A stretch of 64,000 nt of DNA from Verrucomicrobiota bacterium (GCA_027622665.1 JAQBYT010000001.1:224001-288000); one strand, 5' to 3'. Numbered from the stretch's first letter, positions 1-64,000 are shown. Made by a program: numbers and translations. The notes: generated by a model not told the origin, from the letters alone.

Positions 1-3000
1 TCTGAAGAATGCAAACCGATGCTAGGCTCTTCTAAGATGTAGAGGTTTCCTGCATGCAGAGTATTTTGATTGAGATTTTTTCGAGTGAGAATTCCTTTAG
101 ACATTTCACTTACAAGTTTGACGCGCTGCGCTTCACCCCCGGAAAGGGTTGGTGAACTCTGCCCCAATGACAAGTATCCCAATCCTGTTTCTACCATTAG
201 GCTCATCATTGCCTTAAGCTTAATGTCAAAAGAGAAAAAATCCAAAGCTTCAACAAAAGAAAACTGAAGGATTTCCGCTATGTTTTTACCCTTCCAACGC
301 AAATCAAACATATCGGGCGAATATCGGAGGCCTCTACAGTCTTCACAGAGAATATATGCATCCGGCAAAAAATTCATCTCGAGTTTTATCCTTCCTGCAC
401 CTTTACAGGTTTCGCAACGCCCCCCCTTAACGTTAAAGGAAAAAGCTTTTGGCCCGAGACCCCTAACCTTTGCCTCGGGAAGGGAGGACAACAGCAAGCG
501 GATACGATCCCAAGCCCCGATGTATGTTGCCGGTGAAGAACGAGGGGTCTTGCCAATTGGGCTTTGGTCAACTTCTATTACCTTAGCAAATCTATTTCCA
601 TTGAGAAACTTACGGAAGGGTACTTTACCAAAAGACCCCTGAGGGAAAATTCCTTCTTCGATCAACATTCGACCCGTTAAAACAGGTTCTCGATTTTTGA
701 CAGCCTGAACAACTGCTGGCCTAATCAAACCGCGAGCAAGAGACGATTTGCCCGCTCCCGAAACTCCGCATAAGGCAATAAGTCGATTAACGGGAAGCCA
801 AACATCTACATTTTTAATATTTCGAATATTTGCCCCTAAAACCCCGAACCAGTCTAGTGAAATTTTGCGTGAACTAGAATTTGGTTTATCTCGTGGCATT
901 TCGCGAGATGGCCGATCCAGTGATTGCGATAAGCCTTCCTTGAGAAATTTTGCTGTAAAAGATTTCTTTGAATTCAAAACTTCTTCAGGTTTTCCACTTG
1001 CGAGTAACCAGCCCCCGGATTCTCCAGCCCCAGGTCCTAGATCTATAATATGTTCGGCTCTACGCATTGTCTCTTCATCATGTTCGACAACAAGAAGAGT
1101 ATTACCTTTGGCCTTAAGAATTTCCAAAGAGTCAAGGAGACGATTATTATCCTTGGCGTGAAGCCCAATTGAAGGTTCATCCAGAACATAGAGAACCCCG
1201 GAGAGGTTTGAACCGAGTTGAGATGCAAGTCTAATACGCTGAGCTTCACCACCCGATAGAGTTGTTGCCGCTCGATCTAAGCTCAGGTAACCAAGTCCTA
1301 CTGAATCCATAAATGTAAGGCGTTCGCGAATCTCAGGTATAATCATTTCCGCGACCGCCTTACTTCTCTCATCTAGTTGAAGCCTATTCAGGATTCTTAA
1401 AAGTTTAGGTGGAGTAAGACGAAGTAGGTCAGGTAGATTTATAGGCAAAGAATCAGCAAGAGGAATGAAAACGGATCGAGAAAGTTCAGCTATTCGGTCG
1501 CCGTTACAGGAGACACAAACATCTCCATCGTAAAGTTTTCCAAAACCGGAAACGACAGAAAGCTCACTCCCTAATCGATCATCGATTCGTCCATAACCAC
1601 GACAAACCGGACACCATCCGCGTGGGGAGTTCCAGGAAAATAACTTAGGTTCGAGTGGAGGAAATGCTTCACCGGTGTTCAGGTCTACGCGAGCAGTGGA
1701 AAGCCAAACAACCTGACTTAAATTGCTGCAAAAAAGATATGTACTTCCCTTACCGACCGAAAGGGCTTCCTCTAAAGAACTTCTAAGAAAATTAGTGTCG
1801 CTTACAGTAATTTGCCTCACGACTAAGTCAACATCATGCTCAGTATAACGACTAAGCCCTTCAAATCCTTCAGTTGAAACCATTGCCCCATTGCAACGGA
1901 GAAATTCGTAACCTTTTGATGCGGCCCATGTAGCCAAGGGCCTGTGGTGACCCTTGCGACCACGAACAAGAGGTGAGCAAAGATAAAGATGATTTTTATA
2001 TTTATTCTTTTTTAAATTTCTTCGAGTCAAGGAAGCCAGGCGTTTCAATAGAACTTCAAGAGAGGAACTCTCGACAGGCGCTCCAGTTGAGGGACTATGC
2101 TGAATGCCGATTCTGGCGAAAAGCAGTCTGAGGTAATGAGCAACTTCCGTAATGGTTCCCACTGTCGATTTTCCGGTTCCTCTAGTAACGCGTTGTTCGA
2201 TTGCTACCGTAGGAGGAAGGCTGGAAACTGCATCTACAGCAGGACGCGGTAATTGCTCCACAAATTGTCGCGCATAGGAAGACATTGATTCGAGAAATCG
2301 CCGTTGCCCTTCTGCAAATACAATATCGAAAGCCAAGGAAGATTTACCCGACCCCGAAGGTCCGGTTACGACCGTAAACGCATTTAGGGGAATGTTTAGT
2401 GAAAGATTCTTTAAGTTGTTTTCCCTAGCCCCATCGATCCTGACGGAATCCAATGAGACATTAGACTGATATCGTGATTGGTCTTCGGCAAAACAATACA
2501 TTGGGTGTGTTTTTGAAATGGAATTTCCATTAAAGTAATCGGCCAAAACGGCACCTGTCGAAGTACTCAGTTTCGCGACTTTCCTTGGTGCACCTTGGGC
2601 GATAACCTTACCTCCATCACCGCCTGCTCCCGGTCCAAGTTCAATGACTTGATCTGCATTTGCGATGACGTCCAACTGATGCTCTATCACTATCAAACTA
2701 TGACCGTTTCCAGTGAGTCTTTTGATGACCTTCAGGAGACACGCCACATCATCTCGATGAAGCCCGGTGGTAGGCTCATCAACCAAAAGGAGGGAGGGTT
2801 TGTCTCCAATTCCTATTTTAGTAATGTACTTGGCCAATTTCAGGCGTTGAGATTCTCCTCCCGAAAGCGTGGAGAGAGGTTGACCAAGCGACAAGTAACC
2901 AAGACCAACTTCTGCAACCGTATTAAGATTTCGAGCAGCACGGGGAATTCGAGAAAATTGCTCGATTGCCTCTGTAACCGAAAGGCTCAAAACCTCAGTC

Positions 3001-5324
3001 ACATCAAGACCATCTAACCGAATCGACAGAATTTCATCTTTAAAGCGCCGCCCATCACAAGCAGTACAAGGAGTAAAAACATCTGCGAGAAATTGCATTT
3101 CAATTCGTTCATAACCAAGGCCTTCGCATTCCTCGCATCGACCTTCTTTTGAATTGAAGGAAAAGTGGGAGGCGGAAAGACCCGCCCGACGGGCGTCGTC
3201 AGTACGAGCAAAGGCGGAGCGAATGGGATTCCACGCATCCGCGAAAAGAGCAGGGTTCGATCGAGGTGTCTTGCCGATGGGCGTTTGATCGATCGTTACT
3301 ATTTCGGCAAAATCGACATCGGCACAGATATGGGCGATTATGGGCGGATTCTCCATAGGGCTACCCAAAGGAGCAAGCAGACCTTCCCTAATAATGTTAT
3401 GAAGGAGAGTTGACTTTCCCGAACCCGACACGCCCGCAAGAACAACAAAGCAACCTATTGGAATGTCTAAATCTAGTTTGCAAATGTTATTACTAGATGC
3501 GCCTCGGATTCGGAGAAATGGTTGTTGCTTTAGAATTTTCTTGTTACGAACGGATTGCAGGAGATCAATAGATTTTCGCCCCGAAAGGTAAGCCCCTGTG
3601 ATGGATTTCTTGTCATCCACCAGTTTTGCCACAGAACCGCAGAAAGTAATTCGCCCGCCTTTGGCTCCCGGAGAAGGCCCGATTTCAATGATTTGATCAG
3701 CAGCTCGAATTATTCGCTCGTCATGTTCGACAACGCAGACCGCATTCCCTTGGTCGGCAAGCTCTCTAAGAATTCCTATTAATCGGTCAACATCCTTTGC
3801 ATGCAAACCGATTGATGGTTCATCTAGAGCAAAGAGGGTCTCCGTGAGGGAAGCGCCAAGACAGGCTGTTAAGTTGACTCGTTGCATTTCACCTCCGCTC
3901 AAGGTCTTGGACGCACGGTCTAAAGATAAATAATGAAGACCGACCTGTTCAAGATATCCAAGGCGGGCGCGAATTCCTTCGAGAGCAAGGTCGGCACGAT
4001 GGTTTCCGCCGGACTTGGCGTACCGCTGGAGGTCTGCGTCAAGTTTCGCAATAGACATGGCGTAAAGGTCGGGTAGCGTTTTGCCCCGCCAGCGCCAGAG
4101 AAGAGATTCCGCACTGAGGCGAGTACCTTCGCAGTCCGGACAAGAAACATAACTCCTGTACTTTGACAGAAAAACGCGCACATGCATCTTGTAGGTTTTT
4201 GACTCGAGCCAACGGAAAAATCTCCGGAGGCCATACCACATCCGAGCATCTTCAACATAGTCATTCTCGCCATCGAGGATGAAAGCTTTCTCGCTCTTCG
4301 AAAGGAAGGACCAAGGCGTTTCGAGAGGGACACCGCATTTGCGAGCAACCCGAATAAGATCTTGCTGTGACCGACCGTAAACCTCGCCTCGAAATGCACG
4401 AATGGCACCCTCAACTATAGACAGTGAATGGTCCGGAATAACTCGGCGATAATCGATTTCGATGATTCGGCCAAACCCTTTGCATCGATGACAGGCGCCC
4501 AACGGAGAATTAAATGAAAAAACCGAAGGAGAAGGCGGTGCAAAAGAAGCCCCATTAACCGGGGACCTAAGACCTTCAAATCGAGAACACAAAGGTTTTC
4601 CTTTGTCGTTAAAGAGAACGAATTCACCGTTACCCAGTTTCAAGGCGGTGGATACGGCATCTGCAATCCGTTTGCGGTTGTCAGGAAGAATCGTAATTTT
4701 CTCTAACCCTACAAGTAACTCGCCTGCCGACCAGTTCGCATTCAACAACTCCTCAATACGGCAGAAGGAATTCTCTTCGGATGCTCGAACATGGCCTGCC
4801 TTAATCAGACTACCTAGAAATTCTTTTACAGGAAAATCGTCGGGGCGAAGGGAACGGAAGCCAAATACTAAACTTTTTCCAGCAAACTCTTTTAAGACCC
4901 CTTGGGCCAAGGAAGTGGAAGTTTCTTCTCGTAAGAGTTTGCCTGAAGAAGGATCAAGGAGTTTAGCAACAGTTGAAAACCATACCTTAAAGTAGTCACA
5001 CAATTCGGTCATCGTTCCTACTGTGGAGCGAGAGTTTCGAACGGAATTGCGCTGTTCAACGACAATGGATGGGCGAATGTTTTCTACTGCGTCTACCTTC
5101 GGTCGTGGCATCGTTTCCAGAAATTGACGCACATAAGGATTAAAGGTCTCGACATAGCGACGTTGACCTTCCGCATGCAAAACCTCGAACAGTAAGGAGG
5201 ATTTACCAGCTCCACTGAGCCCAGTGATTACGGTTAACTGGCCAGGCATCAACTCGAGATTAACGCCTTTTAAATTGTTTTGGCGTGCCCCACGGACACG
5301 AATTGGCTTAGTATGTCGCTTCAC
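1..5324 (-). CDS. uvrA: Excinuclease ABC subunit A, tandem-duplicated (double-length) form; 3' end runs off the window
   Basis: Manual translation from GTG at 5324: MKRHTKPIRVRGARQNNLKGVNLELMPGQLTVITGLSGAGKSSLLFEVLHAEGQRRYVETF. A second UvrA module starts in the same frame near 2450 (SVRIDGARENNLKNLSLNIP...GPSGSGKSSLAFD..FAEGQRRF). Four Walker-B/H-loop segments are present. Absent from the ORF track, consistent with no in-window stop. Confidence 0.95.
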   Translation of the reverse strand, partial: MKRHTKPIRVRGARQNNLKGVNLELMPGQLTVITGLSGAGKSSLLFEVLHAEGQRRYVETFNPYVRQFLETMPRPKVDAVENIRPSIVVEQRNSVRNSRSTVGTMTELCDYFKVWFSTVAKLLDPSSGKLLREETSTSLAQGVLKEFAGKSLVFGFRSLRPDDFPVKEFLGSLIKAGHVRASEENSFCRIEELLNANWSAGELLVGLEKITILPDNRKRIADAVSTALKLGNGEFVLFNDKGKPLCSRFEGLRSPVNGASFAPPSPSVFSFNSPLGACHRCKGFGRIIEIDYRRVIPDHSLSIVEGAIRAFRGEVYGRSQQDLIRVARKCGVPLETPWSFLSKSEKAFILDGENDYVEDARMWYGLRRFFRWLESKTYKMHVRVFLSKYRSYVSCPDCEGTRLSAESLLWRWRGKTLPDLYAMSIAKLDADLQRYAKSGGNHRADLALEGIRARLGYLEQVGLHYLSLDRASKTLSGGEMQRVNLTACLGASLTETLFALDEPSIGLHAKDVDRLIGILRELADQGNAVCVVEHDERIIRAADQIIEIGPSPGAKGGRITFCGSVAKLVDDKKSITGAYLSGRKSIDLLQSVRNKKILKQQPFLRIRGASSNNICKLDLDIPIGCFVVLAGVSGSGKSTLLHNIIREGLLAPLGSPMENPPIIAHICADVDFAEIVTIDQTPIGKTPRSNPALFADAWNPIRSAFARTDDARRAGLSASHFSFNSKEGRCEECEGLGYERIEMQFLADVFTPCTACDGRRFKDEILSIRLDGLDVTEVLSLSVTEAIEQFSRIPRAARNLNTVAEVGLGYLSLGQPLSTLSGGESQRLKLAKYITKIGIGDKPSLLLVDEPTTGLHRDDVACLLKVIKRLTGNGHSLIVIEHQLDVIANADQVIELGPGAGGDGGKVIAQGAPRKVAKLSTSTGAVLADYFNGNSISKTHPMYCFAEDQSRYQSNVSLDSVRIDGARENNLKNLSLNIPLNAFTVVTGPSGSGKSSLAFDIVFAEGQRRFLESMSSYARQFVEQLPRPAVDAVSSLPPTVAIEQRVTRGTGKSTVGTITEVAHYLRLLFARIGIQHSPSTGAPVESSSLEVLLKRLASLTRRNLKKNKYKNHLYLCSPLVRGRKGHHRPLATWAASKGYEFLRCNGAMVSTEGFEGLSRYTEHDVDLVVRQITVSDTNFLRSSLEEALSVGKGSTYLFCSNLSQVVWLSTARVDLNTGEAFPPLEPKLFSWNSPRGWCPVCRGYGRIDDRLGSELSVVSGFGKLYDGDVCVSCNGDRIAELSRSVFIPLADSLPINLPDLLRLTPPKLLRILNRLQLDERSKAVAEMIIPEIRERLTFMDSVGLGYLSLDRAATTLSGGEAQRIRLASQLGSNLSGVLYVLDEPSIGLHAKDNNRLLDSLEILKAKGNTLLVVEHDEETMRRAEHIIDLGPGAGESGGWLLASGKPEEVLNSKKSFTAKFLKEGLSQSLDRPSREMPRDKPNSSSRKISLDWFGVLGANIRNIKNVDVWLPVNRLIALCGVSGAGKSSLARGLIRPAVVQAVKNREPVLTGRMLIEEGIFPQGSFGKVPFRKFLNGNRFAKVIEVDQSPIGKTPRSSPATYIGAWDRIRLLLSSLPEAKVRGLGPKAFSFNVKGGRCETCKGAGRIKLEMNFLPDAYILCEDCRGLRYSPDMFDLRWKGKNIAEILQFSFVEALDFFSFDIKLKAMMSLMVETGLGYLSLGQSSPTLSGGEAQRVKLVSEMSKGILTRKNLNQNTLHAGNLYILEEPSIGLHSS

Positions 5325-5406
5325 AAAGAAAATGCTCCCAAGCTACCTTTAATTAACGGTAAGCCAAACCGTGCCAAGAGGTAATCCGGATGAAACTTGG
5401 AGAGAA

Positions 5407-5483
<77 letters not shown>

Positions 5484-6004
5484 TAAGTCTAAGAGGAGGG
5501 CATACTGGGGATTTCATTTGCTACGGCAAGACGAAACATTTTTGTCAGACTAAAAATGATCCGATTGACAGTCAAATTGCAGGGTGGATTCAAATTCGAA
5601 TCACAAGAGAGTAATGTGACGATGGATTAGGTGATTGCGTGCTCCCCCTTGCCAACGCAAGAGGCTCTCTTGTGATGAAACTACAAGCACGACCACCTAA
5701 CTCGTAAAAAACGATTCAGTCTACAGTAGCTGGATCTCCGCGTCTCATGCTCAAAGTGCGATGGCATCTTGTTTAAGGTACAGCGAGAGCACACTCAACA
5801 GGAGGTTCGGCAAGAAAAACGATGGCGAGATTATACGTTTAAAACAGGCCTAGGAGATCGCAAATTAGCATCTTTTGGTGAGTCGTAAACGAATGAAGCC
5901 CTGTGATTCGGGAGCACGTTGTTCTGGGTGGAGAACCAGCGACTGAAGCCATGATCTGTTCGGTTGCGATTACCTAGTCATAAGGCTGGGAGAGGCACAA
6001 CTGG

Positions 6005-7249
6005 TCACTTGCCCCAGCACCATAAGTGTTCGTAGGTGCGAAGAAATACTTGTCCGTTGGAAAATGCGGCGGAACCTCGGGTCATTTCATTTACGGGATT
6101 TGTGGTCAGGACTTCAATGTCGGGATTGGCTGAAAGGATAAGGGTTTGGCCCGCTTGGTTGGTCACGTAGAGCTTTCCGCCAACATGGGTGACCGAACCC
6201 CAGTTGCCGCCTTTGCCCACGCGGGCTTGCTTCACGATTTTGCCTGTGGCGACGTCTATGCATTGGAGGATACCCGGCTCGGTCAGGATATAGTAATGGC
6301 CTTCGACCACTGCCCCCGTGCCGATTCGTTGCAGGTTTCGCTTCGTGGTAACCCAGAGTCGTTGAGACGTGATGTCACCAGAGGCGTCCTTGCCTGCCTT
6401 TACGGCGAGGGCAGGACCACCGTAACCCGAAGTAGCCAAGACGAAGTCGCCCGCACTTGCGGCGTTGCTGTAGACGAGGTCGCCGAGACCATCGCACCAC
6501 CAAAGAGGTTTTCCCGTCTTGGGATCGAAGGCGAATAGGCGCTCGGGAAGGCCCATGAGCAATTCGTCGCGACCATGATTATTCCGCAAGACGGGCGTAC
6601 TCCAACTACCGAACCAGTGCTTCTCGTCTTTGCCTTGAGATTTGGGCAGGTCACGTTTCCAGACGGTTTCTCCCGTGGCGGCATCGAGTGCCAGTATGAA
6701 TACCAAGGGACCAGGACCTCGGTACTGGATGAAGGTCTGGCCATAGGGCACGGGACTGGAGGCTGTGCCCCAGAGGTGACGTTGTTGGCCGAGATCCTTG
6801 CCTCGCCAGACTTCCTTTCCTTCGAGGTCGTAGGCGATCATGCCTGCCGACCCGAGGGTGACTACGACCACCTTGCCGTTCGTGGCGGGAGAAGCGGAAC
6901 AGAAAGGGTTCGTCTTGTGTGTGGGTTCTTTATCGGGGAATAAAGTTGCTCGCTCCCAGAGTTTGTCCCCCGTTTGGCGGTCGAAGCAGAGCAAGCTGCG
7001 TTTTGTCCCGCCTTCGGTGGCCTGCGTCACGAAGACCTTTCCCTTGGCCACGATTGGCGAGGAGTTGCCTGGTCCCGGCAGCTTTACCTGCCATGCTACA
7101 TTCTCTGTTCTCGACCAATGCTCGGGGATATTCTTCTCATTACTCAGGCCGTTGCCGTTGGCTCCACGCCAAGTTGGCCAGTCATCCGCTTGTAAAAAAG
7201 TGTTCGCGGCAATCAGTAACGGGAAAAGGAACTGGCTCGGTGTGTTCAC
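6005..7249 (-). CDS. Secreted PQQ-like/BamB-like beta-propeller protein
   Basis: Signal peptide followed by DDWPTWRG, GPGNSSP and repeated (A)xDxxTGxxxW propeller motifs typical of PVC PQQ_2 proteins. Confidence 0.88.
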   Translation of the reverse strand: MNTPSQFLFPLLIAANTFLQADDWPTWRGANGNGLSNEKNIPEHWSRTENVAWQVKLPGPGNSSPIVAKGKVFVTQATEGGTKRSLLCFDRQTGDKLWERATLFPDKEPTHKTNPFCSASPATNGKVVVVTLGSAGMIAYDLEGKEVWRGKDLGQQRHLWGTASSPVPYGQTFIQYRGPGPLVFILALDAATGETVWKRDLPKSQGKDEKHWFGSWSTPVLRNNHGRDELLMGLPERLFAFDPKTGKPLWWCDGLGDLVYSNAASAGDFVLATSGYGGPALAVKAGKDASGDITSQRLWVTTKRNLQRIGTGAVVEGHYYILTEPGILQCIDVATGKIVKQARVGKGGNWGSVTHVGGKLYVTNQAGQTLILSANPDIEVLTTNPVNEMTRGSAAFSNGQVFLRTYEHLWCWGK

Positions 7250-7267
7250 GGTACCGTGCAGGCAAGA

Positions 7268-7855
7268 TTACTTGAGGGTCAACTTTACCACTTTTCCCTC
7301 GACGGGAGGGTTGCAGGAAGTTTTCGTACAGGCCATGTAGGTGATCTTGGTCGTGACCTCTACCAGGGCGTTGGCATCCGGTTTCATGGTGAAGGGTAAG
7401 CTAAGTGTTACGGGTCCGTCGGGGTATACGGGAAAGCCTGCTGCGTTCAGCGGACTCGCCAAATTGTGAATTTTCTTGTCGGCCGTAAGTTTGCCAACAT
7501 CGGAGATCGCCGCGTGCTTAGACAATTCGAGAAGGGTAGGGCGACCGATTCCATCGATTCCATCGGCGGGCAAATCCTTGGAGTAGACGTGATAACCAAT
7601 TTCCAGAGGGGAAAAGGTTGCCCGAAGCCAATGTTTGCCGTTTTCCCCCTTCGCCAAGAAAAAAGTTACCTTCACACCGCTATCCTCAACTTCGCTGAGA
7701 ATCGTCCCCATCGAAACGGGAGCAAGGGCGGTGATCGATGCGGATGTGGAATTGTCTCCACTAGGATCCGATCCCGAAGGTTCGGAGTTGCCGCCACAAC
7801 CCTGAAAGGCAAATGCGTTGGCGAGAGTGAGAATAGCTAATGGAACAACTTTCAT
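7268..7855 (-). CDS. Putative lipoprotein with DsbD N-terminal-like (DsbC/DsbD_N) domain
   Basis: Lipobox-like FQGC after a hydrophobic leader; GYHVYS and YMACTKTSCNPP (C-x4-C) motifs resemble the DsbD alpha domain. Confidence 0.65.
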   Translation of the reverse strand: MKVVPLAILTLANAFAFQGCGGNSEPSGSDPSGDNSTSASITALAPVSMGTILSEVEDSGVKVTFFLAKGENGKHWLRATFSPLEIGYHVYSKDLPADGIDGIGRPTLLELSKHAAISDVGKLTADKKIHNLASPLNAAGFPVYPDGPVTLSLPFTMKPDANALVEVTTKITYMACTKTSCNPPVEGKVVKLTLK

Positions 7856-7980
7856 GGCTTTACTTTCTCAAGAGAGGGCCAGCATCTCAACCTCTTTCTT
7901 CACTGTCCTGTAACGATAATACTTGTCGGAAGTATATTTTCCCGTTGCTCCACCTAGTTTCGTTGAATTTAATTCGGTCC

Positions 7981-9372
7981 ATGATCGAGCTTCGAGGAAG
8001 CCCTAGCCAGGCCTGTTGCGACGGCCTTACTCGCCGGGCTATGCTGCGTATCGGCGGATTGGCCCCGTTCGGGTTGAGCCTTCCCTCCCTGCTTGCGTCA
8101 AAGAAAACGGGGCAATCGTCGCGTACTTTCGGCAAGGCCAAGCGCTGCCTGCTTCTGTACATGTGGGGTGGACCCAGCCACATCGACCTCTTCGACATGA
8201 AGCCCGACGCCCCCTCCGAGTTGCGAGGTCCATTCAATCCCGTCCGCACCCAGACTCCCGGTATACGTATTTCCGAACTTATGCCTAAGCTCGGCGGCGT
8301 GACCGACAAAATCGGATTCATCCGCTCGGTGACGCATACCGAGAACAATCACTCCACTGGCGCCCATTGGATGCTGACCGGCTACAAGCATCCCGAATCG
8401 CGTGAAAATTTCGGGGCCAGGCCATCAGACTATCCTCATGTCGGTTCCATTCTCAGCAAGTTTTCTCCTACTACCAATGGGTTGCCCACTTTCGTGGCTC
8501 TTCCCGAAGTAATCGGCACCACCGCCGGATTCGTTACACCGGGGCAGAACGCAGGCTTTCTTGGCCGCCGTTACGATCCCTTTGTCCTTAATCAACACCC
8601 CGACGAACCTGATTTCCAAGTGCCCAACATGTCTCCCGTTGAAGGGCTTGATCGCACTCGCCTTCGTAATCGGGTAAAACTGACCGAGCAATTTGATGAC
8701 CTGCGCCGAACTCTGATTTCCACATTGGACGTATCCGACCTCAACGCCGTCAACCAGTTGGCATACGACCTTCTCACCTCCCCCAAGGTAGCCGATGCTT
8801 TCGATCTTGCTGACGAGGGCGAGGCTGAACGCGAACGATATGGCATGCGTACTTTTGGTCAAAGCGTTTTGCTTGCCCGCCGCCTTCTCGAGTCAGGGGT
8901 TAAGCTGGTTACCGTCTATTGGCACCGCGACAAACCAGGCGTCGATACCACCTGGGATACGCACAAGGAAAACTTCAAGGGCCTGAAGGACCGTCTAGTT
9001 CCACAAGTTGACCAGCCCATTGCCCATCTTCTCAATGATCTTGAAGAGCGCGGCATGCTAGAGGATACCCTAGTTGTTTGGAACAGCGAGTTCGGTCGGA
9101 CGCCCAAGGTAAATAAAAACGCGGGTCGCGACCATTGGGGGCGCTGCAACACTATATGGATGGCCGGGGCGGGAGTGCCCGGCGGCCAAATGTACGGAAA
9201 GTCGGACAAAATCGCTTCCGAACCCGTCGAGGACCCCGTGTCACCCTCTGACGTCACTGCCACTATCTACCACCTACTAGGACTAGACCCACACTCCCAT
9301 TTTCACGATTCCCTCGGTCGCCCCTTCCCACTTTCCGAAGGCCAAGTCCTTAAGAAGTTTTTAGGGGCATGA
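7981..9372 (+). CDS. DUF1501 domain-containing protein
   Basis: TRR..LRIG leader, GGPSHIDLFDMKPDAP, WDTH, EFGRTPK, GRDHW motifs; start moved to ATG 7981. Confidence 0.93.
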   Translation: MIELRGSPSQACCDGLTRRAMLRIGGLAPFGLSLPSLLASKKTGQSSRTFGKAKRCLLLYMWGGPSHIDLFDMKPDAPSELRGPFNPVRTQTPGIRISELMPKLGGVTDKIGFIRSVTHTENNHSTGAHWMLTGYKHPESRENFGARPSDYPHVGSILSKFSPTTNGLPTFVALPEVIGTTAGFVTPGQNAGFLGRRYDPFVLNQHPDEPDFQVPNMSPVEGLDRTRLRNRVKLTEQFDDLRRTLISTLDVSDLNAVNQLAYDLLTSPKVADAFDLADEGEAERERYGMRTFGQSVLLARRLLESGVKLVTVYWHRDKPGVDTTWDTHKENFKGLKDRLVPQVDQPIAHLLNDLEERGMLEDTLVVWNSEFGRTPKVNKNAGRDHWGRCNTIWMAGAGVPGGQMYGKSDKIASEPVEDPVSPSDVTATIYHLLGLDPHSHFHDSLGRPFPLSEGQVLKKFLGA

Positions 9373-9447
9373 CAGAATCGTTCTTCTCTTAGCGTCCACC
9401 TCTCAATCGAAAGATCGAAGAGAGGACTGATTCATGTCTACCGAAAA

Positions 9448-9870
9448 TCATTTCAGCTTGGTGAACCGGGATTTAGCCCAATCGTCGATTTTTAAACCCA
9501 GGTACGCAAAGGTCATTTGGTGAAGAGGTTCATCTCGTTCTTGTTGAAGGGCTATTTGAATGAAAACATCTTGCAGGCGTCTTTGAATCTGAAGTTTTCG
9601 ATCCAGTACCGCTAGTTTGGCTTCCATTTCACTAAGTGTAACGGACTCGGACTGGACTTTTTTCATCGCGGTAGCGAACCCATGTTTTTGAACCTCCAGT
9701 TGATGGTACTTGTTGCTTCAGATCCTCTATCACAGCTTTGACCCCAAGTTGCAGAATCCTTTCGACATCTTGTATTTTCCGTGCGTTCTCGATCATCTTT
9801 GGATGATTCGAAAGGTGATTTTGCTCATAAAGCTTATGTGTTTGTTCCAGATCGAAAAGTCTGGGGAAAT
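9448..9870 (-). pseudogene. Frameshifted, 5'-truncated remnant of a coiled-coil protein, possibly GumC/Wzc-like
   Basis: FPRLFDLEQTHKLYEQNHLSNHPKMIENARKIQDVERILQLGVKAVIEDLK joins YHQLEVQKHGFATAMKKVQSESVTLSEMEAKLAVLDRKLQ in another frame near 9710. Confidence 0.4.
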
Positions 9871-10078
9871 ACTACGATGTGTGACGAAGACCATACAAAG
9901 TCACCCTCAAGCATGTAATATTATTAGCATAATTCCGGCACCCCCCCCTTTCGAAGGGGGAAACCATGTAGCGACTCTGGCCGCGGCCTAAGAGAGCTTC
10001 TATTCACTCTCCTTTGCCAAGAAAACGAAAATCGAATCGGTGCCGGTCCGAATTCTTAGCTCGCTAACTGTCGTTATC

Positions 10079-10531
10079 CTATTTCCCGAGTACTTTTTTT
10101 ATCCTATCTATTTGCAGTCCGTACTTTGGGTTGGGTTTCCCTCTCATGTAAAAATATGGATCGTTGTACAAATCCTCGTATTTTTCTAATTCTTTTAGTA
10201 AAAGTTTTTTCTTTTGTACCTCCGCAGGGTTTTCCGACCGATCTGTCTTCGCTTGTTCATCTCCAGAACTTTTCGATAATGATTGTAGGATATCTTGCGC
10301 GGATTCCTTTGTGATCTCCGATATCCATTCATCCGACCATCTGTTCCATCTAGCAAAATCGAGCAATTCTAGTCCAGATTGGAATCCGCGACAGGAATAA
10401 GCAAATGTTTCCAATGCCTGCTCAGGCGTAGCAGCCATGAAATATCTCACCATTGGAGTTACGTTGGAATCCATGCGAAATCGCATTCGAAATTGAGCTT
10501 GTTCGGGCTCCGAATAGATTTTCTTTTTCAC
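10079..10531 (-). CDS. Hypothetical protein, paralog 1 of a tandem pair
   Basis: GTG start at 10531 aligns with the ATG of the 11134-11601 paralog; about half of the residues are identical. Confidence 0.85.
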   Translation of the reverse strand: MKKKIYSEPEQAQFRMRFRMDSNVTPMVRYFMAATPEQALETFAYSCRGFQSGLELLDFARWNRWSDEWISEITKESAQDILQSLSKSSGDEQAKTDRSENPAEVQKKKLLLKELEKYEDLYNDPYFYMRGKPNPKYGLQIDRIKKVLGK

Positions 10532-11133
10532 TCGAATTATAAATTGGAATAATGGTGTATATAATATTCCGGATTTCATTTTGTCTGTGAGACCAGCGGC
10601 TGATGCAATGCCAACCTTTCAGACCACTCCTTTTTATCGTGACCTATTGAAACCTATTGGAAACTAATGATAAAAAGTGGATGTAAAACAGCAAAGTTTA
10701 CAAAATCATTGAGGTTGAACAGCGGATGTCCCTTTCATGTGGAGATCTTCTGCCTTTTTGACTTACTGGAAAAGTCCTAATCGCGCCCCATTGGATTTGG
10801 TCCTCAAGTTGCTTCTGGCGGCAAAATCCTTACAGGAGTTCGGTTTACCCTTTTCGCTCGCTTGGAACTTTACCTTGCTTCTCTATTGTCGCTTTCTCCA
10901 TCGGGAGACCATTTTGGCGTTCCCCTTTCTTGAGGCGAAGGAAATCAACCTCTGACGCACTGCCAATAATGGGGGGGCTTCCCTTCATCACCTGCGAAGT
11001 CGTGTGCAATCTTCGTACGCATCCATAAGTCGTAATACCCGCGAAGTGTCAGTGTTTCTGTTCCTCTTTCGGTTATGCCAGTACGGAGACGCCATTCCAG
11101 CCTGTTGTCACAGACTTACCTCTAAGGGAGAGT

Positions 11134-11601
11134 TTATCCGGAGCTATTATGCTTGTTGACGATTTGATTGATCCGATCAATTTCCCGTTTGTATTTTGGG
11201 TTAGGTTTCCCTCGGATAAAATAATTAGGATTATTATACCTTGTTTCGTACATTTCCAACTCTTTCAGGAGTTTGCCATTATTAGTTGTGGTCTTTGTCC
11301 CGTTAGAATTAGTTGTCTTCGCTTTGGCTGTATTTTGTTCATCTAAAACGGATTGAATCTGTTGTTGGGCAACTTCCTTTGGAACCTCAAAATCCCACTC
11401 ATTCGCCCATCGGTTCCATTTAGCGAAATCTAGCAATGCCGGTGTGGCTTCGAAATCGCGGCAGGAATAGGCAAACATTTCTAAGGCTTGCTCGGCGGAT
11501 GTGGCCATGAAGAACTTCTCCACTGGGAATACATCTTCTCCCAAGAGATATCGCATGCGATATTGTGTCTGTTCGGGTTCTGAATAGCGTTTCTTTTTCA
11601 T
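11134..11601 (-). CDS. Hypothetical protein, paralog 2 of a tandem pair
   Basis: 155 aa ORF sharing YSEPEQ, EQALExFAYSCR, LLDFAxWNRW and RGKPNPKY with paralog 1. Confidence 0.85.
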   Translation of the reverse strand: MKKKRYSEPEQTQYRMRYLLGEDVFPVEKFFMATSAEQALEMFAYSCRDFEATPALLDFAKWNRWANEWDFEVPKEVAQQQIQSVLDEQNTAKAKTTNSNGTKTTTNNGKLLKELEMYETRYNNPNYFIRGKPNPKYKREIDRINQIVNKHNSSG

Positions 11602-11669
11602 CAGAAGTTTATTTTAAGATAAATATTATGTTTTATTCATGAAAACCCATAATTGATAATTATAGTGCA

Positions 11670-11698
11670 ACAATAGAGCTGTCTTATACAATGAGCAA
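11670..11698 (-). promoter_or_regulatory. Candidate sigma70 promoter for paralog 2
   Basis: TTGCTC-N17-TATTGT on the minus strand, about 70 nt upstream of the ATG. Confidence 0.35.
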
Positions 11699-11979
11699 AT
11701 TGCCCTGACTCTCCTTTAGGCGGAATCTGGTACTTTATGATGAAGTCCATTATATTTATAAGTAATAAAAGCAGGAAAGTGCAGTTATGCTTACATTCCG
11801 AAATGACTTAAGCGCTTTCCCGTATCGAGGCGGGTTGCCTTGGACTTGTAGGTCGACCGTCTGGAATCGTCGCAGCAGGACTTCAATTGCACTTCCAACT
11901 ATTTTCCTTGTGGTTGGCCTTACTCAATCTGGGTAGGCAGGTGCCGATAGTTTTTCGCGTCTTTCAGACAGCGGAAGAA

Positions 11980-14076
11980 CTACTTTTTTAATGGAAGGAA
12001 CTGTAGCGCGTCTATGATTACGTAACCGTCGGTGCCTTTGTTGGTTATAAGGACACTTGCCGCTTCAGTAAAGGAGAAGTTGCCAAGACTGATGGAGGAT
12101 TCGTCAACGGGAGGCTCCTTCGTTTGGTTTACGATGACGGTGGTTTCGCCGTCGGAATGAACGATGGTGACAGGAACGTTTGTGGCTCGATTGTCGTTAG
12201 GCGGATACGCGAGACGCACATCGTAACGACCAGGTTTGAGCCTTACCTTGAAGCGGGCGTTGCGAGCCCCTTTGTCTTCGTTGCCGTCGTGTCTATAGCC
12301 ATTACCGATAAACGGTCCGGTGGCAGAACTCGAAGTCCAAGTTCCTTTCAGTTCCGCTTGGGAGTCGTCCACCACTATGCCGTCTAGCTTTATGGATTTC
12401 ACCGAGTTCATAGGCGGAGGAATGTTTAATTCCAAAACTTGACCTTCGGCTAGGAGATGTTTGCGAAGCGTCGCGTAGGGGAGGTCTTGAACGGCAAGGT
12501 TTTCGGCGAGAGATAGAAGCGCCGCGGTGGCGGCGGACTGTCCGAGGATCATGAAGACAGGTTCCATGCGGATGGAACCGAAAGCGATGTGGGAACTCGA
12601 CACGCAGACTGGAACGAGTAGGTTTTCGCACTCCTTTTTCTTTGGGACGAGGGAACCGTAGGCGATTTGGTAGGGTCCTCGGGTGGAGACTCCGATGTCC
12701 CCTTCGTTCTGGACATATCCTTCCGGGGTTACGTAGCGCTGCACGTTGTGCGAGTCCATCGTGTAGGACCCCATGCCGACGGATTCGGGCGTGGGCCGTT
12801 TTTTCAACAGTTCGTTCTCAGTCATTACGTACTTGCCGATCATCCGTCGGGCTTCGCGCACATATATCTGGTGTGGCCAGTTGTCATTGTCGTTGAACTC
12901 GTCCTTCGCCAGTCCCCAAGTGCGCATTTTATTCCGAATCAGTTTTGGGACTCGAACGTCGTTTGCATAGAACCATAGAAGGCCCTGTTGGTAAACGCGA
13001 TGTTCGTCGATGATTTCGCGTCGGCGCTCATAGGAACCATCCGGATAATCGTAGTTCATTCCAATGTTGTCGGTGGAGAAGGGGCCGTGGTTGTTTGTGT
13101 CCGTCTTTCGATTGGGTATCCGGTCGAATTTCCCGAAGACTTGATTCCACCCTGAGGAAAGGATGCGTGCGAGTAGTTCGTACTGCTTGGGGTCATATCC
13201 TTTTGGCTTTGGGAACTTGACGCGATTTTCGGCATGGTCCGTGAGGCACATGCGGAAGCAATAAGCCTGTATTTTTTTGTCCTCGGTCCCAAATTCCCCG
13301 GGGTGCTCGAGGTTGATGCGAGGGAGGAAACCGCTTAAGGGGTTGCCGGGTTCGAGGTAGGGGCTGATTTTCGTTTTAACCGCACCGAAGTGGTGTCCGT
13401 GGTGAAGGACGCCAGTTTGAACGCCGTTCCACTGTTCGCCATACGCTTCCTTTGATTCTCGCCCCACGTGATAGTTTATGCCCGCAGCGGCCAAGAGATC
13501 TCCTTCGTAGGTGGCGTCAATGAACATTTTACCATTATAAGTGTTTCCGCTCAACATGGTGATAGCCGTGATGCGACCCTTCTCGATTGCGACCCCCTTG
13601 CCAGGGGCACGGTCGAGCCATTCGTCGCGGTGGACGGTTAGTTCGTAATCGCGGGCAAAGTCCTCGAAAACCTTCTCCGCCACGCTCGGCTCGAATATCC
13701 ACATCGTACGATTCTCTCCGTCGATGGCGGGCGTACCTTGTCCTTTGTTGCCGTATTCCTCCCGTTTTTGCCACTTCCAAGTTTCCAGTTTGTTGTACTC
13801 CTTCCAGACGCGGTGGTAGAATTCTCGAGCGAGCCCGCCGATAGCCTCCTTTTTCCCCGTGTCGGTCCAGCCTAATCCACCGGAGGAGAGACCGCCAAGG
13901 TGAATGTCCGGGCAGACGAGAACGACCGATCTCCCCATCTTTCTGGCCTGAACTGCGGCGACAACTCCCGCACTCGTCCCTCCATAAACCACAAGATCGT
14001 ATTCAATGAATTTTTCGGCTAAGGTTTGCTTACTGCAAATAATGCTGGCGATGGCGAGGAGTGCGGTCAACTTCAT
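11980..14076 (-). CDS. Secreted FAD-dependent oxidoreductase (FAD_oxidored family) with C-terminal golvesin/xanthan-lyase CBD-like domain
   Basis: Signal peptide; YDLVVYGGTSAG, FIDATYEGD, YVREARR, SIRMEP motifs; C-terminal GIVVDD...GYVIIDALQF beta-sandwich. Confidence 0.88.
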   Translation of the reverse strand: MKLTALLAIASIICSKQTLAEKFIEYDLVVYGGTSAGVVAAVQARKMGRSVVLVCPDIHLGGLSSGGLGWTDTGKKEAIGGLAREFYHRVWKEYNKLETWKWQKREEYGNKGQGTPAIDGENRTMWIFEPSVAEKVFEDFARDYELTVHRDEWLDRAPGKGVAIEKGRITAITMLSGNTYNGKMFIDATYEGDLLAAAGINYHVGRESKEAYGEQWNGVQTGVLHHGHHFGAVKTKISPYLEPGNPLSGFLPRINLEHPGEFGTEDKKIQAYCFRMCLTDHAENRVKFPKPKGYDPKQYELLARILSSGWNQVFGKFDRIPNRKTDTNNHGPFSTDNIGMNYDYPDGSYERRREIIDEHRVYQQGLLWFYANDVRVPKLIRNKMRTWGLAKDEFNDNDNWPHQIYVREARRMIGKYVMTENELLKKRPTPESVGMGSYTMDSHNVQRYVTPEGYVQNEGDIGVSTRGPYQIAYGSLVPKKKECENLLVPVCVSSSHIAFGSIRMEPVFMILGQSAATAALLSLAENLAVQDLPYATLRKHLLAEGQVLELNIPPPMNSVKSIKLDGIVVDDSQAELKGTWTSSSATGPFIGNGYRHDGNEDKGARNARFKVRLKPGRYDVRLAYPPNDNRATNVPVTIVHSDGETTVIVNQTKEPPVDESSISLGNFSFTEAASVLITNKGTDGYVIIDALQFLPLKK

Positions 14077-14252
14077 GATGGTTTTTGTAATGGCCTAAAC
14101 GTTTAGAGAAATCTCCAGTGACTATAATTTAGAAAGTAATGTTATCAATGTGGGTTTTATTGTTAGGTGGATTCAATTTCGACATGCAAAAAACAGTAAG
14201 CCTAGCCGCAGATGTTATCTCAGATCTCACCCCGATGGGGAAGCCGACGAAA

Positions 14253-17045
14253 TTAGTCTTCGTTTCGCGTTTTCCAAGTCAAACCCGTGGTTGATTGACC
14301 ATCACCATTCGGTATTAAATAACTGGCTATGATGCCTGCTAGAAAGCAGGAGGCGACCCCTGCAAAGGCATAAAACCAGGAATGTACGGGATGCCAGGTT
14401 TTTAGTGAAAATACGACGGCAGCCGAGGCCGCAAGGCCGATCAGGGTTCCTTTTGCGTGGGCTTTTTCGGCGAAGATGGCCAAAAGGAATAGTCCACCCA
14501 GACCTCCACCGAAGAGACCAAGAAAGCCGACGAACTGATCCCACAGAGACTTGATTTCAGTCCCCGCCAAAAAGAGGGCGAGAGCTATGCCCGCTACACC
14601 CACCGCGACCGTTGCGATACGAGCTACACGGAGCTTTTCGGTGGCAGTGGAGCTGGGCCGGTAACGGGCATGGAAGTCGATTGTGACGGCGGCGGCTACG
14701 CTGTTCATACTGCTGTCGAGACTAGACATCGCTGCTGCGAAGACGCCCGCGATCACGAGTCCTGCGATTCCTTCGGGCAGCTGTGCAACGACATAAAAGG
14801 GCAGTATGGCATCGGCGGTGGAGAGATGGGGGTCGAGGGTTTCAGGGTGGTTGGCGAAGAAGACGTATAGGGCGGCTCCGACGAGAAAGAAAAGAAGGGT
14901 TGCGGGGACGGTGAGAAAGGCATTTGTCCAGATGCTACGGGCAGAGGTCTTTTCGTCCTTGGTCGTCAGGTAGCGCTGGACTACGGTTTGGTCGCTTCCG
15001 TAACTGATTAAACTAGCTGCGAGACCCCCAAGCAGAAGGGTCCATAAAGTAGGTTCTGAAAAATTCCAACGGAGGTCTATATAGTTAAGCTTTTCGGCGG
15101 ATTGCGCTTGATCAATTAAACTCTGAAAACCACCCACTTCTCCGGCAATAGAAGCAACTACATAGACCGCTCCTCCGAGCAGAACGAACACCTGCAGGAC
15201 ATCTGTCCAGATAACGGCTTCAATGCCGCCGAGGGTTACGTATATGATGCAGAGAACCCCCATTACTAGGATGCAAGTGGTGACGTCCACTCCCGTAACG
15301 ACCGATAAGGCAAGAGATGGCAAAAGCAGAACTATTCCTATTCTAGCCAATTGTAGGAAAATAAAAAAGCCACTTGCGACTAACCTAACAGAAGCGTCGA
15401 ACCTTTTTTCAAGATATTCGTATGCGGTGGTTACGTCCAATTTTCGATAAAAAGGAAGAAAGCAGAATACGATCAGAGGAGCTACGAGAAGTATGGGAAG
15501 ATTGCCGAAGAGATAGGTCCAGTCAGTTGCATAGGCTTTGGCAGGGAGCGCCATGAAGGTGATGGCACTCAATTGAGTTCCGAAGATACTTAGGCCTGCT
15601 GCCCACCAAGGGATACGACCACCTGCCTTGAAGAAGTCTTCCGGTGTCTTTTCTTTTCCCACCAAGCGTATGCCGATAAAAACAAGAAACGCTAGATAAA
15701 GCGCTACCGCCGCATAGTCCAGAGGACCGAATCCTTCACTCCTTTGGGGTTCTCCCAAGAGAACTTTTGCCGTTCGGACGCCGGGAGAGGTTTCTCCGGT
15801 AGGTATGACGATGCCCCCGTTCCATGCCACTGCCTGTGTCGTTACAGGAAATGGGATTTCTGCTTCGCCGACTTTGGTCCAACTGTCCGTTACTGCGTGG
15901 TAAGCAAGAATGTCCTGAGAAAAGCCGGTGTGTTGTTCGTGAAAACGTAGGTGTTGGGTCTTCAGTTCCGCAAGTTCGGTGGAGTTCGTTTCGTTGCTGT
16001 CTTCTCCACTCCTATCAAGTTCGACTATGCGCTCATTCAACTTTTCGATCTCGAGGAATCGTTGACCATCGGCTCCTCCGAAAACGAGGATATGGGCAAC
16101 GCCAATGGGAGCGCAGGTACCCGCCATTATGCAACGGGGTTGACCATCGCCAGTCGAGATTTCGGCGAGTGGTGACCAGGTCTTGTCCGAGGGATCGAAC
16201 CTGTAAGCGTCGGTGAGCATCTCGGTCGCTTTTCCCGAATGTGGATTGCGACCGCTAAAGAGATAGAGACAATCGTTCTCTCCGTTGCTTTGAGACGCGG
16301 CTAAGGGCAGAATCCGAGGTGGTCCTGACCACGGGGGCAATTCCTCCCATGCCAACTCTGCGTCCGGTTTGGAGAGGTCTAGCGACCAGAAGTTGTTGGT
16401 GGCGTCCCCTCCCATCTTTTCCTGTCCACCCATTAGATAAACGATGTCGTCTACCATTGCCCCTCCCATAAAGGCCAATGGGCGAGGTAAGTTCGGGAGA
16501 CGTTGCAGTTTTAGTTCGCGTTCCTCGGGCAACCATTGAAGGCGAAAGACGTCGTCGTGGCACCGTTCGGCGTCGCAACCACCGATGCACAGGAGTCCCT
16601 TTTCGGTAGAGATGGCCACACCGTAAGCGGAGGACTTGAGTAGTTCTAGTCTCGGCGAGGTAAACCAGTTGGATTTGGGTTTGCCGTCCGCTTCTTTCTC
16701 TAGCACGTAAACATCGTTCCACCAAACCTTCTGGCCTCCTCTCCATGACGGTAAATCCGGAAAGTTTGCTCCACCTGCCACCAGCAAGGCATCGCCGTGA
16801 ACTCCTACGAATGGTCCGGCCAATCCCGCTTGCTTGACTTCTCCTGAAGCAGGGGGTAGGTCGGGCAGGTTGGCACCCGACCAGTCGAAGGGCTGGATGA
16901 GAACTTTTTTAGCAGCAGCAAGCCAAGATCCCGAGAAAACGAAGACAAGCAGCAAGGACAGCAGAATCTTCCGTATCGATTTGACCAAGCCTAGAAGCGA
17001 TCTCATGGATCGACAAAAGTTAGTTCCGTCGGGATCAGTTCTCAA
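14253..17045 (-). CDS. Kelch-type N-acetylneuraminate epimerase (NanM-like) fused to a sodium:solute symporter
   Basis: N-terminal part has AGGANFP, GGCD, GETSPGVRT kelch mutarotase motifs. C-terminal part has WWAAGLSIFGTQLSAITF, TAYEYLEKRF, AVIWTD, SDQTVVQRYL, AAAMSSLDS. Start uncertain (alternative ATG 17006). Confidence 0.9.
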   Translation of the reverse strand: MRTDPDGTNFCRSMRSLLGLVKSIRKILLSLLLVFVFSGSWLAAAKKVLIQPFDWSGANLPDLPPASGEVKQAGLAGPFVGVHGDALLVAGGANFPDLPSWRGGQKVWWNDVYVLEKEADGKPKSNWFTSPRLELLKSSAYGVAISTEKGLLCIGGCDAERCHDDVFRLQWLPEERELKLQRLPNLPRPLAFMGGAMVDDIVYLMGGQEKMGGDATNNFWSLDLSKPDAELAWEELPPWSGPPRILPLAASQSNGENDCLYLFSGRNPHSGKATEMLTDAYRFDPSDKTWSPLAEISTGDGQPRCIMAGTCAPIGVAHILVFGGADGQRFLEIEKLNERIVELDRSGEDSNETNSTELAELKTQHLRFHEQHTGFSQDILAYHAVTDSWTKVGEAEIPFPVTTQAVAWNGGIVIPTGETSPGVRTAKVLLGEPQRSEGFGPLDYAAVALYLAFLVFIGIRLVGKEKTPEDFFKAGGRIPWWAAGLSIFGTQLSAITFMALPAKAYATDWTYLFGNLPILLVAPLIVFCFLPFYRKLDVTTAYEYLEKRFDASVRLVASGFFIFLQLARIGIVLLLPSLALSVVTGVDVTTCILVMGVLCIIYVTLGGIEAVIWTDVLQVFVLLGGAVYVVASIAGEVGGFQSLIDQAQSAEKLNYIDLRWNFSEPTLWTLLLGGLAASLISYGSDQTVVQRYLTTKDEKTSARSIWTNAFLTVPATLLFFLVGAALYVFFANHPETLDPHLSTADAILPFYVVAQLPEGIAGLVIAGVFAAAMSSLDSSMNSVAAAVTIDFHARYRPSSTATEKLRVARIATVAVGVAGIALALFLAGTEIKSLWDQFVGFLGLFGGGLGGLFLLAIFAEKAHAKGTLIGLAASAAVVFSLKTWHPVHSWFYAFAGVASCFLAGIIASYLIPNGDGQSTTGLTWKTRNED

Positions 17046-17160
17046 ATTAATTTCAAGGGCGGTGCCGAAGTGCTGCTTCGTTTTCTCAAGGTAAATGCCT
17101 TGCTCGTCGCCTCAAAATCGAAAATGGGCTGCGATCCATTGCAGTTTTAATCCTGCGGGT

Positions 17161-18267
17161 TCAGGTAATGTGAGCGCCTCGGGTTTCGACGTACATGGCA
17201 TAAATGGATTGGCTTGCGGTCATGAAAAGGCGATTACGCTTAGGGCCGCCAAAGCAAAGGTTGGAGCAAATTTCAGGTAGCAGGATTTGGCCAATGCGCT
17301 TGCCTTCGGTAGGCTCGAACACATGAACGCCATCATAACCTGCACCCACCCAACCTGCGCTTGACCATACGTTTCCGTCTACGTCGCAACGGATCCCGTC
17401 GGCCATGCCTGCATAGGTCTCTTCGCCAATCTTCAAATCCATGGAGGCAAATCTTCTTCCTTTCTTGAGTGTCTTTTCTTCCACGACGTCCCATGCCTTG
17501 ATCTGCTTGTCTGCCTCGGGGTAATGGGAGGCTCCGGTATCGGCTACATAGAGCGTCTTGTAGTCAGGTGAAAAGCAGAGACCGTTGGGTTTGAAGATTT
17601 CGTCAGTGACTTTGTTTATTTTCCCTGTCTTGGAGTCAATACGGTAGACCGCTTCTTTTTGGTGGGGTTGGACGCTTCCCGTGTCGGACTTGTTGCCCTC
17701 GTAGTTCATCAACGAACCGTAGCCGGGGTCGGTGAACCAGATGTCCCCGTTCGGATGGACGACTGCGTCGTTCGGGGCATTGAACTGCTTCCCATCGAAT
17801 TCGTCGGCAAGAACGGTTGCCTTGCCATTGTGCTCGTAGCGGACGACACGTCGATTCCCGTGTTCGCAGGAGATTTGCCTGCCCTGCCAATCAAAGGTGT
17901 TTCCGTTGCTGTTTCCGCTCGGGTGACGAAAGGTGCTGACATGACCGTCTTCATTGAGCCATCGAAGTTGCACGTCGTTAGGAATGTCGCTCCAGATGAG
18001 GTATTTACCCACCGCGTTCCATGCCGGACCCTCGGCCCACAACATGTCGGGATGGGTGTAGAGGCGCTGTATGGGAGTGTTCCCCAGTTTGTATTTGTTG
18101 AAACGCTCGTCGTGTACGATGATGTCGGGATCCGGGTATCGCGTAGGGATGTTTCCCGTCCAGTCTCTGGCCATACAAACTGCAGTTCCCAAGCTAGAAG
18201 CCGCAGCGGCGAGAAAAGACCTGCGTCCCCAAGCATGAGTTTTGTCGGAGGGTGAGTTTTCTTTCAT
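17161..18267 (-). CDS. SMP-30/gluconolactonase family protein, Tat-exported
   Basis: GRRSFL Tat motif; WAEGPAW, SNGNTFD, NAPND, PNGLCFSPD, ADGIRCD. Confidence 0.92.
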   Translation of the reverse strand: MKENSPSDKTHAWGRRSFLAAAASSLGTAVCMARDWTGNIPTRYPDPDIIVHDERFNKYKLGNTPIQRLYTHPDMLWAEGPAWNAVGKYLIWSDIPNDVQLRWLNEDGHVSTFRHPSGNSNGNTFDWQGRQISCEHGNRRVVRYEHNGKATVLADEFDGKQFNAPNDAVVHPNGDIWFTDPGYGSLMNYEGNKSDTGSVQPHQKEAVYRIDSKTGKINKVTDEIFKPNGLCFSPDYKTLYVADTGASHYPEADKQIKAWDVVEEKTLKKGRRFASMDLKIGEETYAGMADGIRCDVDGNVWSSAGWVGAGYDGVHVFEPTEGKRIGQILLPEICSNLCFGGPKRNRLFMTASQSIYAMYVETRGAHIT

Positions 18268-18424
18268 AAGAGGAAGTTTGTGAGGTTTTTAATGTTATTG
18301 AATCGCTTTTTGAGCATCTCGCGCCCTTTTCCAACTTGGGGCAAGCGAGTTTTTTGCATAGCGAAGATTTGACTTTATGCAGAAACAAGCTTTGATGGAT
18401 CGTTTTCAATAAATCCTACGACCA

Positions 18425-18580
18425 ATGAAACCGACATATAATCCGTCTAAAGTGCGCAGAGCTCGTAAGTGCGGGTTTCGCAAACGCAACAGTACGAGCG
18501 CGGGCCGAAATATCCTAAGGAATCGGCGGCGTAAAGGGCGTAAGCGTTTAACTGCTTCTGTGGCACGTCGCTTCCGCTAG
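18425..18580 (+). CDS. rpmH: 50S ribosomal protein L34
   Basis: Manual translation [51 protein letters not shown] (below the ORF-track cutoff). Confidence 0.96.
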
Positions 18581-18588
18581 ATGTTGCT

Positions 18589-18972
18589 ATTTTAAGGCAA
18601 AAATCAGTCAACGGTTGCGGTTTTGGCTTCAAGTCTAAAAGCCGCATAAGAAAGCGTGAAGAATTCCAAACCGTTAAACAGAAAGGCAAGCGTGTACGCA
18701 CGAATCATTTCTTGGCGCAACTTCTTATTGACGACGAAAGACCAACGGCTGAAAGAAGGATCGGAATAATTGTAACAAGACGGCTAGGAAACGCCGTCAA
18801 GCGCAACCGAGCTAAAAGAGTCTTTAGAGAGTTGTTCAGGAATCATAAAGAAATTTTGCCCGAGAGAAGCGATTTGGTAGTAATTCCGCACTCAACTTTT
18901 TTTTCGCAACCCTATTCGATGCTTGAGTCGGATTTTCTACAGACATGCAAACGCTTTAAAACCGACAGATGA
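18589..18972 (+). CDS. rnpA: Ribonuclease P protein component; start codon unresolved
   Basis: RNR motif GNAVKRNRAKRVFRE; the conserved N-terminus FKSKSRIRKREEFQTVKQKG lies upstream of the ORF-track TTG at 18712; located between rpmH and yidC. 18589 is a possible ATT start. Confidence 0.88.
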   Translation: MLRQKSVNGCGFGFKSKSRIRKREEFQTVKQKGKRVRTNHFLAQLLIDDERPTAERRIGIIVTRRLGNAVKRNRAKRVFRELFRNHKEILPERSDLVVIPHSTFFSQPYSMLESDFLQTCKRFKTDR

Positions 18973-21065
18973 AAAACTACCTCATTGGCTTCAGCCTAAT
19001 CCTATCCGCTGCTTACCTTTATATGGAGCAGGCAAAAGTACAGCAGGAAAACGCGGAAGAAAACCAGCGGCATGATACGAGCTCACGCCAAGATCAGAGC
19101 GATGGTAATTATACAGCACCCAACATAATTGATGTCGCGGACGGCGGAATGCGATCGGATGTCAACGCATCACCTCTTTCTGCGAAGATTCCTCAAGAGG
19201 TTAAAACATATGAGGGACTTGTCGGCGATAGCTCTTCTTTTGAATTCACTACTCTGGGCGGAGCCATCAGTGCGGTACATCTGGAAGAGGCAGAACGCCT
19301 CAAAAAAAGCTATGACATGATATTCTCTACGAATGATAATGGCAAAGGCATTGAAGGTAATGCATTTAGCATGTCGTTCGAAAACCATGACGGCGACCCT
19401 CTGGACAACCCATTACCAGGCTACGATTCGAGAGCTTACGAAATCGCCAGTGGAGACTTGAATTCCAAGGTGACTTTCCTAAATCGCACGGGCAACGTTG
19501 AGATTCGTCGCGAATATTTCCGGGAAGCAAACGAAACCTATGTGATTAGGCATAGAACAACCGTGATTAACAGAGGTGACTCGAGCCTAAAGCTCGATAG
19601 GATTAGGTTCGGCATAGGTTCGGCATTCCCTATACCCCGAAAATTTAATTTCATCGACCAAGCCGCGTCTTACATGCATGTCGGCTACTTCAATTCTGGA
19701 AACCCTCAAGAGGCGGGCTGGGGGTGTGCTAAATGCAGTGGTCGCATTGACGGGGAAACTGAAGAGTTTTTTCAGGTTAACGAAATGGATGACTACGACC
19801 GGCTTCACGAGGGGAAAAAATTATCAGAAGCCAAATGGGCTTCAGTGAACAATCAGTTTTTCGTTAGCATTCTTCGGCCTAAGGAAGAAAAGGATGCTGT
19901 TGTTCGAGGAATGCCAATTGAGCGTAGTACTGACGGCAACGCCAGCAATAGGGAACAAGGAGTAACGGGATCCATCTCAATTCCTTTCGGAGAGATTCCT
20001 CCCGGAGAAAGCAGAAGCGTCGAGTGCATCTACTATGCAGGGCCAAAAGATTATATGATACTCTCCTCACTGGGAATGGAACAGGACAAGGTTATGCAGT
20101 TTAACCCATTCGAGTGGGTTTCTGGGCCGATGAATTCGCTTCTAAACAAGTTGCACGATATTCTAGGCAACTTCGGCCTAGCGATTATCTTCCTGACCAT
20201 CCTCCTTAAATTGGTGCTGTGGCCCCTTACCGCAAAAGCCACACGATCCCAGAAAAGAATGCAGGCGTTGCAGGAACCAATGGCGAAACTCCGTGAAAAA
20301 CACAAAAAAGATTCACAGAAAATGAATCAGGAAATGATGAAGTTTTACAAGGAACAAGGGGTCAACCCATTTGCGGGTTGCTGGCCTATCCTAGTTCAGA
20401 TGCCTATTTTCTTGGGAATGTTTTATATGCTTCGTTCGGCTGCCGAACTGTACGGGCAAAGCTTTCTATGGGTAAGTGATCTTTCCGAGCAAGACAATGT
20501 CGCAGACATTGCGGGATTTTCGATAAATGCTCTGCCCTTTGTAATGTTGGCCACACAGTGGTTTCAGATGAAGCTTACACCAATGCAACTTGGTCCTGAT
20601 GCCAGTGATTCTCAGCGTATCAACGCGAAGATGATGCGAATGATGCCGTTCATGTTCCTCGTGTTTTTGTATTTCTTTTCTTCTGCACTGGTACTGTATT
20701 GGACAGTGCAGAATACAATGAGCATCATTCAGACACTCATTACGAAGAAGGGAAAATCTCCGAAAGAAATCGAAACCGAAAGAAGTATTTTAGCGAAAGA
20801 TGAAGCAAAGGACGGTCAGAAAAAACCTGATGCCGATTTCATCGAGGAAGAGGAAAGGCAACATCGCCAAGTTCTCGGTTTAAAGTTGCGCGGGAAGCTA
20901 AACAAAAAACAAATCGATGAAATTTATCGGAGGCTCATGGAAAAATATCATCCCGACAAAGTGCGTAACCTTGGGGCCAAGCGGCAGGATGAGGCCATGC
21001 AGAAAAAAGAACGGCTGGAGGCTGCCTACGAATTTCTCTTGAAGAAACTTGCCAACAAATCATAA
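18969..21065 (+). CDS. yidC: Membrane protein insertase YidC with C-terminal J-domain
   Basis: YAGPK, GNFGLAIIFLTILLKLVLWPL, NPFAGCWPILVQMPIF, FLWVSDLS, ALVLYW motifs; tail contains KYHPDKV. Confidence 0.95.
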   Translation: MKNYLIGFSLILSAAYLYMEQAKVQQENAEENQRHDTSSRQDQSDGNYTAPNIIDVADGGMRSDVNASPLSAKIPQEVKTYEGLVGDSSSFEFTTLGGAISAVHLEEAERLKKSYDMIFSTNDNGKGIEGNAFSMSFENHDGDPLDNPLPGYDSRAYEIASGDLNSKVTFLNRTGNVEIRREYFREANETYVIRHRTTVINRGDSSLKLDRIRFGIGSAFPIPRKFNFIDQAASYMHVGYFNSGNPQEAGWGCAKCSGRIDGETEEFFQVNEMDDYDRLHEGKKLSEAKWASVNNQFFVSILRPKEEKDAVVRGMPIERSTDGNASNREQGVTGSISIPFGEIPPGESRSVECIYYAGPKDYMILSSLGMEQDKVMQFNPFEWVSGPMNSLLNKLHDILGNFGLAIIFLTILLKLVLWPLTAKATRSQKRMQALQEPMAKLREKHKKDSQKMNQEMMKFYKEQGVNPFAGCWPILVQMPIFLGMFYMLRSAAELYGQSFLWVSDLSEQDNVADIAGFSINALPFVMLATQWFQMKLTPMQLGPDASDSQRINAKMMRMMPFMFLVFLYFFSSALVLYWTVQNTMSIIQTLITKKGKSPKEIETERSILAKDEAKDGQKKPDADFIEEEERQHRQVLGLKLRGKLNKKQIDEIYRRLMEKYHPDKVRNLGAKRQDEAMQKKERLEAAYEFLLKKLANKS

Positions 21066-21125
21066 GTATGAAGACCGCTTCATCGTAAAAACCACGAGAC
21101 TGAAATTAACTAAGGGAAAAAAGAA

Positions 21126-21884
21126 ATGTCCGGGCACAGCAAATGGGCTACAACCAAAAGGCACAAGGCTACTGTAGACGCCAAACGTGGTAAGATTTTC
21201 AGCGTTATCAGTAAAGAACTTATGCTAACTGCACGTGATGGCGGAGGGGACGCTGAATGCAACCCACGCCTGCGTACTTTAATTCTAAAGGCCAAGCAAG
21301 CCAACATGCCGGCAGAAAATGTGGAGCGAGCGATCAAGAAGGGTACGGGCGAACTTGAAGGCACAATAATCGAAGAACTGCTTTACGAAGGCTACGCTCC
21401 TGGAGGAGTTGGCTTAATAATAGAAGTTACGACAGACAATAAAAACAGGTCCGCATCTGAAGTCAGGAGTACGCTAGGGAAAGGGGGAGGGAACCTCGCG
21501 GGCACAGGTGCTCTCTCATACAACTTTAAGCGCAAAGGCCAATTCCTAATTGCCAAAGACAAAGTCGATGAAGATACGCTCACAGAACTAGCTCTTGAAA
21601 ACGATGCGAATGACGTTGTTGCCGAAGAGGAGCATTTCGAAGTTCTTTCCGAAGTGAGAGCATTCGATAAATTGACACAAGCACTGAATGCTGCACAAAT
21701 TGAGACCGATTCCGCAGAGCTCGTCTATCTCCCGGAAAACCTTATCGCCGTCTCGGACGAAAACGTAGCTCGTCAAGTATTGCGCCTAATTGACAACCTC
21801 GACGAGTTGGAAGACGTTAAGGCTGTTCACAGCAATTATGACATAGATGAAGCTTTGATTGAGACCCACGCAGCACAAGGATAA
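21126..21884 (+). CDS. yebC: YebC/PmpR family protein
   Basis: MSGHSKWATTKRHK, NPRLR, YEGYAPGGV, TDNKNR. Confidence 0.95.
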   Translation: MSGHSKWATTKRHKATVDAKRGKIFSVISKELMLTARDGGGDAECNPRLRTLILKAKQANMPAENVERAIKKGTGELEGTIIEELLYEGYAPGGVGLIIEVTTDNKNRSASEVRSTLGKGGGNLAGTGALSYNFKRKGQFLIAKDKVDEDTLTELALENDANDVVAEEEHFEVLSEVRAFDKLTQALNAAQIETDSAELVYLPENLIAVSDENVARQVLRLIDNLDELEDVKAVHSNYDIDEALIETHAAQG

Positions 21885-21892
21885 AGAACTCA

Positions 21893-23767
21893 TTGTCTTG
21901 TGCTGAGATAAAGTTAAGCACAGGCAGGAAAAACAAAGGAGTTTCCCATAAAGTGATCGGAAGCAAAACAGATCCCGATTACCTAAACGGAGTTGACGAG
22001 GTTGGTCTTGTAAAACCAAAGGAATTTCGTGACGACTCACCCTTTCAATTTGAGAGAGGAGGGGAAATCGCATCCATCAATTTACGTTATGAAACATATG
22101 GAGAGCTTGCTCCGAACAAGGAAAATGCGATCCTTATATGCCATGCCCTAACGGGCGACCATCATTGTGCCGGGATTCATTCGCCAGGGGACACGAAACC
22201 AGGTTGGTGGAACCAAATGATAGGTCCCGGCAAGGCCATCGATACAAAACGATTCTTTGTAATTTGCTCTAATTGCCTTGGTGCATGCCAAGGTTCCACT
22301 GGTCCAACTTCGCTCAATGAAGCTACGGGGAAACCTTACGGCATCTCATTTCCAGAGTTAACCATAGGCGATATGGTTTTCGCCCAAAAGCGTTTAGTGA
22401 AACATCTCGGCATCGACAAGCTCTATGCCGTCGTAGGAGGCAGTATGGGCGGGATGCAGGCGTTGCAGTGGGCAGTGTCCTGCCCAAAGTTAGTAGCACG
22501 AACCGTAGTGATCGCCGCAACCACACGGCACAACGCCCAAACCATCGCCTTTAACGACGTTGGCCGAGCCGCCATCCAGGGCGATCCGGAATGGAACGGT
22601 GGAGACTATCCGTCCGACGGGGGTCCAGAGGTCGGACTCGCGATCGCCAGAATGATGGCTCACATCACTTACCTTTCGGGCAAAGGCATGGAGCAAAAGT
22701 TCGGTAGATCTCGCCGCGAGCAAATAGACGGTAACGCAACGAAGTCAGTAGAGGCACACTTTGGGGTTGAGTTCGAGGTTGAAAGCTACCTACGCCATCA
22801 GGGGAAGACCTTCGTAAACCGCTTTGACGCGAATACCTACCTGCATCTCACCAAGGCTCTCGATCGATTCGATCTTCATGCGGAGGAGGGAGGACTCGGA
22901 CAATCCCTCAGTCGAATAAATGCCCGAACTCTTGCTGTAGGTTTTACATCCGACTGGCTATACTCTCCCCAGCAAAATCGTAAAATTGTGGAAACTCTCC
23001 AATGCTTGGGTAAGGATGCTTCCTATGCTGAAATCGATCATGATTTCGGTCACGATTCCTTCTTGCTCAAATCCGAACGATTCCATCGTCTTGTACAAGT
23101 TTTTCTGGAGGGAGCAGACCAAAGAGAACTTGATCGACAAAGTTCTAGGCCCGATTCGATCACTCGTACCGAAGCAAAAAAAGAAGCTGATTTTCGAGTA
23201 ATAGATGAATGGGTTGGGCAAGGCGAAAGCGTTCTTGACCTAGGGTGCGGTTGCGGAATTCTCCTGGAACACTTGGCCAAGACCAAACAAGTACGAGGTT
23301 TAGGCGTGGACATTGATATTGAGAAAGTCATTGGCTGTGTCTCACGTGCTGCTCCGGTCTATCAAGGTGATGTTCGCAAAACTCTTGCAGGCTTTCCCGA
23401 TGATTCTTTCGACTGGATCGTATTCTCCCGCACCATGGAAGAATTAAACAACCCATGTGAAGTCATTGAAAAAGCTCTACAGGTCGCCAAGCGAGTGGTG
23501 GTAAGTTTTGTTAATCACGGTTATTGGCGTAATCGCCTCCACTATTTCTTAAACGGTAGTCGGATCATAAACGACGTATACGACAAAGCTTGGCACGAAC
23601 GGGTCCCCGTCAACCCTGTATCAATCCGTGATTTCGAAAATTTCTGTCGTGACCGCAACCTAGTCCTCCGAAGGAGAGTGTGCCTAGGCGGAGACTGGAA
23701 AACCCATCGTAGAGTACTCCCAAACCTACTTGCCGGAGTGGCAATATATGAGGTAGGAAGAACTTAG
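21893..23767 (+). CDS. metX: Homoserine O-acyltransferase fused to MetW methyltransferase-like domain
   Basis: CHALTGD, GGSMGG, RFDANTY, GHDSFL, then VLDLGCGCG SAM-binding MetW domain; start uncertain. Confidence 0.92.
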   Translation: MSCAEIKLSTGRKNKGVSHKVIGSKTDPDYLNGVDEVGLVKPKEFRDDSPFQFERGGEIASINLRYETYGELAPNKENAILICHALTGDHHCAGIHSPGDTKPGWWNQMIGPGKAIDTKRFFVICSNCLGACQGSTGPTSLNEATGKPYGISFPELTIGDMVFAQKRLVKHLGIDKLYAVVGGSMGGMQALQWAVSCPKLVARTVVIAATTRHNAQTIAFNDVGRAAIQGDPEWNGGDYPSDGGPEVGLAIARMMAHITYLSGKGMEQKFGRSRREQIDGNATKSVEAHFGVEFEVESYLRHQGKTFVNRFDANTYLHLTKALDRFDLHAEEGGLGQSLSRINARTLAVGFTSDWLYSPQQNRKIVETLQCLGKDASYAEIDHDFGHDSFLLKSERFHRLVQVFLEGADQRELDRQSSRPDSITRTEAKKEADFRVIDEWVGQGESVLDLGCGCGILLEHLAKTKQVRGLGVDIDIEKVIGCVSRAAPVYQGDVRKTLAGFPDDSFDWIVFSRTMEELNNPCEVIEKALQVAKRVVVSFVNHGYWRNRLHYFLNGSRIINDVYDKAWHERVPVNPVSIRDFENFCRDRNLVLRRRVCLGGDWKTHRRVLPNLLAGVAIYEVGRT

Positions 23768-25215
23768 GGTATGCGATAGGGAAGAAAATTGTATCTCCCC
23801 TTAAACCAAACATAGAAGCGATTTAGGCCTCGGTGCAGGTATATCCGGGCATCCTTTTCGTCACGAGCAACCTGACCATTAATCTCCACGATTACAACCC
23901 CCTTGCGAATCGTTTGCTCCTCACCGGAAGATTCGGTGACCACCAAACCAGAAACCGTATTTGGAATATCGAATCGGCGACGAAGTTCAGGGTCAAGTGG
24001 AGCAAGTGTAATCCCGGAGATGATCAAACCACCTATGCCAGGGTGCAATGTATCATCGAGGCTACCTAAAGTGACTCTTAAGTTTTTCCGGTTAGAATCA
24101 CGAATAATAACCAAGGGGACGCTTGCACCAGGAGGGGTTTGAGAAATGGCGAGACGAAGTTCCGCAACGGAGGCAATTTCCTTACCGGCAGCCTCGACTA
24201 TAATGTCATTACCCTGAATCCCGGCTCGATCCGCTGGAGATCCTTTCACCACTCCCATTGTGCGGGCTCCCTTGTCGGAAGGCAAGTCCTCGAGCTGGAC
24301 CCCGAGGAAACCGCGCTGAACTCCACCTTTCTCAATGAGACCAGTCATAACACTGCGGGCGAGGTTTACCGGAATGGCAAAGCCAATTCCTATACTTCCT
24401 CCTGTCCGAGAGTAAATGGCCGTGTTAATACCAACGAGACGACCTTTGGCATCGATAAGGGCACCACCGGAGTTACCTTGATTGATTGCAGCATCGGTCT
24501 GGATAAAATTTTCATAGGATCCCGGATCCTTGAGAATACCGAGATCAGTACGACCCGTGGCCGAAACAATGCCCATGGTAACGGTGAGACCGACGCCAAG
24601 GGGGTTGCCGGCGGCAAAGACAATGTCGCCCACCCTTAACTTGGCGCTGTCTCCGAGGGTGATGGACGGAAGAGCTTCGGGAGCGTTAATCTTGAGAACG
24701 GCTATATCGGTGGCTTTGTCAAAGCCAACGATTTCGGCAGGGAATTCACGCTTGTCAAACAGTTTAACGGAGACTTCGTCCACTGGTTTTCCCGTGCGTT
24801 GGTCGGTAATAACATGGGCATTGGTGATTGCATAACCCTCGGGGGCAATTATCACACCGGACCCCATACCGGCCGGTACCTTTTGTTCTTCCACTCGAGA
24901 ACGGTCCGCACCTCTAGAAAGCCCATAATAGCGTCTAAGAAAATCCTCTAGCGGATTGGATGCGTTTGGAAAACTTCGGCGCACTACTTGAGCGGTATAA
25001 ACCCCGACCACGGCAGGTGTCGCTTTACTTAATACATCAGCATAACCTGTCACTCTTGGAGGATCAGTCTGAGGCAAAGGCGTCTCGTCTAACTTTAAAG
25101 TAAAACGATCTGCATGACCGAAAAGATGATTCTCTTGAGACCACAATAGATTTAGCAGAAATGTAATTACCACTATGGCCGTCTGGGGAAATTTGAATCT
25201 GTCGAATACCTTCAT
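23764..25215 (-). CDS. Do/DegP family serine endoprotease with PDZ domains
   Basis: TNAHV, DIAVLK, FIQTDAAINQGNSGG, RGFLGV. Confidence 0.93.
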   Translation of the reverse strand: MKVFDRFKFPQTAIVVITFLLNLLWSQENHLFGHADRFTLKLDETPLPQTDPPRVTGYADVLSKATPAVVGVYTAQVVRRSFPNASNPLEDFLRRYYGLSRGADRSRVEEQKVPAGMGSGVIIAPEGYAITNAHVITDQRTGKPVDEVSVKLFDKREFPAEIVGFDKATDIAVLKINAPEALPSITLGDSAKLRVGDIVFAAGNPLGVGLTVTMGIVSATGRTDLGILKDPGSYENFIQTDAAINQGNSGGALIDAKGRLVGINTAIYSRTGGSIGIGFAIPVNLARSVMTGLIEKGGVQRGFLGVQLEDLPSDKGARTMGVVKGSPADRAGIQGNDIIVEAAGKEIASVAELRLAISQTPPGASVPLVIIRDSNRKNLRVTLGSLDDTLHPGIGGLIISGITLAPLDPELRRRFDIPNTVSGLVVTESSGEEQTIRKGVVIVEINGQVARDEKDARIYLHRGLNRFYVWFKGRYNFLPYRIP

Positions 25216-25285
25216 TGCAAATACTTAGGCGAGGAAGACACTATGGTTTGTTTATGCCTCATTAAAAAAAAGGCTAATCAAGTGA

Positions 25286-26239
25286 TTAGAAACCCTTTAT
25301 TTTGAAAAGGCTGGAGATACTACTGTCTGTATGAGTACGGTAAATCGCTTCGCCAAGAAGAGGAGCCACACTAAGGGTGCGAATGGGGAGATCACCCGTG
25401 TCAAGTTGAACAGTATTTGTAGTAAGTAACTCATCGAGAACTCCCTGACGAAGACGTTCTCGACCGATCTCATTAAGAACGCCGTGACTCACTATTGCCC
25501 TAACTGTACGGGCTCCACGTTCCTTGAGAAGGGTGGCGGCAGCCACGAGAGTACCGGCCGTTTCAGTCATGTCGTCGATAATAAGGATATCACGACCCTC
25601 CACTTCACCTACTAGGTTCATGGCTTCAACGGTAGTCGCGCCTGTTCGACGCTTGGCAACAAAGCCAAGAGGACAACCAAGCATTTCAGCATAGGCATTA
25701 GCCATTTTCATGCCACCGACATCGGGAGAAAAAACCGTTAGGTTATCAGTGCTTTCTTCCTTAAGAGCTTCAAAGAAGACTGGTGAGGCATACAAGTGGT
25801 CAACGGGAATATCAAAAAAACCTTGGATTTGCTGGGCATGCAAGTCCATGGTAAGGATACGGTTGGCTCCAGCGGCAACAAGCAGGTTGGCTACCAGTTT
25901 AGAGGTAATGGGAACGCGAGGTTGGTCCTTACGGTCCTGTCGAGCATAACCAAAGAAAGGGAGGACTGCAGTCACTCTGGAAGCAGATGCGCGCTTTGCT
26001 GCATCTATCATAATAAGCAACTCCATCACATTGTGATTGGCTGGAGAACAGGTGGACTGAACGAGAAAGACATCGGCTCCGCGGATATTCTCGTTAAACC
26101 TGACGAAGGATTCGCTATCAGGGAATGCGGTGACTAGCGCATCCCCGAGTGGTACATCCAAATAGTCACATATTTCCTTTGCGAGATCAGGATTTGATGA
26201 TCCGGTGAAAATTTTAAGACTTGCCTCTTTCATTCTCAT
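25286..26239 (-). CDS. prs: Ribose-phosphate pyrophosphokinase
   Basis: GYARQDRK, MDLHAQQIQGFF, SPDVGG, IDDMTETAGT; start trimmed to ATG 26239. Confidence 0.95.
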   Translation of the reverse strand: MRMKEASLKIFTGSSNPDLAKEICDYLDVPLGDALVTAFPDSESFVRFNENIRGADVFLVQSTCSPANHNVMELLIMIDAAKRASASRVTAVLPFFGYARQDRKDQPRVPITSKLVANLLVAAGANRILTMDLHAQQIQGFFDIPVDHLYASPVFFEALKEESTDNLTVFSPDVGGMKMANAYAEMLGCPLGFVAKRRTGATTVEAMNLVGEVEGRDILIIDDMTETAGTLVAAATLLKERGARTVRAIVSHGVLNEIGRERLRQGVLDELLTTNTVQLDTGDLPIRTLSVAPLLGEAIYRTHTDSSISSLFKIKGF

Positions 26240-26252
26240 TTCGAACAACTCA

Positions 26253-27284
26253 CTAAGAGGTCTCGTCGAGGTCGGCAAACCTTTTGAACAAATCGGGTAA
26301 CTTCCTTTGCAAAACCGCAATGCGCTGAGCCAGAGCATATGGCAATGCGGGATTACCTTTGAGGAAGGCTCCTGCCTCGACATTCTTTGTAATCCCAGCC
26401 TGAGCGGCAATTTTCGCTCCTTTTCCGACATTAAGGTGGCCTGCAAAACCAGCTTGGCCGCCAACGATTACATCGTCATCGAATGAAACGCTTCCACTGA
26501 TGCCTACTTGAGCCACCACTAAACAGCGTTTTCCAATTCTAACATTGTGACCGATTTGCACGAGATTATCGATTTTAGTTCCCTCGCCAATACGAGTTTC
26601 GGCAAAACGAGAACGATCGATACAAGTATTAGCACCGATTTCGACATCGTCTTCGATCACGACATTTCCAAGATGCGGTATTTTTTCGTGTCGACCGGAA
26701 ACCTGATCAAACCCAAAACCTTCGGATCCCACAACAACTCCTGCATTCAAGATGACTCGTTCGCCAAGTTCACATCGGCTAAGCAATTTTACACCGTTAA
26801 AAAGTCTGCTACCTGCACCGATCTTTGCAAAAGCTCCTACATGAACATGGGATGCAATACGAACGTCGGCACCGATTTCAGCTCCACCTTCGATATGGCA
26901 AAAAGGACCGATTGTCACGGAGTCCGCGACTATGACTCCATTTTCCATACAGGAAGAAGAATGAATTCCTATAGACGGCGGCGGAAAAAGGCGCTCCTCT
27001 ATGACGCGACAGATGAGACCTAGCGCGTACGAAGGTTCTTCAACTCGAAGATAACACTGACCGTCTCGAGGTAACCCAACGAAATCGCTGGGAAGGAGCA
27101 CCAATGAGGCGGCAGTGGAGGCAACTTGACCTTTATATTTCGGGTTACCCAGAAAGGCGATATCCCCTGATTGCGCTTTATCCAGTGCAGCAACTCCACT
27201 CAAGGACCCAACATGCTTGTCACCATCTAACTTGCCCTCGGGGAGGACTTTGAGGATTTCGTCGAGAGTTAATTCGATCGACAT
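26253..27284 (-). CDS. lpxD: UDP-3-O-(3-hydroxymyristoyl)glucosamine N-acyltransferase
   Basis: Hexapeptide repeats; GSEGFGF, DDVEIGANTCIDR, TKIDNLVQIGHN. Confidence 0.95.
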   Translation of the reverse strand: MSIELTLDEILKVLPEGKLDGDKHVGSLSGVAALDKAQSGDIAFLGNPKYKGQVASTAASLVLLPSDFVGLPRDGQCYLRVEEPSYALGLICRVIEERLFPPPSIGIHSSSCMENGVIVADSVTIGPFCHIEGGAEIGADVRIASHVHVGAFAKIGAGSRLFNGVKLLSRCELGERVILNAGVVVGSEGFGFDQVSGRHEKIPHLGNVVIEDDVEIGANTCIDRSRFAETRIGEGTKIDNLVQIGHNVRIGKRCLVVAQVGISGSVSFDDDVIVGGQAGFAGHLNVGKGAKIAAQAGITKNVEAGAFLKGNPALPYALAQRIAVLQRKLPDLFKRFADLDETS

Positions 27285-27322
27285 ACGATGCTACCGGACA
27301 ACACCCGGGAATGTATCGGGGC

Positions 27323-27883
27323 TTACTTGTTGGGGGCGGAGGAGTTAAGAACAGCGATCACATCTAGTGTCACGTCCAATGTGGGGTTTACGTAAAAAAC
27401 CCCCAATTGCGTTTCGGATGAATTGATCACAAGGTCGAGCTTCTTGACGGTGGAAACCTTGTCTACGGCTTCTCTAATGTCGGCAATATGTTCTACGAGA
27501 AGGTTTCTTTGTCTCTGTGAAATCGTCGCCTTGGTGCGCTTGTCGTATTGTATAAGATCATCCTGCTTCTCCTTGGCCTTTTTCACCTGCTCCTGATACT
27601 TGCTTCTGAGAGTGGAACTATCAATGTTCGGATTTTTCAGTTTTCCCTCAGTTTCCTTAAGTTCCTTCACAATGGAACCAAGTTCCTCTCGAAAGATTCC
27701 AATTTCTTCGTTGGCAATCTTGCGGGATTTTTCGAGGCGCTCACGAGCGTCTTTAACTTTATGGTATCCGTCAAAGACTTTTTGGACATCTACAACTCCG
27801 ATCGTCTGTGCCTGAACCATGGAAGAGACAAGACAGATAACGGTCGCTGAGAATAAGAATTGTGGAAGTGACTTTTTCATCAT
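27323..27883 (-). CDS. skp: OmpH/Skp outer-membrane chaperone
   Basis: Signal peptide, IGVVDVQKVF, coiled coil, DVTLDVI; sits between bamA and lpxD. Confidence 0.85.
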   Translation of the reverse strand: MMKKSLPQFLFSATVICLVSSMVQAQTIGVVDVQKVFDGYHKVKDARERLEKSRKIANEEIGIFREELGSIVKELKETEGKLKNPNIDSSTLRSKYQEQVKKAKEKQDDLIQYDKRTKATISQRQRNLLVEHIADIREAVDKVSTVKKLDLVINSSETQLGVFYVNPTLDVTLDVIAVLNSSAPNK

Positions 27884-27911
27884 TTTAAAATGGGGATGCC
27901 GAGGCGTATTG

Positions 27912-30302
27912 TCAAAAGCGAGTTCCACCGGAGAAGTGGAATTGAGGCGAACCACCTGTATCGGTTGGATCAGTTATGGGGAAACCGAGGTCGAGACGCA
28001 GGGGCATGCCCATAACCATAATGCGGGCACCGAGTCCCCAGTTGTCGTACCACCCTGGGCCCGAGGAAGGGTTAAACTGAAAATCGCCCTTATTCATGTA
28101 ACCGCCATCGTAAAAGAGCGCCAACCGTAAGGGCTGAGCAATCTTAAAGGTGTACTCGGCGCCCAAATAAGCAAAAGTGTTACCACCTGTAGGTTCCTTT
28201 GGCTCAGGCAATCCAGTAAGAGGATCTATCTTGTCGTTTTGAGGACCAGCATCCCTGTAATCCCATCCCCTTAGGTTGTAAGGCCCTCCTAAGAAAAACT
28301 TTTCAAAGAATGGTACATCGTCATCGTTCCCATTATACCGACCCAAAGTGCCTGCTCTAGCTACAAAAGAGAGTACCTGCTCCATGGTTTCTGAAGTCTT
28401 GAAAAACTGTGCCCCTTGCAGCTCGAGACGACCATATTCAGCTTCACCGCCAAAGGGACCACCGGCAAATTCCTTTCGTAGAGAGAGAATGCTGCCCTCG
28501 GTAGGGAACAAGATGCTGTCGCGAGTATCGCGAGTAAGTGTGAGACCAATCTTTGATATGATTAAGTCCTCATTCTTTATGAATGATGGAGCATTGGAAG
28601 CTGTATCATCTATAACGACATCCTCATAACTATAAAATAGCCGGCCTTCGACCAGTTCGAACAAACGTCGTCGAGCATAGATTTCGAATCCCGCCCGCAT
28701 CTCATCGTAGTAGGAACTGTAGTAATCAGACTTTTCCCGAAAGACTTCGAAACCTGCAGCTAGACGACGGTTCAAAAACCAAGGTTCCTCAAGCGCAAGA
28801 CGAACCTCACTACTACGAGAACCAAGTTTTAAGCGAAACCGAAACTTTTGGCCGTCACCCTGTAACCTGTGGGGACCACGCCAACGAAAAAGATCGAAAT
28901 TACCTTGGCGAAATTCAGCGAACATCATTGCGTTTTCCAAGGTGCTGAATCCTACCCCAAAGGAGACATGTCCAGTACGCCCCTCTTTCACATTTACTAC
29001 GAGATTGCGCCTAGAGCGCTGAATTTCGGGATCGTCCGTAGCAATAGGTTCGTCGTCGAGAGTGACTCTTTCGAAAAACCGGGTGTTTCTCAAGCGTGCC
29101 TCGCTAGTCTCCATTCGACGGAGATCGAATATTTCGCTAGGGGCAAGAGCTAATTCTCGGACAATCGCAATGGTGCGAGTCTTGTCGTTCCCCCGCACCA
29201 ATATAGAGTGCACGGTAAACTTGTTGTTCTCCGTCACGTCAAAAGTAACGTCTATTCGCCCCGATTCGAGATTAGGTTTACGAATCGCGATAACTCGGGC
29301 ATCGAGATAACCATCTTCTCCATAGCGTTTCCTAATGCGATTCCGATCCTCCCCAAGAAGGGTAGGTGAGTAGACGTCGCCTTCCTGCAACTTTAATTCC
29401 TTCAAGAGGTCTTCCGTCGAGAGGACAGCGTTGCCTATTACTTTTATTTTTCCTGCATAGGATCTTTCTCCTTCAACCAAGTTTACAACAAGGTCCAATG
29501 CGTCAGCACCACGCCTTAAAATTTCGACCCCACTTTCCTCAATGCCTATATCAAGAAAACCTTTGTCTCGATAGACCTTGCGCAAAACTTCAAGATCTCC
29601 CTCCAACACGGAAGGTCTATATTTGGAACGTTTGGACCAGAAACGCCAGAAGCGCCACGGAGCAGTTTCAATTTGCTTGCGAAGAAACCTACTTGAAAGT
29701 TGTTTATTGCCTTCGAATGCGATTTTTCGGATTTTGCGACTTTCACCTTCTACTATACGAAAAACAACTGTGGCCGAACGAGCACCTTCATCACGAAGAA
29801 TCTCAGACTCCACCCGAGAATTCCAAAAGCCTTTGTCCAAATAAAGTTCCCGAACTGCCCGCTCGTCAGACTTGATAATTGCTTCATCGAGAAGTTCACC
29901 TGCTTCCGATTTAATTAATTTTTCGAGCTTTCTTCGAGAAAGCGAATCATTCCCCTCGAATCGAATCTCTCCGATGCGAGGTTTTGTGGTAACGCGGAAA
30001 GCTAAAACGACTGATGCAGGATCTGGTTGCACAGTATCCAAAAAAACGCGGACATCATCTACAGTACCAGTGGCCATCAGATTGCGGATGGATTTGTCTA
30101 TGGCACTGGAGTGATACTCAGCACCAACCTCAACTTGAAGGTTCTCGCGAATAAAAGACTCACCAATGGTACGGGGTCCTTGAATCGTGATTCGGATTTC
30201 CGAAATACGCTTACCCGTAGGGTCAACTTGAGCCAGCGAAAACGCTCCCCATCCCATAAGAATAAAACATACGAGGACTAAAATACGAATGTCAGCAAGC
30301 AT
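27912..30302 (-). CDS. bamA: Outer membrane protein assembly factor BamA
   Basis: POTRA repeats, FFLGGPYNLRGW, C-terminal FHFSGGTRF. Confidence 0.93.
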   Translation of the reverse strand: MLADIRILVLVCFILMGWGAFSLAQVDPTGKRISEIRITIQGPRTIGESFIRENLQVEVGAEYHSSAIDKSIRNLMATGTVDDVRVFLDTVQPDPASVVLAFRVTTKPRIGEIRFEGNDSLSRRKLEKLIKSEAGELLDEAIIKSDERAVRELYLDKGFWNSRVESEILRDEGARSATVVFRIVEGESRKIRKIAFEGNKQLSSRFLRKQIETAPWRFWRFWSKRSKYRPSVLEGDLEVLRKVYRDKGFLDIGIEESGVEILRRGADALDLVVNLVEGERSYAGKIKVIGNAVLSTEDLLKELKLQEGDVYSPTLLGEDRNRIRKRYGEDGYLDARVIAIRKPNLESGRIDVTFDVTENNKFTVHSILVRGNDKTRTIAIVRELALAPSEIFDLRRMETSEARLRNTRFFERVTLDDEPIATDDPEIQRSRRNLVVNVKEGRTGHVSFGVGFSTLENAMMFAEFRQGNFDLFRWRGPHRLQGDGQKFRFRLKLGSRSSEVRLALEEPWFLNRRLAAGFEVFREKSDYYSSYYDEMRAGFEIYARRRLFELVEGRLFYSYEDVVIDDTASNAPSFIKNEDLIISKIGLTLTRDTRDSILFPTEGSILSLRKEFAGGPFGGEAEYGRLELQGAQFFKTSETMEQVLSFVARAGTLGRYNGNDDDVPFFEKFFLGGPYNLRGWDYRDAGPQNDKIDPLTGLPEPKEPTGGNTFAYLGAEYTFKIAQPLRLALFYDGGYMNKGDFQFNPSSGPGWYDNWGLGARIMVMGMPLRLDLGFPITDPTDTGGSPQFHFSGGTRF

Positions 30303-30307
30303 TGATC

Positions 30308-31726
30308 TTAATTCATGCGAGAACCGCCGTGCATACTGGTAAAGCGCGTAAACTGTTTGCGGAATGCTAGTTGCAAATTACCGGTGGGACCATTTCGTTG
30401 CTTAGCCAAGAGAAGCTTTATGGTTTCGAAGTCTTCAGCACTTGCATTGGGGCCATCCATCTCGCGGGCATCCGAGGCTGATTTGTCCTTGGCAAGAAGC
30501 ATTACAATATCAGCATCCTGCTCAATAGAACCTGACTCACGGAGATCCGAAAGCCTCGGTTCCCGACCATCCTTGTCAGACTCCCGGTTAAGCTGACTCA
30601 AAACAATCACCGGGACATTAAGTTCCTTGGCCATTGCCTTAAGTCCGCGAGAAATGACTGCAACTCCAGCTTCTCTCGATTGGATACGAGAGTCGGTTCC
30701 AATGAGTTGAAGGTAATCCACCACGATTAATGAAAGTGGTTGCCGGGAGTGAGTGCGACGAGCTTTTGCTCGGAGTTGATGGATTGTTAAACCTCCTGAA
30801 TCATCAACCCATATGGGCGCCTGACGAAATTCACGAGCGGTTGCAGCTAGCTTTGCTTGAGCATCGCGAGGTGCAAATCCTCTTTGGAGATCACTTTGAT
30901 TAACCTCGGCCCGGCCACAAATCAATCGCATGGCAAGGGAAACAGCACTCATTTCCAAACTGAATACAAGAACGCTTGGAGGATCTGGTTGTGCGGCTGG
31001 AGACAAAACGATGTTTTCCACAATGTTCATGGCAAGAGTAGTCTTTCCCACAGAAGGTCGAGCTGCCAAAACTATCATTTCAGTTGGTCTTAGACCGTTA
31101 GTTAAATTATCGAGATCGGGATAGCCTGTTTTTACACCAGCCGCATCTTCACCGGCTAATAACCTGTTGATCTGTTCTTCGGCACTGGCAACCGGTTCTC
31201 TGAATCTCTTTGCCGCATCGGAGGCTCGATCTTGGCTTAACTCAAAAACATCTTTTTCAATTTCACCGAGAAATGCACCAAGGTCACCTTCCTGCTTATT
31301 TGCCCGGTCAATGATATCATGAGCTACGCGTATGCACTGTCTAAGAATTTGCTTTTCCCTCACTATCTCCAGCCAAAAAGGAGCATGGGCAGGTGTTTCT
31401 ATCCGAGAGGTCAGAGCCGCCAACGCGGCATGACCTCCAACTTCGTCCAACTGATCTCGTTGAGAAAGCTTTTCTGCAAGAAGAATCTCATCGGCAGGCT
31501 CACCCTCTCGCTGAAGATCAAGCAGGGCTGAATATATATATTGGTGGTTTGGCGAATAAAAATGCTCAGGAAGGAGACCGGACTCAGCACACAAGGAGGT
31601 AGTTTCACCAGTTTGGTCAAGAATACATGCGGCGAGCAATCCTTGCTCGGCGTCACCGTTACTCGGAAGAGAAGGTCCTGGCAAAAAGTTTGCTGCGCCA
31701 GCGGATGGAGTATCGCCTCCAAGCAT
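30308..31726 (-). CDS. dnaB: Replicative DNA helicase
   Basis: AARPSVGKT, FSLEMS, VDYLQL, SDLRESGSIEQDAD, KQRNGPTG. Confidence 0.96.
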   Translation of the reverse strand: MLGGDTPSAGAANFLPGPSLPSNGDAEQGLLAACILDQTGETTSLCAESGLLPEHFYSPNHQYIYSALLDLQREGEPADEILLAEKLSQRDQLDEVGGHAALAALTSRIETPAHAPFWLEIVREKQILRQCIRVAHDIIDRANKQEGDLGAFLGEIEKDVFELSQDRASDAAKRFREPVASAEEQINRLLAGEDAAGVKTGYPDLDNLTNGLRPTEMIVLAARPSVGKTTLAMNIVENIVLSPAAQPDPPSVLVFSLEMSAVSLAMRLICGRAEVNQSDLQRGFAPRDAQAKLAATAREFRQAPIWVDDSGGLTIHQLRAKARRTHSRQPLSLIVVDYLQLIGTDSRIQSREAGVAVISRGLKAMAKELNVPVIVLSQLNRESDKDGREPRLSDLRESGSIEQDADIVMLLAKDKSASDAREMDGPNASAEDFETIKLLLAKQRNGPTGNLQLAFRKQFTRFTSMHGGSRMN

Positions 31727-31727
31727 C

Positions 31728-32204
31728 TCAGTCTTCTTCTGTCTCGATGGGGTTTTCCGACACAATTTCAAATTCGACGTCGGCTGTTACCTCCGGGTGC
31801 AGTTGAAACGTTGCGGTGAGTTTACCCAATTCCTTAACGGGCCGAAAGGGAGCAAGGTGGCGTTTATCCAAGTGAAAGCCCTGCTCTTCAAGCTTGGCAA
31901 GCAACTGCGCGGAGGTTACCGAACCGAACAATTTCCCACCCGCACCAGTCTTGACGGCGATCGCGACACGAGTATTTCGTAATTTGACGGCAATTTCTTC
32001 GGCTTGGCTCTGCTCATCGGACTCCCTGTGGGCACGAGCTCGCATGAGAGACTCCATACGTTTCTTGTTGGAATGATTAAGAGAAACGCCTTTCTTTCTG
32101 GGAAGCAACCAGTTGCGGGCGTAGCCTGCTCTAACTTTAACGATGTCTCCCTCCGCTCCGAGGTTGTCGACTTTTTCGACTAAAAGTATTTCTGTTGTGG
32201 CCAT
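31728..32204 (-). CDS. rplI: 50S ribosomal protein L9
   Basis: LGAEGDIVKVRAGYARNWLLP, GKLFGSVT. Confidence 0.96.
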   Translation of the reverse strand: MATTEILLVEKVDNLGAEGDIVKVRAGYARNWLLPRKKGVSLNHSNKKRMESLMRARAHRESDEQSQAEEIAVKLRNTRVAIAVKTGAGGKLFGSVTSAQLLAKLEEQGFHLDKRHLAPFRPVKELGKLTATFQLHPEVTADVEFEIVSENPIETEED

Positions 32205-32251
32205 AATAGTAAAGTTAAAGAAATTAAAGATAGATGTTTATTGAATTAGTT

Positions 32252-32734
32252 TTAGAAAGGAACATCTTCGTTCAAGTCGGGGTCGCCAGCAGATGGAGAC
32301 GAACTATCCGGTACGGCATTTGCACTATCTGGGGCGACTCGAGCAGCTTGAGCTTGTGAGGCGCCAGAATCCGGTTCGCGGGACTGACCTTCGTAACCAT
32401 CTTGCTTTGCTCCCATGAATTCCCAGTTTTCCAAATCTACGAGCAACTTGCTACGTTTTTCACCTGTTTGTGATTCCCACTGTTTCAGCTTGAGGCGACC
32501 TTCAACGAAAATTGGCTTACCCTTTGAAAAAAATCTGGCAAGTGCTTCACCTCGTGGCCCAAAAGATTCCACATCGACAAACGTGGTCTCTTCACGCCTG
32601 TTCCCCTCCGCATCCTTGAAGTTTCGGTTAATAGCTAAACCAAAATTGCAGACGGATCGACCGCTCGGAAGCATTCGCACCTCCGGGTCACGAGTCAGGT
32701 TGCCGATGAGAAGCACTTTATTGAGGGAGGCCAT
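32252..32734 (-). CDS. ssb: Single-stranded DNA-binding protein
   Basis: LNKVLLIGNLTRDPE, acidic EDVPF tail. Confidence 0.96.
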   Translation of the reverse strand: MASLNKVLLIGNLTRDPEVRMLPSGRSVCNFGLAINRNFKDAEGNRREETTFVDVESFGPRGEALARFFSKGKPIFVEGRLKLKQWESQTGEKRSKLLVDLENWEFMGAKQDGYEGQSREPDSGASQAQAARVAPDSANAVPDSSSPSAGDPDLNEDVPF

Positions 32735-32772
32735 GGCGCGAGATCGTTAGGGAGTCTAATACGAATAAGAAA

Positions 32773-33063
32773 TCAAAGGCGTTCGACAACTATCCGATCG
32801 ACATTTTTTTCCAAGGAAAGTTTTTTGAGCAAGCGAGAGGGAAGTTCGGGCTCAGCTTCTATATCAAATTGAAAGTATACGCCATTGGAGAGATTGCTAC
32901 TCGAATTGCGGGCAAAGTCGCGAGGTCCGAGATTTTCAACTTTTTTTACTTCTCCCTCAACTGAACGTATAACATCGCTCATCTGAGAGATAAATTCATC
33001 GGAACCACCTTCGTTGCCCCGAGGATCAAGAACCATCGTAGCTTTATAATTTCGTTTGCTCAT
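32773..33063 (-). CDS. rpsF: 30S ribosomal protein S6
   Basis: S6-like size and pattern (RNYKATMVLD...LGPRDFAR); upstream of ssb. Confidence 0.85.
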   Translation of the reverse strand: MSKRNYKATMVLDPRGNEGGSDEFISQMSDVIRSVEGEVKKVENLGPRDFARNSSSNLSNGVYFQFDIEAEPELPSRLLKKLSLEKNVDRIVVERL

Positions 33064-33079
33064 CTAATTTAATTCGTTC

Positions 33080-33655
33080 TTATGTTGTTTGATTTACAGA
33101 ATTCATGGCATGTGCGCAACCCTTGTCAAGAACCTCACGCAATGTGCACAAAAAAAAGTCCGTTCTTTCAGTAAATAGTTGGGCTTCTTGAATCGTCAAT
33201 CGGCTTAATACGTGATCGGCCAAATCCATCCGGGAATCTTTCTTCATGCCCACCCCGAGTCGAAACCGAATAAAGTCGGAACCGATGGCACGTATTATGT
33301 CCTTGACCCCATTGTGACCACCAGGACCACGATTGCATGACAACCTTATTTGGCCTGTCGGAAAAGCAGTGTCGTCGTGAATCACGATCGTTTCGGAGTG
33401 AACGCATTTGTGGTAATCGAGAAGAGGTTTCAAATACTCGCCGCTGCAATTCATGAAATTGCCTGGTTTGACGAGGATTAATGATTTTCCGAAACTGGAT
33501 GCTATGGCCATCTTGGAATGGAAACATGGTTTGTCTTTCCACGGAACATCTAGTTTTCGGGCAAACTCGTCCACCAACCAATACCCTGCATTGTGACGAG
33601 TTCCTGAATATTCCGGACCAGGATTTCCAAGACCAACGATTGCTATCGGACACAC
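33080..33655 (-). CDS. pth: Peptidyl-tRNA hydrolase
   Basis: VGLGNPGPEYSGTRHNAG, GGHNG, RFRLGVG. Confidence 0.95.
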   Translation of the reverse strand: MCPIAIVGLGNPGPEYSGTRHNAGYWLVDEFARKLDVPWKDKPCFHSKMAIASSFGKSLILVKPGNFMNCSGEYLKPLLDYHKCVHSETIVIHDDTAFPTGQIRLSCNRGPGGHNGVKDIIRAIGSDFIRFRLGVGMKKDSRMDLADHVLSRLTIQEAQLFTERTDFFLCTLREVLDKGCAHAMNSVNQTT

Positions 33656-33726
33656 GAGTCATGCTGAATGTAAGAGAAGACGCAAACCCGAGACCGGAGA
33701 AGGGGGGATTTCAATCTTCGGACTCA

Positions 33727-34407
33727 TCAGTTTTTCTCCGAATCGCCTTCTTTGGAAGAAGCATTCGATTCGTCGCCTTCGGCAATTCCGGCCCCGTCTC
33801 CGAGAGCCTCTTCGTCCCCATCGGTAGCAGAAGCACGACCACTGGCACTTGCTACGCAAGCGACAAGAACTTGCAAAGGATCGCCAGGAAAAGAAACGCC
33901 ATCAATTTTAGGAAGATCCTTGACTTGCAAATAGTCTCCTAGATCCAATTCGGTAACGTCAACCTCGATCGAGGAAGGCAAGGCACTTGGACGGCAACGT
34001 ATCTCAACCTCGTTCGTATTAACTTCAAGAATACCGCCGGTCATCTTCACGCCCACAGCCTCTCCTACGATTTCCAACGGGACCTTGGTCTGGAGTTCCT
34101 GACCACGGGTCACCTGAATAAAATCGATATGCAAGATGGCATCCGTCAGAGGATGACGCTGCATTTCCTTAATCAATGCCAACTCATCTTCCCCGTCACC
34201 CGACTGGAGACGAAAAAGAGACGCGGCACCAGCAGAATTTCGCTTCAACTGGCGAAACTCCCGTTCATCAAGTGAATAAGATTTGTTCAGGTCTTTGCCA
34301 TAATAGATTATGGGGATTCGACCAGAGGAACGCAGCTTTTTACAAGCATACCTACCGCTTTGCTCACGTAAGGCGACATTGAGGGTTAGATCGTTTAATT
34401 TGGACAT
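33727..34407 (-). CDS. rplY: 50S ribosomal protein L25/Ctc
   Basis: LRSSGRIPIIYYG, QRHPLTDAILHIDF, GEAVGVK.GG. Confidence 0.93.
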   Translation of the reverse strand: MSKLNDLTLNVALREQSGRYACKKLRSSGRIPIIYYGKDLNKSYSLDEREFRQLKRNSAGAASLFRLQSGDGEDELALIKEMQRHPLTDAILHIDFIQVTRGQELQTKVPLEIVGEAVGVKMTGGILEVNTNEVEIRCRPSALPSSIEVDVTELDLGDYLQVKDLPKIDGVSFPGDPLQVLVACVASASGRASATDGDEEALGDGAGIAEGDESNASSKEGDSEKN

Positions 34408-34443
34408 CGTTGATGGGCTCCTTTTTTTGGGGGAAAGTGAAAA

Positions 34444-34472
34444 AAAATAGCTAGTTATCCAAAGAAGTGCAA
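34444..34472 (-). promoter_or_regulatory. Candidate sigma70 promoter of the rplY operon
   Basis: TTGCAC-N17-TATTTT on the minus strand; AGGAG upstream of the rplY ATG. Confidence 0.45.
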
Positions 34473-34538
34473 GTAAACTCGCAGTTTAACGGCATTTAGA
34501 AATTTCGTTCGGCAGCTTGAATCCGAAAGTGGGCTAGG

Positions 34539-37500
34539 CTATTTGGGAGGCGTAGTTGAAGAGAGGTAGGCGAAAAAGTGACGAAACTCCTCCGCGGTCA
34601 GAGATTCGAGCAGACCTGAGGGCATGAGTGAGCGTCTGGCGGGAGCGAGGTTGGCGATTTGGTTACGGGGAACCACGTGATCTTGCCCATCGAGACCGCG
34701 AAGAATAAGTACCTTGGGGTTTTCCTCAACCTTGAAGCCACTCAGTATCCGACCATCCTTGGTGCTAAGGATGTTGTGTTCGTAGCCTTCGCGAATCTCG
34801 GCGCTTGGACGAACAATAGCGAGGAGCATGGCGTTTAGGTCCGACCTATCGTAGGATGTGAGGTCGGGACCGATGCGCCCCCCCTTGCCAAACAAAACAT
34901 GGCAAGCGGCGCAACCTGCCCGACCAAAGAAAAGGCTTTCTCCCATCTTGGGATTTCCGCCGCCCAAAGAGGCAAGGGAACGATAGCGGGTCATTTCTCG
35001 ATCGAGTTCGATTTCCGTTTGCAATTCGATGGAACTGAATTCAGCGATGAGCAGTTTTTGCAGCTGAGGCAAATCGTGCAGCCTTAGTTTGGCGAGAATT
35101 TCCCGAGTGAGGGTTTCGCGAGAGATCCTTTCGGAAACGCATGCTTCGACCAACCCCAAAGCCCAGCCTGCGCGGCTCGCCAACAAATGTACGGCACCTG
35201 TACGAAGTTCTTCGGGCAAATTGGGGAAAGCGATAGTTATGGTTTTTCCAATTTCGGGTCGGTCGAACTTCTGTAAGCTCAGCAAGGCTTCGCGCCGGAG
35301 GGGCATTTCCTTTCCCGCCGAAACAAGACCCAGTAAGACAGGAACCGCTCGAAACTCTTTCACGTCACCCAAGATCCTAGTAAATTGGATGCGGAGGTCG
35401 AGGGGGGCCTTACTGTCCTTCAGTCGGTCGATAGCCTTGATTGTCGCCTCCTTGTCGCCTCGACGGAGAATGAGTGAGAGGTTTTCTTGCCCGCGTGCCT
35501 TGGACAATGCACGGGAAAGGCTCTCGGGCAAAGGTGGCAAGGTCCGTCCCTCAAAGGCTTTTTCAAATCCTTCCAAAAGTAGGGCAGTATTTGCGGCATC
35601 GGGTGCCAGTGCCAGCAAGTGGGCACAGGCTTCCAATTCGGCTTGCCCACCGGACAAGGCCCATCTCCGCATGAGGTTTTGCTGAGGAAGCGCACCGTCT
35701 GCCTGTAAGTGACTATTCCAATTTGCAGGGTCTTTGAAATGCACTAACGTCGAGTCGAGTTCTGAGGCATGAGTTTCGAATCCCCACCAGACAAGGAGCG
35801 GAAGGTGAGGGTCTCCCGCGTCTTCCTTGAGCCGTGCAAGACGCGCAAGAAGAGGCAAGCCTTCGCGGGCAGGAAGACGGCGGGCACTGGCGGCTAGCTG
35901 TGAACGAACTTCGGCATCGGTTTCGTATCCCGCCATTTCAGCCAATCTTTTGGCAACCTCTGGAGAAACCTCTCTCTGATCACCCAGTAAGCGTACCGTC
36001 CATCGACGCACATGAGGATTCTTGTGCCCGAGAGTCTCCAGCGCAACCTCCTTGCCGAATCCACCGCACAAGTTCAATGCCCATAAAGCCTGCAGGGCGG
36101 GTTGCCCGAATTCCTCTTGAAGAATTGCACGGAGCTTTGGGACATGCGCCGAGTCCGGATGGTCGCCCAATATCCGCAGTGCGGTTTCACGATGCCAGCG
36201 ATTCTGGTGTCGCAGGGCCGTCTGCAACAGGTTGGCGGGAGAGAAAGGGTCACCAAGCCGAACATGCTTCGCTCCCTTGGCCTTGAGCCGATAGATTCGA
36301 CCGAGATCGGCATCGGTAAGACCCTTGGAGTAAGCGATGTAATGAGCGACCTGTCTGGCATGGAAGTCGGCCACGTACAAGTTGCCGTCGGGACCGGTCT
36401 GGATTTCCACGGGCGAGAACCAACGATCATCAGGATCTGCTCCAATGGTGATAGGCTTGTCCATGTCTTCCGTGCGAAAGGTGGATCCATGTGATCTGAG
36501 ATCACTGGCCACAACGTAACGGAGGGTGGGTGCGACTCCAAATAGTTTTCCGTGATAGCGTTTCGGCAGGGCCGTCCCTTCATAAATCTCGAAGGTGTGG
36601 GTGAATCGTTTCACCTTCGGATGAGCCATAGACGGGAAGTGACCGAACGCGTAAGGATTGGACAAGTTGCCATGCTTGCCGAAGGTTTTGCGGTAGTAGC
36701 CTCCTTGCACATAGTGGAACCCGCGCGTATCACCGCCATTGTGACCGGAATAGACTCGTCCCTTCGAATCGATCTCTACCCCAAAGGCATTACCGCCACC
36801 CTCCGCGAAGACCTCGAAGCGATGAGTCTCGGGCTGATAACGCCAAGCAAATTGGCCCATGCGGTGAATCGGCTTGAATCCAGGTATGGGCTTGTTATCG
36901 GGGCCATGCAGAACGACGTTAGCCGTTACAGTGCTCCCGTGGGTGGCGTAAATCCAACCATCCGGCCCCCAACGCAGGTTGTTGGCAATAGAATGGGAAT
37001 CCTCCAAGCCGAAACCTGAGAGGAGGATGCTCGGGGTGGGGGAGTCGGGACGGTCGTCCCCGTCCTTGTCGGCATAAAACAGCAGATAAGGAGGATTGAG
37101 AACGAAGACTCCGTCACGACCCTTCAAGGCGGCAGTTGCAAGGTTGAGTCCATCCAGAAAAACCTTGTGGGAATCAAAAGTACCGTCGCCATCGGTATCC
37201 TCGTGGATGGATATTCGATCCTTCCCTCGAAAAGGAGAATTGGACGCGTGGGGTGGAGGCGGAGGGTGGGGTGGGTCGTAGACGTTTCGAAAGACTTTGT
37301 CGTGAGAGATCATCCTCAATCCAGCAGGCCAAGGGTACTGCCTGTACTCAACCACCCACATACGGCCTCGTTCGTCAAAGTTGACGTAAAGCGGGTTGGC
37401 TACATCCGGTTCACGCAGCACGAGTTCGATTTCCAAATCGTCCGGCGTTATTAGTTCAGGAAGGCGGGCTTCTTCAAAGGGAACAGGCTTTCGGAATTTG

Positions 37501-38270
37501 CCGGGCAATTTCCGACTCAAACACCAATGAATCGCATTAATCAATAAGTGGCGAAAAGCAACTGTTTCAAAATCATTTGGGTGCCCGAGGGACGTGTTGA
37601 AAACCCTATTCCCCCATATTGGTTTGTTGGTCCATGCCACGGGTTCCGCTGCATCGACACCTTCCGCCCTGCCTGAAACCAGAATTTGAGTCGTTGAGGC
37701 TAGCGGTGAAACTTGGTAAAGCGACCCGCCCGATGGCACTTCTTTGGCCGATTGCAAGCCGTCGAGTATGGGATGCCCTTTTGCGGTAGGCTCAATCCTA
37801 AACCATGTCTTTTTGTCGGAACCATAATGATTGGAATAGTTGCCACCAAGCACCTCGGCATCCCAGCCCTCCCACAACGCATGTCCCGCCGGAACAGCCT
37901 TTCCCCTCAAATGGAATGCGTGACTCGCTGTGCGAATCCCGACTACGGGCTTTCCCGCTTTAACCCAAGAACGAATCGAATTCATCTGAGAAATCTTCGG
38001 GCCGCGACGACGAACGCTCACAAACAGCAAATCAGCCCCCTCTAAAGCCCGTTCCGTTCCCTTTAAATCGTTTCGTCCATCTCCATCGTCTGGGGCAATA
38101 ACATATATCGCACGAAACCCTAATGGCTTCAATTCCGATTCGTAGAATGTCGGGACTGTCTTGAGCGTATTATATTCCCGTTCAGCTAAAACAAACGCTA
38201 TCGTCGCATCTTCCCCAAGGGTACAACAGAGCGATAACAACAGGAGGACAAGCAGCCGAAAAAACCTCAT
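34539..38270 (-). CDS. PVC-type heme-binding CxxCH protein with N-terminal ThuA-like domain, dehydrogenase propeller and HEAT repeats
   Basis: GIRTASHAF/TSLGHP (ThuA-like), FDERGRMWVVEYRQYP, WGPDGWIY, CAACH, IGPDLT, SLMPSGL. Confidence 0.9.
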   Translation of the reverse strand: MRFFRLLVLLLLSLCCTLGEDATIAFVLAEREYNTLKTVPTFYESELKPLGFRAIYVIAPDDGDGRNDLKGTERALEGADLLFVSVRRRGPKISQMNSIRSWVKAGKPVVGIRTASHAFHLRGKAVPAGHALWEGWDAEVLGGNYSNHYGSDKKTWFRIEPTAKGHPILDGLQSAKEVPSGGSLYQVSPLASTTQILVSGRAEGVDAAEPVAWTNKPIWGNRVFNTSLGHPNDFETVAFRHLLINAIHWCLSRKLPGKFRKPVPFEEARLPELITPDDLEIELVLREPDVANPLYVNFDERGRMWVVEYRQYPWPAGLRMISHDKVFRNVYDPPHPPPPPHASNSPFRGKDRISIHEDTDGDGTFDSHKVFLDGLNLATAALKGRDGVFVLNPPYLLFYADKDGDDRPDSPTPSILLSGFGLEDSHSIANNLRWGPDGWIYATHGSTVTANVVLHGPDNKPIPGFKPIHRMGQFAWRYQPETHRFEVFAEGGGNAFGVEIDSKGRVYSGHNGGDTRGFHYVQGGYYRKTFGKHGNLSNPYAFGHFPSMAHPKVKRFTHTFEIYEGTALPKRYHGKLFGVAPTLRYVVASDLRSHGSTFRTEDMDKPITIGADPDDRWFSPVEIQTGPDGNLYVADFHARQVAHYIAYSKGLTDADLGRIYRLKAKGAKHVRLGDPFSPANLLQTALRHQNRWHRETALRILGDHPDSAHVPKLRAILQEEFGQPALQALWALNLCGGFGKEVALETLGHKNPHVRRWTVRLLGDQREVSPEVAKRLAEMAGYETDAEVRSQLAASARRLPAREGLPLLARLARLKEDAGDPHLPLLVWWGFETHASELDSTLVHFKDPANWNSHLQADGALPQQNLMRRWALSGGQAELEACAHLLALAPDAANTALLLEGFEKAFEGRTLPPLPESLSRALSKARGQENLSLILRRGDKEATIKAIDRLKDSKAPLDLRIQFTRILGDVKEFRAVPVLLGLVSAGKEMPLRREALLSLQKFDRPEIGKTITIAFPNLPEELRTGAVHLLASRAGWALGLVEACVSERISRETLTREILAKLRLHDLPQLQKLLIAEFSSIELQTEIELDREMTRYRSLASLGGGNPKMGESLFFGRAGCAACHVLFGKGGRIGPDLTSYDRSDLNAMLLAIVRPSAEIREGYEHNILSTKDGRILSGFKVEENPKVLILRGLDGQDHVVPRNQIANLAPARRSLMPSGLLESLTAEEFRHFFAYLSSTTPPK

Positions 38271-38348
38271 GCCGTCATCACAATCATACCGGAGGCCTAG
38301 GTCAAACCAACGTTCACAACTCAATGGGTCGGCAACAAAAAAGCAACT

Positions 38349-39788
38349 TCAAGCAGTAGGCAAAAGTTCTTGAATCGGGGAGCCATATGGCAGGATAGGC
38401 ATAGGGCGACCGGCACGGTCGGGAAACGCAATATTATAATCTATGCCCAAATGTCGGTAAACGGTGGCCCAAAGGTCGTTGGGAGACAAGGGCCGCTCGA
38501 CAGGTTCCTCGCCCTTCGAATCGGTTGCCCCAATCACCTGACCCGTGCGCATACCACCACCGGAAACGAGCATGCTCATTGCCCGCGGCCAATGGTCCCG
38601 GCCAGGTTGATTCACCTTTGTCTTCGTGCCCTTGCCTATCGAAATGCGGGGAGTGCGGCCGAACTCGCCCGTAACGACAAGCATGACCTTCTTGTTTAAA
38701 CCTCTTTCATAAAGGTCCTCCACCATCGCGGTGATAACCTTGTCGTAGATCGGAAGGCGCACCTTTGAATCCTTGAAAATGTGGGCGTTCACGGCATGAC
38801 TGTCCCAATTGTAGGCACCTTCATCGATCCAAGGCACACCAGTATCGCCGTAAGGATTTTCCATTACTACCGTCACCCAATTTGCTCCCGCTTCCACCAA
38901 CCGACGAGCCAGCAACGCTCGAGTCCCCCAGTTATGGTTGCTGAATCGATCTCGAGTGCGCTGAGATTCCTTACTCAAATCAAAGGCATCGCGCACATTT
39001 TCGGAAGTCATCATACTCAATGCGCGCTGGTTAAAAAGATCCATCGAGTTAAAAACACCGCTGTTGTCAACGTCCCGACGCATCCGGTCGAAATTATGAA
39101 GGAGTGAGGTTCGGTCGTTAAGCCGGTCGGACAGACTTTTATCGATATCGATGTTCTCGACCTTGAAGTCCTTTTTACTTGGATCGGCCGAAATGGCAAA
39201 AGGATGGGTCTCCGCACCCAAATAGGCAGATCCAAAACTAAAAGTGTCGATCCCGTTGACCCTACCATTACCGAGAGCCATATATCCAGGCATCCCTCGG
39301 GTATCCCGCTTGCCCTCGAGCGCCTTGAAGGCCATAGAGCCCACGCAGGGATAGTCATTTACGAAACCAGTCGGCTCATTTGGGTCACGACCAGTCAGAA
39401 AACGCTTATGGCCGCCGCCATGGTCGGAAAAGGTGTGGTGGACAGAGCGAATCAGGTTGTACTTGTCCGCACACTTGGCATGCATCGGCAAAAGTTCGCA
39501 AACCTCGATGCCCGGCACATTCGTACGAATGGGATTGAACTCACCTCGATGCGTATCGGGAGCATCGGGTTTCATGTCGTAGGTCTCCATGTGTGGTGCG
39601 CCACCAGGGAGCCAGACAAAGATTACCGATGTGTCCTGCGCCATGCTTCCAGCAGAAGCAGACAGGTCACGAGCCTTTAGGAGACTGCTTAAACCCAAAC
39701 CTCCGGCGGCAGCCCCACCGATTTGGAGAAAACTGCGCCGCGGCATAGGTCCCGGACACAAACCATTTAATTCTCCATGCTTCATCAA
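38349..39788 (-). CDS. DUF1501 domain-containing protein
   Basis: RRSFLQIG, GGAPHMETYDMKP, WDSH, GEFGRTP, GRDHWP. Confidence 0.93.
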   Translation of the reverse strand: MMKHGELNGLCPGPMPRRSFLQIGGAAAGGLGLSSLLKARDLSASAGSMAQDTSVIFVWLPGGAPHMETYDMKPDAPDTHRGEFNPIRTNVPGIEVCELLPMHAKCADKYNLIRSVHHTFSDHGGGHKRFLTGRDPNEPTGFVNDYPCVGSMAFKALEGKRDTRGMPGYMALGNGRVNGIDTFSFGSAYLGAETHPFAISADPSKKDFKVENIDIDKSLSDRLNDRTSLLHNFDRMRRDVDNSGVFNSMDLFNQRALSMMTSENVRDAFDLSKESQRTRDRFSNHNWGTRALLARRLVEAGANWVTVVMENPYGDTGVPWIDEGAYNWDSHAVNAHIFKDSKVRLPIYDKVITAMVEDLYERGLNKKVMLVVTGEFGRTPRISIGKGTKTKVNQPGRDHWPRAMSMLVSGGGMRTGQVIGATDSKGEEPVERPLSPNDLWATVYRHLGIDYNIAFPDRAGRPMPILPYGSPIQELLPTA

Positions 39789-39880
39789 ACAATATATTTC
39801 ATTAAAACACCTGCTTCGTCAAGAATCCAAACCTTTGCAGGAAGCAAATTCCCAGGAAAGATTTTGACGAAATTCAACAA

Positions 39881-40864
39881 TCAAGAACGCTCTTTCCAGT
39901 CGTAGGCTACCCGAGAATTTCTCCAGAAAAACTTTTCCGACTGCTCGACGGGCATTTCGGCAAGATATTCCTTCAAAATATCGATTGCCATAGAGTAGGG
40001 AGCGGTATGATCGCTGACAGGCCAATTGCTCCCGTAAAGGAGGCGATTCTCCCCGAAGATCTTCCAGAGATGATCCAATCCTGACCGATAAGTAGCCGCG
40101 TGTTGAAATTCCGGAGCAAGTTTTCTTACGATGTTTGAAACCTTTGCAAAAACATTTGGTCTTGTCGCCAGATTTTCCATAGCCCGTTCGGCAGCATCTC
40201 GCACAAATGAATCCGTTGAGATATCAAACGGGAAATGGTTGATGATGATCCGCAAAGTAGGCACTATTTCAGCCAAATTCACAATATTCGGCAACATGGC
40301 GGGTCCACCCAAGACATCCACGCTGAGCCCCTGAGCCGCGATATACCGCAAATCATCGACATAAGAAACACCCGAAAAGTCAGCCAACTCCTTTTCTCGG
40401 ATACGAATTCCTCGAAAGAGAGGGTTTTTCGCGAATAGTTCCAGATGCCCCTGGAACTCGAGGTCGCCTACCGGCAAATTGCCCACAACGCCAAGGATAG
40501 ATGGATTTTCATCCGCGAGATCGAGAAGCCATTGATTATCCTCTATTCGATGTGAAGCTTCAACCAAGATTGATTCTCGTACGGCATGAGATTCAGCTGT
40601 TTTTAAGAAATCCTTAGGCAGAACAGTACGATAAAGAAGTTTGTCCTTCTGCTCGGGCCAAACCACTCCGCCTTTGCGACCAGGATCGTAACAATGAATG
40701 TGAGCGTCGACAAAGCGTGAAACTCGCGCCTTCGAGCTTCGAGCCTTTTGCGGTTGGGTTTCAGGCCACTGCCGCACACACCCTGGCATAAGAGAACCAA
40801 TACCCAAACCACTTGCGGCAAGAAAGGTCCGACGATCAACTGCGAATTGGCGGCTCGTTGTCAT
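39881..40864 (-). CDS. Amidohydrolase_2 family protein (sugar-lactonase-like), Tat signal
   Basis: DRRTFL, VDAHIH, IINH, RLLYGSNWPVS. Confidence 0.88.
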   Translation of the reverse strand: MTTSRQFAVDRRTFLAASGLGIGSLMPGCVRQWPETQPQKARSSKARVSRFVDAHIHCYDPGRKGGVVWPEQKDKLLYRTVLPKDFLKTAESHAVRESILVEASHRIEDNQWLLDLADENPSILGVVGNLPVGDLEFQGHLELFAKNPLFRGIRIREKELADFSGVSYVDDLRYIAAQGLSVDVLGGPAMLPNIVNLAEIVPTLRIIINHFPFDISTDSFVRDAAERAMENLATRPNVFAKVSNIVRKLAPEFQHAATYRSGLDHLWKIFGENRLLYGSNWPVSDHTAPYSMAIDILKEYLAEMPVEQSEKFFWRNSRVAYDWKERS

Positions 40865-41044
40865 GTAATGGAGAACATCTTGAACACTTGCTTAAACAAT
40901 ATGGCTAATTATTGACCTTGATAGCAACTGCATCCAACTGCAGAGGAAGACTCATTGTCAATAGGCCTGACGACCATTAGAGAAGAAATGGAGTCGCAGC
41001 ACCGCATTCACGCCAAGAGAGAGTAGCATGTTATTATTATTTGA

Positions 41045-41087
41045 TGCCTGGTCGCTCAGTGGCAGAGCAGGTGACTGTTGATCACTT
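41045..41087 (+). pseudogene. 5' half fragment of tRNA-Asn
   Basis: TGCCTGGTCGCTCAGTGGCAGAGCAGGTGACTGTTGATCACT gives D-arm and GTT anticodon arm; no T-arm follows. Confidence 0.6.
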
Positions 41088-41518
41088 TAAAGTCCAGAAG
41101 GAAGGCCAGTAAGCATGGGACATTCAAAAAATGCTGCTCTTTTAACTACGCTATAAAGCCGCTCTCAAATTGCCAAAGTCGCAAAGAACCTTCACATTTT
41201 GTTAAGGAACCCACCCAAGGGTTTTATCGTGCAGCGCAACACCGCACAAAGCGACCCAATCGCCAGTGGCATCGACCACGCAGGACGAGAGCGGGCTAGG
41301 ACTTAAAACAGATTTCACCAATACCCGATGTCCGACCGGATCGGGCCAATTTTGACCACCGCCAAGGCTCTCGCGAGGACCAATCGATTCAACCACATTT
41401 TGAAATTTCAGTATTCCCTCACCGTTTCCCACTAGATCTTATGCTAATCCACAACAAAAGATCATTCCCCGAAAACGCGAAAACTAAAATGTTCGCATTT
41501 GATCGGTAGGGCGTAAGA

Positions 41519-41594
41519 TGGCTCTCCGGGCTGGGCTCGAACCAGCGACCCATTGATTAACAGTCAATTGCTCTGCCAACTGAGCTACCGGAGA
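41519..41594 (-). tRNA. tRNA-Asn (GTT)
   Basis: Reverse complement TCTCCGGTAGCTCAGTTGGCAGAGCAATTGACTGTTAATCAATGGGTCGCTGGTTCGAGCCCAGCCCGGAGAGCCA. Confidence 0.97.
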
Positions 41595-41832
41595 ATAAAA
41601 GCCTTCTTATCCTTATTTATCAATGCATCGTCAAGAACAACTTGAAACCCATTTGAGATTGGCCGCTTGCCCTCGGCGACGACTTGTTAAATTCGTTTCC
41701 TCATTTTTGCTACACTGATTAGCTACACTTTCCAGCCTAGCAAAGTGTAGCCGCATGTCTCGACTGGAGCAGGCATGAAAACTGCCGACCCCTATAGATA
41801 CTAGTTTTGTAGCCTATTTCCAGGTGGCCCTC

Positions 41833-41907
41833 GGCCGTGCAGCTCAACCCTTGAGCGAGTGACTGTTAATCAATGGTAGACTGATTCGAATCCAGCATGC
41901 GCAGCCC
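41833..41907 (+). pseudogene. Degenerate tRNA-Asn-like sequence
   Basis: AGCTCA..TGAGC D-arm, GACTGTTAATC anticodon loop, TTCGAATCC T-loop; acceptor stem does not pair. Confidence 0.6.
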
Positions 41908-41926
41908 CTCTTTTTGCTAAGGCTGG

Positions 41927-43291
41927 CTACGGTTCTCGTACATCCAATTCAGGCCAACGGTCTAATTTTCGGTGAAGCGTTCGACGGCTTACTCCCATTA
42001 GCTCCGCGGCCTTCGTACGATTGCCCCCCGCCCGAACCAAGGCGTTGCGGAGGAGACGTTTTTCATTTTCCTCCACCGAAAGATTCTCACCGGGGGAGCG
42101 TTCGTCTACGAGGAGATCAGTAGGTGCGGAGAAGCGGGGATCAAGATCATACTCGGTAATTTCGCTTCCTCTCTTGAGAACAACCATATTCTCACAAAAG
42201 TTTCGCAACTCCCGGACATTGCCCGGCCAGGAATACGAGCGAAGGATGGATAATGCCTGAGCACTGGGAATCGGGGTAGTCAAACCGTTCTCCTCGGCAA
42301 ACTCTTCCAAAAAATGGTTAAGGAGGATTGGAACGTCGTCTGCACGTTCTCGAAGCGAGGGAAGTTGGATACGAATAACGTTGAGCCGGTAAAACAAGTC
42401 GTCCCGAAACTCGCCTTTCTTGAGCATATTTTCGAGATTCCGATTCGTGGCACAAACAAGTCGCGCATTTACGACAATCGGCTTCATACTGCCAAGACGC
42501 TCAATTGTTTTGGATTCTAAAAAACGAAGTAGCTTCACTTGAGTTGAAGGATCGATTTCTCCAATTTCATCTAAAAAGAGAGTTCCATTGTCCGCCGCCT
42601 CAAAACGACCGATACGCCGTTCGGCAGCACCTGTGAAAGCACCTTTCTCATGTCCGAACAATTCACTTTCCAAAAGATTTGCAGGAAGAGCAGCGCAGTG
42701 GACAGGTACGTATGGGCCCCGAGCGCGGTCGCTGTTTTGATGAATGGCTTGAGCAATCAGTTCTTTGCCCGTACCGGTCTCACCCTGCAGTAAAACGGAA
42801 GCTTTGGAAGGTGCAACCAGCCTCACCTTCTCCAACACCTCCTCAAGAGCCGAAGACTCACCCAAGATGCCATCAAAACTGTATTTCTTATCTAGGCGAC
42901 GATGAAGAGCTGCATTTTCCTCAGTTAAATTCCGTGAATCAAGACCACGGCGAATGAGGATTTCCAATTTCTCCAGGTTCAAGGGCTTAGAGAGAAAATC
43001 AAAAGCTCCCCGTTTCATGGCTTCCACGGCAACATCTACGTCTCCATAGGCCGTCATCATTATGCAAACAGGCCTGTTCGGCATCCGAATGGCATGATCA
43101 ATAACGCTCATTCCGGAAGATCCCGACATGCGAAGATCAGTCAGGACGATATCGAATTTCTCGGCATCAAGTAGGTTGAACGCTTCCTCGGGATCCGAAG
43201 CCAAGTATATGTCGTATTTCTCTTCAAGAGCTAACTCCAGGCCTTCGCGAGTGTGTTGCTCGTCGTCAACGATGAGGATTGTTGCTGGCAT
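41927..43291 (-). CDS. Sigma-54-dependent response regulator (NtrC/AtoC family)
   Basis: REC domain, [31 protein letters not shown], Fis HTH. Confidence 0.95.
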
Positions 43292-43327
43292 TTCTAAATA
43301 ATTCAGTCGGATTGATATAAGTATATT

Positions 43328-44506
43328 TCACTGCTCCTCAAGTAGCTTCATTCGTCGATCTTTTCTTGGAAAACGGAGGGTCACAATAGTGCCCGCACCT
43401 GGCTTGCTGTCGATGCCTACGTCACCTCCATGATCTCGCATAATACGATAGACGATCATCATCCCTATGCCATGACCATTTTTTTTCGTGGTGTAATAGG
43501 GCTCGAACACCTTTGGAATATCTTCCTTCGCAATGCCGACCCCCGAGTCGACAAACTGTACATAGACGTTTTCGTCGTCTCCGCGAGTAACGATGCTTAA
43601 CTTTGGATCCTTCCCCATAGCGTCGATAGCGTTGCCAATCACATTGAAAAAAACCTGTTTCAATTGGTCTGGGTCTGCAAAAACGAAAGGTGTTTTCGCG
43701 CCCTCCTCCACTTGAATGCTTACCTTCCGGGCTTTAAATTCCTCTTCCCGACCTCGCAAGGATTCTTCCAGCAACTCAAGTAGGTTGGTATCACGAAAAT
43801 CAGGTTTCGAAGGTCGAATCGCCTCAAGAAAATGGGCAATGATGCCATCTAGGCGCTCCACCTCTTTCACGCAGGCGCCGAGGGACTTTTCAAGTTTTTC
43901 GTTTTCGGCTATTTCATCAAGACGGCGCATCATTAGCTGCAGATGAATATTAATCGAGTTGAGAGGGTTTCCGAGTTCGTGAGCAACTCCAGCAGCCAAG
44001 TTCATTACACTCGCTATCTTTTCGCTCTCGATCAACTCCTCGGTGGACACCTTGTCCTCCGTAACATCAGACAACACAACTGCAAGACTGCGAGAATGTT
44101 TGGTTGCTTCGAGATTGTCCTCGCTGTCGATGGGGACGGCATAGAGCCGAACATAGCGATATTCGGGATAAGAAATGCTTAACTCTCGTTTAATTACATC
44201 GGCTTCAGGAAATCCGGTCTTACGATCAAGCCCCAATGCTCGTGCAATCTCGGGTGCGGCTCGAGCCACCTTTACTTTTCCGACTGCACTTTCCTTCAAT
44301 CCAATTAGACGTCGACCTTGCAGGTTCGCGTACTGAATAGAGCCCGCACCATCGAGAACCAAAATTCCATCACGTATAACATCGAAGATGGTTTCCAATA
44401 ACCGCCGCTCCTTGGCCAACTTTTGCACCAGAATGCCAAGATTTACCTCGTCTAGGTCTTCAATGCGTCCAAGGACACGATCAAGTGGACTTCGGCGAGG
44501 TTTCAC
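43328..44506 (-). CDS. Cytoplasmic PAS-containing sensor histidine kinase
   Basis: AGVAHELGNPL H-box, QVFFNVIGNA, DSGVGI, GHGIGM; no obvious TM segment. Confidence 0.92.
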   Translation of the reverse strand: MKPRRSPLDRVLGRIEDLDEVNLGILVQKLAKERRLLETIFDVIRDGILVLDGAGSIQYANLQGRRLIGLKESAVGKVKVARAAPEIARALGLDRKTGFPEADVIKRELSISYPEYRYVRLYAVPIDSEDNLEATKHSRSLAVVLSDVTEDKVSTEELIESEKIASVMNLAAGVAHELGNPLNSINIHLQLMMRRLDEIAENEKLEKSLGACVKEVERLDGIIAHFLEAIRPSKPDFRDTNLLELLEESLRGREEEFKARKVSIQVEEGAKTPFVFADPDQLKQVFFNVIGNAIDAMGKDPKLSIVTRGDDENVYVQFVDSGVGIAKEDIPKVFEPYYTTKKNGHGIGMMIVYRIMRDHGGDVGIDSKPGAGTIVTLRFPRKDRRMKLLEEQ

Positions 44507-45147
44507 GAATCTATCCTTTCCAAAAGAATACGGGCTACTTCAAGCTTCGGGGCGAGATCGATAGGGACGACCTCCCCATTTCTCCCAAGCAAAGTAACCT
44601 CGTTAAAATCGGATGCGAATCCACGCTCAGGCAATGACACATCGTTCACTACGATCCAATCAAGATTCTTTTCACGAAGCTTTCGCTCTCCATTGCTCAA
44701 GCAATCGTTTGTCTCAGCGGCAAAGCCGACGAGGTTTTGACCAGAAACTTTGCGGCGACCAAGTTCCGCCAAAATATCGGGAGTCTGCTCCAGTTCCAAA
44801 ATCGTGCTCATTTCACCTTTCTTTAGTTTGCTTTTAGCAACGAAAGCCGGTTTGTGGTCGCAGACGGCGGCAGCCATTATCATGAAGTCGCATGATGAAA
44901 AGATGTCAAGGCAAGCGGCAAGCATCTCATCAGCGGTTTCTACAAAAGTCCGTCTCACGCTGGACTTTACGTCAAGAGTAACCGGTCCGCTAATCAAATC
45001 TACTTCCCAGCCACGTTCACGAGCTGCATCGACTACGGCAAAACCCATCTTGCCCGTTGACGGGTTCGAGAGGAAACGGACGGGATCCAACCATTCTCTA
45101 GTGGGTCCCGCCGTAACCAAACAACGAATTGAGCTTGCTTTTGTCAC
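44503..45147 (-). CDS. coaB: Phosphopantothenate-cysteine ligase domain (stand-alone CoaB half of CoaBC)
   Basis: VTAGPTREWLDPVRFLSNPSTGKMG, AAAVCD, VGFAAET, WIVVNDVS; GTG start at 45147 inferred. Confidence 0.88.
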   Translation of the reverse strand: MTKASSIRCLVTAGPTREWLDPVRFLSNPSTGKMGFAVVDAARERGWEVDLISGPVTLDVKSSVRRTFVETADEMLAACLDIFSSCDFMIMAAAVCDHKPAFVAKSKLKKGEMSTILELEQTPDILAELGRRKVSGQNLVGFAAETNDCLSNGERKLREKNLDWIVVNDVSLPERGFASDFNEVTLLGRNGEVVPIDLAPKLEVARILLERIDS

Positions 45148-45218
45148 ATTGAAAGAAAGGCTCGCGATGATATCGAATTTTGCCGACAAACACAATATTT
45201 CTTAGAAACCAACATCAG

Positions 45219-45980
45219 ATGCAAAACCCAAAACGGGAAAACATTTGGCTGAATTTCGGATTCAATCTAATTCTGCCTATCTTAATCCTCCGAAAAGGAG
45301 ATGATTGGCTAGGAGATCCCCTTGCGGGTTTGCTTGACGCTCCCAGCGATGGACCACTGGTGGGTTCCGTCATTCTAGTCTTGGCGGTCTTATTCCCCAT
45401 AGGATACGGCATATGGGATCTGCTCCGTCGCAAGCGCTGGAACATCATTTCCATTTTGGGTGCAGTGAGTGCATTCCTTACCGGCGGCATAGGACTAGTT
45501 CCAGGTGCCACGGTCGCGATGTTCGCGATAAAAGAAGCAGCCCTTCCGGCCATTTTTGCCATATTGACCGTGGCAACGCTCAATACGAAAAAGCCTCTCG
45601 TAAAGTTGTTTTTATACAATCCCGACGTAATTAACGTGGATCGGGTGGAAGCCGCGTTGGAAGAACGCTCCGCAAAAGCCAAGTTCGACAGGCTGTTGGC
45701 CATGTGCACTTGGTACATTGCCTCAACCTTCATTCTAAGCGCCATTCTCAACTATGCTCTTGCGAGAATCATCGTTAAGACGGAACCGCATATAAACAAA
45801 ATCGCTTTCAACGATGAGGTTGGTTCTATGATGGTATGGAGTTTCCCGATTATCAGCATACCTTGCATGATCGTTACCGCTTTTGCCTTTTGGAAATTGA
45901 TACAAGGCATCAAGTCCCACGCAGGACTAGCCATTGAAGAAGTTCTTGTTGGCGCAGAACAGGTATCGAAAAATAAGTAA
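45219..45980 (+). CDS. VC0807-family-like membrane protein
   Basis: Multi-TM protein with REN.WLN.GFN, LTGGIGL, FAIKEAALP, F.LSA.LNY.LA. Confidence 0.7.
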   Translation: MQNPKRENIWLNFGFNLILPILILRKGDDWLGDPLAGLLDAPSDGPLVGSVILVLAVLFPIGYGIWDLLRRKRWNIISILGAVSAFLTGGIGLVPGATVAMFAIKEAALPAIFAILTVATLNTKKPLVKLFLYNPDVINVDRVEAALEERSAKAKFDRLLAMCTWYIASTFILSAILNYALARIIVKTEPHINKIAFNDEVGSMMVWSFPIISIPCMIVTAFAFWKLIQGIKSHAGLAIEEVLVGAEQVSKNK

Positions 45981-45987
45981 AAGGGAT

Positions 45988-47274
45988 TTAGCGTTCTTCA
46001 AGTGGAATGTACAAGCGCTCAGGGGCACCTTGGTAAATTTGGCGTGGGCGATGGATTTTGCCGCCACTCTCAGCAATTTCTTTCCAGTGAGCAAGCCATC
46101 CAGGAGCCCGACCGATAGCAAAAAGGACCGTAAACATATCTGTGGGAAATCCTAAAGCTTGGAGGATAATACCGCTGTAAAAATCGACGTTTGGATATAG
46201 CTTTCGCTTAATGAAGTACTCGTCCTGCAATGCCACCTCTTCAAGATGGCGAGCGATATCCAAAATGGGGGAAGAAACGCCTAAAGCTTCGAGAGCGCTA
46301 TCGCAGGCGCCTTTCAGGATTTTTGCTCGAGGATCGTAATTTCGGTAGACTCGATGCCCAAAACCCATAAGGCGAGTTTTGCCTTCCTTGGCAGCAAGAA
46401 TGAAACGCGAACCGTCATCTCCGGACTCATGAATCTCGTCGAGCATTTTGATGACAGCCATGTTTGCCCCCCCATGAAGAGGACCCCAAAGAGCACATAC
46501 CGCACCAGCAAGAGAAGCGAACGGGTTCGCCCCGCCTGATGCGATCATTCGACCGGTGGAAGTGGAACAATTTTGCTCATGATCGGCATGCAGAAGGAAA
46601 ATGAGATCCAAGGCTTTACTTACTGCGGGAGGGATCGCTTCACCGTTGTCGGTCTTGGAAAACATCATGGAGAGAAAATTCTCGCAGTAAGTATTCTCAG
46701 GATTGCTTTTGATCGGCGCAAGCCCCATGCGGGATCGGTGGTGCCGGGCAGCAATCTGCCGAATCGCCGAAATAATGATTGCTGCAGATTCGTCGAAGAC
46801 TGCCAAGTCCTTGACTCGGTCATTCGAAATCTTGTCGGGATGGCAGGTGCCGAGCGCATGAATACCGGCCGAAAGAACCGCCATAGGGTGAGCATCCTGA
46901 GGAAAGGCCTCAATGACGTTAGCCACCGATTCGGGAAGAACACCAGCTGCTGAAACACGTTGGCGAAAAGCCGTCAATTGGTCGTGGTTTGGAAGCTCCC
47001 CATAGATAACGAGATAGGCAGATTCGAGAAAAGTTGATTTTTTGGCTAATTCTTCGATGGGATAACCTCTGTAGCGAAGAATCCCCTTGTCGCCGTCAAT
47101 AAACGTAACCTTGCTTTCGCAAGAACCGGTATTGCCGTAACCATCGTCAAAAGTAATGAGACCGCTCTGCTGTCGAAAAGACCGCATGTCTATGGCACTC
47201 TCGTCCTCCGTTCCAGTAATAATTGATAGGTCGTAATTATCGTTGCCGATACGAATAGTAGCCGAATCTTCCAT
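45988..47274 (-). CDS. gltA: Citrate synthase
   Basis: GILRYRGYPIE, LHADHEQNCST, GPLHGGAN, MGFGHRVY, YPNVDFYSG. Confidence 0.96.
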   Translation of the reverse strand: MEDSATIRIGNDNYDLSIITGTEDESAIDMRSFRQQSGLITFDDGYGNTGSCESKVTFIDGDKGILRYRGYPIEELAKKSTFLESAYLVIYGELPNHDQLTAFRQRVSAAGVLPESVANVIEAFPQDAHPMAVLSAGIHALGTCHPDKISNDRVKDLAVFDESAAIIISAIRQIAARHHRSRMGLAPIKSNPENTYCENFLSMMFSKTDNGEAIPPAVSKALDLIFLLHADHEQNCSTSTGRMIASGGANPFASLAGAVCALWGPLHGGANMAVIKMLDEIHESGDDGSRFILAAKEGKTRLMGFGHRVYRNYDPRAKILKGACDSALEALGVSSPILDIARHLEEVALQDEYFIKRKLYPNVDFYSGIILQALGFPTDMFTVLFAIGRAPGWLAHWKEIAESGGKIHRPRQIYQGAPERLYIPLEER

Positions 47275-47335
47275 GAGGAAAAAAAAGGATGAGTAGAAAA
47301 ACAAAAAGCAGAACCACAGAGTAGCCTGCGTAAGA

Positions 47336-47968
47336 TTAGGGTTGGTTTACATTATCAAGAAAATTTCGGTAGATTTGCAATCCTTTTGCCTGACTTTTTT
47401 CAGGATGAAACTGCGTAGCATGACAATTTCTCGAAGTAATACCGCTGACGAACTCTCCGCCATAATCAGTTCGTGAGAAAACGATATCATCGTTCTCAGG
47501 TTCCACTCGGTAACTGTGAACGAAGTAAAACTGGTCCCCATCAACCAATCCGGCACGTAACCACCTGGGAGCAGTTTCCGAAAACACTAGGCTATTCCAG
47601 CCCATGTGAGGCACCTTGAATTCTGCAGGTAGACAAAATCTAGACACCTTTCCCGGAAAAACGGAAAGGCCCGGGGCATTGCCCTCTTCCGACCATTCAA
47701 AAAGGACTTGTAGACCTAGGCAAATTCCGAAATAGGGCCTATCGGCAGTAATCCATTCCTTCAAGAGGACATCGAATCCACTTCTCTTTAAGGTGCCCAT
47801 GCAATCTGGGAAACAACCTTGCCCGGGAAATACTAGAGCTGATGCATTTTCTGCAGCTGAAGGCTTGGTTGCCAAAATCACCTCGGAACCTAGGTTCTCG
47901 AAAGCCTTCACAACGCTTCGAATATTGCCTGTGCCGTAATCGATTACAGCCAACTTCTGTCTCATCAT
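47336..47968 (-). CDS. hisH: Imidazole glycerol phosphate synthase subunit HisH
   Basis: IDYGTGN, GICLGLQ, VPHMGWN, YFVHSY, QFHPEKS. Confidence 0.95.
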   Translation of the reverse strand: MMRQKLAVIDYGTGNIRSVVKAFENLGSEVILATKPSAAENASALVFPGQGCFPDCMGTLKRSGFDVLLKEWITADRPYFGICLGLQVLFEWSEEGNAPGLSVFPGKVSRFCLPAEFKVPHMGWNSLVFSETAPRWLRAGLVDGDQFYFVHSYRVEPENDDIVFSRTDYGGEFVSGITSRNCHATQFHPEKSQAKGLQIYRNFLDNVNQP

Positions 47969-47999
47969 CACAGGTGCTATGGTAAGTCGCAATAGAACT

Positions 48000-48602
48000 T
48001 CACTCGGAAAGCGTACCCTTGGTTGAGGGTATCGCTCCCCCGAGACGAGGTTCGTAACGGGTGGCCGCGTCTAGAGCACGGGCAAATCCCTTGAACACGG
48101 CTTCCACCACATGGTGCGGTTCTTCACCATACTCGAGGCGAACATGAAGGTTGGCTCCAGCTTCATTGGCAAAAGCCTGAAAAAATTCCTTGAACAAATT
48201 CACATTGAAGTCGCGGACAAAAGTGACGGGGGGCTCGGCATTATAAACTAGGTATGGACGATTGCTCAGATCCAAGGAGACGGTTACGAGGGTTTCGTCC
48301 ATGGGTAAGACAAAGAAGCCGTAGCGAGTAATGCCAGCACGGTTGCCCAATGCCTTACGCACCGCCTGACCTAGGGCCAAACCCGTATCCTCCACAAGAT
48401 GATGGTAGTCCACTTCAATATCGCCTCGGGCATCCACCGAGAGGTCGAAGAAACCATGACGGGCAAAAAGCTCAAGCATATGGTCAAAGAAGGGAGCACC
48501 TGTATTGATTTCCCCTTTGCCCTCTCCGTCGAGATTCAAAGAGAGATTAACGCAGGTTTCATTAGTCTCCCGCGAAACTTCACCTATTCGTGTGTTTTCC
48601 AT
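48000..48602 (-). CDS. hisB: Imidazoleglycerol-phosphate dehydratase
   Basis: [36 protein letters not shown]. Confidence 0.96.
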
Positions 48603-49672
48603 TTCCTTAGAGTCTCCTTCAGCATGATCATTTCGTCCTCCCGTCCAATACTGATGCGTAAGAACGAAGAAGTCAAAGAATGATTGGGAAAGTGGCGAAC
48701 AAGGATACCATTTTGCTTGAGATGGGAGAAAAGACTCTGCGCTACTTCAAGACCGACCTCACCGTTAATAGTCCTTGGCTCAGTAAAAAGAAAGTTGGCG
48801 GCACTCTCGTAGGTTTTCCAGTTGCTGGAGCGAAAGTCATCCAGCGTATTTTTGCGAGTAGCTTTGATTTTTCTCGTTGTCTCTCGGAAGTAAGATTGGT
48901 CTCGAATTGAAGCAATTGCCGCAGCTTGGGCAAGCCTATCGACATTGTAGACTTCGCGAGCCTTGTTAAGAACCTCGATAAGCCCAGAATCTCCGAGAGC
49001 ATACCCGACCCGTAGCCCGGCTAACCCGTAAGACTTCGAAAGAGTTCGCGTAATGATCAGACGAGGACAATCGGCGAGCAACCCCACGGCATTGTGTGGC
49101 GCAAAGTCAGCATAGGCTTCGTCGGCAACGAGAATCCCAGGGAAACCATTATGAAAAGCACATAGAAAATCGTTGGTAAAAGCCGTCCCCGAAGGCGCGT
49201 TAGGGGTTGTAAGATAAAATAAATTGGCTCTACAAGCAAGGAGGTCGGACAAATCCAGCCCAAACCCCTCCTTAAAAGGAACTTCAACAAGTGGAGCATG
49301 TTGAAGTGAGGCAAGAACTGAATACAGAGAATAACTGGGAGAAGTCATGCCCGCGGGATGATCGTGATCCGTAAAACAACGGGCACAAAGGTTCAAGATA
49401 TCATCGGATCCATTTCCCACTAATACTTGATTCGGTTCAAGATCATGCAGATCAGCGATTGCTTCTCGGAGCGGGAAAGAAGTTGGGTTCGGATATAAAC
49501 GAAGTTTAGAAATTTCATCGTTTATTGCGGCAACAACATGTGGTGAGGGCGGGTAGGGGTTTTCGTTGGTATTAAGCTTGATTACCTCTTGCCTTCCCAA
49601 AGATTGCTCGCCGGGAACGTAGCCGGAATGCACCTGCATATGGGGCAGCACGCGCGAAACGGGAGAAGACAC
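48584..49672 (-). CDS. hisC: Histidinol-phosphate aminotransferase
   Basis: [39 protein letters not shown]. Confidence 0.95.
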
Positions 49673-49674
49673 CT

Positions 49675-50976
49675 TTAGTGAAAGTTTTCGAAGCGGATCG
49701 CAAGAGAGCGACCGTGAGCATCCAACTCTTCCATAGCGGAAAAACGAGAGATCACTTCATCGGCCTTACGAAGAGCCTCAAGATCGTAGCGTACGATACT
49801 GGAGCGACGAAGGAAATCGCTAAGACGTAAACCTGCAGAAAAACGAGAGGTTCGGCCCGTAGGCAGAACATGACTAGGCCCTGCCGCAAAATCACCTAAC
49901 ACCGTTGGGGTGTAATGCCCTTGAAGAATAGAACCTGCGGTAGTAATTGAGGAAGTAAAACGTTCAACCTTTGAATCGTCTATCTGCAGTTCCAAATGTT
50001 CCGGAGCTACGAAGTTAGCCACTTCAAACGCTCGTTTTTCGGAGCTAACCCGAATAGTGAATAACCCGGTTTTGAGAACGTTACGAATGGCATCTCGATG
50101 AGAAAGGGTTGCCAGTTGTTTTTCTGTCTCGACAAGGGATAATTGAAGAATCTTTTCGTCCAAACAAAGGAGAAACACGTTTTCCTTGCCAGAACCATGT
50201 TCAGCTTGAGCCAAAAGCGCGGCAGCGACATAAGCGGGGCGGGCAGTCTCATCGGCGACGACCATTACCTCGCTCGGTCCGGGCAAAAGGTCTATGCCGA
50301 CCGTACCGAAAACCTGCCGCTTCGCCTCATTCACATAGACATTGCCTGGGCCGAAAATTTTATCAACGGGAGCAATCGTTTCTGTCCCATAGGCAAGTGC
50401 AGCCACAGCTTGTGCACCTCCCGCCTTGTAAACCTCATCCACACCACAAAGAGAAAGGGCGGCGAGCAAAGGCGGTGCAATCGTCCCGTCAGGTCTCGGT
50501 GGTGTGGTAAGGGCTATCTCAGGAACACCTGCCGCTTTAGCTAAGACTGTCGTCATTATAACAGTAGAAACTAAAGGCACTTGACCGCCGGGTACATAAA
50601 TTCCAACTCGCCGCAGAGGATAGTATCGCTCGCCAACGGCACCGCCATGGGAATTAGTAGACATCCAGTCTTCGCTTTGACAATGAGAATGAAATGCACG
50701 AACATTTTCGATGGCTTCCTCGATTGCTGATCGATCCCGCGCCTCGAGGGCTTCTTCGGCCTGATTGAATTCGGATGCACTTACGCACTGCTCGGCGGAA
50801 GTCAAGGAAGCTCGGTCAAACTGAGAGGTAAAAGACAACAATCCGTCGTCACCGTCCTCACGAACCTTTTTCAAAATAGAGGTCACTGCACTTTCTACTT
50901 CAGGATTTCGAGAAGAACTCGAGATGGACGCGAGTTTCTCAAACAATTCTGAATCTTCCCCGTCTATATGCTGCAT
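49675..50976 (-). CDS. hisD: Histidinol dehydrogenase
   Basis: GIYVPGG, GGAQAVAALAYG, GPSE, AQAEHG, GPSHVLPT. Confidence 0.96.
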   Translation of the reverse strand: MQHIDGEDSELFEKLASISSSSRNPEVESAVTSILKKVREDGDDGLLSFTSQFDRASLTSAEQCVSASEFNQAEEALEARDRSAIEEAIENVRAFHSHCQSEDWMSTNSHGGAVGERYYPLRRVGIYVPGGQVPLVSTVIMTTVLAKAAGVPEIALTTPPRPDGTIAPPLLAALSLCGVDEVYKAGGAQAVAALAYGTETIAPVDKIFGPGNVYVNEAKRQVFGTVGIDLLPGPSEVMVVADETARPAYVAAALLAQAEHGSGKENVFLLCLDEKILQLSLVETEKQLATLSHRDAIRNVLKTGLFTIRVSSEKRAFEVANFVAPEHLELQIDDSKVERFTSSITTAGSILQGHYTPTVLGDFAAGPSHVLPTGRTSRFSAGLRLSDFLRRSSIVRYDLEALRKADEVISRFSAMEELDAHGRSLAIRFENFH

Positions 50977-51005
50977 TTAGAAAAGGCTTATACTGGGAAG
51001 ATAGC

Positions 51006-52544
51006 TTACTCCCATTCTATAGTGCTTGGTGGCTTAGAACTCACATCGTAGACAACACGATTTGCTCCCTTAACTTCATTGATTATTCGATTTGAGACCG
51101 TGCGCAATAGCTTGTCGGGCAACTTTGCCCAATCGGCAGTCATCGCATCGCTACTAGTTACGGCACGAATTGCAATGACGTTATCGTAGGTTCGTTCGTC
51201 CCCCATAACCCCAACGCTCCGGACTGGAAGGAACACGCAAAATGCCTGCCAAAGTTTATAGTATTGACGAGAGTTAAACAGCTCTTCCTGAAAAATCGCA
51301 TCTGCTTCACGGAGAACGCGCAAACGGGCTCGAGTAACTTCACCAATGATGCGTACGGCCAATCCTGGCCCAGGAAAAGGATGCCGGTAAAGGACATCCT
51401 TCGGTAACCCCAAGCCAAGACCAACTTCCCGGACTTCGTCTTTGAAAAGCTCACGAAGAGGCTCGATTAATTTGAGCTTCATTTTCTTGGGCAGTCCACC
51501 CACATTGTGATGACTTTTGATGACAGCGGCCGGATTACCGGCAATAGGAATGCTTTCAATGACATCTGGATAGAGAGTTCCTTGAGCCAAAAATTCGACA
51601 CATCCAATGCTTTTGACGGCATCATCAAAAACTTCAATAAAGGTTTTTCCGATGATTTTCCTTTTGCGTTCGGGGTCAGAAACCCCCTTCAGTCTCTTCA
51701 GGAAAAGAGATGAAGCGTTAATCACCTTAAGACGCGAGGGAAAGTTATCACTAAACAGTTGTTCAACTTCACTTCGCTCATTGAGACGCAGCAGACCGTT
51801 ATCGACAAAGACACAAGTGAGATTCTCGCCTATCGCCCGATGAAGAAGACCTGCCGCCACCGAGGAATCCACTCCGCCACTGAGACCAAGAAGAACTCGC
51901 TTGTCGCCTACGACATCGCGAATGTCCAAGATCGTTTTCTTGGTAAAGTCATCGAGACGCCAATCGGCCTTACATTCACAAATATTTCGAAGGAAATTGT
52001 GGATCAGTTCCCTCCCTCCATCCGTATGCTCAACCTCGGGATGAAATTGGAGGCCATAAAAGCGTCGTTTGGGATCTTCAATCGCGGCAAACTCGGAGTT
52101 TTCGGAGGAAGCCACCGCCCTAAAACCTTTCGGAAGTTTCGAGAGACGATCTCCGTGAGAATTCCAAACAATAAATTTCGGTGGAAGTCCCTCAAACAGC
52201 CCCCCCTTTCTGATCGTTTTAAGTTCCCCTCGACCGTATTCTCTAAGATCGCTGGATTCAGCTTTTCCCCCGAGCATGTTGCCCATGAGTTGCAAGCCAT
52301 AACATATTCCGAGAACAGGTAATCCCATACGAAACAAGGCAGGGTCGGGCTTGGGGGCATCCTTCGCAAGAACACTGGCTGGACCACCGGAAAGAATAAT
52401 GCCAGACGGGGAAAGCCTCTCTAGTTGTTTAACGGGAGTGTCAAAAGGGAGGACTTTAGAAAAAACATTCGACTCGCGAATGCGACGGGCAATGACCTGT
52501 GTGTATTGCGATCCGAAATCGAGAACAATAATGGTTTGCGGCAT
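51006..52544 (-). CDS. guaA: GMP synthase (glutamine-hydrolyzing)
   Basis: [39 protein letters not shown]. Confidence 0.97.
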
Positions 52545-52564
52545 GGGGAACCGTTGCTGACTAA

Positions 52565-52807
52565 TCAGAAACGCAGACGCAAGTTATTCTTATTGCAAGC
52601 CGGACAATCTGCAGTTTCCAGATGGCCTCGAGTTTCGAACAATTGGTCACATTTCACGCAGTGGAAAAGCGATTGCGCAGCCATTTTTCGGTATTTTTGA
52701 TCATCCCGATTTTCGTAATGAATCCAAAGATAAAAAGTTCCGGTAATAAAACCTGCAACGCAAAGGAGGTTCATCCAGATAAACGGGAAGTGAAACAACG
52801 AATTCAT
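52565..52807 (-). CDS. Small membrane-anchored zinc-ribbon protein of unknown function
   Basis: N-terminal TM helix, CVKC...CPAC; fills the gap between rplQ and guaA on the same strand. Confidence 0.72.
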
Positions 52808-52846
52808 CGACGTAACCGCAAGATTGATCGCACCGAACAGACCATG

Positions 52847-53572
52847 TTAATCGTTTTTGGTATCACCTTTGGAATCATCAGCAGTATTATCGGTAGATTT
52901 TTTTTCGACTGGTTCGTCAGCAGAATTTTCGGATAACGTTTCTTCAGTTGTGTCGTCCACATCAGAAGTTGTTTCTAATTCCGACTCTTGATCATCATCT
53001 AAATCAGTAATATTATCTTCGGCAGCGACTGGAGCGACAGATTCCGTAAACTCTCCAGTATCTTCAACAACTGCCTCCTCTACATCATCAGCTTCCTCTT
53101 GTTCAGTTTTCTTTTGCTTAGACTTCAAAGATTTGGATTTCTTGTCAGTCTTTTTGCCGCTTCCTTTTCTTTTGCCATAACCTTTATCCGAAGCTTTGAC
53201 GAATTCGATAATAGCCATGTCGGCTGCATCTCCAAGACGAGGGATTGCGAGTTTATAGATACGGGTGTAACCACCTGTCCGATTTACAAAATCCTCAGCA
53301 AGTTCATCAAAGAGCTTTTGAACGGATTTCTTATTTCTAAGACGAGCGATGGCCAATCGCCGATAATGAATTTTCTTGGCTGCATCATCTAAAAGATGAG
53401 CTTTTTTTGCCAAGGTAATAATTTTCTCGATCGAAGGCCTCAAGGCTTTGGCTTTTGCCAAAGTTGTACGGATACGCCCATTTTCAATAAGGGCACAACA
53501 CATGTTCGCCATCAATGAGAGTCGATGGGCGGACTTTACCCCGAGAAGATGCTTATGCTTTGAGTGGCGCAT
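52847..53572 (-). CDS. rplQ: 50S ribosomal protein L17 with long acidic tail
   Basis: MRH..., RIRTTLAKAK, RTGGYTRI, RLGDAADMA. Confidence 0.95.
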   Translation of the reverse strand: MRHSKHKHLLGVKSAHRLSLMANMCCALIENGRIRTTLAKAKALRPSIEKIITLAKKAHLLDDAAKKIHYRRLAIARLRNKKSVQKLFDELAEDFVNRTGGYTRIYKLAIPRLGDAADMAIIEFVKASDKGYGKRKGSGKKTDKKSKSLKSKQKKTEQEEADDVEEAVVEDTGEFTESVAPVAAEDNITDLDDDQESELETTSDVDDTTEETLSENSADEPVEKKSTDNTADDSKGDTKND

Positions 53573-53592
53573 GGGAAAGGATGTAAAAGATA

Positions 53593-54591
53593 TTAGTTGG
53601 CAGAAGGTTCAAGCAAGCGATTTTCAAACTTCATGCCCAAGGACAATCCGAGTTGCTCCAGTGTCTGTTTGATTTCATTCAGAGATTTTTTGCCGAAGTT
53701 GCGGTATTTAAGCATTTCGGGCTCAGCCTTGGTGGCTAACTCGCCAACAGTTGTAATATTGGCATTGTTAAGACAATTCGCAGCACGAACGGAAAGTTCG
53801 ATTTCATTCACGCTCATACTGAGTAAATTGCGCAAGCGATTTTGTTCTTCGCTAACTTCCTTGGTTTGACTTTCAAACTGAATATCATCGTCACTGATTT
53901 CCTCGAAAACATCAAGGTGATGACGAAGTATTGCCGCAGATTGCTTGAGTGCATCGTCAGGTGTAATGCGACCGTCCGTATGCACTTCCAAAATAAGCTT
54001 ATCATAATCGGTCATTTGGCCGACTCGGGTATTCTGTACCTCATATTTGACGAGCGTGACCGGACTATATAACGCATCGACGTTGATTACCCCGAGAGGC
54101 TGGTCTTCACTCTTATTGTCCTCCCCGAGGCAAAACCCGCGACCTATCGTAACAGTCATCTCCGCCTGCACTCGCAACTTGCGGTCCGTCGTGAGGATTA
54201 CTTGCTTAGGGTTTATAACTTCAACGCCATCAACAGGAGTAATGTCAGCAGCTGTAATCTCACCTTCTTTTTCTATGTCAAGAGTGAGCTCAAAAGGTTC
54301 TGTTTTATGGCAAACCAGAAGGACTTTTTTCAGGTTAAGTACAATGTCGCAAACATCCTCGCAAACGCCATCTAAGCTCTGAAATTCATGCTGAGCTTGA
54401 TGAAGCTTCAACGTAGAAATAGCTGCTCCTTCGATGGAGCTCAGCAATACGCGACGAAAGGCGTTGCCGATGGTGTGCCCATAGCCGGACTCAAATGGTT
54501 CGGCTATGAATTTCGCGTAAATGTCGGTTGAGGATTCCTCCTCCTTGATGAGACGGTTTGGGAGTTCGAACTTTCCAAGTCGCTTGGCCAT
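53593..54591 (-). CDS. rpoA: RNA polymerase alpha subunit
   Basis: EPFESGYGHTIGNAFRRVLLSS, ELSVRAANCL, NFGKKSLNEI. Confidence 0.97.
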   Translation of the reverse strand: MAKRLGKFELPNRLIKEEESSTDIYAKFIAEPFESGYGHTIGNAFRRVLLSSIEGAAISTLKLHQAQHEFQSLDGVCEDVCDIVLNLKKVLLVCHKTEPFELTLDIEKEGEITAADITPVDGVEVINPKQVILTTDRKLRVQAEMTVTIGRGFCLGEDNKSEDQPLGVINVDALYSPVTLVKYEVQNTRVGQMTDYDKLILEVHTDGRITPDDALKQSAAILRHHLDVFEEISDDDIQFESQTKEVSEEQNRLRNLLSMSVNEIELSVRAANCLNNANITTVGELATKAEPEMLKYRNFGKKSLNEIKQTLEQLGLSLGMKFENRLLEPSAN

Positions 54592-54639
54592 AATAAGTAT
54601 GAGTTGTTAAAAATATGATCTGTTTGAAGTCGGTAAGAT

Positions 54640-55248
54640 TTAGCGACTGTAAAATTCAACGACCAGTTGCACGTTAATGCTCTGATCGAGTTCCTCCGGA
54701 TCCGGGAGGCGATCCACGGTTCCTTGAAGCGAATCTACATTTACAGTCACCCAAGCAGGAGTGGGGCGATATTGAGCATCTTCGAGGTTGCGAGTTGCGA
54801 GTTGCCGTGAAGATGTTTTTTCACGCACACCAACTACATCTCCAGCCGAAACATGAAAATTTGGAACATCTACTTTTTTCCCATTAACGAGCATGTGGCC
54901 ATGGTTGACGAATTGACGAGCTGCTTGACGAGTTCTCGCCAATCCCATGCGGTATACCACATTGTCCAAACGTGTCTCAAGCATGGTGAGAAAAACTTCT
55001 CCGGTTACTCCGGGTTTGGCCTTCGCCTTTTCAAAAGTGTTGCGAAACTGCTTTTCTGTTAGACCAAAGGAGTAGCGCAATTTCTGTTTCTCGTTTAAGC
55101 CGAGACCGTAGTCCTTTAGCTTTCTGCGAATGTTCCTGCCGTGCTGACCAGGTGGGTAGGCTCTGCGTTCGAATGCCTTGTTCGCAGGGAACAAGGCCAT
55201 ACCAAAGCGACGATTAATGCGAGTAGTGGGTCCAGTATAACGAGACAT
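54640..55248 (-). CDS. rpsD: 30S ribosomal protein S4
   Basis: MSRYTGP, EKQKLR, LETRLDNVVYR, VVEFYSR. Confidence 0.97.
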   Translation of the reverse strand: MSRYTGPTTRINRRFGMALFPANKAFERRAYPPGQHGRNIRRKLKDYGLGLNEKQKLRYSFGLTEKQFRNTFEKAKAKPGVTGEVFLTMLETRLDNVVYRMGLARTRQAARQFVNHGHMLVNGKKVDVPNFHVSAGDVVGVREKTSSRQLATRNLEDAQYRPTPAWVTVNVDSLQGTVDRLPDPEELDQSINVQLVVEFYSR

Positions 55249-55277
55249 GACTTAAATAAAGTGTGAAAGAAAATTAG

Positions 55278-55889
55278 TTAAACCCGACGACGCTTAGGGG
55301 CACGGCATCCGTTGTGGGGAACAGGAGTCACATCTATAATGGACGACACCTTGAATCCAAGACTCTGCAGGGAACGCACTGCAGAATCGCGACCCATACC
55401 CGGGCCTTTTATCTTTACGATTAGTTCCTTCATGCCGTGAGACATAGCGACCCGACCTGCATCTTGAGTGACAACCTGAGCGGCATAAGCAGTAGATTTT
55501 CGAGACCCTCTGAAGTTACATTTCCCAGAGCTCGACCATGATATGACATTACCCTTGAGATCAGAAAAGGAGACTTTGGTATTATTAAACGTAGCTATTA
55601 CATGGCAAATGCCGGAAGTAACATTTTTACTTCCCTTAGCTTTTCGAACCTTCACCTCCTCGATATCTGTTCCGAGCAAGTCTTTTGCGGTCTCTTCCTT
55701 TTTTTCTTTTGTCGCAGAGTTTTCGCCCGCATCAACATCTTTGCCTCCAGTTTCAGAAACAGGAGTTTCGCTTGCCGGAACTATCTTCGATACTTCCTCA
55801 ACAATTTCGGGCAAAGCCTTGGAAGGAGGTTCTGAAGACTTTTCCTTATCCTTGTCGCTTACAGTTTCTTTTAATTCGTCTTTACTCAT
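55278..55889 (-). CDS. rpsK: 30S ribosomal protein S11 with N-terminal extension
   Basis: [28 protein letters not shown]. Confidence 0.96.
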
Positions 55890-55929
55890 GAGAAAACATT
55901 CTTAATGGGAATGGTGTTGTATAAGGGTA

Positions 55930-56304
55930 TTATTTATTGCGAACGACACCCACAGTCTTGCGACCACCTTTTCTAGTTCGGGCATTAGTGATTGTACGTT
56001 GGCCACGTACAGGCAAACCGCGCTGATGGCGCAGTCCACGGTAAGAACGTATACTCTGAAGTCTTTTAAGGTTAGCGGTGACATCTCGACGAAGATCACC
56101 CTCGACTAAATACTTCCGCTCAAGAATGACATTCATTATTTTACTTAAATCTTGCTCACTTAAATCCTGAGTACGAAGATTCGGATCAATTTGGGCTTCT
56201 TCGAGCACACTTCTCGAACGTGTAGGGCCAATGCCATATACGTATCGTAACGAATACTCTATTTTTTTACGGTTTGGGATGTCTACTCCGAGCAAGCGAG
56301 CCAT
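55930..56304 (-). CDS. rpsM: 30S ribosomal protein S13
   Basis: MARLLGVDIP, YGIG, GLPVRGQRT.TNARTRKG. Confidence 0.97.
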   Translation of the reverse strand: MARLLGVDIPNRKKIEYSLRYVYGIGPTRSRSVLEEAQIDPNLRTQDLSEQDLSKIMNVILERKYLVEGDLRRDVTANLKRLQSIRSYRGLRHQRGLPVRGQRTITNARTRKGGRKTVGVVRNK

Positions 56305-56337
56305 GATAATTATATGGTTAAAATGAAATTTAAAATG

Positions 56338-57888
56338 TTATGGAGTAAGAAAGTGAGCAGCTAAGCCAAGAATGAGAAGAGCGGCGGATATCCAAATCAA
56401 AGGACGCCATTGAGCTTCAAACTCTTTCAGTTCGAGCGACTCTATCCCCTGCCCTTGAACTGAAGCGCTACGGCCACGCAAGCGACCTTTTCGCAAAAAA
56501 CCATCGTAGTGACGCTGCAGAAGGAAAGTCTCAATTTGTCGCATGGTATCGAGCACTACACCAACAATAATGAGAAGACCAGTACCACCGAAGAAGGTCG
56601 CGACATTATATGAAACACCGGCAAAATTAAAAATAATGTCAGGAAAGACTGCGATAAGGGTTAAAAAAATAGATCCTGCGAGGGTAAGCCTAGTCATTAC
56701 AAAGTCAAGAAATCGGGCAGTTGGCTCACCAGGTCGGACACCGGGAACATAACCGCCGTTTTTCTTCAAATCATCGGCAATTTGTACGGGTTTGAACATA
56801 ATCGAAACCCAAAAGTAGCTGAATACAAGTATGAGCCCCGCATACACAGAGTAATACAGGAAGCCTCTGCCCGCGAACATAGATGCTAAATCTAACGCCC
56901 AGTTTGAGTCAGCAGGACTGTCTGCCATTGCAGCACCAAGTGTTCTGAGCAACTGGGCAGGAAACATCAGAATCGCACTTGCGAAAATCACAGGCATTAC
57001 CCCAGCATAATTCACCTTAAGAGGCAAAAAAGAGCTTTGGCCACCGAACACCTTGCGCCCTACGACACGCTTTGCATACTGTACCGGAATCTTACGTTGA
57101 GCTTGCGTTACTGCAATTACACCAGCAACAACCAAGAGAAAAAGGCCTACCATCAGGAGCGCTTTGACCCAAACTAAATTATCTCCGGCTGGAGCCTGGA
57201 AGACCAAAGCGTAGGCATCCGCAAGTGCCTTCGGAAGATCAGACAAAATACCTACTGTTATAAGAAGAGAGATTCCGTTCCCGATTCCCCTTTGTGTGAT
57301 TTGCTCACCAAGCCACATCAAAATTATCGTCCCAGTGGTAAGAAAGACTACGGTGTTGGCGAAAAACATCGAGGATTGAGAAACGACTATTGCACCGAAA
57401 GGTTGACCGCTCATCCCAAGGCTATTGGGATTAAAACCCTGAATCAGAGAGCCAGGGCTGTCTCGCAATGCCAATGCTAGCAGTCCGCCCTGCACTAAAC
57501 AAATTACAATTGTCAAGTAGCGAGTATATTGTGAAATTTTTTGACGCCCAGGTTCACCCTCCTGCTGCAAACGGGCAAGCTGGGGAAAGACCGCACCCAT
57601 TAACTGCATTATAATTGAGGCACTGATATATGGCATTATACCTAAGGCAAAGAGAGCACCATTAAGCAATGCACCACCTGTGAACATATTGTAAAAGCCC
57701 AGAATATCATTTCCGTCATCCTGACCTTGCGTGGCTCGCCATTCAAAGAAGTCGCGTATTGGAGTGGGATCAACTCCAGGCAGCGGTACATTTGCACCGA
57801 CTCGAGCAATAAATAACAAAGCCAGCGTAAAAAATATACGCTGACGAAGCTCAGGTATCTTGAGCGAATTTGTGAACGCCGATAACAT
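56338..57888 (-). CDS. secY: Preprotein translocase subunit SecY
   Basis: FALGIMPYISASII, GIGNGISL, AGVMPVIFA, PGVRPG, GGTGLLIIVGV. Confidence 0.97.
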   Translation of the reverse strand: MLSAFTNSLKIPELRQRIFFTLALLFIARVGANVPLPGVDPTPIRDFFEWRATQGQDDGNDILGFYNMFTGGALLNGALFALGIMPYISASIIMQLMGAVFPQLARLQQEGEPGRQKISQYTRYLTIVICLVQGGLLALALRDSPGSLIQGFNPNSLGMSGQPFGAIVVSQSSMFFANTVVFLTTGTIILMWLGEQITQRGIGNGISLLITVGILSDLPKALADAYALVFQAPAGDNLVWVKALLMVGLFLLVVAGVIAVTQAQRKIPVQYAKRVVGRKVFGGQSSFLPLKVNYAGVMPVIFASAILMFPAQLLRTLGAAMADSPADSNWALDLASMFAGRGFLYYSVYAGLILVFSYFWVSIMFKPVQIADDLKKNGGYVPGVRPGEPTARFLDFVMTRLTLAGSIFLTLIAVFPDIIFNFAGVSYNVATFFGGTGLLIIVGVVLDTMRQIETFLLQRHYDGFLRKGRLRGRSASVQGQGIESLELKEFEAQWRPLIWISAALLILGLAAHFLTP

Positions 57889-57941
57889 TAAATAGAAGAG
57901 GAAGCCTATAGAAATTTAGCCAGTGAGTGAAATCCAAACTA

Positions 57942-58379
57942 CTATGAACTAGTTTCGACGGATCCCCCTGCAGCCTTAATTTTTTCTTCGGCGGATGAAG
58001 AGCATTTGCAAACCTTGACTATGTAAGATTTTTTTACTTCGCCTTGGCCCAGCAGCTTTATGGAAATTGCGTTTGAACGGATGATGCCTGCCGCTTTAGC
58101 GGAAACAAGATCGACTACATCTCCTTCAATCTTCTCCAATTCGCTGATATTCACAAGAGCGTACTCTTTTCGAAACCGAGCGTTGTTGAAACCTCGGCGA
58201 GGAAGTTTCCTGAAGAGGGGCATCTGCCCACCTTCAAATCCAGGTCTAAGAGAATAACCCGAGCGAGATTTTGCTCCGTTCTCACCTCTGCCGCATGTTT
58301 TACCTCGTCCGTTTCCTTCGCCACGACCGACACGTTTTCGCGCATGGGTAGCACCCGATGGTATAGCATGTTCCTTCAT
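57942..58379 (-). CDS. rplO: 50S ribosomal protein L15
   Basis: KRVGRGEG.GRGKT.GRG, GFEGGQMPL. Confidence 0.96.
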   Translation of the reverse strand: MKEHAIPSGATHARKRVGRGEGNGRGKTCGRGENGAKSRSGYSLRPGFEGGQMPLFRKLPRRGFNNARFRKEYALVNISELEKIEGDVVDLVSAKAAGIIRSNAISIKLLGQGEVKKSYIVKVCKCSSSAEEKIKAAGGSVETSS

Positions 58380-58384
58380 TTGAA

Positions 58385-59008
58385 TTACTTTTTGATGTCC
58401 GAGGGACTAGTTACAGTTGAACCGCTGGAATTATCGACGGGCTCAGAAGGGGAGGGAAGGACTGTAGATGAAACCATAGACATTCCTTTAACTTCCTCGC
58501 CCCGAATGGCAGAAATCACTTCCGCAGTGCGCAACTGTTGAAGACCTTGAATTGTAGCTGTAACGACAGCTAAGTGGTTGCTGGAACCCATCGATTTGGA
58601 AAGAATATTTTTAATTCCGACCGCTTCAAGCACAGCTCGAACTCCACCTCCTGCAATAATACCCGTTCCAGGTCTTGCCGGTCGTAAAAACACTCTTCCT
58701 CCATCGGCTTTCCCGTGAACTTGGTGAGGAATAGTATCCCCGCATAATAAATACAGTTTCATGGCTTTACGAGCTTGCTCAGTTCCTTTGCGTATCGCAT
58801 CGGGAACCATCTGGGCTTTGCCATAACCATAGCCAACTCGGCCGTTTTGATCACCGACGACAACAAGGGCAGCAAAGCTGAAACGGCGTCCACCCTTCAC
58901 TACCTTGGAGCAACGGTTAATGTGCACTACTTTTTCAAAGAATTCAGATTCTTCCTCTTCAGGAACAGGTTTTCTTCGACGTTGAGAAAATCTTGGTTGG
59001 ACACTCAT
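58385..59008 (-). CDS. rpsE: 30S ribosomal protein S5
   Basis: INRCSKVVKGGRRFSFAALVVVGD, PGTGIIAGG; start trimmed to ATG 59008. Confidence 0.96.
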   Translation of the reverse strand: MSVQPRFSQRRRKPVPEEEESEFFEKVVHINRCSKVVKGGRRFSFAALVVVGDQNGRVGYGYGKAQMVPDAIRKGTEQARKAMKLYLLCGDTIPHQVHGKADGGRVFLRPARPGTGIIAGGGVRAVLEAVGIKNILSKSMGSSNHLAVVTATIQGLQQLRTAEVISAIRGEEVKGMSMVSSTVLPSPSEPVDNSSGSTVTSPSDIKK

Positions 59009-59030
59009 TTCAGGCGTTTGCAATAATGGG

Positions 59031-59387
59031 TTAAAATACAATTCCGGAGGCTCGGACAACTTCCGCAAAAGCCTTGACACAACCATGATACTTGCGACCG
59101 GCTCGGTCAAATACTACAGTCGTGACACCTGCAACCTTAGCCCTTTCGGCAAAAACTTTGCCCAATTTAACGGATCCGTCAAGATTAGGCAAAACGCCAA
59201 TCAAATCATTAGCATTCGTCGAGGAGGCGACCAATGTTCTAGCGACAGAATCATCGATGCACTGAACATGAATGTTTTTATTAGTAAAACATATGGTCAA
59301 TCGGGGTCTTTCGGCAGTGCCGCGAACCTTCTTTCGAATTCGCCAGCGACGCTTTTGTCTCAATTCCTTTTTTTTAGATAGTTTCAT
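59031..59387 (-). CDS. rplR: 50S ribosomal protein L18
   Basis: GTAERPRL, VFDRAGRKYHG. Confidence 0.96.
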   Translation of the reverse strand: MKLSKKKELRQKRRWRIRKKVRGTAERPRLTICFTNKNIHVQCIDDSVARTLVASSTNANDLIGVLPNLDGSVKLGKVFAERAKVAGVTTVVFDRAGRKYHGCVKAFAEVVRASGIVF

Positions 59388-59409
59388 GTATCAAGTGGCT
59401 CTTTTTGAC

Positions 59410-59946
59410 CTAAGCTGATTTTTTGCCTTCCTTGCGTCGAACGAACTCACCCACAATTCGAACTCCCTTGCCTTTGTAAGGTTCAACTGGGTAGTAACTC
59501 TTGATATCGGCAGTCACCTGTCCCACCTTTTGCTTGTCGGGGCCTTCGACGTGTATCTTCACATTGTCAGAAACGGTAACGGTGACACCTTCAGGTATCG
59601 AATATTCGATTGGATGGGAATAGCCTAACTCAAGGTCAACAAGGTTGCCTTTAACGGTGGCCCTAAAGCCCACGCCTTCAATAAGTAAATCCTTAGAATA
59701 AGACTTAACGACTCCATCAACCATATTCGAAATGATGGAACGAGCCGTTCCATACATAGCCCTTGCAGGTCGAGTATCGTCGGACGGAGTAACAGTAATT
59801 ACATTATCTTGCACAACAATTTGCGCCAACTTGGAAAAATGCTTTTTAAGTTTCCCATTCGGGCCGGTAACATTGACGAGGTTATCCTGAACGGAAACTT
59901 CAACGCCTGAAGGAATGTTTATTGGCAACTTGCCTTTCCTGCTCAT
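59410..59946 (-). CDS. rplF: 50S ribosomal protein L6
   Basis: GVGFRA, LGYSHP, EPYKGKGV, RRKEGK. Confidence 0.97.
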   Translation of the reverse strand: MSRKGKLPINIPSGVEVSVQDNLVNVTGPNGKLKKHFSKLAQIVVQDNVITVTPSDDTRPARAMYGTARSIISNMVDGVVKSYSKDLLIEGVGFRATVKGNLVDLELGYSHPIEYSIPEGVTVTVSDNVKIHVEGPDKQKVGQVTADIKSYYPVEPYKGKGVRIVGEFVRRKEGKKSA

Positions 59947-59991
59947 TTATAAATTATCCTTTGATTGTATTAAAGAGAGTGGTGGTGGGAT

Positions 59992-60390
59992 TTACCAAAC
60001 ATTACAAAGAATTTCTCCGCCAACCTTTTGTCGGCGTGCCGAGGAATCATCAAGTAAGCCTTTTGGCGTACTCAGTATCGAAATTCCCAACCCGTCAAGA
60101 ACCCGTGGTATTTCTCTGTAACCGCAATATGATCGAAGGCCCGGTGTGCTAGCTCGAGAAATTCCTTTGATAGCATGGCTTCCCTCTACATATTTAAGTC
60201 GAACTTGAATATTTTTCCAGCCTTTATCATCAATCGCTTCCCCAAAACTTTCAACAAAGCCACGGTCCTTAAGGATACGGGCAATTCCCTCCCGCACCTT
60301 TGAATGAGGATAGGCACAGGATTCCTTGCCTGCACTACCGGCATTTCGAATAACCGTTATAAAATCACCTATGGCATCATGAATTGACAT
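59992..60390 (-). CDS. rpsH: 30S ribosomal protein S8
   Basis: D.IGDFITVIRN, STPGLR.Y, GLGISILSTPKG, VGGEILC.VW. Confidence 0.97.
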   Translation of the reverse strand: MSIHDAIGDFITVIRNAGSAGKESCAYPHSKVREGIARILKDRGFVESFGEAIDDKGWKNIQVRLKYVEGSHAIKGISRASTPGLRSYCGYREIPRVLDGLGISILSTPKGLLDDSSARRQKVGGEILCNVW

Positions 60391-60423
60391 CTTTGTAACT
60401 CTTAGTTGGAGATTATGAAATAT

Positions 60424-60729
60424 TTACCACGAGGCCTTGATCACGCCCGGTAACTTGCCTTGTAAGGCCATCTCGCGAAATGTGATGCGAGAAAGACCAA
60501 ATTTTCGAATAAAGGAACGCGATCTCCCCGTAGCCGAACATCTTCTAGAGACTCGAACGGCAGAAGAATTGCGTGGGAGTTTGGCTAATTTAGACTGGGC
60601 GGAGTATAAATCCTCCACTTCAGTCTCGGGGTTAGTGATTATGGCCTTGAGGGCGGCTCGCTTGGTCGCGTAACGCTCAACCAACAGAATACGCTTATTG
60701 TTGCGAGCAATTGTAGATTTTTTTGCCAT
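60424..60729 (-). CDS. rpsN: 30S ribosomal protein S14 (101 aa, non-zinc type)
   Basis: [31 protein letters not shown]. Confidence 0.97.
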
Positions 60730-60759
60730 AATTATTTAGGGGTAATTCTAATAAAAGAT

Positions 60760-61338
60760 TTATGCGGCTGCATCATCCTGATTTTGTTGCTCGGAAGAAG
60801 TCTTACGAAAGGGCATGCCAAGATGAGAGAGTAGTTCATGTCCCTCTTTGTCGGTCGCGGCAGAAGTTACAATACTGATATCGAGGCCAATGTTAGTACG
60901 CTGACGCTCGACATTAATTTCTGGAAAAATACTATGGTCAGTGATTCCGAGAGTGTAATTGCCATTACCGTCAAGCCGTGATGACACGCCCCTGAAGTCT
61001 CGAATGTTGGGTAATGAAATAGCAAGCAGTCTAAAGAGAAAATCCCACATCACCTCTCCCCTCAAGGTAACCATAAGGCCGACAGGCATCCCTTCGCGAA
61101 CCTTGAAATTGGAAACACTTATTCGAGCCTTACATATTACAGGAGATTGCCCCGCAATCGAAGCAAAGTCCTTTCGCAAGTCTTCCAAGCCAGCCTTGTC
61201 CATTTCTTCCCCGAAACCAGTATTAAGGACAATTTTAAGTACTTTTGGAACTTGATGGATATTCTTGTAACCAAGTCCCTTCATCAATGCTGGGACAATT
61301 TGGTCAGAATATTTTTTTTGTAAAAATGCTTGGCTCAT
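60760..61338 (-). CDS. rplE: 50S ribosomal protein L5
   Basis: FKVREGMPVG..VTLRG, IRDFRG, DGNGNYTLG, IFPEI. Confidence 0.97.
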   Translation of the reverse strand: MSQAFLQKKYSDQIVPALMKGLGYKNIHQVPKVLKIVLNTGFGEEMDKAGLEDLRKDFASIAGQSPVICKARISVSNFKVREGMPVGLMVTLRGEVMWDFLFRLLAISLPNIRDFRGVSSRLDGNGNYTLGITDHSIFPEINVERQRTNIGLDISIVTSAATDKEGHELLSHLGMPFRKTSSEQQNQDDAAA

Positions 61339-61358
61339 GTCTGTGAGTGTAAAAATTC

Positions 61359-61616
61359 TTATGAGGTACGCTTAGCTGCTCGTTCGGTGTGGCGAGATGA
61401 AAGCATTATGTTGGAATAGTGCAGAGATGCTTCTCTTTCTATAATTGAACCCTCCGGATTATCTTGGCTCTTGCGCTCATGACGTTTAACAAGATTAACA
61501 CCCTCTACGATTATGCGATTTTTTGCACGAAGCACTTCGAGGACTTTACCTTTTTTGGCCTTATGTTCACCGGCAATTACGGTAACTTCATCTCCTCTTT
61601 TTATCATTTTTGCCAT
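61359..61616 (-). CDS. rplX: 50S ribosomal protein L24
   Basis: [25 protein letters not shown]. Confidence 0.95.
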
Positions 61617-61618
61617 GG

Positions 61619-61981
61619 TCAAAGAACCTCTGGTGCGAGAGATATAATTTTCATAAACTTAGATCGAAGCTCACGAGCAACAGGACCGAAAATGCGAGTT
61701 CCAACAGGAACTCCATCGTTGCCAACTAATACTATCGCATTTTCGTCGAAACGTATATAGCTGCCATCGGGTCGACGGATAGGAGCTCTAGTGCGTACGA
61801 CAACACCCCTAACAACCGAACCTTTCTTTACAGCTGAGTCTGTAGAACTTTCTTTAATGTGGCAAACGATTATATCGCCCACGCTTGCCGTTTTTTTGTT
61901 CTGCCCAAGCCTTCTAATCATACGAGCTTTCTTTGCTCCCGTATTATCGGCGACCTCCACGCGGCTAAGTAATTGAATCAT
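61619..61981 (-). CDS. rplN: 50S ribosomal protein L14
   Basis: MIQ...[33 protein letters not shown]. Confidence 0.97.
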
Positions 61982-61997
61982 GACAGTAAGAAATAGA

Positions 61998-62279
61998 TTA
62001 GGCGTTAGCAGCGTTCGGAGCACGATGTACGATTGAAACCACTCGCCAGCGTTTAAGCTTACTCAGCGGACGGGTAGCCATAATGCGAACGCGGTCACCA
62101 ACACCCGCTTGGTTTTCTTCGTCGTGAGCATGTACTGTAGTTTTTCGGCGAATTTCCTTCTTGTAAAGAGGGTGAGGCACTTTGTATTCGTACACCACCT
62201 TGAGCGACTTGTCGCCGGTCTTGGAACGCACGATACCGAGTAGTTCCTTGCGTTTGTTGCGTGATTCGCTTTCAGTCAT
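61998..62279 (-). CDS. rpsQ: 30S ribosomal protein S17
   Basis: [22 protein letters not shown]. Confidence 0.96.
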
Positions 62280-62291
62280 AGTATAAATAGA

Positions 62292-62504
62292 TCAGGCTTT
62301 GGCAGCGATTGCTTCGGAAGATAATTTTTCGGCCAATATAGTATTGATTCTGGCTCGTTCTCGGCGTAAAGAGCAAAGCATGTGTGGCTTTTCTACCTGC
62401 CCAGTTTGCTTTCGTAGTCTTAGATTCATTAATTCGTCTCCTGTGTCACGAAACTTCTTTTCAAGTTCCTGAGTACTAAGTTTTCTTATTTCGGCGACCT
62501 TCAT
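62292..62504 (-). CDS. rpmC: 50S ribosomal protein L29
   Basis: ELMNLR, TGQVEKPH, ARINT; position between rplP and rpsQ. Confidence 0.94.
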   Translation of the reverse strand: MKVAEIRKLSTQELEKKFRDTGDELMNLRLRKQTGQVEKPHMLCSLRRERARINTILAEKLSSEAIAAKA

Positions 62505-62526
62505 AACAATTAAATCTTAAAGACAA

Positions 62527-62949
62527 TTAAAAGCTTTGTACGCGGGAAACAAGACGACAGCGAAATGGAAGTTTGGCGTCCGCAAGACTAAGGGCTTGAC
62601 GCGCGATAGTAATAGAACATCCAGCAACTTCGAACAAGACATGTCCTGGTCGAATGACTGCCACCCAATGATCTACCGGACCCTTTCCTTTTCCTTGACG
62701 AGTTTCGGCTGGTTTTTTCGTGACAGACTTGTGAGGAAAAACGCGAATCCAAACCTTTCCCTTACGCTTGAGGTGACGGTTTATTGCAACACGAGATGCC
62801 TCAATTTGATTTGAAGTCATACGACCACGAGTTAGTGATTGAATTCCATAATCACCAAAAGAAACTTTAGTTCCACGGGTAGCATTACCTCGAATTCTAC
62901 CTCTATGAATCTTGCGATACTTTGTCCGTGATGGAAGTAGCTTAGCCAT
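62527..62949 (-). CDS. rplP: 50S ribosomal protein L16
   Basis: [31 protein letters not shown]. Confidence 0.97.
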
Positions 62950-62983
62950 TGTAAATAATAAAGATTAAAATTTATAAGTCGAA

Positions 62984-63619
62984 TTAGAAAACGCGATCTT
63001 CATCCTTCAGACAAATCCAACATTTTATTCCAATGATGCCATAAACAGTCTTCGCCTCAATAAAACCATAGTCGATATTTTCTCGCAAAGTATGAAGAGG
63101 AACGCGGCCCTCTCTTTGTTTCTCTGTTCTGGCAATATCAGTTCCTCCCAATCGGCCGGCACATTGAATTCGAATTCCCTCGGCGCCCATAGACATAGTA
63201 GTCTGGACAGCCTTCTTCATCGCACGCCTGAAGGCTATCCGACGCTCCAGTTGAAGTGCTACGTTTTCGGCGACCAGGGAGGCTACGAGGTCAGGCTTTT
63301 TTACTTCCTGTATTTCGAGGCGAATCTCTTTTCCAATCCTCTTGTTTAATTCATCCCGCAGTCCGTCGAGCTCTTGCCCTTTCCGGCCAATTACAATACC
63401 GGGACGAGCAGTCCAAATAGTGACACGTGTTCTTGTGGAAGCACGTTCGATAACGACTCTAGGGACGGATGCGAAGCGTAGTTTCTTATCAAGATATTCT
63501 CTTATGCAAATATCTTCGTTGATAAATTTAGCGTAGTCGGTTTTGTTGGCATACCATCGTGCACTCCAGTTACGGCGAACCCCAAGCCGAAAACCAATCG
63601 GATTTACTTTTTGTCCCAT
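62984..63619 (-). CDS. rpsC: 30S ribosomal protein S3
   Basis: MGQKVNPIGFRLG, RPGIVIGRKG, GRVPLHTLR. Confidence 0.97.
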   Translation of the reverse strand: MGQKVNPIGFRLGVRRNWSARWYANKTDYAKFINEDICIREYLDKKLRFASVPRVVIERASTRTRVTIWTARPGIVIGRKGQELDGLRDELNKRIGKEIRLEIQEVKKPDLVASLVAENVALQLERRIAFRRAMKKAVQTTMSMGAEGIRIQCAGRLGGTDIARTEKQREGRVPLHTLRENIDYGFIEAKTVYGIIGIKCWICLKDEDRVF

Positions 63620-63623
63620 AGTT

Positions 63624-63959
63624 TTAGGCGTTGTCGGAAAGTATGATACGGAAATGGCTCATACGCTTTTTGTATGGGTGAGCTGAGCCGCGAGCAGCGG
63701 GCCTAAATCGACGTAAGGCAGGCCCTTCCTCAACAATTGCCTCACGAATAAGCAAACTGTCGGCAGCTAAATTTGCATTGTTTTCAGCATTAGCCATAGC
63801 AGACTTCAAAGTTTTAACGAGCATACGAGCTGCTTTGCGAGGAATAAACTTTAGCAACTCGACTCCTTCACTAGCCGTACGACCAGGTAAAACACGTGCC
63901 ACCTCCCTCGCCTTTTTAGGAGAGATCCGTAAATATTTAGTATAAGCCTTAATTTCCAT
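63624..63959 (-). CDS. rplV: 50S ribosomal protein L22
   Basis: RISPKKAR, SAMANAENN, GPALRRF.P.ARG. Confidence 0.96.
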   Translation of the reverse strand: MEIKAYTKYLRISPKKAREVARVLPGRTASEGVELLKFIPRKAARMLVKTLKSAMANAENNANLAADSLLIREAIVEEGPALRRFRPAARGSAHPYKKRMSHFRIILSDNA

Positions 63960-63961
63960 AG

Positions 63962-64000
63962 TCACTTTTGGGTGTGAGGGTTATGACTCCGGAAAGTACG
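63962..64000 (-). CDS. rpsS: 30S ribosomal protein S19, 3' end only
   Basis: RTFRSHNPHTQK-stop immediately upstream of rplV; matches the S19 C-terminal RTF..H motif. Confidence 0.8.
   Translation of the reverse strand, partial: RTFRSHNPHTQK

Follow-up and report, generated by a model that had tools for sequence, protein, structure and literature searches.

A YidC-family insertase with a C-terminal J-domain is fixed in one Opitutales family of uncultured marine bacteria

What does a J-domain do at the end of a cell's housekeeping membrane protein insertase? The question arises from a 64,000-nucleotide stretch of a Verrucomicrobiota genome (GCA_027622665.1, JAQBYT010000001.1:224001-288000; hereafter the window), in which an earlier note had read yidC as continuing into a J-domain that could dock DnaK at the insertion site. 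We know of no dedicated Hsp70 coupling of bacterial YidC. Our literature search, in which subscription journals were largely missing, retrieved no description of a YidC-J fusion, and the terms YidC, 60KD and insertase are absent from the main text and one supplement of a J-domain survey (PMC10410713). Some homologues in databases already bear both Pfam labels, although the names shown say YidC only, and the architecture is thus visible to automatic annotation.

Results

Architecture and locus of the fusion

The fusion gene (18969..21065; all features described here lie on the plus strand) encodes 698 aa, and its translation confirmed that the YidC frame runs into the J part without an internal stop; Pfam, AlphaFold2 and Foldseek were used to delimit its parts. 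The protein begins with a TM1 signal anchor (aa 4-19, 18978..19025; mean hydropathy 1.66, modelled as a helix), followed by a periplasmic beta-sandwich (about aa 75-390, 19191..20138) with modelled strands, fold matches to 3bs6 and 3blc, and a Pfam YidC_periplas match of 41 bits at aa 266-388. The membrane core TM2-TM6 (aa 402-594, 20172..20750) scored 197 bits with Pfam 60KD_IMP over the same residues (cut-off 35) and 210 bits with TIGR03592 (cut-off 84), and the AlphaFold2 model of the fusion (87 sequences; mean pLDDT 80.6) placed its helices at 402-433, 472-490, 521-536, 547-567 and 572-593. With the full-length model, the top Foldseek match was E. coli YidC 6al2 (E 1e-28, TM-score 0.69 on the target); no J-domain appeared among the rows shown, which the YidC part occupied. 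By core score and fold, the chain is a YidC/Oxa1/Alb3 insertase, its activity being predicted. Alignment rows additionally revealed a family-specific periplasmic insert with a CxxC (C253 and C256; 19725..19736), present in 77/78 family rows versus 0/18 and 0/20 outgroup rows, as well as the nearly invariant K414 (87 alignment rows), the putative counterpart of E. coli R366, the positive TM2 residue of the hydrophilic groove.

A charged, net acidic linker (aa 595-629, 20751..20855; 7 K/R, 12 D/E), partly disordered and with pLDDT below 50 at residues 615-622, leads into a DjlA-type J-domain (aa 630-698, 20856..21062; 20 K/R, 9 D/E) with modelled helices I-III at 627-636, 646-660 and 670-697 and no helix IV. 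The J-like stretch quoted in the earlier note begins at H632 (nt 20862), and the HPD motif that it had located at 20949..20957 was recovered by translation as aa 661-663, between the modelled helices 646-660 and 670-697. Pfam DnaJ (PF00226, aa 638-692) exceeded its cut-off of 27.8 bits, marginally in the whole protein (27.9 bits) and more clearly in the tail alone (32.4 bits, E 1e-7). In NCBIfam, the J tail resembled ActJ and DjlA most closely without reaching the cut-off of either, and the ESM Atlas returned for aa 560-698 a single lead at 0.82, a YidC cluster. The GC (0.46) and GC3 (0.54) contents of the J part equalled those of the membrane core and therefore gave no sign of recent acquisition. 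Because the tail follows TM1 and five core helices in the model, as in the known six-TM topology of YidC, it should lie on the cytoplasmic side, as had been assumed.

The gene order in the window, rpmH-rnpA-yidC-yebC, agrees with the canonical locus claimed for this gene. The rpmH gene (ribosomal protein L34; 18425..18580, Pfam PF00468) precedes rnpA (18616..18972, Pfam PF00825; start codon uncertain), whose 3' end overlaps the yidC start by 4 nt, and a yebC/TACO1-family gene (21126..21884; Pfam PF01709, PF20772) lies directly 3' of yidC, as yebC does in most family and outgroup loci. The fusion is the sole 60KD_IMP match in the genome (93.5% complete), which fits its description as the housekeeping insertase. 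No yidD was found between rnpA and yidC; it occurs elsewhere in the genome. Besides one DnaK, the genome encodes three further J proteins, namely DnaJ, a DjlA of TerB+J architecture and one that is anchored in the membrane. Promoter and terminator scans yielded no more sites than shuffled sequences. Compensation by the tail for a missing SRP, trigger factor or YidD was considered and rejected, as all three are present in the genome; with SRP/FtsY and trigger factor in place, there is no targeting gap for the tail to fill.

The fusion is genuine and confined to one family

One alternative is an artefact, in which an assembly error or a lost stop would have merged yidC with an independent J gene. 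Nothing was found in its favour. In contigs from four sequencing runs, one from DNA extends over all 3.7 kb and differs by 13 substitutions without a gap, and a second DNA contig together with two RNA-library contigs bridges the TM6-linker-J junction with the ORF free of indels; these are assembled contigs, and those from RNA libraries do not on their own demonstrate transcription. Position 656 was polymorphic (L/H) within this species. The full tail was present in 116 of the best 120 homologues (873 found), the remaining 4 being truncated proteins. The earlier note had also raised the case of relatives that stop after YidC and carry a separate J gene. The family showed the opposite: a readable YidC C-terminus was available in 68/76 genomes (in the other 8, the region or its 3' end is missing), with core and tail in one ORF in 67 of the 68 and, in the last, a fragment of the tail where a contig ends, such that 67/67 readable family YidCs carry the tail. 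Against a lost stop, the one outgroup whose match crossed stops (G090, reaching residue 693 across three of them) has no separate J gene 3' of yidC; that match proved to be a basic extension followed by yebC. Taken together, an artefact has virtually no chance of being correct.

YidC matches were obtained in 147/151 genomes of the order, of which only 7 ran through the tail in a single frame, all in the family of the window, and no fusion occurred in the 140 other Opitutales matched. All outgroup YidCs examined (24/24) end in a K/R-rich C-terminal tail with no J-domain. Across the phylum, 285/300 further genomes matched the TM-plus-tail profile (best E 3e-27 versus 7e-94 here), and among the matches listed none extended through the J part, the 141 unlisted ones being weaker. 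Among the best 150 of 1,495 matches in 1.84 billion representatives, 7 contained both parts, all resembling this family, 111 had just the YidC part and 32 just the J part; this search would miss an independent distant fusion with a score under about 51 bits. The proposed search for YidC plus DnaJ across Verrucomicrobiota thus restricted the fusion, among the genomes searched, to one Opitutales family. The names of homologues place the group in Opitutales/Opitutia MAGs, and the sequencing runs containing this DNA come from aquatic settings, for the most part marine or estuarine. The fusion is accordingly confirmed as genuine and fixed in one Opitutales family of uncultured marine bacteria.

Origin of the tail and history of the HPD motif

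In a tree of the J part, all tails formed one clade (98/100) among small DjlA-type TM-linker-J proteins, and this tree, built on only 66 columns, places the donor to group and not to an exact protein. Together with the NCBIfam matches, it upholds the resemblance to DjlA noted earlier and shows, at the level of a sequence phylogeny, that the tail J-domain came from small membrane-anchored DjlA-type J proteins.

The HPD motif was kept in 10/68 readable family genomes and lost in 58, with a sharp division by genus: g1 8/8, g90 1/1 and g91 1/1 retained it, and g2 (0/39) and g3 (0/19) did not. In the YidC-core tree, the family was one clade (SH-aLRT 100) in which the g91-like lineage branched first and then g1, leaving the HPD lineages basal, and the 58 HPD-less rows formed a single clade (SH-aLRT 99); the tree comprises 96 rows from a quick search, is rooted on 18 outgroups through a long branch, and excludes the g90 fragment. 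On this tree, HPD is ancestral in the family, with one loss in the clade of 58. Separate losses were seen in three metagenomic g1 proteins (P0024, P0026 and P0028) that share 84-89% identity with the protein of the window.

Purifying selection on the J-domain with and without HPD

Pairwise comparisons of the J region gave dN/dS values of 0.04 for g1 (3 disjoint pairs), 0.10 for g2 (9 pairs) and 0.12 for g3 (3 pairs), compared with 0.02-0.04 in the membrane core and 0.11-0.25 in the periplasmic part. The motif columns of the HPD-less clade changed 9, 18 and 26 times (J-column mean 10.6), and R633, R656, K672, K679 and K680 changed 0-2 times. Among the HPD lineages (20 rows; mean 1.9), P662 did not change, D663 changed once and H661 three times, all at the tips P0024, P0026 and P0028. 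An HPD-less tail was nonetheless modelled with a J fold (pLDDT 92.8), its best fold matches being Tim16 (Z 8.8, rmsd 2.2, 63 aligned) and HscB (Z 8.6), which are tied and modest, such scores being attained by small helical folds in any case. With Foldseek, this tail returned nothing at E <= 0.001, although J-domains headed the list; hhalign linked it to the tail of the protein in the window with a probability of 99.3, and Pfam DnaJ matched 6/19 HPD-less tails at E <= 1, the first of them below the cut-off. As judged from these substitution patterns, the J fold is maintained by purifying selection even without HPD. Since the domain was retained after motif loss in most members, the tail probably has a second function besides J activity.

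These data also bear on the notion that the tail is a tolerated chance fusion, kept just for the stability of the protein end. Relatives' YidC tails do vary widely in length, as a passenger of this kind would allow, but the presence of the tail in all 67 readable family YidCs, its dN/dS of 0.04-0.12 and its near-invariant basic residues make this very improbable.

Stepwise erosion of the DnaK-facing residues

The basic J-domain residues reported to meet DnaK are R22, K26, R27, K48 and K51 (PMC8215388), and their counterparts were mapped by alignment to E. coli DnaJ. In the protein of the window, these positions are occupied by D650, R654, R655, E681 and E684, i.e., two of five are basic and three acidic. 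Averages over the same five positions were 2.6 basic and 0.4 acidic in donor J proteins (24 rows), 3.0 and 1.4 in basal tails (5 rows), 1.1 and 3.1 in g1-like tails (16 rows), and 0.8 and 3.1 in HPD-less tails (58 rows). As HPD-intact donors average only 2.6 basic residues, the five-residue set is not absolute, yet the reversals seen here are still atypical. The allosteric contacts named in a simulation study (PMC13012618) are D35, K26, Y25, H33 and F47, and four of the five (D35, K26, Y25 and H33) are kept here; the F47 position is a lysine in this protein and an alanine or threonine in most donors. The basic residue following HPD is also kept. On the side of the partner, the DnaK residues meeting the J-domain were unchanged in 27/27 family DnaKs read (of 30 loci).

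A stand-alone membrane-anchored J paralog provided a reference within the same genomes. It was matched in 66/76 family genomes, including 26/26 near-complete ones, with an N-terminal part that matches only within the family. HPD was present in 30/30 of its loci, of which 28/30 lie directly before htpG, and K at position 22, R at 26 and K/R at 48 were conserved in 30/30. With the DnaK interface constant and the paralog contacts kept, the change lies in the fused domain and not in DnaK. We interpret the alignment as indicating that the DnaK face is eroded stepwise from basal through g1-like to HPD-less tails.

Two simple accounts of the tail in this genome can be set against these observations. 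It may be a pure co-chaperone that simply recruits DnaK to the insertion site, the HPD-less story being later and separate. The presence of HPD in 10/10 genomes outside g2/g3, where its H and P codons vary synonymously, the retention of Y25 and K26 as well as of the basic residue that follows the motif, and a J-region dN/dS in g1 as low as that of the membrane core would all be expected under such a role, and E. coli YidC and DnaK are described as acting jointly on tail-anchored proteins (PMC3426401). Nevertheless, the R22 and K48 contacts are reversed in 16/16 g1-like rows and basic in 30/30 paralogs, and the basic residues that the HPD-less clade conserves are found fixed in the HPD lineages as well, implying a second function older than the motif loss; we regard this account as unlikely. 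Conversely, the tail may already be a pseudo-J in this genome, in which a basic docking face alone works and HPD is a structural relic. The charge reversal at R22, K48 and K51 and the lysine at F47, the loss of HPD at three g1 tips, the L/H polymorphism at 656, and the 58 genomes that live without HPD point in this direction. However, HPD persists across proteins just 50-60% identical and the motif columns drift freely once it is lost, which argues for selection on HPD beyond structure and renders a mere relic quite unlikely.

HPD-dependent stimulation of DnaK by the tail of this genome is, on the pattern of conserved residues, somewhat more likely than not. Modelling the J tail in complex with the DnaK of the same genome, ATP and Mg gave a score of 0.00, which, obtained without controls, weighs neither way. 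Of the docking of DnaK originally proposed, the part that concerns this genome remains plausible, HPD being ancestral and constrained here. The proposal did not hold for the family: with HPD lost in 58/68 genomes, the domain still selected and three of five contacts acidic even here, DnaK docking, as the alignments read, cannot be the family-wide function.

A J-domain in place of a basic tail

Outgroup tails (18 used) average 32 aa with a net charge of +7. The J-domain alone has a mean net charge of +12 with HPD and +8 without it, and counting the acidic linker brings the HPD-less tails close to neutrality (mean net +1.8). Compared with the donors, R633, K/R672, K/R680 and K/R682 are new basic residues, and K679 and usually R656 are inherited; the new positions were chosen after viewing the alignment, and counting how many of them are conserved is therefore circular. 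As the comparison of family and outgroup tails has shown, the J-domain took the place of a short K/R-rich tail in the family ancestor.

Discussion

The observations above are best reconciled, in our view, by a tail with two faces: a basic face that docks on the ribosome throughout the family, and a DnaK-stimulating face that acts, in weakened form, in the HPD lineages only. We assign this reading a probability of roughly 45%. In the family ancestor, the short K/R-rich tail of the sole YidC would have been replaced by an acidic linker and a DjlA-type J-domain. In all lineages, the basic face would take over the job of the replaced tail, docking YidC on exit-site rRNA; the basic C-terminus of YidC is reported to touch rRNA helix 59 and to be required for ribosome binding (PMC5186731), and long tails of marine YidCs are likewise described as binding ribosomes (PMC8595059). 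The DnaK face would have been intact in the ancestor and the basal lineage, and eroded yet selected in this genome's lineage; the largest clade would have lost it. The tail of this genome would probably still trigger ATP hydrolysis by DnaK beside the insertase groove with reduced affinity, and DnaK at the groove could then grip or hand over cytoplasmic parts of substrates. DnaK and YidC share some substrates, and the insertion of a tail-anchored protein by YidC is reported to be modulated by DnaK (PMC3426401).

Several points weigh against the two-faced tail. Phospholipids, SRP RNA or an acidic protein are equally conceivable as ligands of the basic face; the HPD-less tails come close to neutrality once the linker is counted; and targeting needs no gap-filling, SRP/FtsY and trigger factor being present. 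Residual DnaK activity is called into question by the acidic residues at R22, K48 and K51, the lysine at F47 and the loss of HPD in three close relatives, and the order of HPD loss depends on a quick tree rooted via a long outgroup branch.

A different division of labour would resemble the mitochondrial Tim14/Tim16 pair, with the tail binding the J-domain of the HPD-intact membrane paralog, which in turn brings DnaK and HtpG to YidC. The degenerate J-like domain of Tim16 binds the Pam18 J-domain (PMC5773037), the paralog is family-wide, HPD-intact and next to htpG, it is neutral to acidic (net charges from -5 to +2 across 14 scored loci) where the YidC tail is basic, and the top fold match of the HPD-less tail was Tim16. 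That match is tied with HscB, though, the yidC-J and paralog genes are unlinked, and their co-occurrence within one family amounts to one event; we consider such a pair improbable.

Several known systems come close to the fusion. E. coli YidC, of the six-TM type, has the same TM1, periplasmic beta-sandwich, five-helix core and rpmH-rnpA locus, whereas here a folded 70-residue J-domain replaces its short basic tail, a periplasmic Cys insert is added and yidD lies elsewhere. The YidCs of Rhodopirellula baltica and Oceanicaulis alexandrii and YidC1/2 of Streptococcus mutans likewise carry a long, charged cytoplasmic C-terminal extension, and these extended tails bind ribosomes according to PMC8595059, the accessible part of which mentions no J-domain for them; the tail described here is a J homologue, whether or not it retains HPD. 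The closest J sequences are DjlA and small TM-linker-J (class C) proteins, which share a membrane-tethered C-terminal J-domain without helix IV. In contrast to DjlA, the fusion lacks TerB (PRK09430 at 25.9 bits versus a cut-off of 162), its tether is an insertase, basic and acidic positions are swapped on helices II and III, and the genome has its own DjlA. Sec63 and Pam18/Tim14 also fix a J-domain at a membrane transport site for Hsp70 (PMC5773037), but they are separate subunits on the exit side of the channel, whereas the fused J-domain is part of the insertase chain on the entry side, and homology is seen in the J part only. Pam16/Tim16 represents an HPD-less J fold at a translocase, as in 58/68 family relatives; it differs in that this genome's copy keeps HPD, the identity is 11%, the origin is independent and the partner J protein is a candidate only.

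More tentatively, and as a proposal we hold to be doubtful, a single chain may combine both activities, one J face holding YidC at the ribosome exit and the other firing DnaK at the emerging protein, with descendants grading from an active J to a Tim16-like pseudo-J and possibly ceding the DnaK role to the htpG-adjacent J protein. If true, this would be a bacterial one-chain counterpart of the eukaryotic translocon-Hsp70 couplings.

The fusion is a family-wide feature of an essential housekeeping gene and joins two known families in a new form, and its reach is limited, as a single family of uncultured marine bacteria accounts for every case found. The covalent YidC-J chain makes a coupling between YidC and Hsp70 directly testable in E. 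coli chimeras. Mitochondrial Tim16 is a separate case of a co-chaperone domain that has become a pseudo-J. The family described here constitutes a graded natural experiment, comprising an intact J, an HPD with an eroded DnaK face, and a selected HPD-less J, and this series, as read from its sequences, would show a co-chaperone domain turning into a pseudo-J on an essential machine.

Gene neighborhood of yidC

In the yidC-J locus of the family Seribacteraceae, no yidD separated rnpA from yidC (junction at window 18969-18972) in any of the 68 loci, 58 of which retained at least 700 nt of upstream sequence; in the outgroup loci of other Opitutales, yidD occupied this position in 18 of 24. The yidD of the source genome was found on a separate contig (locus L153, 1462-1815), ahead of a gene for a chorismate-binding enzyme. 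Examination of the 5' region of the source genome's rnpA (window 18580-18712) revealed no in-frame ATG, GTG, or TTG ahead of the conserved N-terminus, a condition shared with five close relatives (6/64 family loci versus 0/23 outgroups). Because these six loci carry ATT or ATC 19 codons upstream, their rnpA may start at a rare codon. Elsewhere in the window, a 624-aa open reading frame (21893-23767) combines a homoserine acyltransferase-like hydrolase domain with a MetW methyltransferase domain, and a 930-aa frame on the reverse strand (14253-17045), judged from its translation alone, apparently unites a sodium/solute symporter with a soluble mutarotase part of kelch-like type.

Variation in YidC and a stand-alone J protein

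Codon 656 of yidC-J (window 20935), within the J-domain, was polymorphic, encoding Leu in the window and His in the assembled contigs of three of four runs, while nearly every other family member has Arg at this position. The family's stand-alone J protein (L154, G000:C47:129749-130333, genome:contig) is family-wide, membrane-anchored, and HPD-intact, and htpG directly follows its gene in 28 of 30 loci. Matches to the N-terminal part of this protein came from within the family only. One YidC from a genus g2 genome (L078, G191:C299) was placed inside genus g3 on the YidC-core tree, and the same genome holds a second, fragmented yidC copy; the bin is probably contaminated. Around some other Opitutales YidC matches (G003:C1:695142-696668, G044:C20:3613-5109, G131:C24:6815-8362, and G067:C5:184149-185429), much longer open frames of 830-1007 aa were observed, which may conceal other fusions or may merely represent upstream open sequence.

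The periplasmic domain of YidC contains a Cys-rich insert with a CxxC (window 19725-19736), usually accompanied by a third Cys; 77 of the 78 family rows have it, and no outgroup row does. This insert, which seems loosely similar to half of one DnaJ zinc-finger repeat, perhaps forms a disulfide or a metal site. It is a second change of YidC specific to the family.
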